Shown here in pieces: positions 1 through 64,000 of a stretch of DNA of 64,000 nt (position 1 is its first letter; the number at the start of each line of letters is the position of its first letter). This DNA is from Acholeplasmataceae bacterium (GTDB taxonomy: Bacteria > Bacillota_I > Bacilli_A > Acholeplasmatales > Acholeplasmataceae). Made by a program: the position numbers and the translations under genes. The stretch covers positions 224,001 through 288,000 of the forward strand of contig OY775910.1 of NCBI GenBank assembly GCA_963675245.1. Direction: 5' to 3'. The notes beneath the pieces are model-generated. The model was not told the origin of the DNA. It saw only the letters and a program-made list of their open reading frames with translations, and ran no database searches.

Positions 1-177
1 ACCTAATGCCACAAGTCCTACAAACGTACTTGGTGCTGGTTTATCATAGTTGTCTAAGTGAATTTTCCCTTCTGTGAATTGTTGAATGTCTAAGTAAATA
101 GTATTTTCTTCTACTTTAATGACAGTCCCTTCTACGATTTGTCCCCGTTTCAATACACTGATGTGCTCCATGTTCAT
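1..177 (-). CDS. rpsA: 30S ribosomal protein S1 / S1 RNA-binding domain protein (5' part only, runs off the window)
   Basis: Manual translation from ATG 177: MNMEHISVLKRGQIVEGTVIKVEENTIYLDIQQFTEGKIHL..., an S1-domain pattern. ATGA overlap with the cmk stop; cmk-rpsA order is conserved. Confidence 0.8.
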   Translation of the reverse strand, partial: MNMEHISVLKRGQIVEGTVIKVEENTIYLDIQQFTEGKIHLDNYDKPAPSTFVGLVALG

Positions 178-830
178 TCTCCTTCTGATCTTAAAAGATC
201 CACTATCTTATCGACAACTTGGTCGATATTTAAATATGTTGTGTCTATAATGATTGCATCATCTGCTTTTTTAAGCGGTGATGCTTTACGCGTTGAATCT
301 TTCATATCACGCGTTTCGATTTCTTCGATTAACTTATCAATCGAAGCTTCTTTACCTTTTTTTAAATTTTCTTTATGTCTTCTTTTCGCACGTTCTGTTA
401 CATCTGCGATGAGAAATATTTTTAAATCAGCATGTGGCAAAACCACTGTTCCGATATCTCTACCGTCCATGATGATATTACCGTCTTCAGCTGCTTTTTG
501 TTGTAATTCAACCAATTTCTCTCTGACATATGGGAAACTTGAGACTAAAGAGACGTTGGATGTGACCGCGTTCGATCGAATATCTTCAGTAACATCTCTA
601 TCATCTATATAAATACGATTTTCATCATAATGAATACGTATCGATTCTAAAAATTGATAAGCGGATTCATCATTTAAATCAATACCTAATTCGATGGCTT
701 CAAGCGTTACCGCGCGATACATGGCACCCGTATCAATATGCGTCCAGCCAAGTCGACGTGCAATGGTTGCACTAATCGTACTTTTACCAGATCCCGCTGG
801 TCCGTCAATGGCCAGTTTAAATCCAGACAT
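174..830 (-). CDS. cmk: cytidylate kinase
   Basis: AIDGPAGSGKST P-loop, DTGAMYRA, DGRDIGTVV. Start placed at ATG 830 after a GGAGG RBS (ORF track extends to 866). Confidence 0.96.
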   Translation of the reverse strand: MSGFKLAIDGPAGSGKSTISATIARRLGWTHIDTGAMYRAVTLEAIELGIDLNDESAYQFLESIRIHYDENRIYIDDRDVTEDIRSNAVTSNVSLVSSFPYVREKLVELQQKAAEDGNIIMDGRDIGTVVLPHADLKIFLIADVTERAKRRHKENLKKGKEASIDKLIEEIETRDMKDSTRKASPLKKADDAIIIDTTYLNIDQVVDKIVDLLRSEGE

Positions 831-889
831 GTGTTTCCTCCATACATAGTTAATTATAACATACATTAAAGCTTCTTAAAACATCAATC

Positions 890-1624
890 TTACTTTTTTA
901 CACCCTTATGTGCATATAACTTTTTGACTTCATGGACCTTTAAAGGGCGATATTTACCACGTTCAACACCATCTAGTGTTAGAAAATCGTAACGAACCCT
1001 TGTTAAGTTTTTAACTGGGTATCCTAGTGCATCAAAAAGCTTTCTAACTTCTCTGTTTCTTCCTTCGGTTAAAACAATCCCTAATAATGACGATTGATGA
1101 TCTTTATCTAATGAGATTAGATGTACATATTTGGGTTTAGCAAAATGTCCATCTTCAAGCGTCAATCCACCTCTTAATTTGACAACATCTTTTCTAATGA
1201 CAATCCCTTTAACTCGTACAATATATTCTTTTTCAACTTCATGTGATGGATGCATCAGTATATTTGATAACTCTCCATCATTTGTTAAAAGTATTAAACC
1301 AGCAGAATCACCATCTAGGCGTCCTACAGGATAAAGTCTATTTTTTTTCATGTCTTCATCTAATAAATCAATGACTGTCTTTCTACCTTTTTCATCTTTT
1401 GTTGTAGAAATATATCCCGCTGGTTTATTAAGCAAAAAATACTGATATTCAGCACGTATAATTAAATGATCATCAACCATAATTTCATCTTTTTCAGATA
1501 CAATTATACCCATTTCTGTCACAACTTGGCCGTTGACTTTAACACGTCCTTCAGCAATCATTACTTCTGCTTTACGACGCGATGCTACATTCGAATGTGC
1601 TAATACTTTTTGGAGTCTTTCCAT
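890..1624 (-). CDS. rluB: RsuA/RluB-family rRNA pseudouridine synthase
   Basis: S4 domain ERLQKVLA..SRRKAE, catalytic GRLD, LLTNDG, EGRNREVR. Start at ATG 1624. Confidence 0.85.
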   Translation of the reverse strand: MERLQKVLAHSNVASRRKAEVMIAEGRVKVNGQVVTEMGIIVSEKDEIMVDDHLIIRAEYQYFLLNKPAGYISTTKDEKGRKTVIDLLDEDMKKNRLYPVGRLDGDSAGLILLTNDGELSNILMHPSHEVEKEYIVRVKGIVIRKDVVKLRGGLTLEDGHFAKPKYVHLISLDKDHQSSLLGIVLTEGRNREVRKLFDALGYPVKNLTRVRYDFLTLDGVERGKYRPLKVHEVKKLYAHKGVKK

Positions 1625-1661
1625 GTTATTCACCCTCATCTATTATAGCATACAAACCAAG

Positions 1662-1684
1662 AAAAAAGGACAGCACGCTGTCCT
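1662..1684 (-). terminator. intrinsic terminator after efp
   Basis: AGGACAGC/GCTGTCCT inverted repeat followed by a T-tract on the minus strand. Confidence 0.75.
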
Positions 1685-2249
1685 AATTATTGTCTCTTGA
1701 AACGTAAGATCCGTCGTTTGTATTAACAATAATTTTTTCGCCTTGTTCAATAAACATTGGTACTTTTACTAGTAAACCTGTTTGCATGATAGCATCTTTC
1801 AATGCGTTTGTTTTGGTATCGCCTTTTACAGCTGGGTCAGCTTCTACAACTTGAAGTGATACTTTATCAGGTAAAATAACACCTAATATTTCACGGCCAT
1901 CGTAGAACATAACATCAACACTCATACCTTCATAAATGTATTTAAGTTCGTTTTCGATTTGTGGTTGATGTATTTCTAGTTGTTCATATGTGTCATTATT
2001 CATAAATACATGATAATCGCCATTTGCGTATAAATACTGCATGGACATTTTATCGATTTGGGCACGTTCAACTTTCGTGCCTGAGTTAAATGTATAATCA
2101 ATAACTGATCCAGTTCGTAAATTCCTTAATTTTGTACGTACAAACGCACTGCCTTTACCAGGTTTAACATGCATGAATTCAATCACTTGAAAAAGGTTGC
2201 CTTCCCAAACAATTGTTTGTCCAGTTTTAAAATCATTCGTTGAGATCAT
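1683..2249 (-). CDS. efp: elongation factor P
   Basis: HVKPGKGSAFVRTKL, VKGDT, VPMFI, YVSR motifs. Confidence 0.98.
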   Translation of the reverse strand: MISTNDFKTGQTIVWEGNLFQVIEFMHVKPGKGSAFVRTKLRNLRTGSVIDYTFNSGTKVERAQIDKMSMQYLYANGDYHVFMNNDTYEQLEIHQPQIENELKYIYEGMSVDVMFYDGREILGVILPDKVSLQVVEADPAVKGDTKTNALKDAIMQTGLLVKVPMFIEQGEKIIVNTNDGSYVSRDNN

Positions 2250-2301
2250 AAATTATATTCCTTTCCTCAATTCCTCTACCATTATACATGAAACTTAATG
2301 T

Positions 2302-2730
2302 CTAAACAACAAGTTCTTTTAGAAAGTCAATCGCTTCGACATAGCTATCTATTTTCTTACCCATAAAACGACCATCGACAACATCAAAAATATAATCTAC
2401 TCTTCTAAAATCTTCTCGCTCTTCAATATTTGATAAATGAACTTCAGCTTTTGGAATATGAATCATATCCAGTGCATCTCTAATGGCAATAGATGTATGG
2501 GTATATGCACCAGGATTAATCAATATCGCATCATATTCACCATCAATCGTTTCTTGAATCACTTCAATTAATTCACCTTCAAAATTTGACTGAAAGTAAG
2601 TGAAATCAATATCAAGATAATAATCAGATAATTCATCGTAAAGATCTTCTAATGTAAAAGATCCGTATTGACGTTCATCCCGGTAACCTAACATATTTAA
2701 GTTAGGTCCATGAATCACCAACAATTTCAT
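2302..2730 (-). CDS. aroQ: type II 3-dehydroquinate dehydratase
   Basis: HGPNLNMLGYR, QSNFEGELI, NPGAYTHTSIAIRDA, EVHLSNI. Confidence 0.96.
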   Translation of the reverse strand: MKLLVIHGPNLNMLGYRDERQYGSFTLEDLYDELSDYYLDIDFTYFQSNFEGELIEVIQETIDGEYDAILINPGAYTHTSIAIRDALDMIHIPKAEVHLSNIEEREDFRRVDYIFDVVDGRFMGKKIDSYVEAIDFLKELVV

Positions 2731-3218
2731 TTGTATTCCTCATTTCTCATATAGTTTAACATCACATTAACTGTTTGGTCGACATCAACATTCCCATTAA
2801 TAACAACATCAGCGAAATCTTGATATTTTAAATAGCGTTCATCAAAAAGTTGTTCTAATGTTTTCTTTAATAACAATGGTCTTTGATAATCATGTTCTAA
2901 ACGTTCTTTAATGACATCAATATCTGTATCTAAGTAAAACGTTAAACCATGCATCAACGCTTTATTGTTCTTATCAATGACTATACCACCACCACAAGCA
3001 ACAACGACATTATCACCTTCAACATGTTTAAGTGCTTCTGTTTCTAATCTTCTAAATGTTTTTTCTCCATGACGTTCAAAAATCTCCTCAATAAACATCA
3101 AAGCATCTTTTTCAATCGTAGCATCCAAATCAATAAATTGATAATGAAGTGCATCAGCTAAATGTTTGGCAATGGTAGACTTTCCTGATCCTGGCATCCC
3201 TATTAAAAATAAGCGCAT
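2727..3218 (-). CDS. aroK: shikimate kinase
   Basis: GMPGSGKST, DLD, GEKTFRRLE, CGGG, RPLL. Confidence 0.95.
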   Translation of the reverse strand: MRLFLIGMPGSGKSTIAKHLADALHYQFIDLDATIEKDALMFIEEIFERHGEKTFRRLETEALKHVEGDNVVVACGGGIVIDKNNKALMHGLTFYLDTDIDVIKERLEHDYQRPLLLKKTLEQLFDERYLKYQDFADVVINGNVDVDQTVNVMLNYMRNEEYK

Positions 3219-3219
3219 A

Positions 3220-4092
3220 CTAAACTCCTTTTAAAAATGCATTCACATGGTTTAATGCTGTATCAAATAAAGCGTCATCTGTCGCATCTAATATAACAGC
3301 ATGCATCTGATTTAAAAACCATGTTTTTTGTTTTTTCGCTAATCTTCTACTGTTTTTGACAATATCTTTTTTAGCTTGTTCTAAATCAATTAAACCATCA
3401 AGATATTGATCCATTTCTCGATAACCTATCGCGTTGATCTTAATACCTTCATGGAAAAGCATTTTGGCTTCTTCTAAAAACCCTTCTTCAAACATCGCTT
3501 CAAGTCGCTTTTCTAAACGTTTCTCTAATAAATCTCGATCCATATCTAGATATAAAATCAGCGCATCATAAAGGGGTGTATCTTTACCCATTTTAGATGA
3601 TCTAGGTTTTCCTGCTTTTGCCATTGCCAAAGCACGAAGTAAACGTCTTCGATTCATTTCATCAATATTAATATTAGGATCAAGTGATTTAACTAATGCT
3701 GCAATATCTTCTGTTGAATAATTTTTATATGCTTCTTCAAAAGCATTGTTTCTTTCAGGATCATCAAAGATGTAATCATAAAGAGTTGCTTTAATATATA
3801 ACCCTGTACCACCTGAAATAATGGGTATATCAAGCGTTTCAATTAAGGCTCTAGCATCTTGTTGAAAATGGTAAACCGAATAATTTTCATTGACATCTCT
3901 AATATCAATCAAATGGTGTTTCACGCCATCCATCTCATGAGGTTTCAATTTAGCAGAGCCGATATCTAGTTTCCGATAAACTTGAACAGAATCACCATTA
4001 ATAACATCTGTATGAAGTGTTTTTGCAAGTTTAACTGATAGTCCACTTTTACCAGTAGCAGTTGGCCCAACAATCACAATCACTTTTTTCAT
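3220..4092 (-). CDS. miaA: tRNA dimethylallyltransferase
   Basis: GPTATGKS, DSVQVYRKLDIGSAK, GGTGLY, AIGYRE, LAKKQKTWF. Confidence 0.97.
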   Translation of the reverse strand: MKKVIVIVGPTATGKSGLSVKLAKTLHTDVINGDSVQVYRKLDIGSAKLKPHEMDGVKHHLIDIRDVNENYSVYHFQQDARALIETLDIPIISGGTGLYIKATLYDYIFDDPERNNAFEEAYKNYSTEDIAALVKSLDPNINIDEMNRRRLLRALAMAKAGKPRSSKMGKDTPLYDALILYLDMDRDLLEKRLEKRLEAMFEEGFLEEAKMLFHEGIKINAIGYREMDQYLDGLIDLEQAKKDIVKNSRRLAKKQKTWFLNQMHAVILDATDDALFDTALNHVNAFLKGV

Positions 4093-5756
4093 ACGATTCG
4101 TTTAAACATCTTTTCGATGTCTGCCAATGATAATTTGATGATTGTAGGTCTTCCGTGTGGACATGAATACGGATTTTGACAACGAGATAATTCTTTAACT
4201 AAATGATCAATTTCAATGCGGTTTAAAGATTTATTAGCTTTAATTGCACCTTTACAACTCACATCTTTCGCTAAATCATCTCTTAATTTTTTCAAATCAA
4301 TTTTTTCATTTTCAGATATCATTTGAACCATGGATTCAATCGCAATATCCACTTCATGTTCTCGTAACCATGTTGGATTTCCTTTTAATTGACCTTGAAC
4401 AAATTTAAATCCATAAGATAATAATTCTTTCTCATGGGAATTAATGACATTTATATCCGCTGAAGTAAGGTCTAAATCAATCGGTATAATACGTTCATTT
4501 ATAGCGAAGGTTGGTTGTGCTAACGCATCATAGTAATGTTCATATCTAATCCGTTCTGCAGCAGCATGTTGATCCATTAAATAAAGACCTGTTTCATTTT
4601 GAAATAATAGATATGTCCCTGCAAAAGTACCAACATATTCCAAATAAGGTAGTTTTTGAAGGGGTTTGTCTTCTAACTTAAGACTTTCTTCTTCCATAAA
4701 CAAAGATTGTGGTGTAAACGATTCTGGTATTTTATGAATGTCTGTCAATGTTTCTCTTATCGCTTGAGGTTTACCCACCAATGATTCTTTGACAAATTTC
4801 TCAACATAAAAAGCTAAAAGAGATTCATTGACGAGTCTTACTTCAAGCTTTTGTGGATGAACATTCACATCCAATAAGCTGGGATCCATATGTAAATAAA
4901 TCATAGCGATTGGGTATTTTCCGACCATTAAAAAACTATGATAACCATCAATGATGGCTTGTGTTAATTTATAATTTTTAACAAATCTACCATTTATAAA
5001 AATTGATATATCTTTTTTTCTGGAACGGACTATTTTTGGATTCATCAGATAGCCTTTAATTTCTATCTTTTGAACCTCTTCAGTAAATGAGATCATATGC
5101 TCGGTCACTTTTGAACCGTAGACGTGATCAATCAATTGTTTCATATGACCATTACCCACGGTCTCTTTAACAAGCTTATCATCAATAAAAAGACGCATCG
5201 CAATCTTTGGATTAGCTAGTGCTAAGCGATCAAACGTATCGATAAGGGCATAGCGTTCAGCTTGTTCACTTTTAATATATTTAAATCGTGCTGGTGTATT
5301 ATAAAAAAGATCTGTAACCGTTAACGATGTGCCGACATTAGCAGCACATTTTTTTTGACTCACTATTTGACCGGCATGAAGCGCTAAAGAAATCCCCTCA
5401 ACCATATCTTTCGTTTTCGTTATGATATCAATTTTAGAAACAGCACTAATAGCAGCAAGTGCTTCACCTCTAAATCCAAGCGTATGAATATGTGATAAAT
5501 CACCTTCGCTTTGTATCTTGGATGTTGCGTGTCTTTCAAAAGCGAGTGACGCATCTTCTTGATCCATGCCATATCCATTATCTGAAACACGTATAAAAGA
5601 CATACCGATATCTTTAATCTCGATATCGATGGTTGTCGCTTCAGCATCTATGGCATTTTCAATGAGTTCTTTCATCACCGAACTTGGTCGATCGACTACT
5701 TCACCAGCAGCAATCATATCTGCCAATCTCGGATTCATCTTAATAATCGATGGCAT
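4089..5756 (-). CDS. mutL: DNA mismatch repair endonuclease MutL
   Basis: IAAGEVV, KELIENAIDA, GFRGEAL; endonuclease motifs DQHAAAERIRYE, SCK, CPHGRP. Confidence 0.98.
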   Translation of the reverse strand: MPSIIKMNPRLADMIAAGEVVDRPSSVMKELIENAIDAEATTIDIEIKDIGMSFIRVSDNGYGMDQEDASLAFERHATSKIQSEGDLSHIHTLGFRGEALAAISAVSKIDIITKTKDMVEGISLALHAGQIVSQKKCAANVGTSLTVTDLFYNTPARFKYIKSEQAERYALIDTFDRLALANPKIAMRLFIDDKLVKETVGNGHMKQLIDHVYGSKVTEHMISFTEEVQKIEIKGYLMNPKIVRSRKKDISIFINGRFVKNYKLTQAIIDGYHSFLMVGKYPIAMIYLHMDPSLLDVNVHPQKLEVRLVNESLLAFYVEKFVKESLVGKPQAIRETLTDIHKIPESFTPQSLFMEEESLKLEDKPLQKLPYLEYVGTFAGTYLLFQNETGLYLMDQHAAAERIRYEHYYDALAQPTFAINERIIPIDLDLTSADINVINSHEKELLSYGFKFVQGQLKGNPTWLREHEVDIAIESMVQMISENEKIDLKKLRDDLAKDVSCKGAIKANKSLNRIEIDHLVKELSRCQNPYSCPHGRPTIIKLSLADIEKMFKRIV

Positions 5757-5757
5757 A

Positions 5758-8283
5758 TTATGATTCCTTTTTCTTTAATTTTTCTTGTAAATGCTTAACC
5801 AACAATAAAGCTTCTATTGGTGAGAGGTTATCTGTATTAACCTGTTCAACTTCTTTTAAGACATCTTGCTCATCTAATGATAAGGCTTGTGTTATACTTT
5901 CTTCAAATTCATCATAGTTAAAAAGATCAAGCATTACTTTGATTTCTTTTTCTTCAAACTTGGCTAATATAACTTTCGCTCTCGCGATTAAACTTTGAGG
6001 TAGATGAGCTAAAGAGGCAACTTGAATACCATAGGATTTATCGGTTGTTCCTTTTTCAACATGATGTAAGAACACCATGGTGTCTTTTTCTTCTTTCGCT
6101 TTAACACATAAATTTGTTAATCTTGATAAACTTTCTTCAAGAACTGTTAACTCATGATAGTGCGTAGAGAATAACGTTTGTGCACCAATTTTCTCATGAA
6201 TATATTCAATCATTGATTGTGCAAGTGCCATACCATCATATGTAGCAGTTCCTCTTCCTATTTCATCAAATAAAATGAGTGATTGCTCGGTTGCTCTTGA
6301 TAATGCTTCATTTGATTCAACCATTTCTACCATAAATGTTGATTTACCACCTGAAAGATCATCAGATGATCCAATCCTCGTAAATAGTGCATCATAAATA
6401 GGAAGCGTTGCTTGATTTGCTGGTACAAATGACCCGCATTGTGCCATGAAGATAATCATCGCGAACATTCTCATATAGGTTGATTTACCACTCATGTTAG
6501 GACCAGTAATCAAAAATATTTCACCTTTGTACATCACAACATCATTCTTAATGAATGTCGTAAACTGCTCAACAACGGGGTGTCTTCCACCTATGACATT
6601 GACATGTCTTTCATGTGTCAACGTAGGTCTTATATAACGATTTTTTTCTGCCACAACAGCTAATGATAAGAAGCAATCAATTTTAGCAATATTGTTAGCG
6701 AGCACCTGCAAACGATGTGTGAATGTTTCCGCATAACTTCTAATCTCTTTAAATAACTCATATTCTAATGCCTGACTCTTTTCTTCTGCATGCAAAAGAA
6801 CTTCTTCTTTTTCTTTTAATATCGGAGAAATGTATCTTTCACTATTCGCAAGCGTTTGTTTACGTTCATAGCCATATTCGTCTTTAACGAGTACAGCATT
6901 GCCTTTAGAGACCTCAATATAATAACCAAAGACACGATTATAACCCACTCTTAAATTTTTAATACCGGTTTTTTCTCGTTCATTGGCTTCAAATTGTGTT
7001 AACCACGCTTTACCATTTTTAGCAACATCTCTTAATTCATCAAGTGCTTCATTGAAACCACGTTTAATCATACCGCCTTCTTTAACAGAAAGTGGTGGTG
7101 TTTCATGAATCGCTTTATCAAGATATGTGAATAATTCATTGTGATCATCAAGTTGATTAGAAAGTTCTTTTACAATCGGACTATCATACATTAATAACGC
7201 ATTCTTTAAATCAGGAATTTGTTTTAACGTCTCTTTTAATTGATCTAAATCTCTCGCATTAACGGTTTGAAAAGCGACACGACCAACAATGCGATTAATA
7301 TCATAAATCGCTTTTAAGTGTTCAATCACAACGTCACGTGGATCATAAGGCATTAATGCTTCAATCAAATCGTAACGCTCTTCAAGTTTTTTCTTATCCT
7401 TTAAGGGTTGATGAAAAATACTCTTTAAATAACGAGCACCCATTGCTGTATGGGTTTTATTTAACCAATGCATGAGCGTGGTTTGTTGTTGGTTTACAAG
7501 TGACTCATGGATTTCCAAATGATTAAGTACACGATAATCAACTTGCATATGACTTACTTTATCCACGACTTCAAAAGGCATTAAATGGTTAATGTCTTGT
7601 TTTTGTGTATCTAATAAATAATGTAGCAAGTGAGAAACTGCACGTTTTTGTTCTCGTGTGAGATGATGAGTTGTTTTTTGATCAATGACATCCCCTTGAG
7701 CTTGATAAGATATCAAAATACCCTCATCTTTTAAAGTCTTAACAAACGACTCATCAAAATGATGATATAACACAATTTCTAATATCTTTAAACTTCTAAT
7801 CAAGTCTAACGTTTCTCTTTTATCTAGTTGATCTGTGATATATGATTCACCTGTAGAGATATCAACATATGTTAATGCATACCCTTTTTCTGTTAATAAC
7901 ACACTACCGATATAATTGTTTGAGTCTGTATCTAAAATACCATCTTCAAAAACTGTACCTGGTGTAATAAGTCTAATGACTTCACGTTTAACAAGTCCTT
8001 TACCAGGAGGAGTGATTTGCTCAGCAATCGCAATCTTAAATCCTTTTTCAATGAGTTTTTGAACATATGGTTTAACGGCATGATAGGGAATTCCACACAT
8101 CGGAACTTTTGATCCTGCATCTCTTGACGTCAATGCAATTTCTAACACTTTAGATGCTAATATTGCATCATCAAAAAACATTTCATAGAAATCGCCTAAG
8201 CGAAAGAAGACTATCGCATCTGCGTAGTCTTCTTTTATCTTGAGATATTGTTGCATCATCGGCGTATAATCGGTTGCTTTCAT
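5758..8283 (-). CDS. mutS: DNA mismatch repair protein MutS
   Basis: TPMMQQY, GDFYEMF, TGPNMSGKSTYMR, STFMVEM, DEIGRGT, SYGIQVA. Confidence 0.98.
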   Translation of the reverse strand: MKATDYTPMMQQYLKIKEDYADAIVFFRLGDFYEMFFDDAILASKVLEIALTSRDAGSKVPMCGIPYHAVKPYVQKLIEKGFKIAIAEQITPPGKGLVKREVIRLITPGTVFEDGILDTDSNNYIGSVLLTEKGYALTYVDISTGESYITDQLDKRETLDLIRSLKILEIVLYHHFDESFVKTLKDEGILISYQAQGDVIDQKTTHHLTREQKRAVSHLLHYLLDTQKQDINHLMPFEVVDKVSHMQVDYRVLNHLEIHESLVNQQQTTLMHWLNKTHTAMGARYLKSIFHQPLKDKKKLEERYDLIEALMPYDPRDVVIEHLKAIYDINRIVGRVAFQTVNARDLDQLKETLKQIPDLKNALLMYDSPIVKELSNQLDDHNELFTYLDKAIHETPPLSVKEGGMIKRGFNEALDELRDVAKNGKAWLTQFEANEREKTGIKNLRVGYNRVFGYYIEVSKGNAVLVKDEYGYERKQTLANSERYISPILKEKEEVLLHAEEKSQALEYELFKEIRSYAETFTHRLQVLANNIAKIDCFLSLAVVAEKNRYIRPTLTHERHVNVIGGRHPVVEQFTTFIKNDVVMYKGEIFLITGPNMSGKSTYMRMFAMIIFMAQCGSFVPANQATLPIYDALFTRIGSSDDLSGGKSTFMVEMVESNEALSRATEQSLILFDEIGRGTATYDGMALAQSMIEYIHEKIGAQTLFSTHYHELTVLEESLSRLTNLCVKAKEEKDTMVFLHHVEKGTTDKSYGIQVASLAHLPQSLIARAKVILAKFEEKEIKVMLDLFNYDEFEESITQALSLDEQDVLKEVEQVNTDNLSPIEALLLVKHLQEKLKKKES

Positions 8284-8304
8284 AATGCCACCTTTACTTA
8301 CAAA

Positions 8305-9999
8305 TTATTGAGCTGGTGTTAGATTCAACGTATTTTCCAAGAAATTAAAGTAGTGTTCTAAAATACCATAACTACCAATCTTAAATCCATTAATGGCATT
8401 GGTAATACCATCTAAGAATGGAATGGATGTAAAGAAATCAAGCGCGCCATATAGGGCTAACAAGACAATAGCAACTACCAAAAATGGTAGTACAATCTTT
8501 AACAATAAAACCTTTAAGAACTTAAGAATAAATAATCCAGTTTTCTTAAGTGCTTTGATTTCACCAGGTGTATCATCTTCAACGCCTTCTTCTTCAAGCT
8601 TTTGTTTTTCAACAAATGCTTCACGTTCTTTGATTTCACTCTTCATGATTTTTCCGAAGTTCTTTGAAGTGCCTGCAAACTCAGCGGTGTTAACGACGAT
8701 TGGTTCACCTTTTTCTGGATAAACCTCATATGAAGGTTCTTCAGGTTCAACCACATCTTCTTGTACTGGTTGATCTATAATAGGTTTGTTAATTTTTGCC
8801 TTTTCAACTGGTGGTTCTTCCTTAACAGATTCAGGTTTCTTTGAAAGTTCTGCAATCGTTTCTCTTAACGCTTTTACTTCAGCTACCAAAGCATCTAGAT
8901 TCACATTTTGTTGAATGACTTGAACAGGTTCTTTTTCGATAACTTTGTCTGGAACTGTTTTAATTTCTTCTTCAACTTTTGGTTCTTCTTCAACGATTTG
9001 TACAGGTTCTTCTTTAATTGGTTCTTCATCAGCTTCAGAAGCTATTTCTGGTTCAGGAGCAACTGGCTCTTCCTCTTTAACAGGCTCAGGTTCTGGAATA
9101 GGTGCAGGTTCTTCTTCAATTTCATCTGAAATCTCTTCAATTTCCTGATCGTATGCAGCAATTGAACTTGGTACAAAATAAGCTTCTCTTGTTTCTTTTG
9201 CGTTCTTTAAAATATATTCAATAATTTCTTCTTTTTTAAGTTCAGTGGATGCTTTGATGTCATGATCAATAGCAAACCTTTGTAAAACTAAAACGGACAT
9301 CGAATTAATTTGATTTTCAAGTGCTTGTGTATATTCACCTCTATCTTTTAATTCTTTGATAATAATGTCAGCGAGTTCATTTTTCTTTAATCGTCTTGGT
9401 ACTTTTACACCATATTTAGTCCCAAGATCACGCACTTCTGATAAGGTGGAACTCTTATATAAAACTGGTCTAATCTTTTGTGGAGACAAACCATCAATAC
9501 GATTAAACGAATCATAAAAGAGCACACTCAATGTACGATTATATGTTTTAATATCAGGAAGAACTAACCCTTTGTCTTTAGCATAAGCGACACTTTGATC
9601 AATGAGTTTTTTGATGTCATTTGGTGGTACTTGCTTATCAGACATATATCCTAATAAGTCTGTCCAAAAACTATTTAAGAAATCTCTTATTAATTGCTCA
9701 TCATCAAAAAACACGAGTAAATTCTCAAGTTGTGTTTCACTGAATTCAGCAAACCACGATAACCGATAATTAAGCTCATCAGCAAGCGTACCTCTTGATT
9801 TTCTTGTTTCTGCGACACGTTGTCTTAACGTTTCTTTTAAAACATAGATACGAAGCTCACGAGGTATGGTTAATCCGATTTTTTGAAAGAAACTAACGAC
9901 TTGTTCTGCAGGCAAGTACGGTAATGTCTTTATAAGTTCTTCAATTGTAATCTCTTTGGTGCCAACCTTAATTACGCTATCCTTACTTAATTTTGGCAT
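8305..9999 (-). CDS. hypothetical membrane-anchored protein with repeated Rho-N/HeH-like motifs and an acidic Pro/Glu-rich linker
   Basis: 564-aa ORF with a GGAGGG RBS. It has motifs resembling Rho_N, an E/P-rich low-complexity middle, and a C-terminal hydrophobic helix (IVLPFLVVAIVLLALYGAL). Confidence 0.6.
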   Translation of the reverse strand: MPKLSKDSVIKVGTKEITIEELIKTLPYLPAEQVVSFFQKIGLTIPRELRIYVLKETLRQRVAETRKSRGTLADELNYRLSWFAEFSETQLENLLVFFDDEQLIRDFLNSFWTDLLGYMSDKQVPPNDIKKLIDQSVAYAKDKGLVLPDIKTYNRTLSVLFYDSFNRIDGLSPQKIRPVLYKSSTLSEVRDLGTKYGVKVPRRLKKNELADIIIKELKDRGEYTQALENQINSMSVLVLQRFAIDHDIKASTELKKEEIIEYILKNAKETREAYFVPSSIAAYDQEIEEISDEIEEEPAPIPEPEPVKEEEPVAPEPEIASEADEEPIKEEPVQIVEEEPKVEEEIKTVPDKVIEKEPVQVIQQNVNLDALVAEVKALRETIAELSKKPESVKEEPPVEKAKINKPIIDQPVQEDVVEPEEPSYEVYPEKGEPIVVNTAEFAGTSKNFGKIMKSEIKEREAFVEKQKLEEEGVEDDTPGEIKALKKTGLFILKFLKVLLLKIVLPFLVVAIVLLALYGALDFFTSIPFLDGITNAINGFKIGSYGILEHYFNFLENTLNLTPAQ

Positions 10000-10028
10000 A
10001 CGATCCCTCCATTGCTCTCTTTATCTCT

Positions 10029-10057
10029 ATATTACATTTTTTTTAAAAAATGTGCAA
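10029..10057 (-). promoter_or_regulatory. sigma70-type promoter for hypothetical-mutS-mutL-miaA cluster
   Basis: TTGCAC (10057-10052), 17-nt spacer, TAATAT (10034-10029) on the minus strand. Confidence 0.55.
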
Positions 10058-10103
10058 GTTAAAAACGTTAGAGAGCCCTTATATAAGGCGATTTCCCATT
10101 TTA

Positions 10104-10433
10104 TTACTCGATTTCTTTATTGAGACCCTCTTCAATGATTTCTAAGACGGTTTGCAGCATATCGTTAATCTCTTCTTGTAATGAGAGATATTCAGCCATC
10201 AAAGGAAATTCTTCAATCTCTTTTAAACGTTCATCATAATTTTTTTCAAACTGTTTTATCGCTTCAGTTTTTCCAATATGACGAGCATTGATTAATTGCT
10301 TCTGAATCGCTTTTAATTGACCAATTTGCCTTTTAAGATCTTTAGATGTATTCATTTTTTCTTCTAATGCACGATATCTTTTGACCACTGGATCATGTTC
10401 AATCATCGTGAGTAGTTTTTCAGATTCGGTCAT
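10104..10433 (-). CDS. YlbF/YmcA (RicA-like) family protein
   Basis: 109-aa helical protein directly after miaB (miaB-ymcA order), with patterns V..YRALE, LKAIQKQ and PLMAEYLSLQEEINDMLQ. Confidence 0.75.
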   Translation of the reverse strand: MTESEKLLTMIEHDPVVKRYRALEEKMNTSKDLKRQIGQLKAIQKQLINARHIGKTEAIKQFEKNYDERLKEIEEFPLMAEYLSLQEEINDMLQTVLEIIEEGLNKEIE

Positions 10434-11869
10434 ACTGCTTCACCTAATAGGAACCAGGTTTTAGCTTCAGTTACTTTAACGTCAATAATTTTACCAATTA
10501 AAGACGCATCACCTTTGAAGTTAATAAGTTTATTGTTTTCTGTATAACCTGCGAGTATTGCATCATCGTGTTTTGAAACACCATCTACTAAAACTTTTAC
10601 AACCTGTCCTTCAAAACGCATATTACCTCTAAGATAGCCAGCGTTTATCTTTTCATTTAATTCGTAAAGTCTTTGTTTCTTCACTTCTTCTGGTGTATCA
10701 TCTTCATAGTTTGCTGCTGGAGTCCCTTCTCTTGGTGAGAACACGAATGTAAAAGCACCTTCAAAATCAGCTTGATCAACAAGATCAAGTGTATCTAAAA
10801 AGTCTTCTTCAGTTTCACCCGGAAAACCAACAATGATATCCGTAGTAACAGATATACCAGGTACGGTTTTTTTAAGTTGATTTAATACTTCTAAATATCG
10901 AGCCTTTGTGTAGTGTCTATTCATTTTCTTTAAAATACGTTCACTACCTGATTGCACAGGTAGATGGAAATAAGGCATCACATGTTCACCATCTCTAATA
11001 GCTTCCATCGTTTTTAAATCTAAATCATGAGGATGTGATGTGGTAAAACGAATACGTTCAATACCCGTATCATTTAGTTCTCTTAATAAATCACCGAATG
11101 TATAATCAATGTCTTTAAAGTCTTTCCCATAAGCATTTACGTTTTGTCCAAGTAAAGTAACTTCCAAATAACCTTCTTCAACGAGTTGTTTCACTTCTTC
11201 AATAATATCTTCTTTTCGTCTTGAACGTTCTTTACCTCTTGTGTAAGGCACAATACAATAGGTGCAAAATTCGTCACAACCAAACATGATATTGACCCAT
11301 GCTTTAAATGAGTGGTTTCTCACCTTTGGTAGATTCTCAACGATTTCTCCTTCTTTGGAATACACTTCGATCACACGTTCTTTAGATAACATGGCTGTTT
11401 CAACATACTCAGGAAGCCTGTGAATGTTATGTGTGCCAAAAACAATATCAACGTGTTGATATTTTTTTAAGACACGATTAACGACATTTTCTTCTTGTGC
11501 CATACATCCTGCTAAAGCTAATATTAGATCTGGATTTCTTCTTTTTTGCGCTTTTAAACGACCGAGTTCACCCCAGATTCTATTTTCTGCATTTTCACGA
11601 ATTGCACATGTATTAACGATAATCATATCGCTATCTAATTCACTATCCGCTTTTGTAAATCCCATCATTTCAAGAATACCCGCCATGGTTTCACCATCAG
11701 CTTCGTTCGCTTGACATCCATAGGATTGAATTAAATATGTTCTATTATTCCCTAACGCTTGATATCTAGATGGCAAATTAAATGCAACCTCTTCAATCAT
11801 ATTTTTTGAGCGTTTTCTAGCTTTTTTTAAATCTGGTTTGAAATACTTTTCAACATTTATGTCACTCAT
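10430..11869 (-). CDS. miaB: tRNA-2-methylthio-N6-dimethylallyladenosine synthase
   Basis: SYGCQAN, NTCAIRE, GCMAQ, radical SAM CDEFCTYC, C-terminal TRAM domain. Confidence 0.96.
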   Translation of the reverse strand: MSDINVEKYFKPDLKKARKRSKNMIEEVAFNLPSRYQALGNNRTYLIQSYGCQANEADGETMAGILEMMGFTKADSELDSDMIIVNTCAIRENAENRIWGELGRLKAQKRRNPDLILALAGCMAQEENVVNRVLKKYQHVDIVFGTHNIHRLPEYVETAMLSKERVIEVYSKEGEIVENLPKVRNHSFKAWVNIMFGCDEFCTYCIVPYTRGKERSRRKEDIIEEVKQLVEEGYLEVTLLGQNVNAYGKDFKDIDYTFGDLLRELNDTGIERIRFTTSHPHDLDLKTMEAIRDGEHVMPYFHLPVQSGSERILKKMNRHYTKARYLEVLNQLKKTVPGISVTTDIIVGFPGETEEDFLDTLDLVDQADFEGAFTFVFSPREGTPAANYEDDTPEEVKKQRLYELNEKINAGYLRGNMRFEGQVVKVLVDGVSKHDDAILAGYTENNKLINFKGDASLIGKIIDVKVTEAKTWFLLGEAV

Positions 11870-11915
11870 ATAATCACCTAATGTTATTTTAACTTATGCC
11901 GTCTATGTTATAAAC

Positions 11916-12671
11916 TCATTCGCTTTCTATATGTATACGTTCAATACTTTTTTTATCAAAGTCCATGATGACTGCATTGAGTTGTCTTGGTCCATGTGCC
12001 ACTTTATTCGGTGTACTAAAACCATTTAAGAAACGGTTAATGACAATATCTTTGTCAACACCAATAATCCCATCAAGAGGACCAGTCATGCCTACATCAG
12101 TGATATACAGTGTTCCTTTTGGTAACACTCTATTATCCGCTGTAGGCACATGTGTGTGCGTCCCAACAATAGCTGTCGCTTTTCCATCTAAATAATGTCC
12201 TAAAGCCACTTTTTCACTGGTCGCTTCCGCATGTATATCAATAAGTGTATAGTCAGTAGGGTTCTGTTCTAAAATATACTCAAGACCCGTAAATGGATCA
12301 TCGAGATTCGCATTCATGAATGTTCTACCTAATGCATTGATCACTAGCAATGTTTTACCATTGAAGTTAATTGTTTTATAGCCATAACCTGGCGCACGTC
12401 TATAGTTAAAAGGACGGACAATATTAGCTTCTTCAATGAAGTTAAATAAATCGATATTACCCCATGTCCAATTACCCATCGTTATCATGTGAACACCTGC
12501 CATCATTAATTCTTTGTAGATCTTTTCAGTGATGCCACGGCCTTTCGCTGCATTCTCACCATTGACGATAATGACATTTGGTCGATATTCATTTTTAATT
12601 TCTGGTAAATGCTCTAACAACATTTTTAAACCTGCATCACCATAAATATCACCGACAAATAATACTTTCAT
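11916..12671 (-). CDS. ymdB: YmdB-family metallophosphoesterase
   Basis: GDIYG, NGENAA, HAEATSEK, GTHTHVPTAD, TDVGMTGP; located downstream of rny. Confidence 0.92.
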   Translation of the reverse strand: MKVLFVGDIYGDAGLKMLLEHLPEIKNEYRPNVIIVNGENAAKGRGITEKIYKELMMAGVHMITMGNWTWGNIDLFNFIEEANIVRPFNYRRAPGYGYKTINFNGKTLLVINALGRTFMNANLDDPFTGLEYILEQNPTDYTLIDIHAEATSEKVALGHYLDGKATAIVGTHTHVPTADNRVLPKGTLYITDVGMTGPLDGIIGVDKDIVINRFLNGFSTPNKVAHGPRQLNAVIMDFDKKSIERIHIESE

Positions 12672-12694
12672 GATTATTACCCTTTCTATCAAGC

Positions 12695-12716
12695 AAAAAG
12701 AGGCAGATGCCTCTTA
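12695..12716 (-). terminator. intrinsic terminator after rny
   Basis: AAGAGGCA/TGCCTCTT hairpin plus T-tract. Confidence 0.65.
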
Positions 12717-14282
12717 TTTTGCTACATCAGTTGCTCTTGTCTCACGAATAACTGTTACCTTAATCGTGCCAGGATAAGACATCTTCTCCTCGATTTGTTC
12801 TTTAATTTCACGTGCGACTCTGAAAGCTTGTAAGTCATCGATTTGATCTGGTTTGACAATGACTCTGACTTCACGTCCTGCTTGAATAGCGAACGCTTTA
12901 TCAACACCCTCAACCTCAGTAGAAATCGTTTCTAGTTGTTCTAAACGTTTGACGTAGTTTTCCATTGATTCAGATCTTGCACCTGGTCTAGCAGCAGATA
13001 ATGCATCTGCAGCTGCGACTAAGACAGCAATCACGCTCTTAGGTTCTACATCACCATGGTGGGATGCGATTGCATCAACCACAACATCTGGTTCTTTATA
13101 ACGGTTAACTAATTTAACACCAATTTCAACATGACCACCTTCGACTTCATGGTCAACTGCTTTACCAATATCATGAAGTAATCCAGCACGTCTTGCGAGT
13201 GTTTCATCTTCACCAATTTCAGCTGCTAATTTACCTGCTAAAAAGGCTGTTTCAATTGAATGTTTTAAGACATTTTGTCCATAAGATGTTCTAAAGGACA
13301 AGCGTCCAAGTAACTTAATTAAATCTGGGTGAATCCTTCCGACACCCACTGTAAAGACTGCATCTTCTCCAGCTTCTCTCAAGAATTGATCAACTTCAGA
13401 TCTTGCTTTGTCAACCACTTCTTCAATACGTCCTGGGTGGATTCTGCCATCAGCAACCAATGTGCTTAACGCACGTCTAGCCACTTCTCTTCTAACTGGG
13501 TCAAAACCGCTTAACACGACCGCTTCCGGCGTATCATCGATAATTAAATCGACACCTGTTAGTGCTTCTAAAGTACGAATGTTACGTCCTTCACGTCCGA
13601 TGATTCGTCCTTTCATTTCATCATTTGGAAGATCAACAACGGATACTGTTCTTTCAGTGGTTGTTTCACTTGCGTATTTTTGCATCGCTAAGGATAGAAT
13701 ATCTTTAGATTTGGCTTGCGCTATATTTTTAGCGTTCTCTTCCTCATCTTTGATATACTGAGCGACTTCATCAGCCATCTGATCTTTTACGCGTGCCATG
13801 ATGATGTCTCGTGCTTGGTCTGTGTTAAGACCAGAAATTTCTAAAAGCTTCGTTTCTTGTTCTTTTAAAACTTCTTCCACTTTGCTATTCAATTGTTCGA
13901 GCTGTTCTTTTCTTTCGTCAAGCTTTTCTTCACGTGACGTTAAAGATTGTTCACGTCTATCTAAGTTGACAGAGCGATTGTTAAGATTCTCTTCTCTTTG
14001 AGCGACCTTACTCTCAAGATTTAGGACAACTTGACGTCGTTCACGTAAGTCTGTGTCAAAATCTTTCTTGAGATTAAATATTTCTTGTTTCGCTTCCAGT
14101 ACGCTTTCGCGTTTTGATTTTTCAGCTTCTTTTTTTCCGTCTTCAACAATTTTTTCGGCCATATCTTTAGCAGATTTGATACTCTTGTCGTGCGTGTATA
14201 CACGAACAAAGAATCCAACTAATCCACCGATGATAAGGGCTAGCAAAATGGAGATGATTAATACTAGTGTGTTATCGGGCAT
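12714..14282 (-). CDS. rny: ribonuclease Y
   Basis: N-terminal TM, coiled coil, KH motif [16 protein letters not shown] motif [19 protein letters not shown]. Start at ATG 14282 with a GGAGGT RBS. Confidence 0.98.
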
Positions 14283-14487
14283 GCGATACACCTCCATTTA
14301 TAAAATATTTTTAACAATTCGATTTAAATTGCGTTAATCTATTGCATGGTTTAATTATAACTTATTTTAAGTGTAATAGTCAATTCAAAAACCAAATGAG
14401 AAAGGCATTAAAAAGATTACATTTTTTCACTTTTTTCTTTTACCTCATTTCATGTATAATAGAGTTGATAAATAAAGGAGACAACGT

Positions 14488-15108
14488 ATGAATAAAAACA
14501 AAAAAGAGAAACTTACTTTTTTTAAATGGCTACATAAATATCGTGCTAAAATCGGCTTATTAGCATTTGTCATAGCAATCCCATTGGCTTTAATATTAAT
14601 TACTTATTTAGGCCCATATGTCAGTAATCAAAATGTCCACTTTGATGAAGAAAAAACAGATGTCCAAAGGCGTTTTCAAGCGATTGATGATCTTGATGAA
14701 TTATCATTAACCATTGTTTGGAAAGAGCTTATTGAACCAAGATATGATGGTAATGATCCAGCTGAAATAATCGTACCAGGATCATTTAGATTTGACATTA
14801 GTTATGAAGCAAAAGGTGCTTATAATGTTAGTTCTGTCGCTGTGACACCTGTCTTACATCCTGATTGGTTCTCATATTACTCAATTGGTACTAAGAAGAC
14901 GGTAACAACATCTCCAAGTAACATGACCGTCGTTTGGAATGAAGATTTACCATTGCATAAATTATTATTTGTCACCGTTAATGAACCAAACCTCTACTTA
15001 AAAGTTGAATATAGTTATATCACAGCAGATCAAACAATCAATAAAACTGCTTATGTGATGTACTCGTTAGCAGGTATCAATCCTGAAACAGTTACATCAT
15101 TTTCATAA
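14488..15108 (+). CDS. hypothetical single-pass membrane protein
   Basis: AAGGAG RBS, basic N-terminus, one TM helix (aa ~22-41), beta-rich C-terminal domain. Confidence 0.7.
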   Translation: MNKNKKEKLTFFKWLHKYRAKIGLLAFVIAIPLALILITYLGPYVSNQNVHFDEEKTDVQRRFQAIDDLDELSLTIVWKELIEPRYDGNDPAEIIVPGSFRFDISYEAKGAYNVSSVAVTPVLHPDWFSYYSIGTKKTVTTSPSNMTVVWNEDLPLHKLLFVTVNEPNLYLKVEYSYITADQTINKTAYVMYSLAGINPETVTSFS

Positions 15109-15109
15109 C

Positions 15110-15135
15110 AAAAAGGACTCTGATGAGTCCTTTTG
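15110..15135. terminator. bidirectional intrinsic terminator
   Basis: AAAAGGACTC/GAGTCCTTTT between convergent genes. Confidence 0.8.
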
Positions 15136-15136
15136 T

Positions 15137-15550
15137 TTAGCGTTGAATATATATGAGTTCCCATGGAATACCAAATTCATCAACAAACGCGGTATAACTT
15201 TCTGCATAAAAAGTTTTTCCTGGTTTAGCACTTACTTGGCCACCTACACTTAATAATCTAAATTTGTTTTTTAAATCTTCTACTGACTCACACGTATAAA
15301 GCACTGATACTGATGTACCCCTAAGATATTCATAAGATGCGCCGACATCACTGAAATTTAGTGTGAAACCTGCTATATTCAGTTCTGAATGTAATACATA
15401 ATTTTCTTCTTCTGGTTTTACATTCATACCTGGTCCATCCTTGTAATACATGACATCCATGGTTCTTTGGCCACCAAAAACTTCTTCATATCGTTCCATT
15501 GCAGGTAACGCTTGACCATCTTTAAAGTTTAAATAAATTTCGAAAGCCAT
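15137..15550 (-). CDS. VOC/glyoxalase (PhnB-like) family protein
   Basis: YLNFKDGQ..AMERYEEVFGG, VLHSEL, FVDEFGIPWEL. Confidence 0.85.
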   Translation of the reverse strand: MAFEIYLNFKDGQALPAMERYEEVFGGQRTMDVMYYKDGPGMNVKPEEENYVLHSELNIAGFTLNFSDVGASYEYLRGTSVSVLYTCESVEDLKNKFRLLSVGGQVSAKPGKTFYAESYTAFVDEFGIPWELIYIQR

Positions 15551-15617
15551 ACCTATTCTCCTTTGATTCATTTGGCTACATTTTATGTCAATTTGTGAAA
15601 CAACTCAAATGTAATGC

Positions 15618-15647
15618 AAAAAAGAAGCTCATTAATTGAGCTTCTTC
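15618..15647 (-). terminator. intrinsic terminator after recA
   Basis: AGAAGAAGCTCAAT..TGAGCTTCTT hairpin plus T-tract. Confidence 0.75.
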
Positions 15648-15651
15648 TATA

Positions 15652-16653
15652 TTATTTATCGTATGAAATATGATGATGTTCTAAAACTTTATCATATAAC
15701 ATCTTGTATACATCAGGATGTTCTTCTAAATACTGTTTCGCGTTTTCTCTACCTTGCCCAATTTTTTCGCCTTCATATGCATACCAAGATCCACTCTTTT
15801 GAATGAAATCAAGTTCTGTTGCAAGATCGACAAGTTCACCTGTTTGAGAAATACCTTTACCATAGATAATATCGACTTGAACTGACTTAAATGGAGGTGC
15901 CACTTTATTTTTAACGACTTTGATATTCGCAAGGTTACCAACAATATCAGCACCATTCTTAATCGTTTGACTACGTCTGATTTCAAGTCTAACACTTGAA
16001 TAGAATTTAAGTGCTCTTCCACCAGGTGTCGTTTCTGGATTACCAAACATCACACCAACTTTTTCACGAATTTGGTTAATGAAAATTGCTGTCGTGTTTG
16101 TTTTAGAAATCGCACCAGAAAGTTTACGCATTGCTTGGCTCATCAAACGTGCTTGAAGACCCACATGTGAATCACCCATATCGCCATTAATTTCAGCTTC
16201 AGGTACTAACGCAGCTACTGAGTCAATAACAATACAATCGATTGAACCACTTCTAATCAGTGCTTCAGCAATCTCTAATGCTTGTTCACCCGTGTCTGGT
16301 TGTGATAAAAGAAGGTTATCGATATCGACACCAACTGCTTTTGCATATTGTGGATCAAGCGCATGTTCAGCATCAATAAACGCCACATAACCACCACGTT
16401 TTTGAATTTCTGCAATCGCGTGAAGGGCAAGTGTTGTTTTACCAGAACTTTCAGGTCCATAAATTTCAATAATTCTACCTTTTGGATAACCACCAATGCC
16501 TAACGCGATATCAAGTTGTAATGAGCCTGTTGGGTTCGCAGCGATATGTCTGTCTGCTTCATCACCTAAACGCATGATAGATCCTTTACCGTATTGTTTC
16601 TCAATTTGCTTCATTGCAGTCTCTAGTGCCTGCGAACGTTTATCTTTATCCAT
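15652..16653 (-). CDS. recA: recombinase RecA
   Basis: [47 protein letters not shown]. Confidence 0.99.
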
Positions 16654-16697
16654 AATTACCTCCACAATATATAATAGTGTTGCTTGACTTAAATTAC

Positions 16698-17276
16698 TTA
16701 CATAGATTTAAAGATTATATGTCTATTTTTTATAAAATAATCGACACCGGAAACAATCGTCATGAGAATAGCGATATAAAATACGATATCTCCAATCCAG
16801 TGTGTTAAACCAAAATCATTAAACAATAAAATGATGAGAGCAACCATCGTTACTGCTGTTTTTATCTTTCCATAAATGGATGCAGCAATCACATCACCTT
16901 TTTCAACTGCCATCAGGCGAATTGTTGTGACGATGAATTCTCTTGTGATGACAATTGCGACTGCCCAAACAGGGACTCTTGATGTCATTGTTACCATCAG
17001 ATAAAGCATCGCTGTGATCACAAGCACTTTATCAGCAATCGGATCTAAAAACTTTCCGAAGGTCGTAATTTGGTTATAACGTCTAGCGATTTGACCATCA
17101 AGAAAATCAGTTAACGTCCCTAAAATAAACAAACACGCAAAAATAAAACCACCTATCGTTAAGTTGAAAAAGCCTATTTCAGCTTTAAGGGGTTCGATGT
17201 AAATGATCACTAACATTATCGGAATCAACACAAAGCGTGAAATCGTCAATTTATTTGCTGTCGTCATCTCTAACAT
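16698..17276 (-). CDS. pgsA: CDP-diacylglycerol--glycerol-3-phosphate 3-phosphatidyltransferase
   Basis: [41 protein letters not shown]. Confidence 0.95.
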
Positions 17277-17323
17277 CCTATCTTTCTTTTCACTTATATT
17301 TTACCATAAATATGCGTTTATTG

Positions 17324-17352
17324 TTGCAATTTACGGTTTCGTTTGATACAAT
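17324..17352 (+). promoter_or_regulatory. sigma70-type promoter of rpsT
   Basis: TTGCAA, 17-nt spacer, TACAAT with an extended TG. Confidence 0.65.
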
Positions 17353-17380
17353 AGTTGTGCACATGCCAGGAGGTGAAATT

Positions 17381-17644
17381 GTGGCTAATATTAAACAACA
17401 AATTAAACGTAATAAGACAAACGAAAAACGTCGTTTACAGAATGCAGCATTCAAGTCTTCTGTGAAATCAGCAGTGAAGGCTGTTGAAGCAGCTGTGGAA
17501 GCTGGTAACAAAGAACTTGCAGTTGAAAAACTTGCATTCGCGCATAAGAAACTAGACAAAGGTCTTGCGAAAGGTATCTATCACAAGAACTTCGTCGCTA
17601 GACATAAATCACAGTTATCGCTTCTTGTTAACAGTTTAACTTAA
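17381..17644 (+). CDS. rpsT: 30S ribosomal protein S20
   Basis: GTG start after AGGAGGT; ANIKQQIKR..TNEKRRLQN..KS, KGIYHKNFVARHKS. Confidence 0.96.
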   Translation: MANIKQQIKRNKTNEKRRLQNAAFKSSVKSAVKAVEAAVEAGNKELAVEKLAFAHKKLDKGLAKGIYHKNFVARHKSQLSLLVNSLT

Positions 17645-17674
17645 AGAGAGAGCATCTAGGATGCTTTTCTTTTT
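17645..17674 (+). terminator. intrinsic terminator after rpsT
   Basis: AGAGAGCATC/GATGCTTTTCT hairpin plus T-tract. Confidence 0.65.
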
Positions 17675-17731
17675 ATATCAAAGATGATGTTTGGTAGAAT
17701 GAATACACAATATGATTTAAGGTGGTTAAAC

Positions 17732-18223
17732 ATGTCTTATAAACGTATATTATCTTCACTACTATTAGGGATTCTAGTTTTCAGTTTAAGTGGCTGTTTT
17801 GTATCTGTTGATTCATATGCGTTTGATATCTCAGATATTCAACGTATAGATGTTATTGAAATCAATATTGATGATCGCGAAAGTGATACAGTTCTAATCA
17901 GCTTTGAGAACCTTACTGAAGAAGATCAACTCACACAAGATATTTATACATTACTTGAATCTCATACCTATATCACAATGGCAGATTATCAAAGACAACG
18001 ACGATATGTTAGTGTCAATTCTCTTTATCCGAAAATTGTGGTGATCACGACGATTGACCATACGTATACAATGGGATTGGCTAGAATGGCTTATCCTCAT
18101 TTAGACCATGATGATTACGAAGAAAAAGCAGTTATTTTATCAGATGAGCTTGAACCATTACAAGTTATGGGTAATCCGCTATTTACTGACTTACTTGAAT
18201 TATTAGATATCGCATTCGATTAA
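17732..18223 (+). CDS. hypothetical lipoprotein
   Basis: MSYKRILSSLLLGILVFSLSGC signal peptide with LSGC lipobox; AAGGTGG RBS. Confidence 0.7.
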   Translation: MSYKRILSSLLLGILVFSLSGCFVSVDSYAFDISDIQRIDVIEINIDDRESDTVLISFENLTEEDQLTQDIYTLLESHTYITMADYQRQRRYVSVNSLYPKIVVITTIDHTYTMGLARMAYPHLDHDDYEEKAVILSDELEPLQVMGNPLFTDLLELLDIAFD

Positions 18224-18249
18224 AGGCAATCCGAAGATTGCCTTTTTTT
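18222..18249. terminator. bidirectional intrinsic terminator
   Basis: AAAGGCAATC/GATTGCCTTT hairpin between convergent genes. Confidence 0.8.
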
Positions 18250-18910
18250 ATTGAAACTTTTTTTCAATTTCTCTTCTACCACCATATTGGGCAATATATT
18301 GAACATGTGTTAATTTAATACCACTGACACCATATTTTTGATTATAGCCAATCTTATTGACATATAGACTAATATTAGGTTGAATATCATTCATGCGTTT
18401 CAAGACTTCAAGGGTAGCTTTAATATCATCTAACGCCCTATGTGTGTTAGGTTCTTCAATGTGGTATGTAGCTACAGCACTTTCTAACCTATGTGGATAG
18501 CCGTGTCTATCTTTATAAACAGCCATCACATCTAATAAGTCATTTTTAATCCAAAAATTAGGTTGCCAATACTTTCTAAAAAGTGATGTTAAAAACCCAA
18601 TATCAAATTGAATATTATAAGCGACTAATAGTGTTTTTTCATCTTTATATAATTCTAAGAGTTTATGGCATGCCTCTTCTTGTGGTATACCTTCCCTTAA
18701 TAACATCTCATCAGTAATATGCGTGATATCTGTGATTTTAGGTGGTAGTGGGCCATCAGCCATGACAAGCTCTTGCATGTCACCTGTAACAACATATGTA
18801 CCGTTCACTCTTTCTAATACAATCGCACCAATTTCAATAATTTGATCACGCATGGCATTAAGCCCTGTCGTTTCAAAATCAAATAGTAATATTCTATCAT
18901 GTGTAAACAT
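18248..18910 (-). CDS. DEDDh 3'-5' exonuclease (DnaQ-like)
   Basis: ExoI FDFETTG, ExoII AYNIQFD, ExoIII HRALDD. Confidence 0.9.
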   Translation of the reverse strand: MFTHDRILLFDFETTGLNAMRDQIIEIGAIVLERVNGTYVVTGDMQELVMADGPLPPKITDITHITDEMLLREGIPQEEACHKLLELYKDEKTLLVAYNIQFDIGFLTSLFRKYWQPNFWIKNDLLDVMAVYKDRHGYPHRLESAVATYHIEEPNTHRALDDIKATLEVLKRMNDIQPNISLYVNKIGYNQKYGVSGIKLTHVQYIAQYGGRREIEKKFQ

Positions 18911-18914
18911 GAGA

Positions 18915-19862
18915 TCACACTCCTAACAAGTAAAGCTCAACACCGAGCTTTTTATCTATATTACCTGACTTGATATCAAAATCAAGCTGGCCTAATTTTT
19001 GTAAATGAGATTCTAATAAATTCACGTTGACATCTTTCGCATTTTTAACCATATAATATGCTCTACCATTAGAGATGTGAAAGTAACTAGCAATTTCATC
19101 TTGACGCATACCTTTATCAATTAATAGTTTTGCATGCATTAATTCTCTAATCTTATTCACAATGAAATTAAGAATACGTAATGGATCCTCATTTTTCGCA
19201 ATCAAATCATGGTAAATTTCGATAGTCTTTGCTTGATTATTAGATAGTAATGCATTCGTAAGTTCATAAATGTGTTCTTCTAAATTACGACTTACCAGTT
19301 TCATCACATCGATTTCTTTAATCTGCTTTTCATCAATCGTATATAACTCTAGTTTTTCAGCTTCTTGATTTAAAAGTGTGAAGTCATAACTGGTTCTTTC
19401 TAGCAATGCTTCAATGGCAGCATCTGTAATCTGATAACCATCTTTATCAAATATCTCTTTAACAAATCCAGGATATTCTTCTTGTTTTGGAATTTTAATT
19501 TCCTCAATATAGGCATACTTATTGATCGCCTCCCCAATTGGATGGGTTGAAGGAATGTTTTCAGCAAGTTCTAATATTAAAACAACATCCGGATTTGGTT
19601 TTTCGAAGTAAGTCACCCACGCTTTAATAATCGATTGTGGATCATCTAAGATCGCTTCCAAGTGTCTGACGACAATGACCTTTAATTCTGAAAAAAAAGA
19701 AATGGTTTGTAAATCCTCTAAAACATCTTCAGAAGACCCTTCAGATAAATCATAACGCATAAAATTAAAGGGATCAACGCCTAACTTTGCAACACGTTCA
19801 TCGACTGCTTTTCTTAGTAAGTATTCGTTTGTTGATTGAAAGACATAAATTGAATCTGCCAT
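18915..19862 (-). CDS. holA: DNA polymerase III delta subunit
   Basis: DPFNF..YDL, LQTISFFSELKVIVV, NLEEHIYEL, DFDIKSG; comEC-holA-rpsT order is conserved. Confidence 0.9.
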   Translation of the reverse strand: MADSIYVFQSTNEYLLRKAVDERVAKLGVDPFNFMRYDLSEGSSEDVLEDLQTISFFSELKVIVVRHLEAILDDPQSIIKAWVTYFEKPNPDVVLILELAENIPSTHPIGEAINKYAYIEEIKIPKQEEYPGFVKEIFDKDGYQITDAAIEALLERTSYDFTLLNQEAEKLELYTIDEKQIKEIDVMKLVSRNLEEHIYELTNALLSNNQAKTIEIYHDLIAKNEDPLRILNFIVNKIRELMHAKLLIDKGMRQDEIASYFHISNGRAYYMVKNAKDVNVNLLESHLQKLGQLDFDIKSGNIDKKLGVELYLLGV

Positions 19863-19897
19863 CTGTTAACGCTCCATTTCTATATGGTTACATTATA

Positions 19898-21994
19898 CTA
19901 AAATTCAGTCGAAATTGGTAGCGTTGCTTCCCATAACCTTTGCATATTTTTATATGTGATGATAATCGTTCCTAATTGATCTGTTCGATAAGTGATAATG
20001 TGATGATATAAGAGTGAATTTATGGTTTCTTGATGAGGAAAATCGAAACGATTGTGTCTACCGGCAAAGATGATCGCATAACTGGGTTGGACATATTCAA
20101 TAAACGTCGATGATGTGGATGTCGTTGATCCATGATGTGCAATTTTTAAAATATCACTTTTTAAGTCATGGCCATAATAAGCAATTAAGTCTTGTTCCAC
20201 TTCTTTATGAATATCACCTGTGAATAAATACACATCTTCTTCAATGGTCACTTGAATGACTAAACTATTTAGATTGGCTTCATCATAAGGATGATGTTGT
20301 CCTAAGATATGAAATGATAAATTACCACAAGATAAATATTGATCTGGTTTGGCTTTAATCACTTGTGTTGGATAGTCCTCATAACCATCATCATATGGAT
20401 TGATGACGATACGATCTGCACCTATTTGATGAACGATCTGTGATGCTTCCTTTGTATGATCACTATCGCTATGCGTTAAAAACAAGATGTCTAATTGATT
20501 AATGCCTTGATGTTTTAGAAAATCTGTTGATCCAGAAAAACTATCTATCATCACCTGACATGATCTTGTTTCAATATATGTCGTATCACCTTGTCCAACA
20601 TCTAAAAAATAGACACTCGCATCATTCATATATCTATTCGTTACTAATTTAAAACCAAATAAAGCTGATATCAACGTTAAACGAATGAGCAATTGATATC
20701 TTTTGTAAGCGAATAAAAGATAAATGAACAACGTATAATAAAGTAAAATTTGCCACTGATCAAGAGATGGTAAATAGTATGTTAGATGCGTTGAATTGAT
20801 GATGTCAACAATACGTGTTAAACCATTTAATAACAACCCCATTAAATCATCTAATCTCGTTGTAAAGAAGGCGACAAAAGAAAGCGGATAAACAATACCT
20901 GTCACGTAAATAATTAACAATGGAAGACATATCATAATTAACGGATTAACTAAACCCGTAAATGGTAAACATGCTAAAACAATTAAAAATGACATGACAA
21001 TACGTTTGACATATCCTTGATATGACTGATATCTATCTCTCGCAAGTTCTAGTGTCAATAAGATGATGTTGGTCATTAAAAACCCTATACTATATACCCA
21101 CTGAAAACTGATGATAATCATGATAAAGCCAATAATAAATATCCGATCAAGTGGTGTCAATCTGAGTCTAAATCGTTTATTTATCACATTAAATATTTGG
21201 CTAAACAACAATCTAGTAACACCTATAGCAAACCCATTTAAATAGCATAACAATCCATAAATACTTATGATGACACTCTGTTGAGTATTCTCACCAAAAT
21301 CAAAATAGAACATGATTTTTTTAATTAATAAAACAAGAACATAAGCATGCAAACCTGTTGTTTGACATAAGAAAAGGAGATTTGCCTCTCTAAAAGGATC
21401 ACTTAATTCATCTTCTAGTTGATCTTTACCAAAAATAAATGAATTAACAAACGATTGATGAATGGTCTTCGTATGATCCATTAACCTTTCTCTTAAAGAA
21501 AATATACTAAATTCATGCCTTACAAATGATAAAGATTTGACATTTATTTTACCTATAACATTTTGACTTAAATAATAGCTATTCGCATTAAATCCATTAG
21601 GGATTGTTACTTTTTCATACGTATCGATATCACCATTGACATAAATGATATCCCCTAGTTGAATCTCATCATCATAGACATATACATGATATCGATGTGT
21701 CTTATAACGAATCGTTAGTCTTGAACTTGTTTCATAACGATCGATATCTACAACTTTCACAGAATCATTGATATATGTGATTTGTTGATGACTAGAAAAC
21801 AGAAAATATCTACTTAGTAATAATACGACGATTACAGCAAATAGTTGCCATCTCATAGTTTTTCTTTGCCAATAAACATAACCACACAATATCAATAAAC
21901 AAAACGGTACTGAAAAACTAATGATCATTAAACCAATAGCAATCCCCTCAATGTATAGATCATGATACCGTAAGGTAAGCTTTGATTTGTTCAA
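19898..21994 (-). CDS. comEC: ComEC/Rec2 DNA uptake channel with metallo-beta-lactamase domain
   Basis: OB-like region (PNGFNANSYY), multiple TM segments with TGLH, C-terminal DVGQGD, THSDSDH, TGD, HHGS, RTDQLG. Confidence 0.9.
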   Translation of the reverse strand: MNKSKLTLRYHDLYIEGIAIGLMIISFSVPFCLLILCGYVYWQRKTMRWQLFAVIVVLLLSRYFLFSSHQQITYINDSVKVVDIDRYETSSRLTIRYKTHRYHVYVYDDEIQLGDIIYVNGDIDTYEKVTIPNGFNANSYYLSQNVIGKINVKSLSFVRHEFSIFSLRERLMDHTKTIHQSFVNSFIFGKDQLEDELSDPFREANLLFLCQTTGLHAYVLVLLIKKIMFYFDFGENTQQSVIISIYGLLCYLNGFAIGVTRLLFSQIFNVINKRFRLRLTPLDRIFIIGFIMIIISFQWVYSIGFLMTNIILLTLELARDRYQSYQGYVKRIVMSFLIVLACLPFTGLVNPLIMICLPLLIIYVTGIVYPLSFVAFFTTRLDDLMGLLLNGLTRIVDIINSTHLTYYLPSLDQWQILLYYTLFIYLLFAYKRYQLLIRLTLISALFGFKLVTNRYMNDASVYFLDVGQGDTTYIETRSCQVMIDSFSGSTDFLKHQGINQLDILFLTHSDSDHTKEASQIVHQIGADRIVINPYDDGYEDYPTQVIKAKPDQYLSCGNLSFHILGQHHPYDEANLNSLVIQVTIEEDVYLFTGDIHKEVEQDLIAYYGHDLKSDILKIAHHGSTTSTSSTFIEYVQPSYAIIFAGRHNRFDFPHQETINSLLYHHIITYRTDQLGTIIITYKNMQRLWEATLPISTEF

Positions 21995-22469
21995 GTGTAG
22001 CTGCTCCTATATATTTCACATTAATGAGCTCATCTAGTGATTGGAAATCACCATGTTCTTCTCTATACATGATTAAATAAGCCACCCGTGATTCAGACAT
22101 ATAAGGTACATTGAGTAATTCTGAAAAGCTAGCTTCATTCACATTGACTAATATATTTATAGGTTTAACTTCTTCATCATGACGGTTAATATTTAAGGTT
22201 GTGTTACTTGAAATCACTTGATGAAAGGGTATCGTTGCATCATCAGCGAGATCCGTTAATCCTTTTGACATCATAATCACATCACTTACAGTTACATCAT
22301 TAAAGAAACGAAACGTTTTTGGCATATTGACTTCTCCATTAACCATCACATCATATGACTCAATCGTGACTGGTCCTCGATAGACTTCTTCATCTATTGT
22401 CTGTGTCGGAAATGTAAAGTATACACCTACAATGATAGCCAACAATACAATTAACAATTTTTGTCTCAT
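21960..22469 (-). CDS. comEA: ComEA DNA receptor (SLBB + helix-hairpin-helix)
   Basis: N-terminal TM, V.GEV..P, VNVNEAS..EL..VPY, YREEHGDFQSLDELINVKYIG. Confidence 0.88.
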   Translation of the reverse strand: MRQKLLIVLLAIIVGVYFTFPTQTIDEEVYRGPVTIESYDVMVNGEVNMPKTFRFFNDVTVSDVIMMSKGLTDLADDATIPFHQVISSNTTLNINRHDEEVKPINILVNVNEASFSELLNVPYMSESRVAYLIMYREEHGDFQSLDELINVKYIGAATLEQIKAYLTVS

Positions 22470-22575
22470 ATTTATACCTCCGCATCATACTATGCAACAA
22501 CTGCCTAAAATACTAAAAAAAAACTTAATATTGATAACCTATCAACACTAAGTCTTAAATTTTGAATTTTTTTAT

Positions 22576-23163
22576 TTAATTTAACGTTTCAGAAGTAGAC
22601 ACGTTAATGATAATGGATGTATCAATCCAGTCATTACTTTCTAATGTCGTTCCCTGATAAAATGCAACTTGTAAAATATAATCCCCTGGTGGCATAATTT
22701 CTCTATCATTCACACCTTCAATTGTATAGAAGTATAAATAATTAAATTGAATTTCTTTTGTTAGAGTTTCTCCGCGATTAAGTGTAATTTCATCCACAGC
22801 AGGTTGTGAAAAAATGCCGTCAAATTGAGTATATAATCTGATTGAATGATCTGTTAATAATACAAATCTAGCTTGTATTACTGCAGCATCACCTTCATAA
22901 TGTGTGCTAGGTAAAGTAATTTCAAGATTGTTTTGAACAAATAATGATATATTAACAGTTACCAAATCTTCATTGCCTTGTATAGACAATTTATCTATAT
23001 TAACATTGAAGATGACATCATTTAATTCATCAATTGTTTCTTCTGCAGCATAAATCACTGGTTCATCGATAGTTGTGTCATTATTTGGTTCTTCATTATG
23101 TGTTGTATTACTACAACCTACTAATAGAAAGCACATCAAAAATAGTACGAATATTTTATACAT
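22576..23163 (-). CDS. lipoprotein with Ig-like domain resembling the BsuPI proteinase inhibitor
   Basis: ATG 23163 after GGAGG; LVGC lipobox; C-terminal FSQPAVDEITLNRGETL...MPPGDYILQVAF pattern. Confidence 0.6.
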   Translation of the reverse strand: MYKIFVLFLMCFLLVGCSNTTHNEEPNNDTTIDEPVIYAAEETIDELNDVIFNVNIDKLSIQGNEDLVTVNISLFVQNNLEITLPSTHYEGDAAVIQARFVLLTDHSIRLYTQFDGIFSQPAVDEITLNRGETLTKEIQFNYLYFYTIEGVNDREIMPPGDYILQVAFYQGTTLESNDWIDTSIIINVSTSETLN

Positions 23164-23165
23164 GA

Positions 23166-23889
23166 TTATTCCTCCATCCAAAAAAACGAAATTGACATAT
23201 ACATTGAAGAATTAATTTTATTTGTCATTTGAACACGTAATTTGGTTGTTATTCCCACTGGTATTTCATATTTAATGTATTCATGAATATTCATTGCCAT
23301 TAGTAACATCTTGAATGCTAATATTAATTACATCAACATAATTATCATCCGATAAATCGAAGGCTTGAAATAACTCCAATTCAGTAATAATAGAAGATTG
23401 AAAAACTCGTGCACCAGTTGCTATACCTTCAAATACTGTATTATTATATGTGGTTGGTTGTCCGACAATTATACTTGTAACAAGTGAAGGGTGATGTGCC
23501 TTACTTGGGAGAACTGACATAACATTTAAATAAGATAATTGCCCAGTAGCATCTGGCACAATTAAACTTGGTGTAGTAGGATTATATCTCAATCCCTCTG
23601 CCTCAATAATACCTATTCTTACACCAGTACCATCATAACCACCTAGTAATATATTTTTTAGTCCCGGAGATTGTGTAGTGCCATAACCAGCATTAATTTG
23701 ATTTGGAATTAAGTTTGTGGAACTTTTTAAAATTTTATTATTAAATTCAGTAATATTTACTGTTTTATCATCATAAACTACAGATAGAATTTCTTCTTTA
23801 TTTAATGACAAAATTAATGTTGCAGTATTAGGACTATTATATATTACATTTCCATTATCAATCCTGTGTTTTAATATAAATTCATTATA
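23166..23889 (-). pseudogene. S8 (subtilase) serine peptidase remnant
   Basis: GYDGTGVRIGIIE, HPSLVTSIIVG, GIATGARVF, VDVINIS. The frame stops (TGA 23281-23283) before the oxyanion Asn and catalytic Ser motifs. There is no credible start or signal peptide. A 44-codon tail in another frame ends at 23166. Confidence 0.7.
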
Positions 23890-24045
23890 TTACAACAAAT
23901 AAATAAAATCAAACTAACTTAAATTCTCTTAAAAAGCAAAAAATTGACGATGAATTAAGCAAAATCAAATAATTTTCTCATTTAAATCTATTTTTCAATA
24001 TTTAGCATAATAATTATGAAATGCAAAAAAGACGCTTCATGTGCC

Positions 24046-24846
24046 TTATTTATCAAAATCAATTGCTTTTAGTTTATCCATATCTTCATTTGTAATAACA
24101 AAATCAATATTTAAATTTTCTTCCATATGAGAAGGATTACTTGTTTTAGGTAATGTCACCAGTCCTAATTGTAATGTGTATTTAATAAATAATTGAGGAA
24201 CGGAGACTTTATATTGATCAGCAATCTTCTTGATCGCTTCATTGTGATTTTCTCTTCCCCTAGCAATCGGTGAATACGCTTCTACAACAATACCTTCTTT
24301 TTGACAGAATGCAATGAGTTCAAGTGGCGTATGACCAATATGAACTCTTATTTGATTGACCATAGGTTTAATCTCTGCATGTTCTATTAAATGTTTCAAA
24401 TCTTCAATTTCAAAGTTTGACACACCAATCGCTTTTAATTTACCTTGTTTATATGCATCTTCATAGGCACGCCACATCTTTAAGTTTTCATTAAAGTAAT
24501 GTTTGTTTTTACTCGCAAAAATTTGTGGTCTTGGCCAGTGAATGAGCATTAAATCGAAATAGTCTAAGCCTGAACGTTTCAGTGATTTTTCAATCGCTTT
24601 TACAGGATTTCTATATGTGAAAAAGCCTGGAAATATTTTACTTGTGACAAAGAGGTCTTCACGTGGCAAACCACATGATCTAATACCATCACCTACACCT
24701 TGTTCATTAAAATAAACCCGTGCTGAATCGAAATGCCTATATCCGACTTTAACTGCTTCTTGAACAGCTTCTGATGCCACACTGTTTTTGATGTTCCATG
24801 TACCTAATCCAATATTAGGAATGTCTTTTCCGTTGTTTAATTTCAT
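24046..24846 (-). CDS. aldo/keto reductase (2,5-DKG reductase-like)
   Basis: GLGTW, GYRHFDSARVYFNE, LFVTSK, LIHWP, IGVSNF, AYSPI, LPKT. Confidence 0.93.
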   Translation of the reverse strand: MKLNNGKDIPNIGLGTWNIKNSVASEAVQEAVKVGYRHFDSARVYFNEQGVGDGIRSCGLPREDLFVTSKIFPGFFTYRNPVKAIEKSLKRSGLDYFDLMLIHWPRPQIFASKNKHYFNENLKMWRAYEDAYKQGKLKAIGVSNFEIEDLKHLIEHAEIKPMVNQIRVHIGHTPLELIAFCQKEGIVVEAYSPIARGRENHNEAIKKIADQYKVSVPQLFIKYTLQLGLVTLPKTSNPSHMEENLNIDFVITNEDMDKLKAIDFDK

Positions 24847-25499
24847 ATTTTCTCACCTTTCTTAGCTATCACATACCACTTTCTAGAATCAACACCTTCT
24901 TCAATGAAGACATTAAATCCAAGTGATACTAATTGTTCCTTGATTATGTCTATAGGGTGAACATATTGTGTAATATGCTCGATTTGATGATTAAAAGAAA
25001 CTTCATGTTTAAATTTATGGTGATCAGATGTGATCTTCCAATGGTAAGGAATAGGATCATCACCAGATTCAATATACCCATCATATGTTTCTAAGACATC
25101 TTCTTTATAGCAATCAAACATATAAACACCACCTGTGTTTAAAGCTTGATACATACGTTTAAATAAACCTTTTGTCCCTTTAAAATAATTTACAACATCA
25201 AAAAAGCTCGTAATCACATCAACCTTCATCGTTAACGGATCTTTTAAATCATGAACAAATAAAGGTGCATAGAGTTGTTCTTCTTTTAGTTTTTCAAGTG
25301 CAATAGCCAACATCTCTTCATCTTTGTCAATACCATATGCATGTTCACCATGTCTTATGAGTTCCAACAAAAAATTACCAGAACCGCATCCAGCATCAAT
25401 GACGATCGGATGTTCTTTTGGTTTGTGCGCTTCATAAAATGCATAAATGAGTGAATAGTCGACATCTGCCATCAGCGCATCATAGAACTTGGCAAACAT
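24843..25499 (-). CDS. class I SAM-dependent methyltransferase (YqeM-like)
   Basis: FAKFYDALMADVDY, DAGCGSG, DVVNY; located after rsfS. Confidence 0.85.
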   Translation of the reverse strand: MFAKFYDALMADVDYSLIYAFYEAHKPKEHPIVIDAGCGSGNFLLELIRHGEHAYGIDKDEEMLAIALEKLKEEQLYAPLFVHDLKDPLTMKVDVITSFFDVVNYFKGTKGLFKRMYQALNTGGVYMFDCYKEDVLETYDGYIESGDDPIPYHWKITSDHHKFKHEVSFNHQIEHITQYVHPIDIIKEQLVSLGFNVFIEEGVDSRKWYVIAKKGEKI

Positions 25500-25813
25500 T
25501 ATTTAACGCGTTTAATATCAATTAAGCGTTTGTCAAAACCGAAATACTCACGCTCTTCTTCTGAAAATAAGTGAACGACGACACTATTGCAGTCAATTAA
25601 GACCCAGGTGCCACCTTTCCCTTCAATATGTCTTAATTCTTTTTCTCCGACTTCTTTCTTTAATCGGTTGACTGCAGCCGTTCCTTGACGCTCATTAACA
25701 GTCGCAATCACAAAATAATCATAAAAAGGTGATGTTTTTTCAAAATCATAAGCTTTTAAATCTTTAACTTTTAAATCTTCTAACGTTTCGATAATCTTAC
25801 TTAGTAGTGTCAT
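25499..25813 (-). CDS. rsfS: ribosome silencing factor
   Basis: DYFVIAT..NERQ, EG..WVLID..SVVVHLF..EEREYF. Confidence 0.88.
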   Translation of the reverse strand: MTLLSKIIETLEDLKVKDLKAYDFEKTSPFYDYFVIATVNERQGTAAVNRLKKEVGEKELRHIEGKGGTWVLIDCNSVVVHLFSEEEREYFGFDKRLIDIKRVK

Positions 25814-26378
25814 TTAATAACTCCTTATAATAGTCATAGGCGATGAGTGATGCATGGCTTGGTTCTAATCCTCTTTGATGAAGATCATCAATGCTTGTTT
25901 TCATACAATAAAGTACGGCTTGATTTAGATTACGACATGCTAACTCATAAATATAGTCTCGATCGTCAAATGGTCTTGACGGTTCACAAAAATCAGCAAC
26001 AAATAATATTTTTTCAGATGTTGTCATATGCGGCTTTCCCCAGACATGACATCTGACAGCTGATAATATGGCTTCATCATGACAATCCATGTTCTCTTCG
26101 ATAACGTGTGCTGCAGCATACGCGTGAAAGATGACTGGATGGTCTTTAAACTTACTTATAATATGTTCATCAATAGACTTAATTTGATCATTTAACGAAT
26201 CATATTTTGCATAATCATGCATAAGTCCAGCAATTTCTAGTGCATCAGGGTTCACATGATGGATGATGGCTAGCTTTCTAGCGGTCTCTGCCACACCATA
26301 GGAATGGACGAGGCGATTGGGATAATCTTTTAATTTTTCATCGATGAGCTTTTTAGCTCGTTCAATCATCTGTTTCAT
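25797..26378 (-). CDS. yqeK: bis(5'-nucleosyl)-tetraphosphatase YqeK (HD domain)
   Basis: RLVHSYGVAETA, GLMHDYAK, H..G, KILFVADFCEPSR. Confidence 0.88.
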   Translation of the reverse strand: MKQMIERAKKLIDEKLKDYPNRLVHSYGVAETARKLAIIHHVNPDALEIAGLMHDYAKYDSLNDQIKSIDEHIISKFKDHPVIFHAYAAAHVIEENMDCHDEAILSAVRCHVWGKPHMTTSEKILFVADFCEPSRPFDDRDYIYELACRNLNQAVLYCMKTSIDDLHQRGLEPSHASLIAYDYYKELLNDTTK

Positions 26379-27397
26379 GAAAATAACGCCTCAGATAAAC
26401 TGACATGTAACCCTTTAGGGTATGTGACTTTTACATGCGCGGGACCTTCAATATGAACAAACCCAAAATCGGCAAATGTGAGTTGTTGTTTCCCCTTGAA
26501 TAGTTTAAAGGTTTTTGTTTCATAGTCCGTCGCGTAAACACGTTGATCAAGCGTTTGTTCTTTCATTAAAATCATTAACTTCTCATCGTTTGTGCGATGA
26601 ATTTTGACGTGATCATTGACATAACAAACAACAGAAACATCTTTGTTGATAGATAAACCAATAAGTCCTTCAATCATCAAACCTTGATGAGCCTTTAATT
26701 GATAAATACTTGGTTTAAGTGGTTTACTGACAAGTAGTTTTTTATAAATATCATATGGGAATAGTTGATGAAGATAACCTTCTTGATATAAACCTGGCAT
26801 ATCATAAAGGGTTTGACGTGATGAAAGTTTCGCTTTTAACACATCTTGTGTCAGTCCAGCTTTATTCATCGCGAGCGCTTTTTCATCATGAACTAATGCT
26901 TTATAAATGGTTGTTTTACCCGCATTTTGAACACCTAATAGATAAACATCACGTGCTTTAAAAGATTCGATATACGCTTTTAAGTTTTCAATATCAGAGG
27001 GTTCTTTCGCTGACATTAAAATAATGTCTTCATAAGGGATATTCATCTCTTTTGCACGTGTCATAATACGTTTTAGTAATTGATCTAAATTCGTAGAGTC
27101 AGGTAGTAAATCCACTTGATTAATCATATATGTATATGTCACATCTGGTGCATAACGATGTAGTGGATAAAAGAATAACATATCGAGTGACATGACAGAA
27201 CAAACCATTAAAGCTAAGCTTTTTGGCTTTAAGGTAGGAAGTTCTTCAGGATGAACATGATCTTTAACTTCACCATAATGTGATAGTCTAAAACACGCCT
27301 GACAGAAATCTCTTGTTAAATCAGGTGTATATCCTACTTTTAATTCATCTTTATCTTGAAGGATTGCCCCACAGCCTTTACAATGTGCTATCGACAT
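26375..27397 (-). CDS. yqeH: ribosome biogenesis circularly permuted GTPase YqeH
   Basis: CKGCG..LQ and CQACFRLSHY zinc finger, GVQNAGKTT, DMPG. Confidence 0.88.
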   Translation of the reverse strand: MSIAHCKGCGAILQDKDELKVGYTPDLTRDFCQACFRLSHYGEVKDHVHPEELPTLKPKSLALMVCSVMSLDMLFFYPLHRYAPDVTYTYMINQVDLLPDSTNLDQLLKRIMTRAKEMNIPYEDIILMSAKEPSDIENLKAYIESFKARDVYLLGVQNAGKTTIYKALVHDEKALAMNKAGLTQDVLKAKLSSRQTLYDMPGLYQEGYLHQLFPYDIYKKLLVSKPLKPSIYQLKAHQGLMIEGLIGLSINKDVSVVCYVNDHVKIHRTNDEKLMILMKEQTLDQRVYATDYETKTFKLFKGKQQLTFADFGFVHIEGPAHVKVTYPKGLHVSLSEALFS

Positions 27398-27923
27398 AAT
27401 CCTTTAACCTTTCATTGTATAACGCACTATATTTTTTCTTGATTTTTCTTAAGACTCGTTTTTCAAGAAAACGATTCATTTTCGTCATCCATCGATCAGA
27501 TGTTCTTTTCACCGGTTTAACAAGAACGGTTAAACATCCAAAACGATGTCCGCCTAACATATCTGTCATCAATTGATCACCAATCAACGCGATCTGTTCA
27601 ATAGATGATTCCACTTTTTGTTGAGCTTTTTTTAAACCAAACTTAAATGGTTTTACCGCATGCCATACAAATGGATATTTCTTCGCAGCTGTCACCACTC
27701 TTTGATAACCGCTATTCGAAATAATAACAATTTTAAAATCTTCTAGTAAAGCACTTAAGAACTCACTTGTTTCACCAGATAATTCTTTTTTATCATAAGA
27801 AATTAAGGTGTTATCTAAGTCAAAAAACAAGGTACTTATCCCTTGTTCTTTTAGCATTTGATAATCGATTGCATATATTGATTTGAAATAATAATCTGGT
27901 ATACAGTGCTTTGCAAATGACAT
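27378..27923 (-). CDS. yqeG: YqeG-family HAD IIIA phosphatase
   Basis: DLDNTL, ISN, AVKP, IGDQLMTDMLGG. Confidence 0.92.
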   Translation of the reverse strand: MSFAKHCIPDYYFKSIYAIDYQMLKEQGISTLFFDLDNTLISYDKKELSGETSEFLSALLEDFKIVIISNSGYQRVVTAAKKYPFVWHAVKPFKFGLKKAQQKVESSIEQIALIGDQLMTDMLGGHRFGCLTVLVKPVKRTSDRWMTKMNRFLEKRVLRKIKKKYSALYNERLKDYVDSTL

Positions 27924-28396
27924 TAGCTGATTTCTAGGATCTCAATTTGAATCAAGCGACCAGTTTCAGTTTTCGCTTCTACCATATCACCCTCAGCATG
28001 GTTAAGCATTGCTTTACCAAGGGGTGATTCAGTTGAGATTTTGTTTGCTCTAGGATCTGCTTCAATAGAACCTACTAGATAGAAAACTTTTTCGTTTTTG
28101 TTATCTACAAATCTAACTTTAACTGTTTTCCCAATATTTACATTATCATCATTTGATGTTTTAATGACTTTAACATTTTTAATGATATTTTCAATTTCAG
28201 CAATTCTCGCTTCAATACGTGCTTGTTCATTTCTCGCTGCATCATAATCCGCGTTTTCTGACAAGTCACCTTGTGCTCTCGCTTCTTTTAACGCTTCAAG
28301 GTTTTCACCACGCTTGACATCTTTTAAATATGCCAACTCAGTTTTTAATTTATCAATACCTTCTTGTGTTAATTGATAGCTTTGTTTTTTTGCCAT
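27923..28396 (-). CDS. greA: transcription elongation factor GreA
   Basis: ARAQGDLSENADYDAAR, ISTESPLGKA. Confidence 0.97.
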   Translation of the reverse strand: MAKKQSYQLTQEGIDKLKTELAYLKDVKRGENLEALKEARAQGDLSENADYDAARNEQARIEARIAEIENIIKNVKVIKTSNDDNVNIGKTVKVRFVDNKNEKVFYLVGSIEADPRANKISTESPLGKAMLNHAEGDMVEAKTETGRLIQIEILEIS

Positions 28397-28438
28397 GTCA
28401 TACCTCCTAATGGTTCGATTCTTATTATAAACTATTTT

Positions 28439-29098
28439 TTAGATAATTACCACGTTTTTTAGCCTTTTTTGAATGGTTTTATGCCCTGGCATCAATTCAT
28501 CTAAAAGCGCATAAAAGCGTTTGGAATGATCAAATACTTTCGTATGCGCATATTCATGATAAAGCACATACGTTAAATAGATCGGATCAAGTGTTGCTAA
28601 TATCGTATTTAATGTGATATCGTGATGCTTTCTATGGTAACTACCAAACTTGGATTTTAAATATTTATACTTCACAGGAATAAGTTTAATTCCTTGATGA
28701 TTTAAGACTGGTTCAATTGTCTGTGAAAGCTCAATTGCTTTCTCTTTTAATTGATCTAGATAAATGCGCTTTTTAGCGATTTTTACATCTTGTCTTGTGT
28801 GGAGATAAACGATATCTTTATCCATATGAAATCTATAGTTTCCATCCATCACACGTAGCTCATAGGGTCTTCCCCACAATGTTATTTGATCATCTCTTTC
28901 TACCACATGTGCATGTAATAAGTGATAAAATCTGTCAAAATGAGTGGTTAAAAAAGATGTGATCAATGCTTTAGGATATCTTTTATTTGCAGTCACTGCT
29001 ACATAACCAGGTTTCACACGATAATAGGTGTGCTTATTGTTCTTATAGGTGACTTGATAGGGAAGTACTTGTCCATCCTTTTCAATAAACAATGTCAT
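28439..29098 (-). CDS. YgjP/DUF45-like zinc metallohydrolase
   Basis: LKSKFGS, YVLYHEYAH..HSKRFY...MP. Confidence 0.85.
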   Translation of the reverse strand: MTLFIEKDGQVLPYQVTYKNNKHTYYRVKPGYVAVTANKRYPKALITSFLTTHFDRFYHLLHAHVVERDDQITLWGRPYELRVMDGNYRFHMDKDIVYLHTRQDVKIAKKRIYLDQLKEKAIELSQTIEPVLNHQGIKLIPVKYKYLKSKFGSYHRKHHDITLNTILATLDPIYLTYVLYHEYAHTKVFDHSKRFYALLDELMPGHKTIQKRLKNVVII

Positions 29099-30282
29099 AT
29101 TTTTCTAACCATCGCATCAACTTCAATTTTAAACTGAGTAGGGATTTTAATGATTTGTCTTGGATGTCTCGCAACTTCCAATGGTTCTCCTTCTTCATCA
29201 GTCATGGATGTAACAACCATCTTATACTTTTTACCACTAGGATTGAAAAACTCAATTTTATCACCTAATACAAAGTGATTTCTTTGTTCAAGTGTGACGA
29301 CTTTAAGTTGTTCATCATAATCTTTAACTAAACCGATGAAAAGTTGTGATGGACGTTCACTATTTAAATCAAAGAGTTGTTCATTAACCCCTGGTAAACC
29401 TTCTAAAAAGCCAACCCCAGTTAATCTGTTTTCAGCTTTACTAATTTCCATTTCATAGAAATCAGGATCCTCAATTTTACCTGTTTTCATATATTCATCA
29501 ATGACTTGACGATACGTGGATACGACCGTTGCGATATAATGAAGACTCTTCATACGACCTTCAATTTTTAATGAAGCGACACCAGCATCAATTAAATTAG
29601 GAATATGTTTAATCGCTTGAAGATCTTTACTAGACATGGTGAAAGGTCTTTTTGAGATTGCTTCATTACTTTCTTTTAAGCTGTAATTCCAGCGACATGA
29701 ATGGGCACAACCTCCACGATTCGCATCTCTGCCAGTCATATTGTCAGATAATGAGCAACGTCCAGAAAAACTCATACACATCCCACCATGAATAAACACT
29801 TCGATATCTGCAATTGTTTTATCAGATACCGCTTTAATTTGATCGATATCTAACTCTCTAGCTAAAACGATTCGTTTCACACCGCGTTTATGCCAAAAGT
29901 CAACTGCCCGTGTCGATAAAGCAGATTGTTGAGTGGAAAGGTGTATTTCTAAGTTTGTGTGTCTTCTTGCTACGTCTATAATCGCAGGAGACGCACATAT
30001 AATCGCGTCAACACCATTTTCTTCTAAACCTACCAAATAGTCTCTTAAACCAGTTAAGTCTTCATCATGAGGAATAATGTTTGTGGTGACGTAAACTTTT
30101 TTACCTCTTTCATGTGCAAAATCGGTTGCTTCTTTAATGTCCTTTAAACTGAAATTTGAAGCACGTGCACGTAGTGAAAAATCCTGTCCACCAATGAAGA
30201 CAGCATCAGCACCATAAATAATCGCGATCTTTAATTTTTCTAAACTGCCTGCTGGCGCTAATAATTCAATCATTGTTAACAC
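29095..30282 (-). CDS. peptidase U32-family tRNA hydroxylase (YrrO/TrhP2-like)
   Basis: ELLAPAG, HLSTQ, EVFIHGGMCMSFSGRC, NRGGCAHSCR, SLKIEGRMKS. Confidence 0.9.
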   Translation of the reverse strand: MLTMIELLAPAGSLEKLKIAIIYGADAVFIGGQDFSLRARASNFSLKDIKEATDFAHERGKKVYVTTNIIPHDEDLTGLRDYLVGLEENGVDAIICASPAIIDVARRHTNLEIHLSTQQSALSTRAVDFWHKRGVKRIVLARELDIDQIKAVSDKTIADIEVFIHGGMCMSFSGRCSLSDNMTGRDANRGGCAHSCRWNYSLKESNEAISKRPFTMSSKDLQAIKHIPNLIDAGVASLKIEGRMKSLHYIATVVSTYRQVIDEYMKTGKIEDPDFYEMEISKAENRLTGVGFLEGLPGVNEQLFDLNSERPSQLFIGLVKDYDEQLKVVTLEQRNHFVLGDKIEFFNPSGKKYKMVVTSMTDEEGEPLEVARHPRQIIKIPTQFKIEVDAMVRKI

Positions 30283-31150
30283 CTTTTACCTTATACATCG
30301 TTGGTTTATGCAAAAATGCTTCATCCCAAGTTTCATGATATGCATCTTGGATGGCTTTCATTTTTTCTTCTGTCGGATTTAAATAATAATCAAGAACATC
30401 TTTTGCATATTCATCATCATGAAAAATTGTATCAATAACGAGATAATCAATCGCGTCTTTTAAAACATCTAAATATTGATCACTATGAAAAACATTATAT
30501 CTGAACACATGTGTCCCAGCATCATCTTCTAATATTGGATATGGTTCATTGTCTCTTTTCGCTTCGATGAGCGTTAAATTCTTTTTATCATGGAAAGTAT
30601 GCTCTATTTGTGCCTTTGTTGTAAAGGTTCCAATTAGTTGTCTTTTTGAATAAAACATATCAAGATAACCGTGACCCATCATAAAGAGTTTTAGTTTTCT
30701 TGTAAACCCAATATGTCTGATTTCTTCTAATGTGATTTCTTTCGCGACAAACGCGCCTAAAATTCCTTCACTAGCAAAGATGTTCGTGTCATATTGATTG
30801 GTTAATAGCGTTTCAGGATGATACACACATTTATCAACGAAACCTAACTCATTTAAGACTGTTATTGCACCAACATCAGCAACAATAATTCCAGTGAGTC
30901 CATTGACATCAATATCGCTTAACCAGACCTTAAATTCTTCACAATCTTGATCATCGAATATACGATTCACGATTAAAAAAATGTCCTTGTTAAAAGATTG
31001 TGCTAATTTAATGGCCATGTTGATTTCATTCACATCAAAAGATGTTGTAAGTCTCGCACCAAAACGTTTATTTCCGATGATATAACCATCGGTTAACGGA
31101 TGTAATTTTTCGATTGCGTCTAACGCATGTATGGTAATAAGTTTTTTCAT
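30266..31150 (-). CDS. peptidase U32-family protein (YrrN/TrhP1-like)
   Basis: YHPETLLTN, AKEITLEEI, MFYSKRQL, YPILEDDAGTH; located between the O-methyltransferase and the second U32 gene. Confidence 0.85.
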   Translation of the reverse strand: MKKLITIHALDAIEKLHPLTDGYIIGNKRFGARLTTSFDVNEINMAIKLAQSFNKDIFLIVNRIFDDQDCEEFKVWLSDIDVNGLTGIIVADVGAITVLNELGFVDKCVYHPETLLTNQYDTNIFASEGILGAFVAKEITLEEIRHIGFTRKLKLFMMGHGYLDMFYSKRQLIGTFTTKAQIEHTFHDKKNLTLIEAKRDNEPYPILEDDAGTHVFRYNVFHSDQYLDVLKDAIDYLVIDTIFHDDEYAKDVLDYYLNPTEEKMKAIQDAYHETWDEAFLHKPTMYKVKGVNND

Positions 31151-31731
31151 GATGTCACTCTTTTCGAAACAGACAAGCCATCGCCTTGAGCAATAAACTC
31201 CGTTTCAAAATCTTTATTATTGATTAAAAAATGTCTGAATTTCTCAAGTTTTTTTAATAAACCTTTAGTATGTCTATTGGTCACCTTATTAATATCTAAA
31301 TGATGAAAATACAAGTTATCACATACAATGATTCCATCATCTTTTAAATACTCTTGATAACGATTAAATAATGTCATGTATTGAGATTTTGCCGCATCAA
31401 TAAAAATTAAATCATATGATTTAAGTGGTCCATTATATGTTAAAGCGTCCGCTTCAATTAGATTTATCAATCCTTGATGATCATATAAAGAAATATTTTT
31501 TTTTGCTTCTATTATCATGTCATAATCACGTTCAATCGTATCTATCTGAATACCTAATTTAGCCATTGCTAAAGCACTATAACCAATAGCACTTCCGATT
31601 TCTAATACATGGTTTACGTGTTGACTTTTGATTAGCTTCAATAGAAAATCCAGTCCCTCATCAGTTATTATTGGAACATGTTGTTCATTAGCATACGCTT
31701 TTAGTTTTTCTAACATATCGTTTTCCTTCAC
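31147..31731 (-). CDS. O-methyltransferase (YrrM/TrmR-like)
   Basis: VPII, LEIGSAIGYSA, DLIFIDAAKSQY, DNL, GDGL. Confidence 0.88.
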   Translation of the reverse strand: MKENDMLEKLKAYANEQHVPIITDEGLDFLLKLIKSQHVNHVLEIGSAIGYSALAMAKLGIQIDTIERDYDMIIEAKKNISLYDHQGLINLIEADALTYNGPLKSYDLIFIDAAKSQYMTLFNRYQEYLKDDGIIVCDNLYFHHLDINKVTNRHTKGLLKKLEKFRHFLINNKDFETEFIAQGDGLSVSKRVTS

Positions 31732-31771
31732 GAATATCTAAAGATATTTTATCACATCAACGCATTCAAAG

Positions 31772-31802
31772 AAAAAAGAGTGTCTTCAAAAACACTCTTT
31801 TT
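31772..31802 (-). terminator. intrinsic terminator
   Basis: AAAAAGAGTGT/ACACTCTTTTT inverted repeat. Confidence 0.75.
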
Positions 31803-31817
31803 ATTCAAATATGTTAT

Positions 31818-32180
31818 TTAGTGATGGTGTCCTGTGCAAAATTGATCAGTCGATTTTAATTCATCTCTTAAGAATAAATTAAATATGGTTTGAATATCAC
31901 CATGAGCACCTGCAATAACTTGAATGTTTTTATCATCAAATTTATGTTTTGCTTTCATACCTAATCCACCACAAATGATAACATCAATATTTTCTTTTAT
32001 GATCATATCAGGAAATGAGCCTTCTTGATGCGGTTTGACCTGTTTGATATCCAGTTGATATGACAAATCATCATTATTAAGTTCATAAATATATAATGCA
32101 TTTGATTGACCAAAATGCTCAGAGATTAAATGATTGTCCGCTGCTACGCCTATTTTCATCATCTTCACATTAATTACCAA
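31818..32180 (-). CDS. NifB/NifX (Nitro_FeMo-Co) domain protein
   Basis: MKIGVA, ISEHFG, DVIICGGLG, C-terminal CTGHHH. Confidence 0.85.
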   Translation of the reverse strand: MVINVKMMKIGVAADNHLISEHFGQSNALYIYELNNDDLSYQLDIKQVKPHQEGSFPDMIIKENIDVIICGGLGMKAKHKFDDKNIQVIAGAHGDIQTIFNLFLRDELKSTDQFCTGHHH

Positions 32181-33243
32181 AGTCTGGCAAAATCAGACTT
32201 AATCCATTATCACCTGAAATAACATCTGGCAGTTGACCATCCCATGTATCATAATATAATTGCGATAAAATAATCTCAGATATTTCTTGAATGGTTAAGT
32301 AACCAGCTACTGTTAAACCGGCAGCAATATCTGCTTCAAAATCAAGTTTTTCTTGACTGGTTTCAAATTGACCAGCATACATATTATTAATTGCATTTAC
32401 AGTTGCAGAATTCAATAATGCTTGTGCTTCTGCATCAGCTTCTGCTCTAATCACTGCAACTTGAGCTTCATTATTAGCCACAATAATGGCTGTTTCTGCT
32501 TCAACCTTTGCTCTTTCTTGCTGTTGTTCTGCAATTTCAATCTCTTTAGCGGCGACCGCTTCTTGTTCAACCGCACTTTCAATGGTGTCACCAGCATCGA
32601 CATCAGCGATCGTAAATGATTCTACTGTGATTCCTAATGCAGCAAGTGAATCTTTTAAATCAGTTTCTGTACCTTCTCTAACATCGACTAATCCACCTTT
32701 TAAAATGGTATAAACATCAAATTGGGCACTGTTGGTTTGTAAATCTTTTTTAACACGTGCTTCTACTGTAGAAATGGTTGAAGTAGTACTACCAAAACTA
32801 CGATAAAAACGATGTGCATTTATCGTTTCAACGCGATATTGAAGAGTTACTTTATAAGTCACCCATTGACCACCACCAACTTCTTCAAGTTCTCCAAACT
32901 CATTTTCACTATATATTACACCTGTTTGAGCAGATAATACAAAACTTTCTTCTCTCAACTTGGTTGAAATATTATAAACTTGTACCCAAGGTGCTTTAAA
33001 ATGCAACCCTTCACTTAGTGATGCATCCTGAATACCACCCTCAAAAGGATCATAAACAATACCAACTTCATTACCATTGACTTGAACAAAACAACCAAAT
33101 AAAATGATGAATAGCCCAAATAATGAATACAACTGACGCATGCTTGTTTTGAACTCATATTGTCCCTTAACAACACCTCTTTTAAGCCCTAATGAAACAA
33201 ATAAAACAATGACGACTATAACTGAAAATATAATATACCCCAC
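32170..33243 (-). CDS. SPFH (prohibitin/band 7) domain membrane protein
   Basis: Two N-terminal TMs, EVGIV..F.GG, GLHFKAPW, AVEQ..VA coiled coil, RAEADAEA, WDGQLP. Confidence 0.88.
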   Translation of the reverse strand: MGYIIFSVIVVIVLFVSLGLKRGVVKGQYEFKTSMRQLYSLFGLFIILFGCFVQVNGNEVGIVYDPFEGGIQDASLSEGLHFKAPWVQVYNISTKLREESFVLSAQTGVIYSENEFGELEEVGGGQWVTYKVTLQYRVETINAHRFYRSFGSTTSTISTVEARVKKDLQTNSAQFDVYTILKGGLVDVREGTETDLKDSLAALGITVESFTIADVDAGDTIESAVEQEAVAAKEIEIAEQQQERAKVEAETAIIVANNEAQVAVIRAEADAEAQALLNSATVNAINNMYAGQFETSQEKLDFEADIAAGLTVAGYLTIQEISEIILSQLYYDTWDGQLPDVISGDNGLSLILPDFGN

Positions 33244-33311
33244 ACTCTTATTCTCCTTAATTATTTATTATAAAAAAACAGTTGATTTATCATCACTGTT
33301 TATTTATTAAT

Positions 33312-33578
33312 TTATGCTTCCTCTTCTAAATCATCATAAAACTTTTCTAAAACTTGTTCCAACATGTCCCATTCTTCATCGGTCTCAATGTCAGAAAATA
33401 CACCTTCACTTTCATCATCAACATCTGGTGTATATATCGCTGCAGTAACTTCTTCTGAATCTAAAACTTCAAAAACAACATATTTTTTTCCATTTGCTTC
33501 ATGTGTAAATAGAATTTCACACACTGTTTCCTCACCATTATCATCAACTAATGTGAGTTGTTTATCTTCGCTTAGCAT
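33312..33578 (-). CDS. DUF1292 (YrzB-like) acidic protein
   Basis: LTLVDDNGEE, ILFT, KKYV, IETDEEWDMLEQV. Confidence 0.9.
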   Translation of the reverse strand: MLSEDKQLTLVDDNGEETVCEILFTHEANGKKYVVFEVLDSEEVTAAIYTPDVDDESEGVFSDIETDEEWDMLEQVLEKFYDDLEEEA

Positions 33579-33579
33579 A

Positions 33580-33999
33580 TTATGCCCCCTTATAATTTAA
33601 ATAACTTTGTAAAATAACGACAGCCGCCATTTCATCTTTTTTCTTTTTTTGTTTTTTCCGTGATTGATTGCCAGCAATCATCGCGTTAACTGCTGATTTT
33701 GTAGATAGTCTTTCATCCCATAATACAACACTCATATTTAGTTTAGATTCAATGCTTTTTTTGACATCTTCACTAATCTTACCCCGGATACCTACATCAT
33801 TATTCATATGTTTGGGATAACCCAAAACTACCACGTCAATATGTTCCAATTTTACCACATTTATGATTTTTTTAACGGCTTCCTCATACATTTCATCGAA
33901 AAAATGTAATGTATCATATTTTTCAGCAATGATTCCAGAGTTTGAAATTGCTAATCCAATCGTTTTACTTCCTAAATCAACACCTAAATATTTTTTCAT
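33580..33999 (-). CDS. ruvX: YqgF/RuvX-family nuclease
   Basis: LGVDLGSKTIGLAIS, VLGYPKHMN, WDERLST, DEMAAVVILQSYL. Confidence 0.95.
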   Translation of the reverse strand: MKKYLGVDLGSKTIGLAISNSGIIAEKYDTLHFFDEMYEEAVKKIINVVKLEHIDVVVLGYPKHMNNDVGIRGKISEDVKKSIESKLNMSVVLWDERLSTKSAVNAMIAGNQSRKKQKKKKDEMAAVVILQSYLNYKGA

Positions 34000-36578
34000 A
34001 ATTGATCCTTAATTATCTTAATCATCTCATTTACCTTTGACAAATCCTGTGTGCCACCTTGCGCCATATTACCACGACCCCCACCGCGACCATTTGTGAG
34101 TGAGCAAGCGAGTTTGACAAGGTCTGCTGCTTTTTCTGATGCGCTCTTTGAGATGAAGGTTGCTTTATCATCTGTGACATTGACAAGTAGAATCGTATCC
34201 GCCTTTATTCTATCATAAATCGCATCAGTGAGTTGTTTCAATATCTTTGACTCAATGTCTTTTGTCACAATGACTTGTGATTTTGATTCAAAGTCATCAA
34301 TAAATTGGTCAACATCTTTTAGTACATCTTCAGACTGTTTTCTAAATATTTCTTTTTCAGCTTCTTTTAGCGCATGTTGAAGACGTTCAACATAAGCTCT
34401 GTAATTAATGATATCTTGATAGCTACCGATAACCTCTGGTGCTTGTTCCATGTGATCTTTCACGCCAACACGTGTTGCCTTATCCATTAATGCATCAATC
34501 TCTACTAAGAAAGAATCAATGAATGATGTCATTTGACCTTTTAAATCTGTCCCTGTAACACCTTCCATACGGTAGATCCCAGAGCCAATCGATTCATAAG
34601 AACAAATCGCGAAATCAATAATCTCTTTTGTATTTTTAACGTGCGTACCACCACATAATTCTTTTGACCATCCCATGTCAACGACACGGACAACATCCCC
34701 ATATTTTTCACCAAAAAGTGCCATCGCGCCAAGTTTTTTCGCTTCTTCAATTGGCATTTCTTTAATGCGTACATCAAGTGGTTTTTCTTTGATATAGTGT
34801 TTTACAAGTTTTTCAACTTCTAAAATACGTTTATCTGGCTCAGTTTCATAATGGTTAAAGTCAAATCGCCAACTCTTAGGACTCACTTGAGAGCCTTGTT
34901 GATTCGCATGTTTGCCAAAAATGTCTTTTATCGCTTGGTGGAATAAATGTGCTGCACTATGATTTCTAATTGTTTTTAAACGTGCTTTCGCATCTACAAT
35001 CGCGAGTACTTCTTCACCTTCTTCAAAGTCTCCTTCAACTTGGTGAATAAACTGTCCATTAGGCAGCTTAGAGACATCCGTTACCTTTAGACCATTAATT
35101 GTACCTGTATCAGCGACCTGTCCTCCAGAGGTTGCGTAAAATGGTGTTTGTTCTAACACAATACCATCATCAAACACTTTAATCACTGACGTGTTTGTCT
35201 GTAAGACATCATAACCAATAAATTTAGACGATTCAGTGAAATTAAGATACGCTTCATCCTGTGCTTTCATACTCTTCTTTGTAGATCTTGCATTTCTAGA
35301 ACGTTCTTTTTGTTTTTGAAGTTCTAAATCAAAATCCTCACGATTGACTTTAACACCTTGTTCTTCAGCCATTTCAATCGTTAACTCAATAGGGAAACCA
35401 TACGTGTCATATAATTTAAAGGCTGTTTCACCACTTAAGGTTTTACCTTCTTTTTGAATGGCATCTAATAAATGCTTTTCGCCTTCACTAATCGTCGCGA
35501 TAAATTTTTCTTCTTCTTTTTTAACAATATCCTTGACGATATTTTTGGTGTCATAAAGGCGATCATAAAAGACACCCATCATCTCTACAACATCATCTAC
35601 TAAGATATATAAGAATGGGTCGTTTAAGCCTAAGAAACGTCCATGTTTAACTGCTCTTCTTAGAAGTCTTCTTAACACATAACCACGACCTTCATTAGAA
35701 AGCATCGCACCATCAGAGATAGCGAATGTTAATGCCTTAATATGATCAGCAATCACTTTAAATGACATTTGTCCTTCATATGTCACGCCTGATAATTTTT
35801 CGATATGTTTAATGATTGGGAAAAATAAATCCGTTTCAAAATTTGTTTCAGTGCCTTGAATGACACAGGCAAATCGTTCTAGACCTGCACCAGTATCAAT
35901 ATTTTTTTGTGGTAGTTCAGGATAATCTGCACGGTCTAATTTGCCAGGATTCGCATTAAACTGTGAAAAAACGATATTCCAAATTTCAATATAACGTTCA
36001 TTTTCAATATCCTGTTCAATGAGTTCAATACCACGTTTATCATAAGACTCACCACGATCAAAAAATATTTCCGTGTCTGGTCCTGATGGACCAGGTCCTA
36101 TTTCCCAGAAATTACCTTCATTTGGGATGAGATGTGATGGATCCATCCCCATCTCAATCCAATAGTTTTTGGTGTTTTCATCATCAGGATAATAGGTCAC
36201 ATATAACTTTTCTTTAGGCATTCCAAACCACTTAGGATCCGTTAATAATTCAAATCCATACTTTACAGCGTCTTCTTTAAAATAATCACCAATCGAAAAA
36301 TTACCAAGCATCTCAAAGAATGTATGGTGTCTCGCTGTTTTACCAACATTATCAATGTCATTGGTGCGAATGCACTTTTGAACATTAGCAAGCCTTGGAC
36401 TGCTAGGCACTTCTGAACCATCAAAATATTTCTTTAACGGAGCAACACCTGCATTTATCCATAATAATGTTGGGTCATTTTGGGGAATTAAAGAAGCAGA
36501 TTCTTCAATTACGTGTTTTTTAGAAACAAAGAAGTTCAACCATGTTTCTCTTATTTCTTTTGCTGTCATATAGCGCAT
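33996..36578 (-). CDS. alaS: alanine--tRNA ligase
   Basis: DPTLLWINAG, RHHTFFEMLGNFS, DTGAGLER, editing HSAAH and ELCGGTH, GGGRGNMAQGG. Confidence 0.99.
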   Translation of the reverse strand: MRYMTAKEIRETWLNFFVSKKHVIEESASLIPQNDPTLLWINAGVAPLKKYFDGSEVPSSPRLANVQKCIRTNDIDNVGKTARHHTFFEMLGNFSIGDYFKEDAVKYGFELLTDPKWFGMPKEKLYVTYYPDDENTKNYWIEMGMDPSHLIPNEGNFWEIGPGPSGPDTEIFFDRGESYDKRGIELIEQDIENERYIEIWNIVFSQFNANPGKLDRADYPELPQKNIDTGAGLERFACVIQGTETNFETDLFFPIIKHIEKLSGVTYEGQMSFKVIADHIKALTFAISDGAMLSNEGRGYVLRRLLRRAVKHGRFLGLNDPFLYILVDDVVEMMGVFYDRLYDTKNIVKDIVKKEEEKFIATISEGEKHLLDAIQKEGKTLSGETAFKLYDTYGFPIELTIEMAEEQGVKVNREDFDLELQKQKERSRNARSTKKSMKAQDEAYLNFTESSKFIGYDVLQTNTSVIKVFDDGIVLEQTPFYATSGGQVADTGTINGLKVTDVSKLPNGQFIHQVEGDFEEGEEVLAIVDAKARLKTIRNHSAAHLFHQAIKDIFGKHANQQGSQVSPKSWRFDFNHYETEPDKRILEVEKLVKHYIKEKPLDVRIKEMPIEEAKKLGAMALFGEKYGDVVRVVDMGWSKELCGGTHVKNTKEIIDFAICSYESIGSGIYRMEGVTGTDLKGQMTSFIDSFLVEIDALMDKATRVGVKDHMEQAPEVIGSYQDIINYRAYVERLQHALKEAEKEIFRKQSEDVLKDVDQFIDDFESKSQVIVTKDIESKILKQLTDAIYDRIKADTILLVNVTDDKATFISKSASEKAADLVKLACSLTNGRGGGRGNMAQGGTQDLSKVNEMIKIIKDQL

Positions 36579-36593
36579 ATCAACGCCTCCTTC

Positions 36594-36797
36594 AAAAATA
36601 AAAGCCCTCAGATAAAATATCTAAGGACGAATCATCGCGGTACCACCTTAGTTCTAGAATTTCTTCTAGCCCTCAAAACCGTTATAGCCGGTATACTGTT
36701 TGCTCCAGAATTAGCATTCATAGGGTCTTTATATCCGTTCTCAGCTCATCGGACTCTCTGTGATAATTTCACTACTACTAGGATTCTTTCATCGCTC
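36594..36797 (-). promoter_or_regulatory. T-box riboswitch (Ala specifier GCU) upstream of alaS
   Basis: Minus strand shows AGAGA and GCTGA stem-I motifs, specifier loop GAAT-GCT-AA (36715-36713), T-box AAGGTGGTACCGCG (36649-36636) and terminator CCTTAGATA..TATCTGAGG+T-tract. Promoter TTGCTA-17-TAGAAT at 36831-36803. Confidence 0.93.
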
Positions 36798-36846
36798 ACT
36801 TTATTCTAACATGTTTATGTTTTGATAGCAAGATATCAAAATCAAA

Positions 36847-37290
36847 TTATAGATTATCTGCTTCCATCAAAAAGTGCCATACATCTTCTTCAATAAATGG
36901 TTCTGATATGACTTTAAATCCTAATGAAGCATAATAATCTTTTAAATACGCTTGCGCATGAATCACAAACTTCTCACCCTTATGTTCTAACATAACAGCT
37001 TTAATCAGTTTAGAAGCTAAACCTTGATGTCTAAATCTCTTTTCAGTAACGAGTCTACCAAAACTCTTCGCACCTACATCATAAGCATGTGGTGGTAAGA
37101 ATCTTAAATAACTCACGATTCTACCATCTCTTTTAATGAAATAATGATCACATTGATGATCTTTAAAGTCTGTATCTACATAAATGATATGTTGTTCTTC
37201 AATGAAAATCGTCATTCTTAAATTGAGGATTTCATATAATTCATCTGGTGTGAGTTCACTAAATGATTTTTTTACGATGTCTTCATACAT
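36847..37290 (-). CDS. ElaA-like GNAT acetyltransferase
   Basis: FSELTPDELYEILNLR..IFIEEQ, GRLV, RHQGLA, HAQAYL..YYASLGF. Confidence 0.9.
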   Translation of the reverse strand: MYEDIVKKSFSELTPDELYEILNLRMTIFIEEQHIIYVDTDFKDHQCDHYFIKRDGRIVSYLRFLPPHAYDVGAKSFGRLVTEKRFRHQGLASKLIKAVMLEHKGEKFVIHAQAYLKDYYASLGFKVISEPFIEEDVWHFLMEADNL

Positions 37291-38123
37291 AATTTAAATA
37301 CATAGGGTGCACCTAAAGCAGCCCAAACTCCTATCAATAAATATCTTATAAAATCAAAGATTAATAATTCAGGGAAAATGAATTTTAATCCTTCTTTTAT
37401 ACCTAATACTATAACAAGACCAACAATAACTTTCAATACTTGTGTCCAAAAAGGTGCTTTGACATCTAATTTCACATATCTCTTTTCAACAAAATATCCA
37501 GCTGCAAACCCCACATAAGCCCCTGCTGCGACGAATAAATCATGATCTGGAAATAAGATCATCACAACCGGCACAATAGGCATCAAGATGAATGTCCACC
37601 ATTCTTCTTTGTCACCCATTAAATCGATGAGTTTATCAATGAAATAAGCGAATCCTAATCCAACAACCAACCCTAAAATAACGTCAGATAAATAGTGTTG
37701 TCCTAAATACATTCTTGAAAAAGGAACTAATATCATGATGGCGATTGCGACATAAGATAACCACTTTAATTTTTGTTTTTTCGCTACCTTTAAACCGGTA
37801 TATCCTAAGACACCTGCAGCTGTTGCGTGACCACTAGGAAGAGAGTAACCACTTGTGTAATAATCAAATGGCACAGTGACACCTGCTTCACTATAAGGTC
37901 TTGGTCTTTTAAATACATTTTTTAATATGAAACTAAAAAGGGATGCGATCATATACATCAGTGCGAAGCGATGTGCAAACTTCTTATTCATCGTCCAGTA
38001 AATAATCACCGCGACGATAATAAAGAAATATTGGTCACCAATATAGGTGATGATATAAAACAACCAATCAAAAAATGGGTTTCTAATGAGTTGTATCCCT
38101 TTAATAATCTCCAAATCAATCAT
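37272..38123 (-). CDS. PAP2-family membrane phosphatase
   Basis: K..F.RPRP, PSGHA, SRMYLGQHY..DV. Confidence 0.92.
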   Translation of the reverse strand: MIDLEIIKGIQLIRNPFFDWLFYIITYIGDQYFFIIVAVIIYWTMNKKFAHRFALMYMIASLFSFILKNVFKRPRPYSEAGVTVPFDYYTSGYSLPSGHATAAGVLGYTGLKVAKKQKLKWLSYVAIAIMILVPFSRMYLGQHYLSDVILGLVVGLGFAYFIDKLIDLMGDKEEWWTFILMPIVPVVMILFPDHDLFVAAGAYVGFAAGYFVEKRYVKLDVKAPFWTQVLKVIVGLVIVLGIKEGLKFIFPELLIFDFIRYLLIGVWAALGAPYVFKLCMKTS

Positions 38124-39007
38124 GATTTATCCTTTTTCCTTTTAATCACTTCATCTTCATCTGCTCTAGTCAAAATGATACGTTTAAAACCATCTGGTTT
38201 GTCCCATGTATTTAATAATCTATTATAAATACCTTTTTGTTCAAGTTTTTCTAACATGTAGTTGGCTAAACAAACACCATAATCTACGCGTTTAGGGACT
38301 TTATCAATATCGAAATCCATGATATCTAGACCAATTATGTCAAATAATTTATATTGTTGGATATCAACTAATAAAACATCATATTTTTCATAATCTTTCG
38401 GTTTATATTTACCAAAAATGGGGACTGCAATAATAATATCACAGCCTTGATCAATGAGTGGTTGTATAGGGACGGGATCAAGCGTTCCACCATCTACAAA
38501 TGTTTCTTCTTTAAAATCATCTGGACCAAAGACAATCGGAATGGATGCACTAGCAAGTGCTGCTTGATGAGGATCCACTTCATCATTTAAATTGAATACC
38601 ACTTTTTCCATGCGATTAATCAATACTTGATCAATTAATGTCTTCTTATTGATCTTCGCAGCTGTCGCGAATCCTTGAATGTTCGATTGTCTAATTTCAT
38701 CAAGTGTGACAGCACTAGCGAATGTATCATATAATTCTTGAAGTGAAAAAATACCTAATTTATCTAATTTAAGTCTTGATTGCGTACCAAAAATAACTGA
38801 CTTGTCAATGGTTGTCCAAAGGTCATACATTCTTTCATATGAAATACCTGCCATCACCATCAGTGCATGTATGGCACCAATTGATGTGCCTGATACAACG
38901 CTGATATCTTGCATGATGCCAGCGTCCATGAGTGCTTTAATAACGCCAATTTGAAAACTGCCTCTAGCACCCCCACCACCTAAGGCTAGTCCAATTTTAT
39001 GTGCCAT
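38120..39007 (-). CDS. patatin-like phospholipase
   Basis: [23 protein letters not shown]. Confidence 0.92.
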
Positions 39008-39443
39008 GTTTCAACACCTTTTTCATACGCATTGATGCATCTTTTTCTTTCATGATTTGTCGCTTGTCGTAATTCTTTTTACCTTTTGCTAATCCAATTT
39101 CCAATTTACATAAGCCCCCTTCTAAATAAACCTTTAATGGAATAACTGAATAACCTTGTTCTCTTGTTTTAGAAAATAATTTAGTAATTTCTTTTTTATG
39201 TAATAATATTTTTCTTGTTCTTGTTTCTTCATGATTAAATTGATTCGCTTCTTTATATTGAGAAATGTGCATGTTTAAAACAAAGGCTTCACCATTTCTA
39301 AATGTGACATAACTATCACTTAAGTTCACCTTGCCAGCACGAATCGATTTAATTTCACTACCGACGAGTTTGATACCCGCTTCATATGATTCTTCAATGA
39401 AGTAGTCATGTCTCGCCTTTTTGTTTTGTGCAATAAGCTTCAT
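38997..39443 (-). CDS. smpB: SsrA-binding protein
   Basis: [29 protein letters not shown]. Confidence 0.98.
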
Positions 39444-39445
39444 CT

Positions 39446-41503
39446 TTACTTCCTTTTACGTAGTGTGTTTTTAGGTTTATTGTTTTTAGATGTTTGCGTC
39501 TGTTTGACTGGTCTTTTTTTAGATACAATACCAAAATCAACTTTACGTGATGTCATATCAACAGATAAAAGTTCAACTTCTACTTGATCACCTAAACGAT
39601 ACTTTTTACCCCGTCTTCCAATAAAGGATAGGATATCATCATTGTATATATAGTAATCGTCTAATAGTCTGAGTGGGACGAATCCTTCAATACCACTTTG
39701 TAGTTGTACAAACATACCGGTTGGCATCATTTGTGTAATGACGGCTTTATACTTTTCGCCGACCTTATTTTGTAAATACTCACAACTCTTTAACTTCGCA
39801 ACATCACGTTCTAACTGAATCGCGGAACGTTCTTGATCAGATGTGTGTTTCGCAACATCTGTCATGATATTTTCATAATGAGCCATCGCTTTATCGTAAT
39901 TAGATGCTTCACCTAACACAAATAAGTGGATAAGGCGATGTAGCATTAAATCTGGATAACGTCTAATCGGTGATGTGAAATGGGTATAATAGGTTGCTCC
40001 TAATCCAAAGTGAATGTCTAAGACATTGCTATACTTGGCTTTTTGCATCGCTCTTAAAAGTAACATATGAACAATTGGTCCATAAGGGGTATCTGAACTT
40101 CTCTTTGTAATATATTGGAGTGTTTTTGCTTCTCCTGCGTGTCTCATATTCGGTTGAAAGCCTAATTTAGCTACCGTTTGAAGTGCTGTTTTTAATTTCA
40201 CAATATCTGGTTTTTCATGTATCCGGTAAAGCGTAGGGACATCTAAGTGATACATATGTTCAGCGACAGTTTCATTTGCGATAAGCATAAATGATTCAAT
40301 TAGTTCTTCCGCGTCTTCTTGATGTCTTTCTTTAACGTCTATAACTTTACCTTGTTCATCAACGATGAACTTTAATTCAATAGATTCAAATTCGATTTCA
40401 CCACGTTGTTTTCTTAAAAGTGCTAACTTTTGAGATAACTCGTTCATGGTGATAATCATTTTTTCGATTGGTTTATTGTTTAATGATTTTCCCTTTTTAA
40501 GAAATTCATTGACTTCTGTGTAGTTCATTCTTCTATTTGATTCAATTACTGTTTTTTCGATACGATGATCAACAACCTTACCATCTTGATCAAGTGTCAT
40601 CAAACACGATAACGTAAGTTTTGGTTCATGGGCATTTAACGAACAATAATCGTTTGATAATAAGTGTGGTAACATAGGAATCACGCGATCAGCTAAATAG
40701 ACGGAGGTTGCTCTTTCATAAGCCGATTGATCAAGTAATGAGTCTGCTTTAACATATGATGAAACATCCGCGATATGGACACCTAACTCATAATGGTCAC
40801 CCACTTGTTTTAAACTGATGGCGTCATCTAAATCTTTCGCATCTAAGCCATCAATCGTAATGATCAGTTCTTCTCTTAAGTCAACTCTTGACTTGATTTC
40901 TTCATCCATATTAATGTTGATGTTTTTAAGGGATGCCATAACCTCATCAGAAAACTTTTCTGGCCATTCATAAGAAGAGACAATTCGAAGTGTATCGATA
41001 TCAGGATCATTAATATGACCAATAATGGTTTTAACATGGGCATAAACACCTGATGCATCAATCGTTTCAACTTCAAGTTGAACCACATGTCCTTCCACTA
41101 ATCCTTCAAAAGGATCAACAAATAAACGTCTATCTAAATACGCATCAGGACTAAAATATAATGCCTCTTTACGATTACGTTTAACAGTAGCATTTAAGAT
41201 TTTAAGTGCTCTTTGAACGATAGCAACGACGCGTGGTTCAAAGTACATTTGAACCAAAACGATATCATCATGCATCGCGTCAGATAAATTACTGCCTTCA
41301 ATGTAAACGTCTTTTAATTCTTGCCTTAAAAAACCGAACGTCTGTTTACGGTCTAGTCGACCAATCAGAATATCAGAATTTAAAATATAATATGGGTCAT
41401 CATATGTCACATATGGATGTAATGATAAATCCATGTCTGTCACATCATCTTTATGGAGTTTTCTTGTATGTTGTTCATAAAACATTAAATAGATTGGATG
41501 CAT
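39446..41503 (-). CDS. rnr: ribonuclease R
   Basis: [38 protein letters not shown]-terminal S1 domain and basic tail; located upstream of smpB. Confidence 0.95.
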
Positions 41504-41564
41504 GTTATTACCTCTCTTCTATTATAGCATAGTACATTGTCTCATTCGTGTATGAAATCGTTAA

Positions 41565-44374
<2,810 letters not shown>

Positions 44375-44418
44375 ATTTTAACATAGTCGGAAACATATAA
44401 ATAGTATACATCCTAACA

Positions 44419-44442
44419 AAAAAAGGGACCGGAGTCCCTTTT
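44419..44442 (-). terminator. intrinsic terminator after eno
   Basis: AAAAGGGAC/GTCCCTTTT hairpin. Confidence 0.8.
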
Positions 44443-44455
44443 ATCATTTCAATCT

Positions 44456-45778
<1,323 letters not shown>

Positions 45779-45888
45779 CTATTCGTTTAATTTACCATAA
45801 TCATTATACATGAACGCGTTATTAAATGAAAGAAATTTCATCAAAATAACGTTTTCTATTCAATTTCACACATGTTACACATGATTGA

Positions 45889-46377
45889 TCATCTTCTGAT
45901 GCTATATTGATAAGCATAATACAAGGATAATCCGAAAAATAGAAAGCTTAATATGCTACCAAAAATACTTGGACTAGAAAACCATAACCAAGGTAATAAA
46001 AACCGAAAATATGGTAGTGGATTAAGTAATTCTAAATACGTCATGATATCTGCATTATTGAATATAAATTCAACAGACGCATATGAGACAACATTCAAAA
46101 AATAAAAACCAATAATAAACGCAATGATGCTGATAACTGAAAACCAAATGTGATATTGGACATATGCGTTTCTAATACGTTTCGCTAAAAAGAAAGCCAT
46201 TAACATACATAGCATCCAAACTACTGACAATCCTGTTAAATACGTAATCAATAAATCTACTGCACCAATGAACAAACCACCTACAAACGCGACAAAAATG
46301 CCCTGCTTGATGACGGGCATTAAGTCTTCTTTATATAATGGTTGTCTAAATTTACCTTTTAAACTCACAAACAACAC
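45889..46377 (-). CDS. hypothetical integral membrane protein
   Basis: 162-aa ORF with about 4 hydrophobic helices. Confidence 0.65.
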   Translation of the reverse strand: MLFVSLKGKFRQPLYKEDLMPVIKQGIFVAFVGGLFIGAVDLLITYLTGLSVVWMLCMLMAFFLAKRIRNAYVQYHIWFSVISIIAFIIGFYFLNVVSYASVEFIFNNADIMTYLELLNPLPYFRFLLPWLWFSSPSIFGSILSFLFFGLSLYYAYQYSIRR

Positions 46378-46427
46378 CTCAATTTAATAATAGCATATAT
46401 AAATGATGTTAGGGATGTTTTTGTTAA

Positions 46428-47216
46428 TTACTTATCTGATTCTTCTTCTTTAGCAGGCAGATCGTTATGATGCGGTTCATGATGAGAGAAATCATGTTCA
46501 TATAGTATGGAAATACGCTTATACAAGAAGAATGTTATCACAGAAACGAGTACCGATAGCATGAGATTAAACGGAATGACAGCAAATAACAAATATGGTC
46601 CCATATATCGATCTGGCGTAATACCTGGAATCATGCTTAAAAATCCCAGTAACGCACTGACATCACCACCAAAGTAAAATTGAATATAAAATTCAAGTAT
46701 AAATAACCAGTTGACAATTGTTGCAACTAATGTCCACACTGCTGCACTAGCAGCCATACCAACAATCGCACTCTTCCTTGTTTTGTGGTGGTGATAGATG
46801 ATGGATGCCACTAATACAGTTAAGACACCAATAATCAAATCCATGATTTCACCAATACCTGCAGTTGATGTTGCTGGAAGTTTCGCTAAAAATCTAACGA
46901 CGACAATGAGCGATCCACTCACGGGACCAAACAAGAATCCACCAATCAAAATTGGTATATTAGAAAAATGAAATTCTAAAAAACTAGGTAAAAACGGTAG
47001 ACTAAACTTTGGAAAATAATACAACGCTACTGATAACCCAGATAAAATAGCAATCGCTGCCATTTTTTTAATCTTCTTGCTATTAGAAACATGACTTTTT
47101 TCATATTTTCTAGCAATGAAAACTAATACAAGTAATACGACAACAAATAGTCCTGCAACTATCCATTTAAATAACACTTGATGTGTTTGTAAAAACTCTA
47201 CGATTTGTCCAATCAT
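46428..47216 (-). CDS. ribU: ECF transporter S component, riboflavin-specific (RibU-like)
   Basis: PSFLEFHFSNIPILIGGFLFGP, GIGEI, VIPFNL; FMN riboswitch directly upstream. Confidence 0.85.
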   Translation of the reverse strand: MIGQIVEFLQTHQVLFKWIVAGLFVVVLLVLVFIARKYEKSHVSNSKKIKKMAAIAILSGLSVALYYFPKFSLPFLPSFLEFHFSNIPILIGGFLFGPVSGSLIVVVRFLAKLPATSTAGIGEIMDLIIGVLTVLVASIIYHHHKTRKSAIVGMAASAAVWTLVATIVNWLFILEFYIQFYFGGDVSALLGFLSMIPGITPDRYMGPYLLFAVIPFNLMLSVLVSVITFFLYKRISILYEHDFSHHEPHHNDLPAKEEESDK

Positions 47217-47285
47217 AACTATGGTCTCCTTTAAAATAAAAATCGCCCATAGAATTCGGCGACAAAAAGTACGTCAAAAATGACT

Positions 47286-47397
47286 TATACTTCTTCCATC
47301 CAGACTTTACTGTCGGTACCTGAATCTAACAGGTTCAACCAATTGGCTCGCGGACTATACCGCCGGTCCCGAATTACACGGTGCCCCGAAGTTCTAT
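47286..47397 (-). promoter_or_regulatory. FMN riboswitch (RFN element) followed by a terminator at about 47234-47263
   Basis: Minus strand: CTTCGGGGC..GTGTAATTC..GACCGGCGGT..AGTCCGCGAGC..GTTAGATTC..ACCGACAGT.AAGTCTGGATGGAAGAAG; downstream TCGCC/GGCGA hairpin plus T-tract. Confidence 0.95.
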
Positions 47398-47543
47398 ATT
47401 TATTATTACGCACTTATTTTAACACAATTTATATTAAATGCAATCAGTCACTGCAATTGAAAACGTTTTTTACGTATCCCGTTTTATGTTTACCTTGAAA
47501 AAAGGTATAATGTATATGGAAAAAGTAAAGGAGTTAATCATAT

Positions 47544-49070
47544 ATGAAACAATTTGCAGGTCTTATTATTATGGATGGTTTAGGCTTAGCACCTGCTAGT
47601 GATTCAAATGCTGTATCACTTGCTAAAAAGCCTTTTTTAGATCAAGCTTTAAAAGAATATCCACATAGTACTTTAGTCACTTCTGGTGAAGCTGTTGGCC
47701 TACCTGATGGACAAATGGGAAATAGTGAAGTCGGTCATTTAAACTTAGGTGCTGGACGCATAGTCTTCCAATCGTTAACTAGAATCAATGTGGCAATCAA
47801 AGATGGTTCTTTCTTTAAGAATCAAGCATTCCTAGACGCGATTAATTATGTTAAAGCACATAAATCTAATTTACATATTTTTGGTTTAGTCAGCGATGGT
47901 GGTGTGCATGCATATCCAACACACATTAAAGCGCTTGATCAATTAGCAAAAAGCGAAGGTGTCACACCTTATCTTCATGCCTTCATGGATGGTAGAGATA
48001 CACCTACAACTGCTGGTAAAGATTATTTAAAAGATTTATTAGACGCTGGTATGAAAGTTGCTACTGTAAGTGGTAGATATTACGCCATGGACAGAGATAA
48101 CAACTGGGATCGCCTTCAACTTGCATATGATAACATGACAAAAGGAACTGGTAAACATTATCCAGATGCTTTATCTGGTATTGAAGCATCTTATCAAAAT
48201 GAAGTAACCGATGAATTCATCATTCCATTTGTCGCTGATGATAACGGTCTTATTAAAGATCATGACGCGATTATTTTCGCAAACTTCAGACCAGATAGAG
48301 CAATTAGAATGGCTACTGCTTTCTCAAACCCAGAAGGTACGAAAGAATATGTGACTGATGGCAAACCAACGTTTGATTATAGTGACGTCGTTAAAGATAT
48401 CTTCTTTGTATCAATGATGCATTATAATGCAACCGTTAAAGGACCTATTGCATTCCCACTTCAAACCTTAGATAATATTTATGGTGAAGTGATTGAACAT
48501 GCTGGCTTAAGACAGTTAAGAATTGCTGAAACAGAAAAGTATGCCCATGTCACTTTCTTCTTCGATGGTGGTAAAGAAAGAGCATTTAAAGGTGCTGAAA
48601 GAATTTTAGTTCAATCTCCTAAAGTAGCCACATACGATCTTCAACCGGAAATGAGTGCCTTTGAAGTGAGAGATAAAGCCGTTGAAGCGATTAAATCAGG
48701 TCAATTTGATACCATGATTTTAAACTTCGCTAACCCAGATATGGTAGGTCATACAGGATCTATTCCAGCGGCTACTAAAGCAGTTGAAACGGTAGACACA
48801 TGTACGAAAGATGTTGTTGATGCTATTTTGTCAATCGGTGGTGTTGCCATCATACTTGCGGATCATGGTAATGCTGAAAAAATGAGAGATGAATTTGGTC
48901 AGCCTCATACAGCACATACAACTAATCCTGTACCAATTATTATCACAGATAAAAATATTAAAGTGGTAGATGGTGGATCACTATGTGATATCGCGCCATC
49001 ACTACTCGATATCCTCGGTGTTGAACAACCTAAGGAAATGACAGGACATAGTTTGATTATTAGAAAATGA
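47544..49070 (+). CDS. gpmI: 2,3-bisphosphoglycerate-independent phosphoglycerate mutase
   Basis: MDGLG, QMGNSEVGH, SGRYYAMDRD, NFRPDRA, ETEKYAHVTFF, NPDMVGHTG, DHGNAE. Confidence 0.98.
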   Translation: MKQFAGLIIMDGLGLAPASDSNAVSLAKKPFLDQALKEYPHSTLVTSGEAVGLPDGQMGNSEVGHLNLGAGRIVFQSLTRINVAIKDGSFFKNQAFLDAINYVKAHKSNLHIFGLVSDGGVHAYPTHIKALDQLAKSEGVTPYLHAFMDGRDTPTTAGKDYLKDLLDAGMKVATVSGRYYAMDRDNNWDRLQLAYDNMTKGTGKHYPDALSGIEASYQNEVTDEFIIPFVADDNGLIKDHDAIIFANFRPDRAIRMATAFSNPEGTKEYVTDGKPTFDYSDVVKDIFFVSMMHYNATVKGPIAFPLQTLDNIYGEVIEHAGLRQLRIAETEKYAHVTFFFDGGKERAFKGAERILVQSPKVATYDLQPEMSAFEVRDKAVEAIKSGQFDTMILNFANPDMVGHTGSIPAATKAVETVDTCTKDVVDAILSIGGVAIILADHGNAEKMRDEFGQPHTAHTTNPVPIIITDKNIKVVDGGSLCDIAPSLLDILGVEQPKEMTGHSLIIRK

Positions 49071-49084
49071 TAATATATTAAAAA

Positions 49085-49110
49085 TAAAACCAGTCGACGA
49101 CTGGTTTTTT
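49085..49110. terminator. bidirectional intrinsic terminator
   Basis: AAAACCAGTC/GACTGGTTTT hairpin. Confidence 0.8.
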
Positions 49111-49112
49111 AA

Positions 49113-50120
49113 TTATACATCTGATTCGTTTGCCATATCTCTTAAGATCGAAATTTGTTTTTTAGAGCCCACGACAATCATCTTATCATTTAATGCTAAT
49201 ATTTCACTCGCCTTTGGATTAAAAATAAACGGATCGTTTTCACGATGAATCGCTAATATAATCAATCCTGCCTTTTCAGAAATCTTCGCATCTTTCAACA
49301 TCTTACCAATGAGTTCTGAATTTTCATTGACTTTGACTTCTTCCATATTAAATGATTGATTTTTCGTGTCAATGATATTATCAACAAAGAATTGTGCTTG
49401 AGGGTTAATCATGATGGAAGCCATTTTTTTACCACCAATTTCATCTGGACTAACCGCATGATTCGCACCAGCTCTTCTCAGCTTTTTATCTGAATTTTTA
49501 TCGTGATATCTCGCGATAATTTTTAATTGTTTATTTAGACCTCTCGCAGTTAAAACAACAAATACGTTATCTGCATCTTTTGCTAGACATGTAATTAAAC
49601 CCTTTGCTTGCTCGACACGTGCTTCTTCTAATATTTCTTCTTTGGTTGCATCTCCAAAAATATATTTAGCATCAAGCTCTTTTAACTGTTCAATTTGTTC
49701 TTCGTCGTTTTCAATGACGATGAAGTTTATATCTTTTCTAATCATTTGTTTAATGACATGAATGCCGGTTTCACCTGCGCCACAAATGACAATATGTTGA
49801 TTGAGATTCGCAATTTCTTTTTGCATTTTATTTTTCCTCCATGCTTCATTGATATTTCCTTCACTAAAGAATTTGAATACTTCAGATAAAAGAAAACCGA
49901 TCATACTAACACTGGTTAAAATTAAGATAATAGTAAATACTTTTGCTCCTTCATTAAGGTCCGTCACCTCTCGGTATCCAACCGTAGAGATAGTAATAAT
50001 CGTCATATATAATGCATCAATAAAGCTTATATTAAGCATCACCATATAACCGATTGTCGCACCAAAAATGAGAATAAAAAGCACAATAAACCATATTAAG
50101 ATTTTCTTTTTTCTCATCAT
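49113..50120 (-). CDS. two-TM potassium channel with RCK (TrkA-N/TrkA-C) domains
   Basis: Pore DALYMTIITISTVGY, HIVICGAGETG, GDAT, LRRAGA, FNP. Confidence 0.92.
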   Translation of the reverse strand: MMRKKKILIWFIVLFILIFGATIGYMVMLNISFIDALYMTIITISTVGYREVTDLNEGAKVFTIILILTSVSMIGFLLSEVFKFFSEGNINEAWRKNKMQKEIANLNQHIVICGAGETGIHVIKQMIRKDINFIVIENDEEQIEQLKELDAKYIFGDATKEEILEEARVEQAKGLITCLAKDADNVFVVLTARGLNKQLKIIARYHDKNSDKKLRRAGANHAVSPDEIGGKKMASIMINPQAQFFVDNIIDTKNQSFNMEEVKVNENSELIGKMLKDAKISEKAGLIILAIHRENDPFIFNPKASEILALNDKMIVVGSKKQISILRDMANESDV

Positions 50121-50205
50121 TTCACCTCAACATGTTCTAAAAAGAAAACGATATACACATATGCTATCGTAGAGGTCGTTAACTTTTTGTCAATATACTA
50201 TTGTA

Positions 50206-51057
50206 TTAAGACATCTTTTGAAGATAATACTCAATAATCGCTTGTGTACCTTTATCCGCAAAACCTTTTTCTGATAGTGTTTCATAGGCTTTGGTTGCTG
50301 TTTCAACAACACTTAAAGGTAGGTTTCCTTTTTCTGCCATCACGAGTTTTAAGTCTTTTAAGAAATGTTTGACAAAGAAACCGGGACGATAGTCTTTTCT
50401 TATCATTTTTAAGCCGTTGTTTGAGGCTTGCCATGAATTTGCAGATCCACCTGTTATCACAGATAACATGGATGTTAAATCTAACCCTTTATCTTTAGCA
50501 AATGTAATTGCTTCTGCAATCCCTAATATATTTCCTGCAATAACGGTTTGATTAGCAAGTTTAGCATACATACCTGATCCAGAAGGTCCCATATATGTAA
50601 TCGTAGATCCAAGATGCATCAATAATGGTAACATTTTTTCATATGTATAAAAGTCACCACCTACCATAATAGACAGTTTACCGTTAATCGCACCAATATC
50701 ACCACCGGTAACTGGTGCATCTAACATAAACAACCCTCTCTCTTCTGCTCTTTTAGCAAGTTCTTTAGCGAGCGTTGGACTGGAAGTTGTCATATCTACT
50801 AGTATTGTTTTTGGTTTAGCTAAAGGTATAACGACATTATAGACTTCCTTAACATCCTCAGGATAACCAACAATCGAAAAAACAGCATGCACTTTATCAA
50901 GACACGATTCAATTGATTCACAATATTTGATTTCTGGTTCTAAGCGTTGCGCTTTTTCAGGTGTTCGATTATAGGCAAATACTTGATGACCAGCTTCACT
51001 TAAATGCTTCGCCATTGGTCCACCCATGACACCTGTTCCAATAAATAGTATAATCAT
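50206..51057 (-). CDS. beta-hydroxyacid dehydrogenase family NAD(P)-dependent oxidoreductase
   Basis: FIGTGVMG, DMTTSSP, LDAPVTGGD, K..NQ, PGFFVKHFLKDL. Confidence 0.92.
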   Translation of the reverse strand: MIILFIGTGVMGGPMAKHLSEAGHQVFAYNRTPEKAQRLEPEIKYCESIESCLDKVHAVFSIVGYPEDVKEVYNVVIPLAKPKTILVDMTTSSPTLAKELAKRAEERGLFMLDAPVTGGDIGAINGKLSIMVGGDFYTYEKMLPLLMHLGSTITYMGPSGSGMYAKLANQTVIAGNILGIAEAITFAKDKGLDLTSMLSVITGGSANSWQASNNGLKMIRKDYRPGFFVKHFLKDLKLVMAEKGNLPLSVVETATKAYETLSEKGFADKGTQAIIEYYLQKMS

Positions 51058-51899
51058 GATTTATCCTTTATATGTTCATCTAACCATACTGCTATATCCG
51101 CCATAACCTGTTCTTTACATAAATCATTTAATATTTCATGATAGGCTTCTGGATAGCTAATCAACTTTTTATCTTCAACAGCAATCAATTCATAAAAACG
51201 TTTCGAATATGCGAGTGGGCATATTTTATCGTTTTCGCCATGAATAATGAGTACTGGTACCTGAAAATCTCTGATTTTTTTATTCAAATAACGTACCCCT
51301 GAAACAAACATCTCTCCAACGAGTGATACATAAAAGTATTTTAAATTAAGTGGATCGTCTCGATAGGCTTGTTCAATATGTTCATGTCTTGACAATCTGC
51401 CATCTGCAAAGTCGGATTTTTTACGTACAAACCCAAACCATTTATAGCCGAAAAACCGAAGAGGCATCACATCTTTCAAATAATAAGATGGTGCTGCAGA
51501 TGATATAATGCCATCTACATCTCCGTATTTAACACCGTATATATCAACGATTAAGCCACCCAAACTGTGACCTAATAAGAATATGTTATTTGTTTCTAAC
51601 TTGCGTTCATATAGCACAAGTTCATGTAAATCATCGATCATTTGATGAAAAGATTTAAGTTTACCGCGCTTGCCTTGTGTTTGTCCATGACCTCTTAGGT
51701 CATATCTAACCACATTGTATCCATGATCATTTAAAAACATTGCTACTTCGTTATAACGACCTGAATGTTCTGCAATACCGTGTGTGATGATAACTGTTCC
51801 TTTTGAATTTTCAACTTCATCACGTTTAACTAAAAATAACAAACCGTTAATTAGCAAGTCAACCACCCCATTTCCTACTTTCATTATACAGCAAATCAA
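51054..51899 (-). CDS. alpha/beta hydrolase, lysophospholipase/monoglyceride lipase-like (true start probably about 51857)
   Basis: HGIAEHSGRY, DLRGHG, GHSLGG, HGEND, HEILN. Confidence 0.9.
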   Translation of the reverse strand: MICCIMKVGNGVVDLLINGLLFLVKRDEVENSKGTVIITHGIAEHSGRYNEVAMFLNDHGYNVVRYDLRGHGQTQGKRGKLKSFHQMIDDLHELVLYERKLETNNIFLLGHSLGGLIVDIYGVKYGDVDGIISSAAPSYYLKDVMPLRFFGYKWFGFVRKKSDFADGRLSRHEHIEQAYRDDPLNLKYFYVSLVGEMFVSGVRYLNKKIRDFQVPVLIIHGENDKICPLAYSKRFYELIAVEDKKLISYPEAYHEILNDLCKEQVMADIAVWLDEHIKDKS

Positions 51900-51991
51900 T
51901 TATTTTTTCTCGCTAAAAATAATACATTCATCACCTCTAATTATATTATGTTGTAGTATAATATAAGTAAAATATATTAGGGGGTTTCTCC

Positions 51992-53059
51992 ATGCAACTC
52001 ACACCACTTCATGATCAGCATATTCAACTTCAAGCAAAAATGACGGAATATGCGGGATTTGATATGCCAGTCTCCTACACAAATATCGTTGAAGAACATC
52101 TTGCTGTTAGACACAATTTCGGTGTTTTTGATGTGTCTCATATGGGAGAAATATTAATCGAAGGAAAAGACGCACTCGCTTGTACTTCTTATCTTATCTC
52201 TAATAAAATTCAATCAGATAAAGTCACATATGCACTTTTACTTAATGAAAAAGGTTATCCATTAGATGACCTTTTAGTCTATGTTCTAAAACCAGAACAG
52301 ATCTTACTTGTAGTTAATGCCGGAAACATTGAAAAAGATTATATGTGGATTGAAAAACAAGCTGAAGCTTTTGATGTCACGACAAGAAATATCTCAAACA
52401 ACTTCAGTCAACTGGCTATTCAAGGGCCAAAAGCGGTTGATCACATTAATGAGATCGTTAAAAATGATGTCACTGATTTAACATTTATGACATTTAAGAT
52501 TGTACCCTATGACGATAAATATTTAATCGTTTCAAGAACTGGTTATACCGGTGAAGATGGGTTTGAAGTCTATTGTCATAACGAACATGTTCATGCATTA
52601 TGGCATGATACACTAAAAGCAGGTGCGACACCGTGTGGATTAGGTGCAAGAGATACACTTCGTTTTCAAGCAACTCTCCCTTTATATGGTCATGAAATCG
52701 GTGAACTCATCAACCCCTTTGAAGCAAGATTATCATTTGCCCTTGATTTCGACCATGACTTTATTGGTAAAGATGCTTTATTAGCACTTAAAGATAAAAA
52801 TAATTATATTCTCGTTGGTATTGAACTATTAGAAAGAAATGTACCTAGACAAGGTTATGATATCTATAAAGATGATGTATGGATTGGTTGGGTGACAACA
52901 GGTTACTTGTTACCTGAAACAGAAAAACCATTGGCTTTAGCTATGATTAAAAAAGAGTTTTCAAAATTTGGTACGACACTAAGTATTCAAATACGTAAGA
53001 AGCAAGTGCCAGCTGTGGTTAGAAATAGAAAATTTTATCAGAAAAACTACGAGAGGTAG
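51992..53059 (+). CDS. gcvT: glycine cleavage system aminomethyltransferase T
   Basis: TPL, FDVSHMG, QGP, SRTGYTGEDGFE, GLGARDTLR, LYGHE. Confidence 0.97.
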   Translation: MQLTPLHDQHIQLQAKMTEYAGFDMPVSYTNIVEEHLAVRHNFGVFDVSHMGEILIEGKDALACTSYLISNKIQSDKVTYALLLNEKGYPLDDLLVYVLKPEQILLVVNAGNIEKDYMWIEKQAEAFDVTTRNISNNFSQLAIQGPKAVDHINEIVKNDVTDLTFMTFKIVPYDDKYLIVSRTGYTGEDGFEVYCHNEHVHALWHDTLKAGATPCGLGARDTLRFQATLPLYGHEIGELINPFEARLSFALDFDHDFIGKDALLALKDKNNYILVGIELLERNVPRQGYDIYKDDVWIGWVTTGYLLPETEKPLALAMIKKEFSKFGTTLSIQIRKKQVPAVVRNRKFYQKNYER

Positions 53060-53068
53060 GAGAGAACG

Positions 53069-53440
53069 ATGGTTGTTAAAAGTTTGCGTTATGCAGAGAG
53101 TCATGAATGGTTAAAAGTTGAAGGAAATGAGGCTTATGTCGGTATTACAGACTATGCGCAAGAAACATTAGGTGCGATTGTTTATGTCGATCTTCCTGAA
53201 GTTGATGATGCCTTTGAAAAAGGTGAAGCTTTTGGTGCAGTTGAAAGTGTCAAAGCTGCTTCTGATATTTATATTCCTGTTTCTGGTAAAGTCATTGAAG
53301 TGAATCATCGACTTGCTGATGAACCTGAATTATTAAATGACGATCCTTTCGGAAGCTGGATGGTTAAAATTGAATTATCAAATCCTGAAGAAGTTGCATC
53401 ATTATTGGATAGTGATGCTTACGAAGCTTTTATTAAATAA
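53069..53440 (+). CDS. gcvH: glycine cleavage system H protein
   Basis: HEW, GITDYAQ..LG, lipoyl-Lys motif VESVKAASD. Confidence 0.97.
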   Translation: MVVKSLRYAESHEWLKVEGNEAYVGITDYAQETLGAIVYVDLPEVDDAFEKGEAFGAVESVKAASDIYIPVSGKVIEVNHRLADEPELLNDDPFGSWMVKIELSNPEEVASLLDSDAYEAFIK

Positions 53441-54747
53441 TGCATAAATACCTACCGCATACAGATGCGGATATTAAAGCGATGCTTGATGTTGTTCAAG
53501 CCAACGATATTGATGAACTATTTCAAGTCATTCCAGAATCACTAAAGCTCACTGAACCTTATAAGCTTCCTAGTGCTTTAGGTGATTATCCACTCACAAA
53601 ACATATGCAATCACTTGCTAATGAAAATCAGCAATTGATTGTTTTTCGTGGTGCTGGTGCATATGATGTCTATATGCCAAGTGTCGTCAAACAAACGATT
53701 TCAAGACAAGAGTTTTTAACAAGCTATACACCTTATCAGCCAGAAGTTTCGCAAGGAACACTTCAATATATCTTTGAGTATCAGTCCATGATTGCAGAAC
53801 TCACTGGCATGGATGTTTCAAATGCATCGATGTATGATGGTGCAACTGCGACTGCTGAAGCGATGTTTATGGCTTATGCACAAACAAAAAAGAATCGCAT
53901 TCTCGTGAGTGAAACGATTCAACCAAGTGTACTCAAAGTAGTTCAAACTTATGCCCGTTTCAGAGGTATTATCATCGACATGATTCCATCTCTTGATGGC
54001 ATCACAGATCAATCATATTTGAATGAACACATTAACGAGTCGATGGGTGTTATTTTACAAACACCTAACCGATACGGTATTATTGAAAATTATAATAAAG
54101 TCGCTGATACCGTTCATGAAGCAAAAGGTTTATTTATTTTAAATCAAGAAGGTTTATCAACAGCCCTCTTTAAAAATGCTGGTACATTAAATGCAGATAT
54201 CGCTTGCGGAGAACTTCAAGCATTAGGTCTTCCATTATCATTTGGAGGTGCCTATTTAGGTTATCTCGCTACTAAGAAACAATATGTTAGAAAAATGCCG
54301 GGTCGCATTTGTGGTATGACCAAAGATGTGGATGGTAAACGTGCATTTGTTTTAACACTACAAGCAAGAGAGCAACATATTCGTCGTTCAAAAGCAAATT
54401 CTAACATCTGTTCCAATCAATCATTAATGGCTTTAGCTGTGACTGTTTATTTATCTTTACTTGGTCGACAAGGATTTATTGATGTCGCAAGAGAAACCAC
54501 TAAAAAAGCTCATTACCTTTATAAAAAGTTAATGGACACTAATCAATTTGAAATGGTTTATGATGCTCCTTTCTTCCAAGAGTTTGTTTTAAAAGCTAAA
54601 TTTGATACTTCATCTTTGGATGAGAAATTATTAAAAGCAGGTTTCTTAGGACCTCTTCCTTTAGGTGACAATAAGTTATTATTTGCAGTCTCAGAAAAAA
54701 GAAGCATCGAAGAAATTGATGCGTTTGTCGAAAGGCTGGTGAAATAA
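53440..54747 (+). CDS. gcvPA: glycine dehydrogenase subunit 1
   Basis: YTPYQPEVSQGTLQ, NASMYDGATA, LQAREQHIRR.KA.SNICSNQ. Confidence 0.96.
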   Translation: MHKYLPHTDADIKAMLDVVQANDIDELFQVIPESLKLTEPYKLPSALGDYPLTKHMQSLANENQQLIVFRGAGAYDVYMPSVVKQTISRQEFLTSYTPYQPEVSQGTLQYIFEYQSMIAELTGMDVSNASMYDGATATAEAMFMAYAQTKKNRILVSETIQPSVLKVVQTYARFRGIIIDMIPSLDGITDQSYLNEHINESMGVILQTPNRYGIIENYNKVADTVHEAKGLFILNQEGLSTALFKNAGTLNADIACGELQALGLPLSFGGAYLGYLATKKQYVRKMPGRICGMTKDVDGKRAFVLTLQAREQHIRRSKANSNICSNQSLMALAVTVYLSLLGRQGFIDVARETTKKAHYLYKKLMDTNQFEMVYDAPFFQEFVLKAKFDTSSLDEKLLKAGFLGPLPLGDNKLLFAVSEKRSIEEIDAFVERLVK

Positions 54748-54748
54748 T

Positions 54749-56206
54749 ATGCCTTATTACGATAAACTAATTTTTGAATTATCAAGACATGAACGTGTCG
54801 GTTACGCGATTGAACATACTGATCTACCAGATGTCAACTTCCCTGACGATATCAAACGAGATATTTGGGCTAATCTCCCAGAAGTATCTGAATTAGATGT
54901 CACAAGACATTACGCCAATGTCAGTAAGAAAAACTTCGGCATTGAAAATGGTTTTTATCCTTTAGGATCTTGTACCATGAAATACAATCCTAAAATTAAT
55001 GATGAACTATCAGGTTTACCTGGATTTACACACATTCATCCGATGCAACCAGAATCTTCAATGCAAGGCCTACTTAAACTATATTATGAGACACAAAACA
55101 TGTTATCGGAGTTAACTGGATTAGATGCTTATTCTCTTAATCCTTTTGCTGGTGCACATGGTGAGTTAGTCGGTTTAATGATCATTAAAGCGTATCATGA
55201 AAAGCATAAAGATCTTAAACGCACAAAGATTATCGTCCCTGATTCAGCCCATGGCACAAACCCAGCTTCTGCTACTGTCTGTGGTTTTGATTCTGTTGAA
55301 ATTAAATCAAATCCTGATGGTACCGTTAATATCGAAGCGTTAAAAGCGGAACTTGATGAAAGTGTCGCTGGTCTCATGCTAACCAATCCAAATACGGCAG
55401 GAGTGTTTGAAAAAGATATTTTAGAAATCTCAAAATTAGTGCATGAAGCCGGTGGACTATTATATTATGATGGTGCTAATTTAAATGCTTTACTCGGTCA
55501 AGCAAAACCTGGTGATATGGGGTTTGACATCACACACTTAAATCTTCATAAAACCTTCTCAACACCACACGGTGGTGGTGGTCCAGGTGCAGGTCCAGTA
55601 GGTGTCACGAAAGCCTTAGAACCATTCTTACCAAGTCCTATTGTCATCCTTGACAATGGCATATATCAGTTCAAGTATTCCCAAGATACGATTGGTTCTG
55701 TTGGTGCATTCTATGGAAATGCTTCTGTTGTCATTAGAGCTTATGTGTATTTAAAATCACTTGGTGCAGAAAATCTGATGAAAATCGGTGGTTTAGCTGT
55801 TTTAAATGCTAACTATATTAAAGAATCTCTTAAAGATCTGTTTAAGCTACCTATAAAAGGTTTCTCAATGCATGAATTTGTTTTCGATGGTTTAAAAGAT
55901 GAGTCTACAGGTGTCAAAACCCTTGATATAGCAAAACGCTTATTGGATTATGGTGTGCACGCACCAACTATCTACTTCCCGCTCATTTTCCATCAATCAA
56001 TGATGGTTGAACCGACAGAATCAGAATCTAGGGAAACCCTTGATCATTTCATTTATGTCATGAGAGAGGTTGCTGAAGAGTCTCTTCATTATCCGGAACT
56101 CGTCAAATCAGCCCCACTTGATACTGTGGTTAGACGATTAGATGAAGTCGCTGCTGCTAGACATCCGATTCTTACATACATAGATTTAGTGAATGAAGAT
56201 CAATAA
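54749..56206 (+). CDS. gcvPB: glycine dehydrogenase subunit 2
   Basis: PLGSCTMKYNP, SAHGTNPASA, PLP-Lys motif HLNLHKTFSTPHGGGGPG, EPTESE. Confidence 0.97.
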   Translation: MPYYDKLIFELSRHERVGYAIEHTDLPDVNFPDDIKRDIWANLPEVSELDVTRHYANVSKKNFGIENGFYPLGSCTMKYNPKINDELSGLPGFTHIHPMQPESSMQGLLKLYYETQNMLSELTGLDAYSLNPFAGAHGELVGLMIIKAYHEKHKDLKRTKIIVPDSAHGTNPASATVCGFDSVEIKSNPDGTVNIEALKAELDESVAGLMLTNPNTAGVFEKDILEISKLVHEAGGLLYYDGANLNALLGQAKPGDMGFDITHLNLHKTFSTPHGGGGPGAGPVGVTKALEPFLPSPIVILDNGIYQFKYSQDTIGSVGAFYGNASVVIRAYVYLKSLGAENLMKIGGLAVLNANYIKESLKDLFKLPIKGFSMHEFVFDGLKDESTGVKTLDIAKRLLDYGVHAPTIYFPLIFHQSMMVEPTESESRETLDHFIYVMREVAEESLHYPELVKSAPLDTVVRRLDEVAAARHPILTYIDLVNEDQ

Positions 56207-56241
56207 AAAAATAGGTACACTTCACACGAAGTGTACCTTTT
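56205..56241. terminator. bidirectional intrinsic terminator
   Basis: AGGTACACTTC/GAAGTGTACCT hairpin flanked by A and T tracts. Confidence 0.8.
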
Positions 56242-56244
56242 CAT

Positions 56245-57246
56245 TTATATTTCCATCAACTGAATGACTTTTTTAGTAATCTCATCATATACTTTACCAG
56301 CGGTTTCAGAGCCGCTATATAAAAATCCTTTTTGTGGTTTACCTAACGGTACTTGACCTAATACATTAGTACCAAGTTTTTTAGCAACAGTCTCGCCACC
56401 ACCTTCACCAAATACGTAATCTCGTTTTTGATTACATTCATTAAAATAATAACTCATATTTTCAACAACACCGATAATTTCATGCCCAATATTTTGTGCA
56501 CCAAAACCAGCTTTGACAGCGACGCTTGATGCATTTGGATGTGGGGTTGTGACAACAAGTACTTTACTTCTTGGTACATATTGTTTCACATCTAATGCGA
56601 CATCACCAGTTCCAGGAGGTAAGTCGATCAAAATAATATCGATATTGTCTTGCCATTTCACGCCATTAAAAAAATGAACAAGCATTTTACCTAACATTGG
56701 TCCACGCCACATAAGTGGTCTTTCAGGTGGCATAAAAAATTCAGTTGAAATGACTTCAATGCCATCTTTCTCTAACGGAATCATTAATTCATCTTTTGTT
56801 GAAGATAAAGGTTTACTTGGAAGTTCTAATACATGGGGAATACTTGCCCCATAAATGTCCGCATCAATAATACCAACTTTTTTACCTGCTCTAATAAGTG
56901 CTGCTGCCAAATTCGCTGTGACATTTGATTTACCAACACCACCTTTACCAGAAGCTATTGCTAAAAACTTAATTAATTTTTCACCTTCAGGTACAAAATC
57001 TGATTCAAAGAAATCAATCTTTATGCCTGGGAATCCTGCCTCAATCTTAACGAGACGAATAATTTCAATTTTTACTTTTTGTTCGTTTTTTGCTTTATCG
57101 CGTAAATAGATTTCACACTCTACAACGCCCGTTGGTCCAACGACCAATTTTTTAATACCTTTAACATCTTTTAATGGTTTATCAAATCCAGGATCGATAA
57201 TCTCACCAAGACGCTTTTTTAAATCATCGTAAGTCATCTGTTTCAC
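56245..57246 (-). CDS. Mrp/NBP35-family P-loop ATPase (SalA-like)
   Basis: ASGKGGVGKS, DADIYG, WRGPMLGK, DLPPGTGD, GVVENMS. Confidence 0.9.
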   Translation of the reverse strand: MKQMTYDDLKKRLGEIIDPGFDKPLKDVKGIKKLVVGPTGVVECEIYLRDKAKNEQKVKIEIIRLVKIEAGFPGIKIDFFESDFVPEGEKLIKFLAIASGKGGVGKSNVTANLAAALIRAGKKVGIIDADIYGASIPHVLELPSKPLSSTKDELMIPLEKDGIEVISTEFFMPPERPLMWRGPMLGKMLVHFFNGVKWQDNIDIILIDLPPGTGDVALDVKQYVPRSKVLVVTTPHPNASSVAVKAGFGAQNIGHEIIGVVENMSYYFNECNQKRDYVFGEGGGETVAKKLGTNVLGQVPLGKPQKGFLYSGSETAGKVYDEITKKVIQLMEI

Positions 57247-57396
57247 CTCGTTAATATTATAACAAATTAAGATGCATAATGATGGGTTAATGATAAGAAA
57301 ATGATGGTTTTTATAGAAATGAAAACGTATTCTTTAAACTTATATTTTTGTAAATAAGTGTTAAAATAGATATGTAAATATCGACGGGGTGAAAAA

Positions 57397-59088
57397 ATGC
57401 TAAAAGGTATTCCGGTCAGTCCAGGTTATGCAATTGCGAAAGTTCTAAAGTTTCAGGATATTCAATTTGATCATTCTAAAACGATTATTGAGAGTCCTAA
57501 AATTGAAATAGAACGTTATGAAGAAGCGATTAAAATTAGCGTCAAACAACTTGAAGAACTTAAAGCAGCGAATACACAAAAATTAGATGAAGAAACACTT
57601 CATATTTTTGATGCACATATCGCAATCGCAACCGATCCAGAATTCATTGATCAAGTTAAGCAGATGATTAAAACAGAATCATGTGGTTTAACATATGCAG
57701 TAACGACAGTTGTTGACTCTTTCGTTAGACTTTTTGAACATATGGCAGATGATTATTTAAAATCTCGTGCCAATGATTTATTAGAAGTGAAAGATCGCAT
57801 TTTAAGAAATGCACATCATCTTCCAATTATTGATCTTGAACAAATTAATCAACCGATTATTCTTGCTGTCTATGAATTAACCGCAGCTCAAGCAGCTCAA
57901 ATTAATCCTGAAATAGTATTAGGTTATATGAGCGAAATAGGTGGTAATACCTCTCATAGCGCGATTATCGCGAGACAAATTGGTTTACCAGCAGTGGTCG
58001 GTATATCTAATCTTATGAATAAAATCACTGATGGCGAAGACGTTATTTTAGATGCTATAGATGGTTTAGTGATTAATCAATATGATGAGAATATCAAATC
58101 GACTTATTTAAATAGAATAGCAATTTACGAACAGAAAAAAGAAGATTTAAAAAAACTGATAGGTCGTCCTACTATTTTAACGGATGGTACACAAGTTTCC
58201 ATAATGGCGAACATTGGTTCTGCAAAAGATCTTAAATATCTTGAAGATAATGTTGCTGATGGTGTGGGTTTATTTAGAACTGAACTAATGTATTTAGATC
58301 AAACAACGTTACCTACAGAAGATGACTTATTTGATGAATATAAAAAAGTATTAACTTTCTTTGGTGATAAACCCGTTACGATTAGAACACTTGATATCGG
58401 TGGTGACAAACCGTTACCTTATATTAATTTTAAATCAGAATATAATCCAGCTTTAGGTAATCGTGCGATTCGATTATCATTTACAAAGCCAGAACTTTTT
58501 CAAACCCAAATTAGAGCACTTTTACGTGCCAGTATCTATGGTAATATGCAAGTCATGTTTCCGATGATCGCAACCATTGATGAACTCACTCACGTCAAAG
58601 AAACGATGAAACTATGTGCAGAAGCGCTCGACAAAGAAAACATTCCTTATAAACCTTTTAAAGTAGGAATTATGATTGAAATTCCAGCTGCTGCGATTAT
58701 GGCAGATCAATTCGCACCACTTGTTGACTTCTTCTCAATTGGAACTAACGATCTTATTCAATATACATTTGCTGCAGACCGTACAAACCCCGATGTAGAT
58801 TATTTATATCAGCCTTTCCACCCTGTCATTACAAGACTCATAAAAATGGTGGTAGATGCTGCTAACAAGTCAAACATTAACGTCAGTGTATGTGGTGAAA
58901 TGGCTGGACATCCGATTGGCGCTAAATTATTAGTCGGTTTAGGTATTACATCATTATCGATGACACCTATTTCGATTCTTCCTATTAAAGATCAATTAAT
59001 GAAACTCTCTCATAAAGACTTAACTGAAAAAGCAAGAAAGGCTTTGTCTGCTTCTTCTGAAGTGGATATCATCAATCACTTTATTTAA
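57397..59088 (+). CDS. ptsI: PTS enzyme I
   Basis: GIPVSPG, phospho-His GGNTSHSAIIAR, GVGLFRTE, RTLDIGGDK, SIGTNDLIQY, CGEMAG. Confidence 0.97.
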   Translation: MLKGIPVSPGYAIAKVLKFQDIQFDHSKTIIESPKIEIERYEEAIKISVKQLEELKAANTQKLDEETLHIFDAHIAIATDPEFIDQVKQMIKTESCGLTYAVTTVVDSFVRLFEHMADDYLKSRANDLLEVKDRILRNAHHLPIIDLEQINQPIILAVYELTAAQAAQINPEIVLGYMSEIGGNTSHSAIIARQIGLPAVVGISNLMNKITDGEDVILDAIDGLVINQYDENIKSTYLNRIAIYEQKKEDLKKLIGRPTILTDGTQVSIMANIGSAKDLKYLEDNVADGVGLFRTELMYLDQTTLPTEDDLFDEYKKVLTFFGDKPVTIRTLDIGGDKPLPYINFKSEYNPALGNRAIRLSFTKPELFQTQIRALLRASIYGNMQVMFPMIATIDELTHVKETMKLCAEALDKENIPYKPFKVGIMIEIPAAAIMADQFAPLVDFFSIGTNDLIQYTFAADRTNPDVDYLYQPFHPVITRLIKMVVDAANKSNINVSVCGEMAGHPIGAKLLVGLGITSLSMTPISILPIKDQLMKLSHKDLTEKARKALSASSEVDIINHFI

Positions 59089-59126
59089 TAAGGTATACTA
59101 AAATGTTTCAGTATACCTTTTCTTTT
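59089..59126. terminator. intrinsic terminator after ptsI (may also end the convergent peptide transcript)
   Basis: AAGGTATACT/AGTATACCTT hairpin plus T-tract. Confidence 0.75.
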
Positions 59127-59200
59127 ATTAAACGCGAAAATTGCAGATTTTCATCTACAAGTTTCGGCTACTTGAATAATTATAGCTTAATAAAGTATAA

Positions 59201-59335
59201 TTAGTTCTGAGGCGGTATTGGCAATTCAGGTGGGAAATCATTTCCACCTGCTTGTACATTACTCGTCCCAATAGACATAGTTAAACTAAATAAAGATACA
59301 ATTATCGCAAGTAGCAATATGAATTTTTTCATCAT
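59201..59335 (-). CDS. small secreted propeptide (candidate RRNPP signalling peptide precursor)
   Basis: Manual translation MMKKFILLLAIIVSLFSLTMSIGTSNVQAGGNDFPPELPIPPQN* (44 aa, not in the ORF track). G7 RBS at 59340-59346; KK, hydrophobic core and VQA cleavage motif. Confidence 0.8.
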   Translation of the reverse strand: MMKKFILLLAIIVSLFSLTMSIGTSNVQAGGNDFPPELPIPPQN

Positions 59336-59347
59336 ATTGCCCCCCCG

Positions 59348-59390
59348 GACACTTATATAATAAATGATTTTTTTTATTTACATAAGGGTC
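59348..59390. promoter_or_regulatory. imperfect inverted repeat (candidate operator) between the peptide gene and the regulator
   Basis: GACACTTATATAA-N17-TTACATAAGGGTC, with 11 of 13 positions complementary. Confidence 0.5.
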
Positions 59391-59424
59391 TGTAGGGCCC
59401 GTTTTTTAATCTAGAGGTATATAC

Positions 59425-60384
59425 ATGACACAAAGCCAAAAATACGCCATACAATTAGACAACCTTAGACGTAAACACAACTATACAGTTGATCATTTTT
59501 GTTCTGACATTGTAGACTCTAGAACCTTTAGAAGATATAAAACAGGTGAAAAAACATTATCGCATACAAAAATCGCTCAATTTTGTGAGCGTCTTAAAAT
59601 TAGCACTGCAGATTTCTATTTCGCATCAAAAAATGATGATGAAATTGAAACAAGAAAAATACTATCTATATATCGTCTTCTTACTGAAAGAAATTACAAA
59701 CAACTTTTTAAAGAAGCTTCTAAAATAGATAGAGACTATATTTTTGAAATTCAAAACAGACGTCTTTATGATTTTACAATTGCGAAAGCGAAATATGATC
59801 AAAATCTAATTACTCTTGAAGAGGCATATGACGTATTTACGAGTGTTGCTGATTATCCAACTTGTATTGATTATAAAATGTTCGACTTTGTCTCAATTAG
59901 TGCATTGGTTATTATTTCTGAATTTGAAGTCAAAGTGCATAAAGAATCCGCACTTCAACTTCTAATGGATATCCTTGTCACACCAAAAATGATTTATGCG
60001 AGTGAAGTAAACTCGAATATTATCCCAATCATTTATTTAGATGTATGTTTATACCTTTTAAGATTACATCGTTTTAAGGCAGCTAATTATATGGCAGATA
60101 GTGGTATAAAATTTGTATTGCCAAGAAGAGTCAGTACTGGTTTAGCCTTTTTCTATTACACCAAAGCTTATGCGTTATTAATGTTAGATGATATAAAAAA
60201 CGCTGAAATAAACGCCGTAAGATGTTTAATGACGACGATGGGTGAACAACGAGATGAAGATATTGAGAGATTCTATCGTATATTAAAAAAAGATTTTAAT
60301 AAAGATCCTTATCAATTTATTGAACATCATCTAAAATCATTATTTGATGAGACAATTGAAAGACAACAAAAAATCCCCAAATAG
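59425..60384 (+). CDS. XRE-HTH + TPR-like transcriptional regulator (PlcR/Rgg-like, RRNPP family candidate)
   Basis: N-terminal LDNLRRKHNYTVDHFCSDIVDSRTFRRYKTGE...CERLKIS..DF HTH; all-helical C-terminus with TPR-like IY.D..LYLLRL..F..A and LAFFYYTKAYALLML. Confidence 0.75.
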   Translation: MTQSQKYAIQLDNLRRKHNYTVDHFCSDIVDSRTFRRYKTGEKTLSHTKIAQFCERLKISTADFYFASKNDDEIETRKILSIYRLLTERNYKQLFKEASKIDRDYIFEIQNRRLYDFTIAKAKYDQNLITLEEAYDVFTSVADYPTCIDYKMFDFVSISALVIISEFEVKVHKESALQLLMDILVTPKMIYASEVNSNIIPIIYLDVCLYLLRLHRFKAANYMADSGIKFVLPRRVSTGLAFFYYTKAYALLMLDDIKNAEINAVRCLMTTMGEQRDEDIERFYRILKKDFNKDPYQFIEHHLKSLFDETIERQQKIPK

Positions 60385-60395
60385 GGGATTTTTTT
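60368..60395. terminator. bidirectional intrinsic terminator overlapping the regulator stop
   Basis: AAAAAATCCCC/GGGGATTTTTT hairpin. Confidence 0.8.
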
Positions 60396-60396
60396 G

Positions 60397-61998
60397 TTAA
60401 CCTTGAAATTTATTGAATATGCTACTTGATTTAAATCTAATGACATACCAACAAGGAATGGCGATAACGACATTAACAACTGCTAGTAACAAGAATGCGA
60501 TTGCTAAATTCATGTCAATAAAAGCATAAAAATATAGTAAACCATTGATTGCTAACATCGAGAAGCCAGCAAATATCGCGATAATAATACTTAATGATTG
60601 TTTCACAACTTCTACCTCATTTGAAAACTCAAACTTAGGAACTAACATGTTAACAATTGCGTATAATAAGGATATTGCAGCTCCAAATGATAAGAATAAT
60701 AAAATCATCGAAAGTTGATTCACTAATATGATTTGAGATGAAATACCAAAGAGTATCGTACCAAAGAAAACGATTGGTACGATTAAAACCATGTTTAATA
60801 ATACCTTTGAATACATCACTTTATAAGGTTCAATTGGCAAACTCTTAATGACCCATAACTTCTTACCTTCTAATGATAGAGAAACCGCTGAAGTTGTTGT
60901 CATCATAATGGCAAATAAAATTAACACAACAATGACTAACTCACCAGCAATCATTCCACCCATTTCTTGTTGTAAGAAACTCATAATTTGATCACCAAAA
61001 AATAAACTAGCGACCCCAAGAACAAGAACAATCACAACCCCAAACAACGTATTTAAAGCGTAATTCACACCAGCAAATAATCGTTTAATTTCTTTCTTTA
61101 CAAGTGTGATAATAATATCTTCTTGCTGTAATTTAGCAGGGCCTTTTTTACTGTGTGTCACACTCTTAATGCCACGTTTATTTGTGTAAACAGCGAGTTT
61201 TTCACCACCATAAATAAAACCAGCAAACAATAAACCATGTGATCCCAATAAATATAATACACTTAACCAATCATGACTAGCTATCGCATTTTGGAACCAC
61301 ATAAGTGGTGGATATGCTTCTCCTATACCTTTAAACAAATCAATTTGTCCGGTTAATGGATTAACATCAACACTATTAAACTGAAACATCAAAAACATAA
61401 ATCCAAATAAGACGACAAACAATAAGATAATATAAAGTATTTTACCTACTCTTAACTTTGCTGTTCCCATCGCAATCAGTAATGATATTAATGAAAATAG
61501 TGCTACTGGTATGAGTGGTAATGCAAAACCTAACACAATGACAAGTACTAATGATAAGACATCTAAACCTTGCCAATAAAAGTATGAAAATATAATGGGT
61601 AATATACCTACTAATGTCATTACATATAACAACGAAATCATAACAATGAGTTTAGCTAAAAAAATCGTTCTTGATTTAATTGGTAGATGACCAACAATAT
61701 CGTAATCTTTATAATAAAACAGTGAACCACTTGCTAAAAACAATGTCAAAAATACTGGAAAAGCAATTAAAAATACACCTAGAAAGCTAAGTAGTATTTG
61801 AATTTGTCCCATCTCATGAAGTACTTCTCCAAGATTAAAGAACATCCAACCAAATAAGCCAACAATAGCACCAACACCATATACTATAGCAACCCCTATG
61901 AGGATTGTTTTGGCTTTGTTTTTCTTTAAATCAAATCCAAAAAGTCTTTTAAAAGAAAAACTATTTTTATAATAAACCTTTAACAAATTTCCTAACAT
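60397..61998 (-). CDS. ABC exporter permease (about 12-14 TM)
   Basis: Multi-TM; LFYYKDYDI...LPI and SLSLEGK.LW.IKSLPI repeats; coupled to the ATPase gene. Confidence 0.85.
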   Translation of the reverse strand: MLGNLLKVYYKNSFSFKRLFGFDLKKNKAKTILIGVAIVYGVGAIVGLFGWMFFNLGEVLHEMGQIQILLSFLGVFLIAFPVFLTLFLASGSLFYYKDYDIVGHLPIKSRTIFLAKLIVMISLLYVMTLVGILPIIFSYFYWQGLDVLSLVLVIVLGFALPLIPVALFSLISLLIAMGTAKLRVGKILYIILLFVVLFGFMFLMFQFNSVDVNPLTGQIDLFKGIGEAYPPLMWFQNAIASHDWLSVLYLLGSHGLLFAGFIYGGEKLAVYTNKRGIKSVTHSKKGPAKLQQEDIIITLVKKEIKRLFAGVNYALNTLFGVVIVLVLGVASLFFGDQIMSFLQQEMGGMIAGELVIVVLILFAIMMTTTSAVSLSLEGKKLWVIKSLPIEPYKVMYSKVLLNMVLIVPIVFFGTILFGISSQIILVNQLSMILLFLSFGAAISLLYAIVNMLVPKFEFSNEVEVVKQSLSIIIAIFAGFSMLAINGLLYFYAFIDMNLAIAFLLLAVVNVVIAIPCWYVIRFKSSSIFNKFQG

Positions 61999-62711
61999 TA
62001 TGACTCACTCGCAATCTCCATGAAGATGGATTCTAGTGATGTATTTGAAATAATATGTTCTGTTTTGTCATTCGCAACGATTTCACCATTTTTGATAATC
62101 GCTACTTTGTTACATAATTTTTCTACGACTTCTAAAACGTGCGTTGAGAAAAAGATCGCTGATCCCGCTTCAACGAGTTTCTTAAATTCTTCTTTTAACA
62201 AAAATGATGCTTGTGGATCTAATCCGACAAATGGTTCATCTAATAAGAACACTTTTGGTTTATGAATAAGTGCACCAATTAAAACAATTTTTTGTTTCAT
62301 CCCGTGTGAATAGGATGCGATTTGGTCATTTAAAACATCTGTCATGCCAAACATCGTTGCATATTTATTAACAAGTTGTCTTCTTTCATCAGTAGAAACA
62401 TCAAACACATCTGCCATAAAATTCAAATATTGGGCACCTGTTAATACCTCATAAACATCTGGATTGTCGGGAATATAGGCAATTTCTTTTTTCACTAAAA
62501 TCGGATTTTTTTTAACATCATGTCCATTTACTTGAATGGATCCTTCATCAAAATCAATAATACCAGCAATGGACTTTAATAATGTTGTTTTACCCGCACC
62601 ATTATGTCCGACAAAACCATAAATGTCACCTGCTTCAATGTCTAAAGAAACATGATTGCAAGCTTTCTTTTTACCATCATAACTTTTTGAAACATTTTTA
62701 ATTTGAAGCAT
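61998..62711 (-). CDS. ABC transporter ATP-binding protein (EcsA/PptA-like)
   Basis: GHNGAGKTT, YSHGMKQK, LLDEPFVGLDP, STH. Confidence 0.95.
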   Translation of the reverse strand: MLQIKNVSKSYDGKKKACNHVSLDIEAGDIYGFVGHNGAGKTTLLKSIAGIIDFDEGSIQVNGHDVKKNPILVKKEIAYIPDNPDVYEVLTGAQYLNFMADVFDVSTDERRQLVNKYATMFGMTDVLNDQIASYSHGMKQKIVLIGALIHKPKVFLLDEPFVGLDPQASFLLKEEFKKLVEAGSAIFFSTHVLEVVEKLCNKVAIIKNGEIVANDKTEHIISNTSLESIFMEIASES

Positions 62712-62717
62712 GTTCCA

Positions 62718-63977
62718 TCACTCCTTAGTTTTGTGATTGTTTTTATGAAATGCTTTACCAAAATAACCTTTGATTCGCTTACCAAATTTTGTTTGATCAT
62801 AATTTAAGATCGCGACGCGATAAACTGGACTGACAATATATAAACTACCAATTAAACAAACAATGACCACGGCTAATGCAATCAGTGCTTCACCTACGCT
62901 TAGTGCACCACTTGCAAACGCAACAGGGGCAACTATCGGTGTAAATATAGGAATGAATGAAGCAATTTTTAAAATCATCTCTCCACCGGCTATTCCAGAG
63001 AATATCGCGATATAAAATCCAACGAGTAACGTCATCATAATTGGTGTTTGAAATTGTTGATAATCTTCTTGTGTCACTGCCATACTCGCAAACATGGCTG
63101 AATAGGTAAGATAAAATAATGTCCCCACAAGCATAAACGCGAACGATAAAACAATTAACATTTGCCAATTTGGGATGGCTTGTCCAATATACGCTAGTAA
63201 ATTCGTTGTATCACCAAATTCAGTAGTGCTTGAGGCACTTCCTCCAAACAATAATGTCGCGATAAATCCATAAACGAGAATCAATCCACCTTGTATTGAT
63301 ACAAATAAGATGGCTGCTGTTATTTTCGATAGGAAATGAGTTTTTGCTGGTACGCTCGCAATAATCGTTTCTATTGCTTTTGTAGATTTTTCTTCAATAA
63401 TATCAACACCAACAAATTGAGTCGCCATCGTAATCAATAAAAAGAGCGGTAATACTAATAAACTTGATAACGATGAAATCATTGCAGTTTGTTCAGGATC
63501 TTCATAATCATCTGCATAATATGGCGTGATTACAGGGCTTTGATAACCAGGAATATCATACTCAATAAATTGGAGTTCAATCATATTAGCAAACAACTGG
63601 TTATACTCAGGATATTTACTATAAATGCTTATTGCGTTCGCACTTTCAACAACCAAAACAACATCTAGTTCACCATCATTCCAAAATGCTTCTGAATCAA
63701 ATGCATTCATGTCTTCAGTTATCACATAAAACGGTGTTGTTAATCCAGCATTTAATCTAGCACTTAAATCAGTTACTAGTGTGGGTTCTGTCGTTTCATT
63801 ATAGACAACTACTTGCATATTTGTCATTGTATCATTACTGCTAAAAGTACTGATGATAGCTGGTAAGTTAATAATGACCGTTAATAATAAGAATACTAAT
63901 ATATTCGAAATAATAAATGCCCGACGTTTGATACGTTTAAATAGGCCGTATTTCACCAAAAATCTAAATTTCTTCAT
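62718..63977 (-). CDS. ABC-2 type permease (NatB/YhaP-like)
   Basis: N-terminal TM, extracellular loop, IIEEKSTKAIETIIASVP, SFIPIFTP. Confidence 0.88.
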   Translation of the reverse strand: MKKFRFLVKYGLFKRIKRRAFIISNILVFLLLTVIINLPAIISTFSSNDTMTNMQVVVYNETTEPTLVTDLSARLNAGLTTPFYVITEDMNAFDSEAFWNDGELDVVLVVESANAISIYSKYPEYNQLFANMIELQFIEYDIPGYQSPVITPYYADDYEDPEQTAMISSLSSLLVLPLFLLITMATQFVGVDIIEEKSTKAIETIIASVPAKTHFLSKITAAILFVSIQGGLILVYGFIATLLFGGSASSTTEFGDTTNLLAYIGQAIPNWQMLIVLSFAFMLVGTLFYLTYSAMFASMAVTQEDYQQFQTPIMMTLLVGFYIAIFSGIAGGEMILKIASFIPIFTPIVAPVAFASGALSVGEALIALAVVIVCLIGSLYIVSPVYRVAILNYDQTKFGKRIKGYFGKAFHKNNHKTKE

Positions 63978-64000
63978 GATTTCGCCCTACTTTCGCAATA
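63964..64000 (-). CDS. 3' end of upstream gene (possibly another ABC ATPase)
   Basis: ..IAKVGRNHEEI* overlaps the permease start; too short to assign firmly. Confidence 0.3.
   Translation of the reverse strand, partial: IAKVGRNHEEI

Follow-up and report, generated by a model that had tools for sequence, protein, structure and literature searches.

The locus and its transcription unit

The window analyzed (the whole 64,000-nt stretch of Acholeplasmataceae DNA) carries, on its reverse strand, an ORF coding for a conserved, previously unstudied membrane protein of wall-less bacteria, referred to here as the HeH-repeat protein for its helix-extension-helix (HeH) motifs. The gene is present in a single copy in the 1.63-Mb host genome and its ATG lies 6 nt downstream of a GGAGG ribosome-binding site. 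From the N-terminus, a head containing the HeH repeats is followed by a stalk, acidic and disordered, by a short conserved helix, by a single C-terminal transmembrane (TM) helix, and by a 44-aa tail. Coordinates are listed in Table 1, where secondary-structure and pLDDT calls come from AF2 models of the head alone and of the full-length protein.

Table 1. Features of the HeH-repeat gene (X) and of the region upstream of it, in window coordinates
Feature	Position	Strand	Residues	Basis and remarks
Whole ORF	8305..9999	-	564 aa + stop codon	founding family member (P0001)
All-helical conserved head domain (predicted)	9142..9999	-	1-286	holds most of the invariant columns of A1; AF2 pLDDT 91.8, pTM 0.84
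HeH0, weaker third HeH-like repeat	9796..9921	-	27-68	AF2 helix 31-41, short loop, helix 47-68; hhalign
HeH1, Rho_N match	9334..9456	-	182-222	best Pfam stretch; AF2 helix 186-195, extension, helix 206-220
HeH2, second Rho_N-like stretch	9196..9306	-	232-268	genome search, NCBIfam, hhalign; AF2 helix 236-245, extension, helix 256-266
Acidic Glu/Pro-rich disordered stalk	8905..9141	-	287-365	net charge -23, 13 Pro; pLDDT <50 over 268-368
Short conserved amphipathic helix in stalk	8830..8904	-	366-390	invariant E374, L378; low-confidence AF2 helix 369-386
N-x-A-E-F-x-G motif, then charged helix	8566..8697	-	435-478	A1 invariant residues; AF2 helix 445-470
K-rich amphipathic juxtamembrane helix running into TM helix	8431..8565	-	479-523	hydropathy; AF2 helix 479-523
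Conserved acidic C-terminal tail, predicted outside	8308..8430	-	524-564	charge; two short AF2 helices
ricA-X intergenic region	10000..10103	-		post-ricA hairpin + T-run, -35 TTGCAC, 17-nt spacer, -10 TAATAT, GGAGG

When the window was aligned with 28 related loci, the TTG and TA..AT columns of the promoter and the hairpin with its T-run were conserved, the −35 element of relatives reading TTGATA or TTGTAA, compared to TTGCAC in the host. The stop codon of the gene is separated from the mutS start by 21 nt, and mutS comes next in 61 of the 65 related loci; in four, the contig ends soon after the gene. The conserved terminator-promoter just upstream indicates that the unit reads X-mutS-mutL. 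The gene is thus at the head of the mutS-mutL cluster, as in the initial annotation, and the unit is conserved and driven by a promoter. The 65 loci were found with alignment A1 and are therefore biased towards close relatives; for this reason, distant loci were fetched genome by genome. The slot between ymcA and mutS is presumably occupied by cotE in B. subtilis, an arrangement on which our literature search found no paper.

Distribution of the family and of its neighbors

Database searches revealed 322 homologues at E ≤ 1e-3, and the unnamed family comprises 282 clusters among 1.84 billion proteins. Within Acholeplasmatales, 157 of 201 genomes had the gene according to a genome-wise search, which reached genomes of the same class only; allied lineages, Izemoplasmataceae among them, had it too. 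Apart from the phytoplasma-like genus, almost all Acholeplasmataceae carry a family member, and the head-linker-TM layout is kept down to 26-35% identity. A full-text literature search found no paper describing the family.

Neither SEDS, nor a PBP transpeptidase, nor MurG was found in the host genome, in agreement with the wall-less host assumed at the outset. SEDS proteins function in wall synthesis. Genomes negative for SEDS are enriched for the family, yet 8 of the 98 genomes with strong matches also have SEDS; the presumed link to wall-less lineages therefore stands as an enrichment and not as a restriction. Most SEDS-negative families with small genomes lack the HeH-repeat gene.

The short distance to mutS, the shared promoter, and the conserved order of the two genes would all suit an accessory mismatch-repair protein, one that localizes or regulates the co-transcribed MutS and MutL. 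The two genes are, however, not always found together. In genus g11, whose genomes are reduced to 0.6-0.8 Mb, the HeH-repeat gene was present in 11/11 genomes and still placed after miaB, while mutS was present in 0/11; in genera g24 and g26, mutS was found in 8/8 and 5/5 genomes, and the HeH-repeat gene in 0/8 and 0/5. Because either gene is retained without the other, a role as a MutS accessory is strongly disfavored and appears very improbable, and the MutSL scaffold suggested earlier is contradicted.

A different scaffold deserves more weight. The head might recruit a cytoplasmic partner, such as RNase Y, the Ric complex, ribosomes, or RNA polymerase, without itself binding nucleic acid. 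The neighborhood is consistent with this, since the gene adjoins rny-ymdB-miaB(-ricA) even at 20-35% identity. On the other hand, no co-varying partner emerged: g11 lacks mutS, and ricA was not detected beside the HeH-repeat gene in f22, f28, and g11 loci. Since the order rny-ymdB-miaB-mutS-mutL is intact in g26 genomes without the HeH-repeat gene (L098, L099), the adjacency is largely inherited. Thus, of the connection to RicA drawn initially, the proximity stands in the host and the functional link is weak, several lineages keeping the gene with no ricA detected beside it.

The HeH repeats

The Pfam Rho_N family (PF07498) matched the 564-aa protein with an E value of 1.3e-8 and 35.1 bits (cut-off 24.9), in two stretches, the better of which is HeH1. 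A six-frame search of the genome returned the same two stretches at the positions of HeH1 (24.7 bits alone, 25.1 with its neighbors in frame) and HeH2 (20.9 bits, under the cut-off by itself). The NCBIfam model of the Rho N-terminus gave a weak match at residues 229-277, over HeH2, while the full-length Rho model, TIGR00767, scored only 13.2 bits, far under its cut-off of 509.45, with just residues 230-277 aligned. The two clear motifs of the initial annotation (residues 184-217 and 234-267) were found exactly at the nucleotide positions it gave, and the Rho_N score confirms them.

HeH0 had been noted earlier as a weaker third motif, and the Pfam search gave no match of its own for it. Profile-profile comparisons (hhalign, with profiles built from 30 diverse relatives) aligned HeH1 with HeH2 in register at 95.4% probability (E 1.8e-8), and HeH0 with HeH1 at 68% (E 4.7e-5); HeH0 against HeH2 reached 22%. 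As a control, all three motifs were compared with the middle of the head domain, and none exceeded 1%. The AF2 model placed a helix-loop-helix at each of the three motifs, as expected of HeH folds, with the extended loops at residues 196-205 and 246-255 and a shorter one, 42-46, in HeH0. Rho_N was also found in 19 of the 30 diverse relatives at E ≤ 0.01. Basic residues invariant in A1 mark the start of the second helix of each repeat (R47/R50, R202/R203/K205/K206, and K255/K256), and K195, R50, and K256 are invariant or almost so in alignment A2. Taken at the level of sequence profiles, the comparisons support three in-register HeH repeats in the head.

Related Pfam modules fitted less well. 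HeH (PF12949), LEM, and SAP (PF02037) gave no match to the 564-aa protein at E ≤ 1; among relatives, HeH reached only 19.9 bits in P0201 and 16.7 bits in P0144 (cut-off 28.9), and SAP 13.9 bits in P0208 (cut-off 23.9).

Within the order, 155 of 191 genomes contain Rho_N, and the canonical Rho_N modules of the host genome are located on ribosomal proteins, with HeH tails on uS2 and bL20; no Rho scored over the cut-off in this genome. The Rho_N tails of ribosomal proteins were considered as a feature co-varying with the HeH-repeat gene and were rejected, since Rho_N also occurs in genomes lacking the gene (21/21 in g10, 8/8 in g24, and 5/5 in g26).

The head domain

The head of about 285 residues is predicted to form a single, confidently modeled helical domain, in which a helical insert of about 100 amino acids separates the HeH repeats. 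In the full-length model (pLDDT 59.9), the stalk motifs are not docked onto the head. Pfam detected no other domain and no nucleotide-binding motif in the 564-aa protein. A homodimer prediction with two head copies and A2 scored 0.00, a value that speaks neither for nor against a dimer.

Structure searches with the head gave no clear match in the PDB (Foldseek, best E 0.37) or among viral structures (BFVD, best E 0.17). With VIA-align, the highest Z among 48,161 chains was 6.1 (Tex, over 44 residues); all matches were local and helical. The best ESM Atlas score, 0.79, was to small SAP and Rho_N clusters and lies under a meaningful level. At the sequence level, the single protein matched nothing in the PDB, the A2 profile gave only insignificant PDB matches (best E 0.046, an alignment of the TM region with VAMP2), and PHROGs returned one weak match (E 3.4e-4). 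These fold searches took the head as one unit, and their outcome applies to the head as a whole, not to residues 1-170 by themselves, to which no Pfam family corresponds.

The N-terminal bundle of the terminator Rho (1a62) aligned weakly with residues 175-275 of the model (Z 4.8, rmsd 2.7 Å, 48 residues, 27% identity). The two proteins have in common a sequence motif over the Pfam threshold, a helix-extension-helix, and a weak structural alignment. Unlike Rho, the HeH-repeat protein has neither the OB-fold RNA-binding domain nor the ATPase and is membrane-anchored, and three copies of the motif are embedded in its larger, new domain. Because the fold match is weak and the head as a whole has no structural relative, function cannot be transferred from Rho.

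The net charge of the head is +1 in the 564-aa protein and ranges from −10 to +1 across 24 homologues. Such a near-neutral to negative charge is at least as compatible with a surface that binds proteins as with non-specific DNA binding, and the head also contains long invariant stretches, which are typical of a fixed protein interface. HeH folds are able to bind proteins, since the LEM domain binds BAF (PMC3337167). Weighed against the neighborhood data above, a protein scaffold is a candidate role, somewhat less likely than the tether proposed below.

Stalk, TM helix, and orientation

The stalk varies in sequence and length among homologues; the spacer behind the head ranges from about 50 to more than 2000 residues. 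Its acidity, already noted as a Glu/Pro-rich linker in the earlier reading, is general: the whole spacer carries a net charge of −12 to −37 in 24/24 aligned homologues. The short helix that had been placed after the linker, a putative coiled coil, is conserved as well, with L371, V372, and R379 near-invariant in A1. In the region of the N-x-A-E-F-x-G motif, N437, A439, E440, F441, G443, K446, K453, E455, and E460 are invariant in A1.

The C-terminal TM proposed earlier corresponds to the only hydrophobic segment, residues 497-515 (hydropathy peak KD 3.03). The K/R count is five for the 20 residues before it and zero after it. The tail carries a net charge of −3 over residues 521-564, with short AF2 helices at 527-536 and 546-558, and distant members show a related tail motif. 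Among 257 family proteins of at least 300 aa, 231 have the TM at the C-terminus, 6 have it internally, and 20 lack one; the K/R count is higher on the N-terminal side of the TM in 226/231 members of the first group and in 6/6 of the second. Large relatives (1075-2550 aa) yielded no informative Pfam domains.

Orientation was deduced from hydropathy and the positive-inside rule. The lack of a hydrophobic N-terminal segment in the 564-aa protein and in 20 relatives scanned, together with the K/R-rich flank before the TM in 232/237 members, led us to predict a cytoplasmic head and a tail located outside. The opposite arrangement, with the head displayed on the surface by a stalk and a C-terminal TM anchor, as in a head-stalk-anchor adhesin, draws on three relatives, P0134 (five Big_3 repeats), P0201 (eight Flg_new repeats), and P0200 (five Flg_new repeats). 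In each, the repeats lie between the head and the C-terminal TM, hence on the same side as the head, and such repeats are usually extracellular, which argues against a cytoplasmic head. A Pro/Glu-rich stalk of highly variable length is also typical of surface proteins. The charge distribution, however, is the opposite of that of type I anchors, with up to 10 K/R among the 20 residues preceding the TM and 0-3 following it. Moreover, the head starts at residue 1 (no later than residue 30 in 144 of the 150 relatives listed), six relatives have the TM directly behind the head followed by 84-1404 more residues, and the canonical Rho_N modules of the host are on ribosomal proteins. A surface role is thus unlikely, and a cytoplasmic head is retained as the prediction.

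Comparison with known systems and proposed function

The position of the TM and the absence of an N-terminal hydrophobic segment fit the tail-anchored topological class. Also in line with it are the distance of the single TM from the C-terminus, about 50 residues at most, the basic region next to the membrane, and the short acidic tail, predicted to be translocated. This class is defined by topology and not by family, so the likeness carries no information on function.

A parallel in layout is with the LEM/HeH proteins of the inner nuclear membrane (Heh1/Heh2, Lem2, Man1, LAP2, and emerin), in which an N-terminal HeH module is likewise joined to a membrane anchor by a long disordered linker. 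In yeast, chromatin is anchored by the HEH domains of two such proteins, Lem2 and Man1 (PMC3337167). In contrast to these proteins, the HeH-repeat protein has one C-terminal TM instead of two, no MSC domain, three repeats within a 285-aa domain, and a bacterial host. The LEM-tether architecture recognized in the initial annotation therefore holds as an analogy, with a conserved head-linker-TM order; membership in the family does not, no Pfam HeH or LEM match being present. With Noc, a ParB-like bacterial linker of nucleoid and membrane, the likeness lies in the proposed outcome, nucleic acid brought to the membrane. Noc has an unrelated fold, its membrane binding is peripheral, via an amphipathic helix, and it is CTP-regulated, while the HeH-repeat protein is integral and tail-anchored, with no nucleotide-binding motif detected.

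A head with three motifs of a nucleic-acid-binding type, predicted to lie inside the cell on a stalk, suggests that the protein probably links the membrane to DNA, to RNA, or to a partner protein. By analogy with the systems above, from which both ligand and tethering role are inferred, we tentatively propose a membrane tether for nucleic acid or for a nucleic-acid-bound partner. The helical head would face the cytoplasm, where its three Rho_N-like repeats would capture nucleoid DNA, RNA, or a partner that itself binds nucleic acid, keeping the ligand close to the membrane. The acidic, Pro/Glu-rich disordered stalk of about 200 residues would space the head away from the negatively charged membrane surface and determine how far it reaches, and the Lys-rich amphipathic helix would lead into the single TM, leaving the short acidic tail outside.

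The ZipA layout, a globular domain joined by a long flexible linker to a single TM, invites one further comparison. An inverted ZipA-like protein could use its flexible linker to attach FtsZ or another filament to the membrane, and in the host genome FtsZ is present while FtsA was not found above the cut-off. However, SepF, a known membrane anchor of FtsZ, is encoded about 2 kb from ftsZ, and the head has no resemblance to known FtsZ-binding domains in Pfam and structure searches; a cytoskeletal tether is accordingly highly unlikely.

Returning to the nucleic-acid tether, a bolder version, which we consider speculative and somewhat improbable, would make the protein an ancient bacterial convergent counterpart of the eukaryotic HeH/LEM tethers. 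It would pin the nucleoid or nascent RNA in Mollicutes-type bacteria and survive reduction to 0.7-Mb genomes, and the same head would serve paralogues with very large extracellular regions as a module for cytoplasmic anchoring. Nucleoid organization and segregation and membrane RNA metabolism are poorly understood in wall-less bacteria. If the protein does tether nucleic acid, it would be, as far as is known and our literature search shows, the first integral-membrane HeH tether in bacteria, and would clearly have converged with the LEM/HeH proteins of the nuclear envelope. Should its ligand be a protein instead, the head stays a confidently folded domain of about 285 aa without a match in the libraries searched, and it belongs to a family conserved in very small genomes, in Acholeplasmataceae, Izemoplasmataceae, and other allied lineages.

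Domain organization and predicted membrane orientation of X

The Pfam Rho_N profile (PF07498) matched X, a 564-aa membrane protein of an unnamed family, in two stretches (E 1.3e-8, 35.1 bits; gathering score 24.9). The two HeH motifs lie exactly where the initial annotation had put them, and the acidic linker, short helix and C-terminal transmembrane (TM) segment that it described are also present. X contains Rho_N motifs yet is not Rho; by NCBIfam it bears only a faint likeness to the first ~50 residues of Rho (13 bits versus a cut-off of 509). No Rho over the curated cut-off was found in the whole genome, G000, where the best scores (42 and 28 bits) came from ~500-aa ATPase-like frames that we take to be F1-ATPase subunits.

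Features of X, its surroundings and other Rho_N proteins of the genome
Feature	Position	Strand	Remark
X open frame	window 8305..9999	-	564 codons; RBS GGAGG, 6 nt 5' of ATG
Rho_N stretches in X	window 9334-9456; 9196-9306		six-frame whole-genome search
HeH0	aa 27-68		model helices 31-41/47-68, shorter loop
HeH1	aa 182-222		motif 184-217; model helices 186-195/206-220
HeH2	aa 232-268		motif 234-267; model helices 236-245/256-266
Acidic Glu/Pro-rich stretch	aa 287-365		net charge -23
Short conserved helix	aa 369-386
Sole strongly hydrophobic segment	aa 497-515
C-terminal tail			44 aa
ricA-X gap	window 10000-10103	-	~105 nt
Terminator-like hairpin	window 12698-12715	both	7 bp, 4 GC; directly after rny stop, before ymdB
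Region's best promoter-like site	window 14383-14354	-	11/12 matches; upstream of rny
206-aa ORF	window 14488-15108	+	opposite strand between rny and recA; N-terminal hydrophobic segment, no Pfam family
Rho_N tail, bL20-like ORF (212 aa; L089 ORF 1495-2133)	G000:C1:1518829-1518939	-	37.5 bits
Rho_N tail, uS2-like ORF (334 aa; L090 ORF 595-1599)	G000:C1:1062443-1062529	+	34.7 bits

Elsewhere in this genome, Rho_N matched twice, in each case at the C-terminus of a ribosomal protein, where a canonical Rho_N/HeH module forms a tail behind an Ala/Pro/Lys-rich linker. Across the order, 155 of 191 genomes contain Rho_N matches, frequently in frames with lengths of roughly 190-240 or 320-460 aa; the ribosomal nature of the host protein was checked in G000. 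Since Rho_N is also found in genera devoid of X, these matches do not co-vary with X.

The orientation of the head (aa 1-286) was evaluated in a survey of 257 family proteins of at least 300 aa. The best hydrophobic segment was located no more than 80 residues from the C-terminus in 231 of them and internally in six, while 20 proteins, which may be fragments, had none. Lys and Arg were more numerous in the 20 residues before the TM than in the 20 residues after it in 226/231 C-terminal and 6/6 internal cases. By the positive-inside rule, this excess predicts that the head faces the cytoplasm and that X falls in the topological class of tail-anchored proteins. The six members with an internal TM continue for a further 84-1404 residues beyond it, on the far side from the head. 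Three relatives run counter to this orientation, in that repeats of a cell-surface type separate their head from the C-terminal TM (five Big_3 in P0134, eight Flg_new in P0201 and five in P0200); they have no second hydrophobic segment, and their pre-TM flanks are very basic (6-10 Lys/Arg). These repeats may stand in for the stalk within the cytoplasm. Because this reading is unusual and unproven, we keep as a rival a head that faces the outside of the cell, where such repeats are usually found, but consider it improbable, given the direction of the charge bias and the lack of a hydrophobic N-terminal segment in X.

The head and its HeH repeats

AlphaFold2 modeling of the head on a diverse alignment of 30 relatives (26-66% identity) yielded a confident, all-helical structure (pLDDT 91.8, pTM 0.84), with an extended loop between the helices of HeH1 and HeH2. 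Repeats taken from the same alignment were compared by profile-profile alignment. HeH1 and HeH2 aligned in register (95.4% probability, E 1.8e-8), HeH0 matched HeH1 with 68% probability (E 4.7e-5) and HeH2 with 22% (E about 1e-3), and in the control every repeat matched the middle of the domain with a probability under 1%. Of the 30 diverse relatives, 19 matched Rho_N (E<=0.01). Thus, the original description of two clear motifs plus one weaker was right. Whole-head searches revealed no clear relative with Foldseek in the PDB (best E 0.37), in BFVD (best E 0.17), or with VIA-align among 48,161 chains (best Z 6.1), where matches were local throughout; one of them, to the N-terminal bundle of Rho (1a62), covers 48 residues at Z 4.8, rmsd 2.7 A and 27% identity.

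A search of a 5.8-billion-protein collection returned 322 homologues of X (E<=1e-3) from Acholeplasmataceae, Mariniplasma, Peloplasma and "Tenericutes" MAGs; those with names are "hypothetical" or "Rho termination factor N-terminal domain-containing". Residues 1-280 matched only 282 clusters among 1.84 billion cluster representatives at the same threshold, one distant cluster being annotated as Izemoplasmataceae / Liberiplasma, and the match began in the first 30 residues in 144 of 150 cases among the matches listed. Full-text searches yielded no paper describing the family.

In 24 close homologues, most invariant columns fall in the head, and the ~200 residues behind it are variable in sequence, 178-222 residues long, and always acidic (net -12 to -37). 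In the 30 diverse members, the head is likewise retained, as are a variable spacer and a hydrophobic helix at the C-terminus. In length, the spacer spans from about 50 to more than 2000 residues; it may be a disordered acidic stretch of ~200 residues or a series of several Ig-like repeats. Total protein length in the family lies between about 300 and 2550 aa.

Some genomes (G137, G145 and G153 of genus g14, as well as G045 and G263) contain 2-3 head paralogues away from the mutS locus. These paralogues (P0183, P0179, P0214, P0207, P0208, P0249) include giants of 1341-2550 aa; in some, the TM directly follows the head and precedes 856-1404 residues without a known family.

Genomic setting and transcription

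The same-strand gene order is recA, rny, ymdB, miaB, ricA, X, mutS, mutL, with ricA matching Com_YlbF (E 3.6e-16). In 65 related loci, picked via conserved peptides and hence biased to close relatives, miaB and/or ricA lie upstream of X in 61 (the other four have <=1.6 kb of upstream sequence) and mutS lies downstream in 61 (the other four leave the contig soon after X). To offset this bias, 20 further loci from distant families (20-35% identity) were fetched; X is behind miaB, with or without ricA, in 12 and before mutS in 12, the rest being paralogues or lacking both neighbours.

When aligned over the window and 28 loci, the ricA-X gap has behind ricA a GC hairpin that carries a T-run, then conserved TTG and TA..AT blocks with 17 nt between them, and finally GGAGG. 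In the window, the blocks read TTGCAC and TAATAT, the hairpin is weak, and a generic promoter scan did not pick up the blocks. The X stop and the mutS start are separated by 21 nt without a hairpin. This arrangement points to termination behind ricA and a fresh start of transcription for X-mutS-mutL. Because the terminator and promoter elements are conserved and the junction with mutS is hairpin-free, X is probably the first gene of a transcription unit that includes mutS-mutL, in agreement with the initial annotation.

Possible function of X

X represents a bacterial HeH protein that is integral to the membrane and has a head of a new, composite type; we infer its function as follows. The HeH class (Rho_N, SAP, LEM-like and yeast HEH modules) is known above all for binding nucleic acid or chromatin. 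With its N-terminal head, spacer, basic juxtamembrane helix and TM, X is laid out like a tether that keeps a binding module clear of the membrane; the HeH repeats would be what binds nucleic acid (DNA or RNA). Lem2 and Man1 of S. pombe tie chromatin to the membrane by their HEH domain (PMC3337167). The layout of X, and perhaps its logic, is like that of such LEM/HeH nuclear-membrane proteins; X differs from them in having no HeH/LEM profile match, a single TM, and no MSC domain. We tentatively place a nucleic-acid-to-membrane tether first among the readings because of the binding properties of HeH modules, the Lem2/Man1 precedent, and the basic residues kept at the start of the second helix in every HeH repeat. 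With rny, ymdB, miaB and ricA, all genes of RNA metabolism, in the neighbourhood of X, RNA stays a possible ligand. The lack of net positive charge on the head (-10 to +1) and a conservation pattern like that of protein interfaces speak against the tether reading. A role as a protein scaffold is a close, likewise tentative, second.

Distribution of X

Residues 1-280 of X were matched in 157 of 201 genomes of the order.

Occurrence of X and of mutS in genera (g) or the wall-synthesis marker SEDS in families (f)
Group	X	mutS	SEDS
g10 (0.5-0.9 Mb genomes)	0/23	0/23
g11 (0.6-0.8 Mb genomes)	11/11	0/11
g24	0/8	8/8
g26	0/5	5/5
f1	29/30		0/30
f4	7/7		0/7
f19	22/23		0/23
f22	22/22		0/22
f8	0/38		38/38
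f11	2/49, both weak		49/49
f18	0/10		10/10
f25	0/10		10/10
f16, f24, f20 (small genomes)	0/22, 0/21, 0/3		0/22, 0/21, 0/3
f12 (small genomes)	1/40		1/40

Genus g11 has X without mutS, and g24 and g26 have mutS without X; X and mismatch repair are therefore separable both ways. In g11 loci, X is still behind miaB and mutS-mutL is gone. These genera argue strongly against a dedicated MutSL role, and the idea of X as a MutSL scaffold is not upheld.

The relation to the cell wall was followed with SEDS (PF01098) in a class-level sample of 399 scored genomes; the "phylum" sample consists of "same class" genomes, and the taxonomy used seems to give the lineage a single-class phylum. X was matched in 107 genomes at E<=1e-3, 98 of them strongly (E<=1e-10). 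Eight genomes combine a strong X match with SEDS (G019, G029, G032, G035, G231, G269, G519, G457), and some SEDS-negative families are devoid of X. X is therefore enriched in SEDS-negative lineages, related genomes not being independent, and is neither restricted to nor universal among them. The window's genome, 99.96% complete, has no SEDS, PBP transpeptidase or MurG, and no FtsA over its cut-off was found in the whole genome; FtsZ and SepF are both encoded, some 2 kb from each other.
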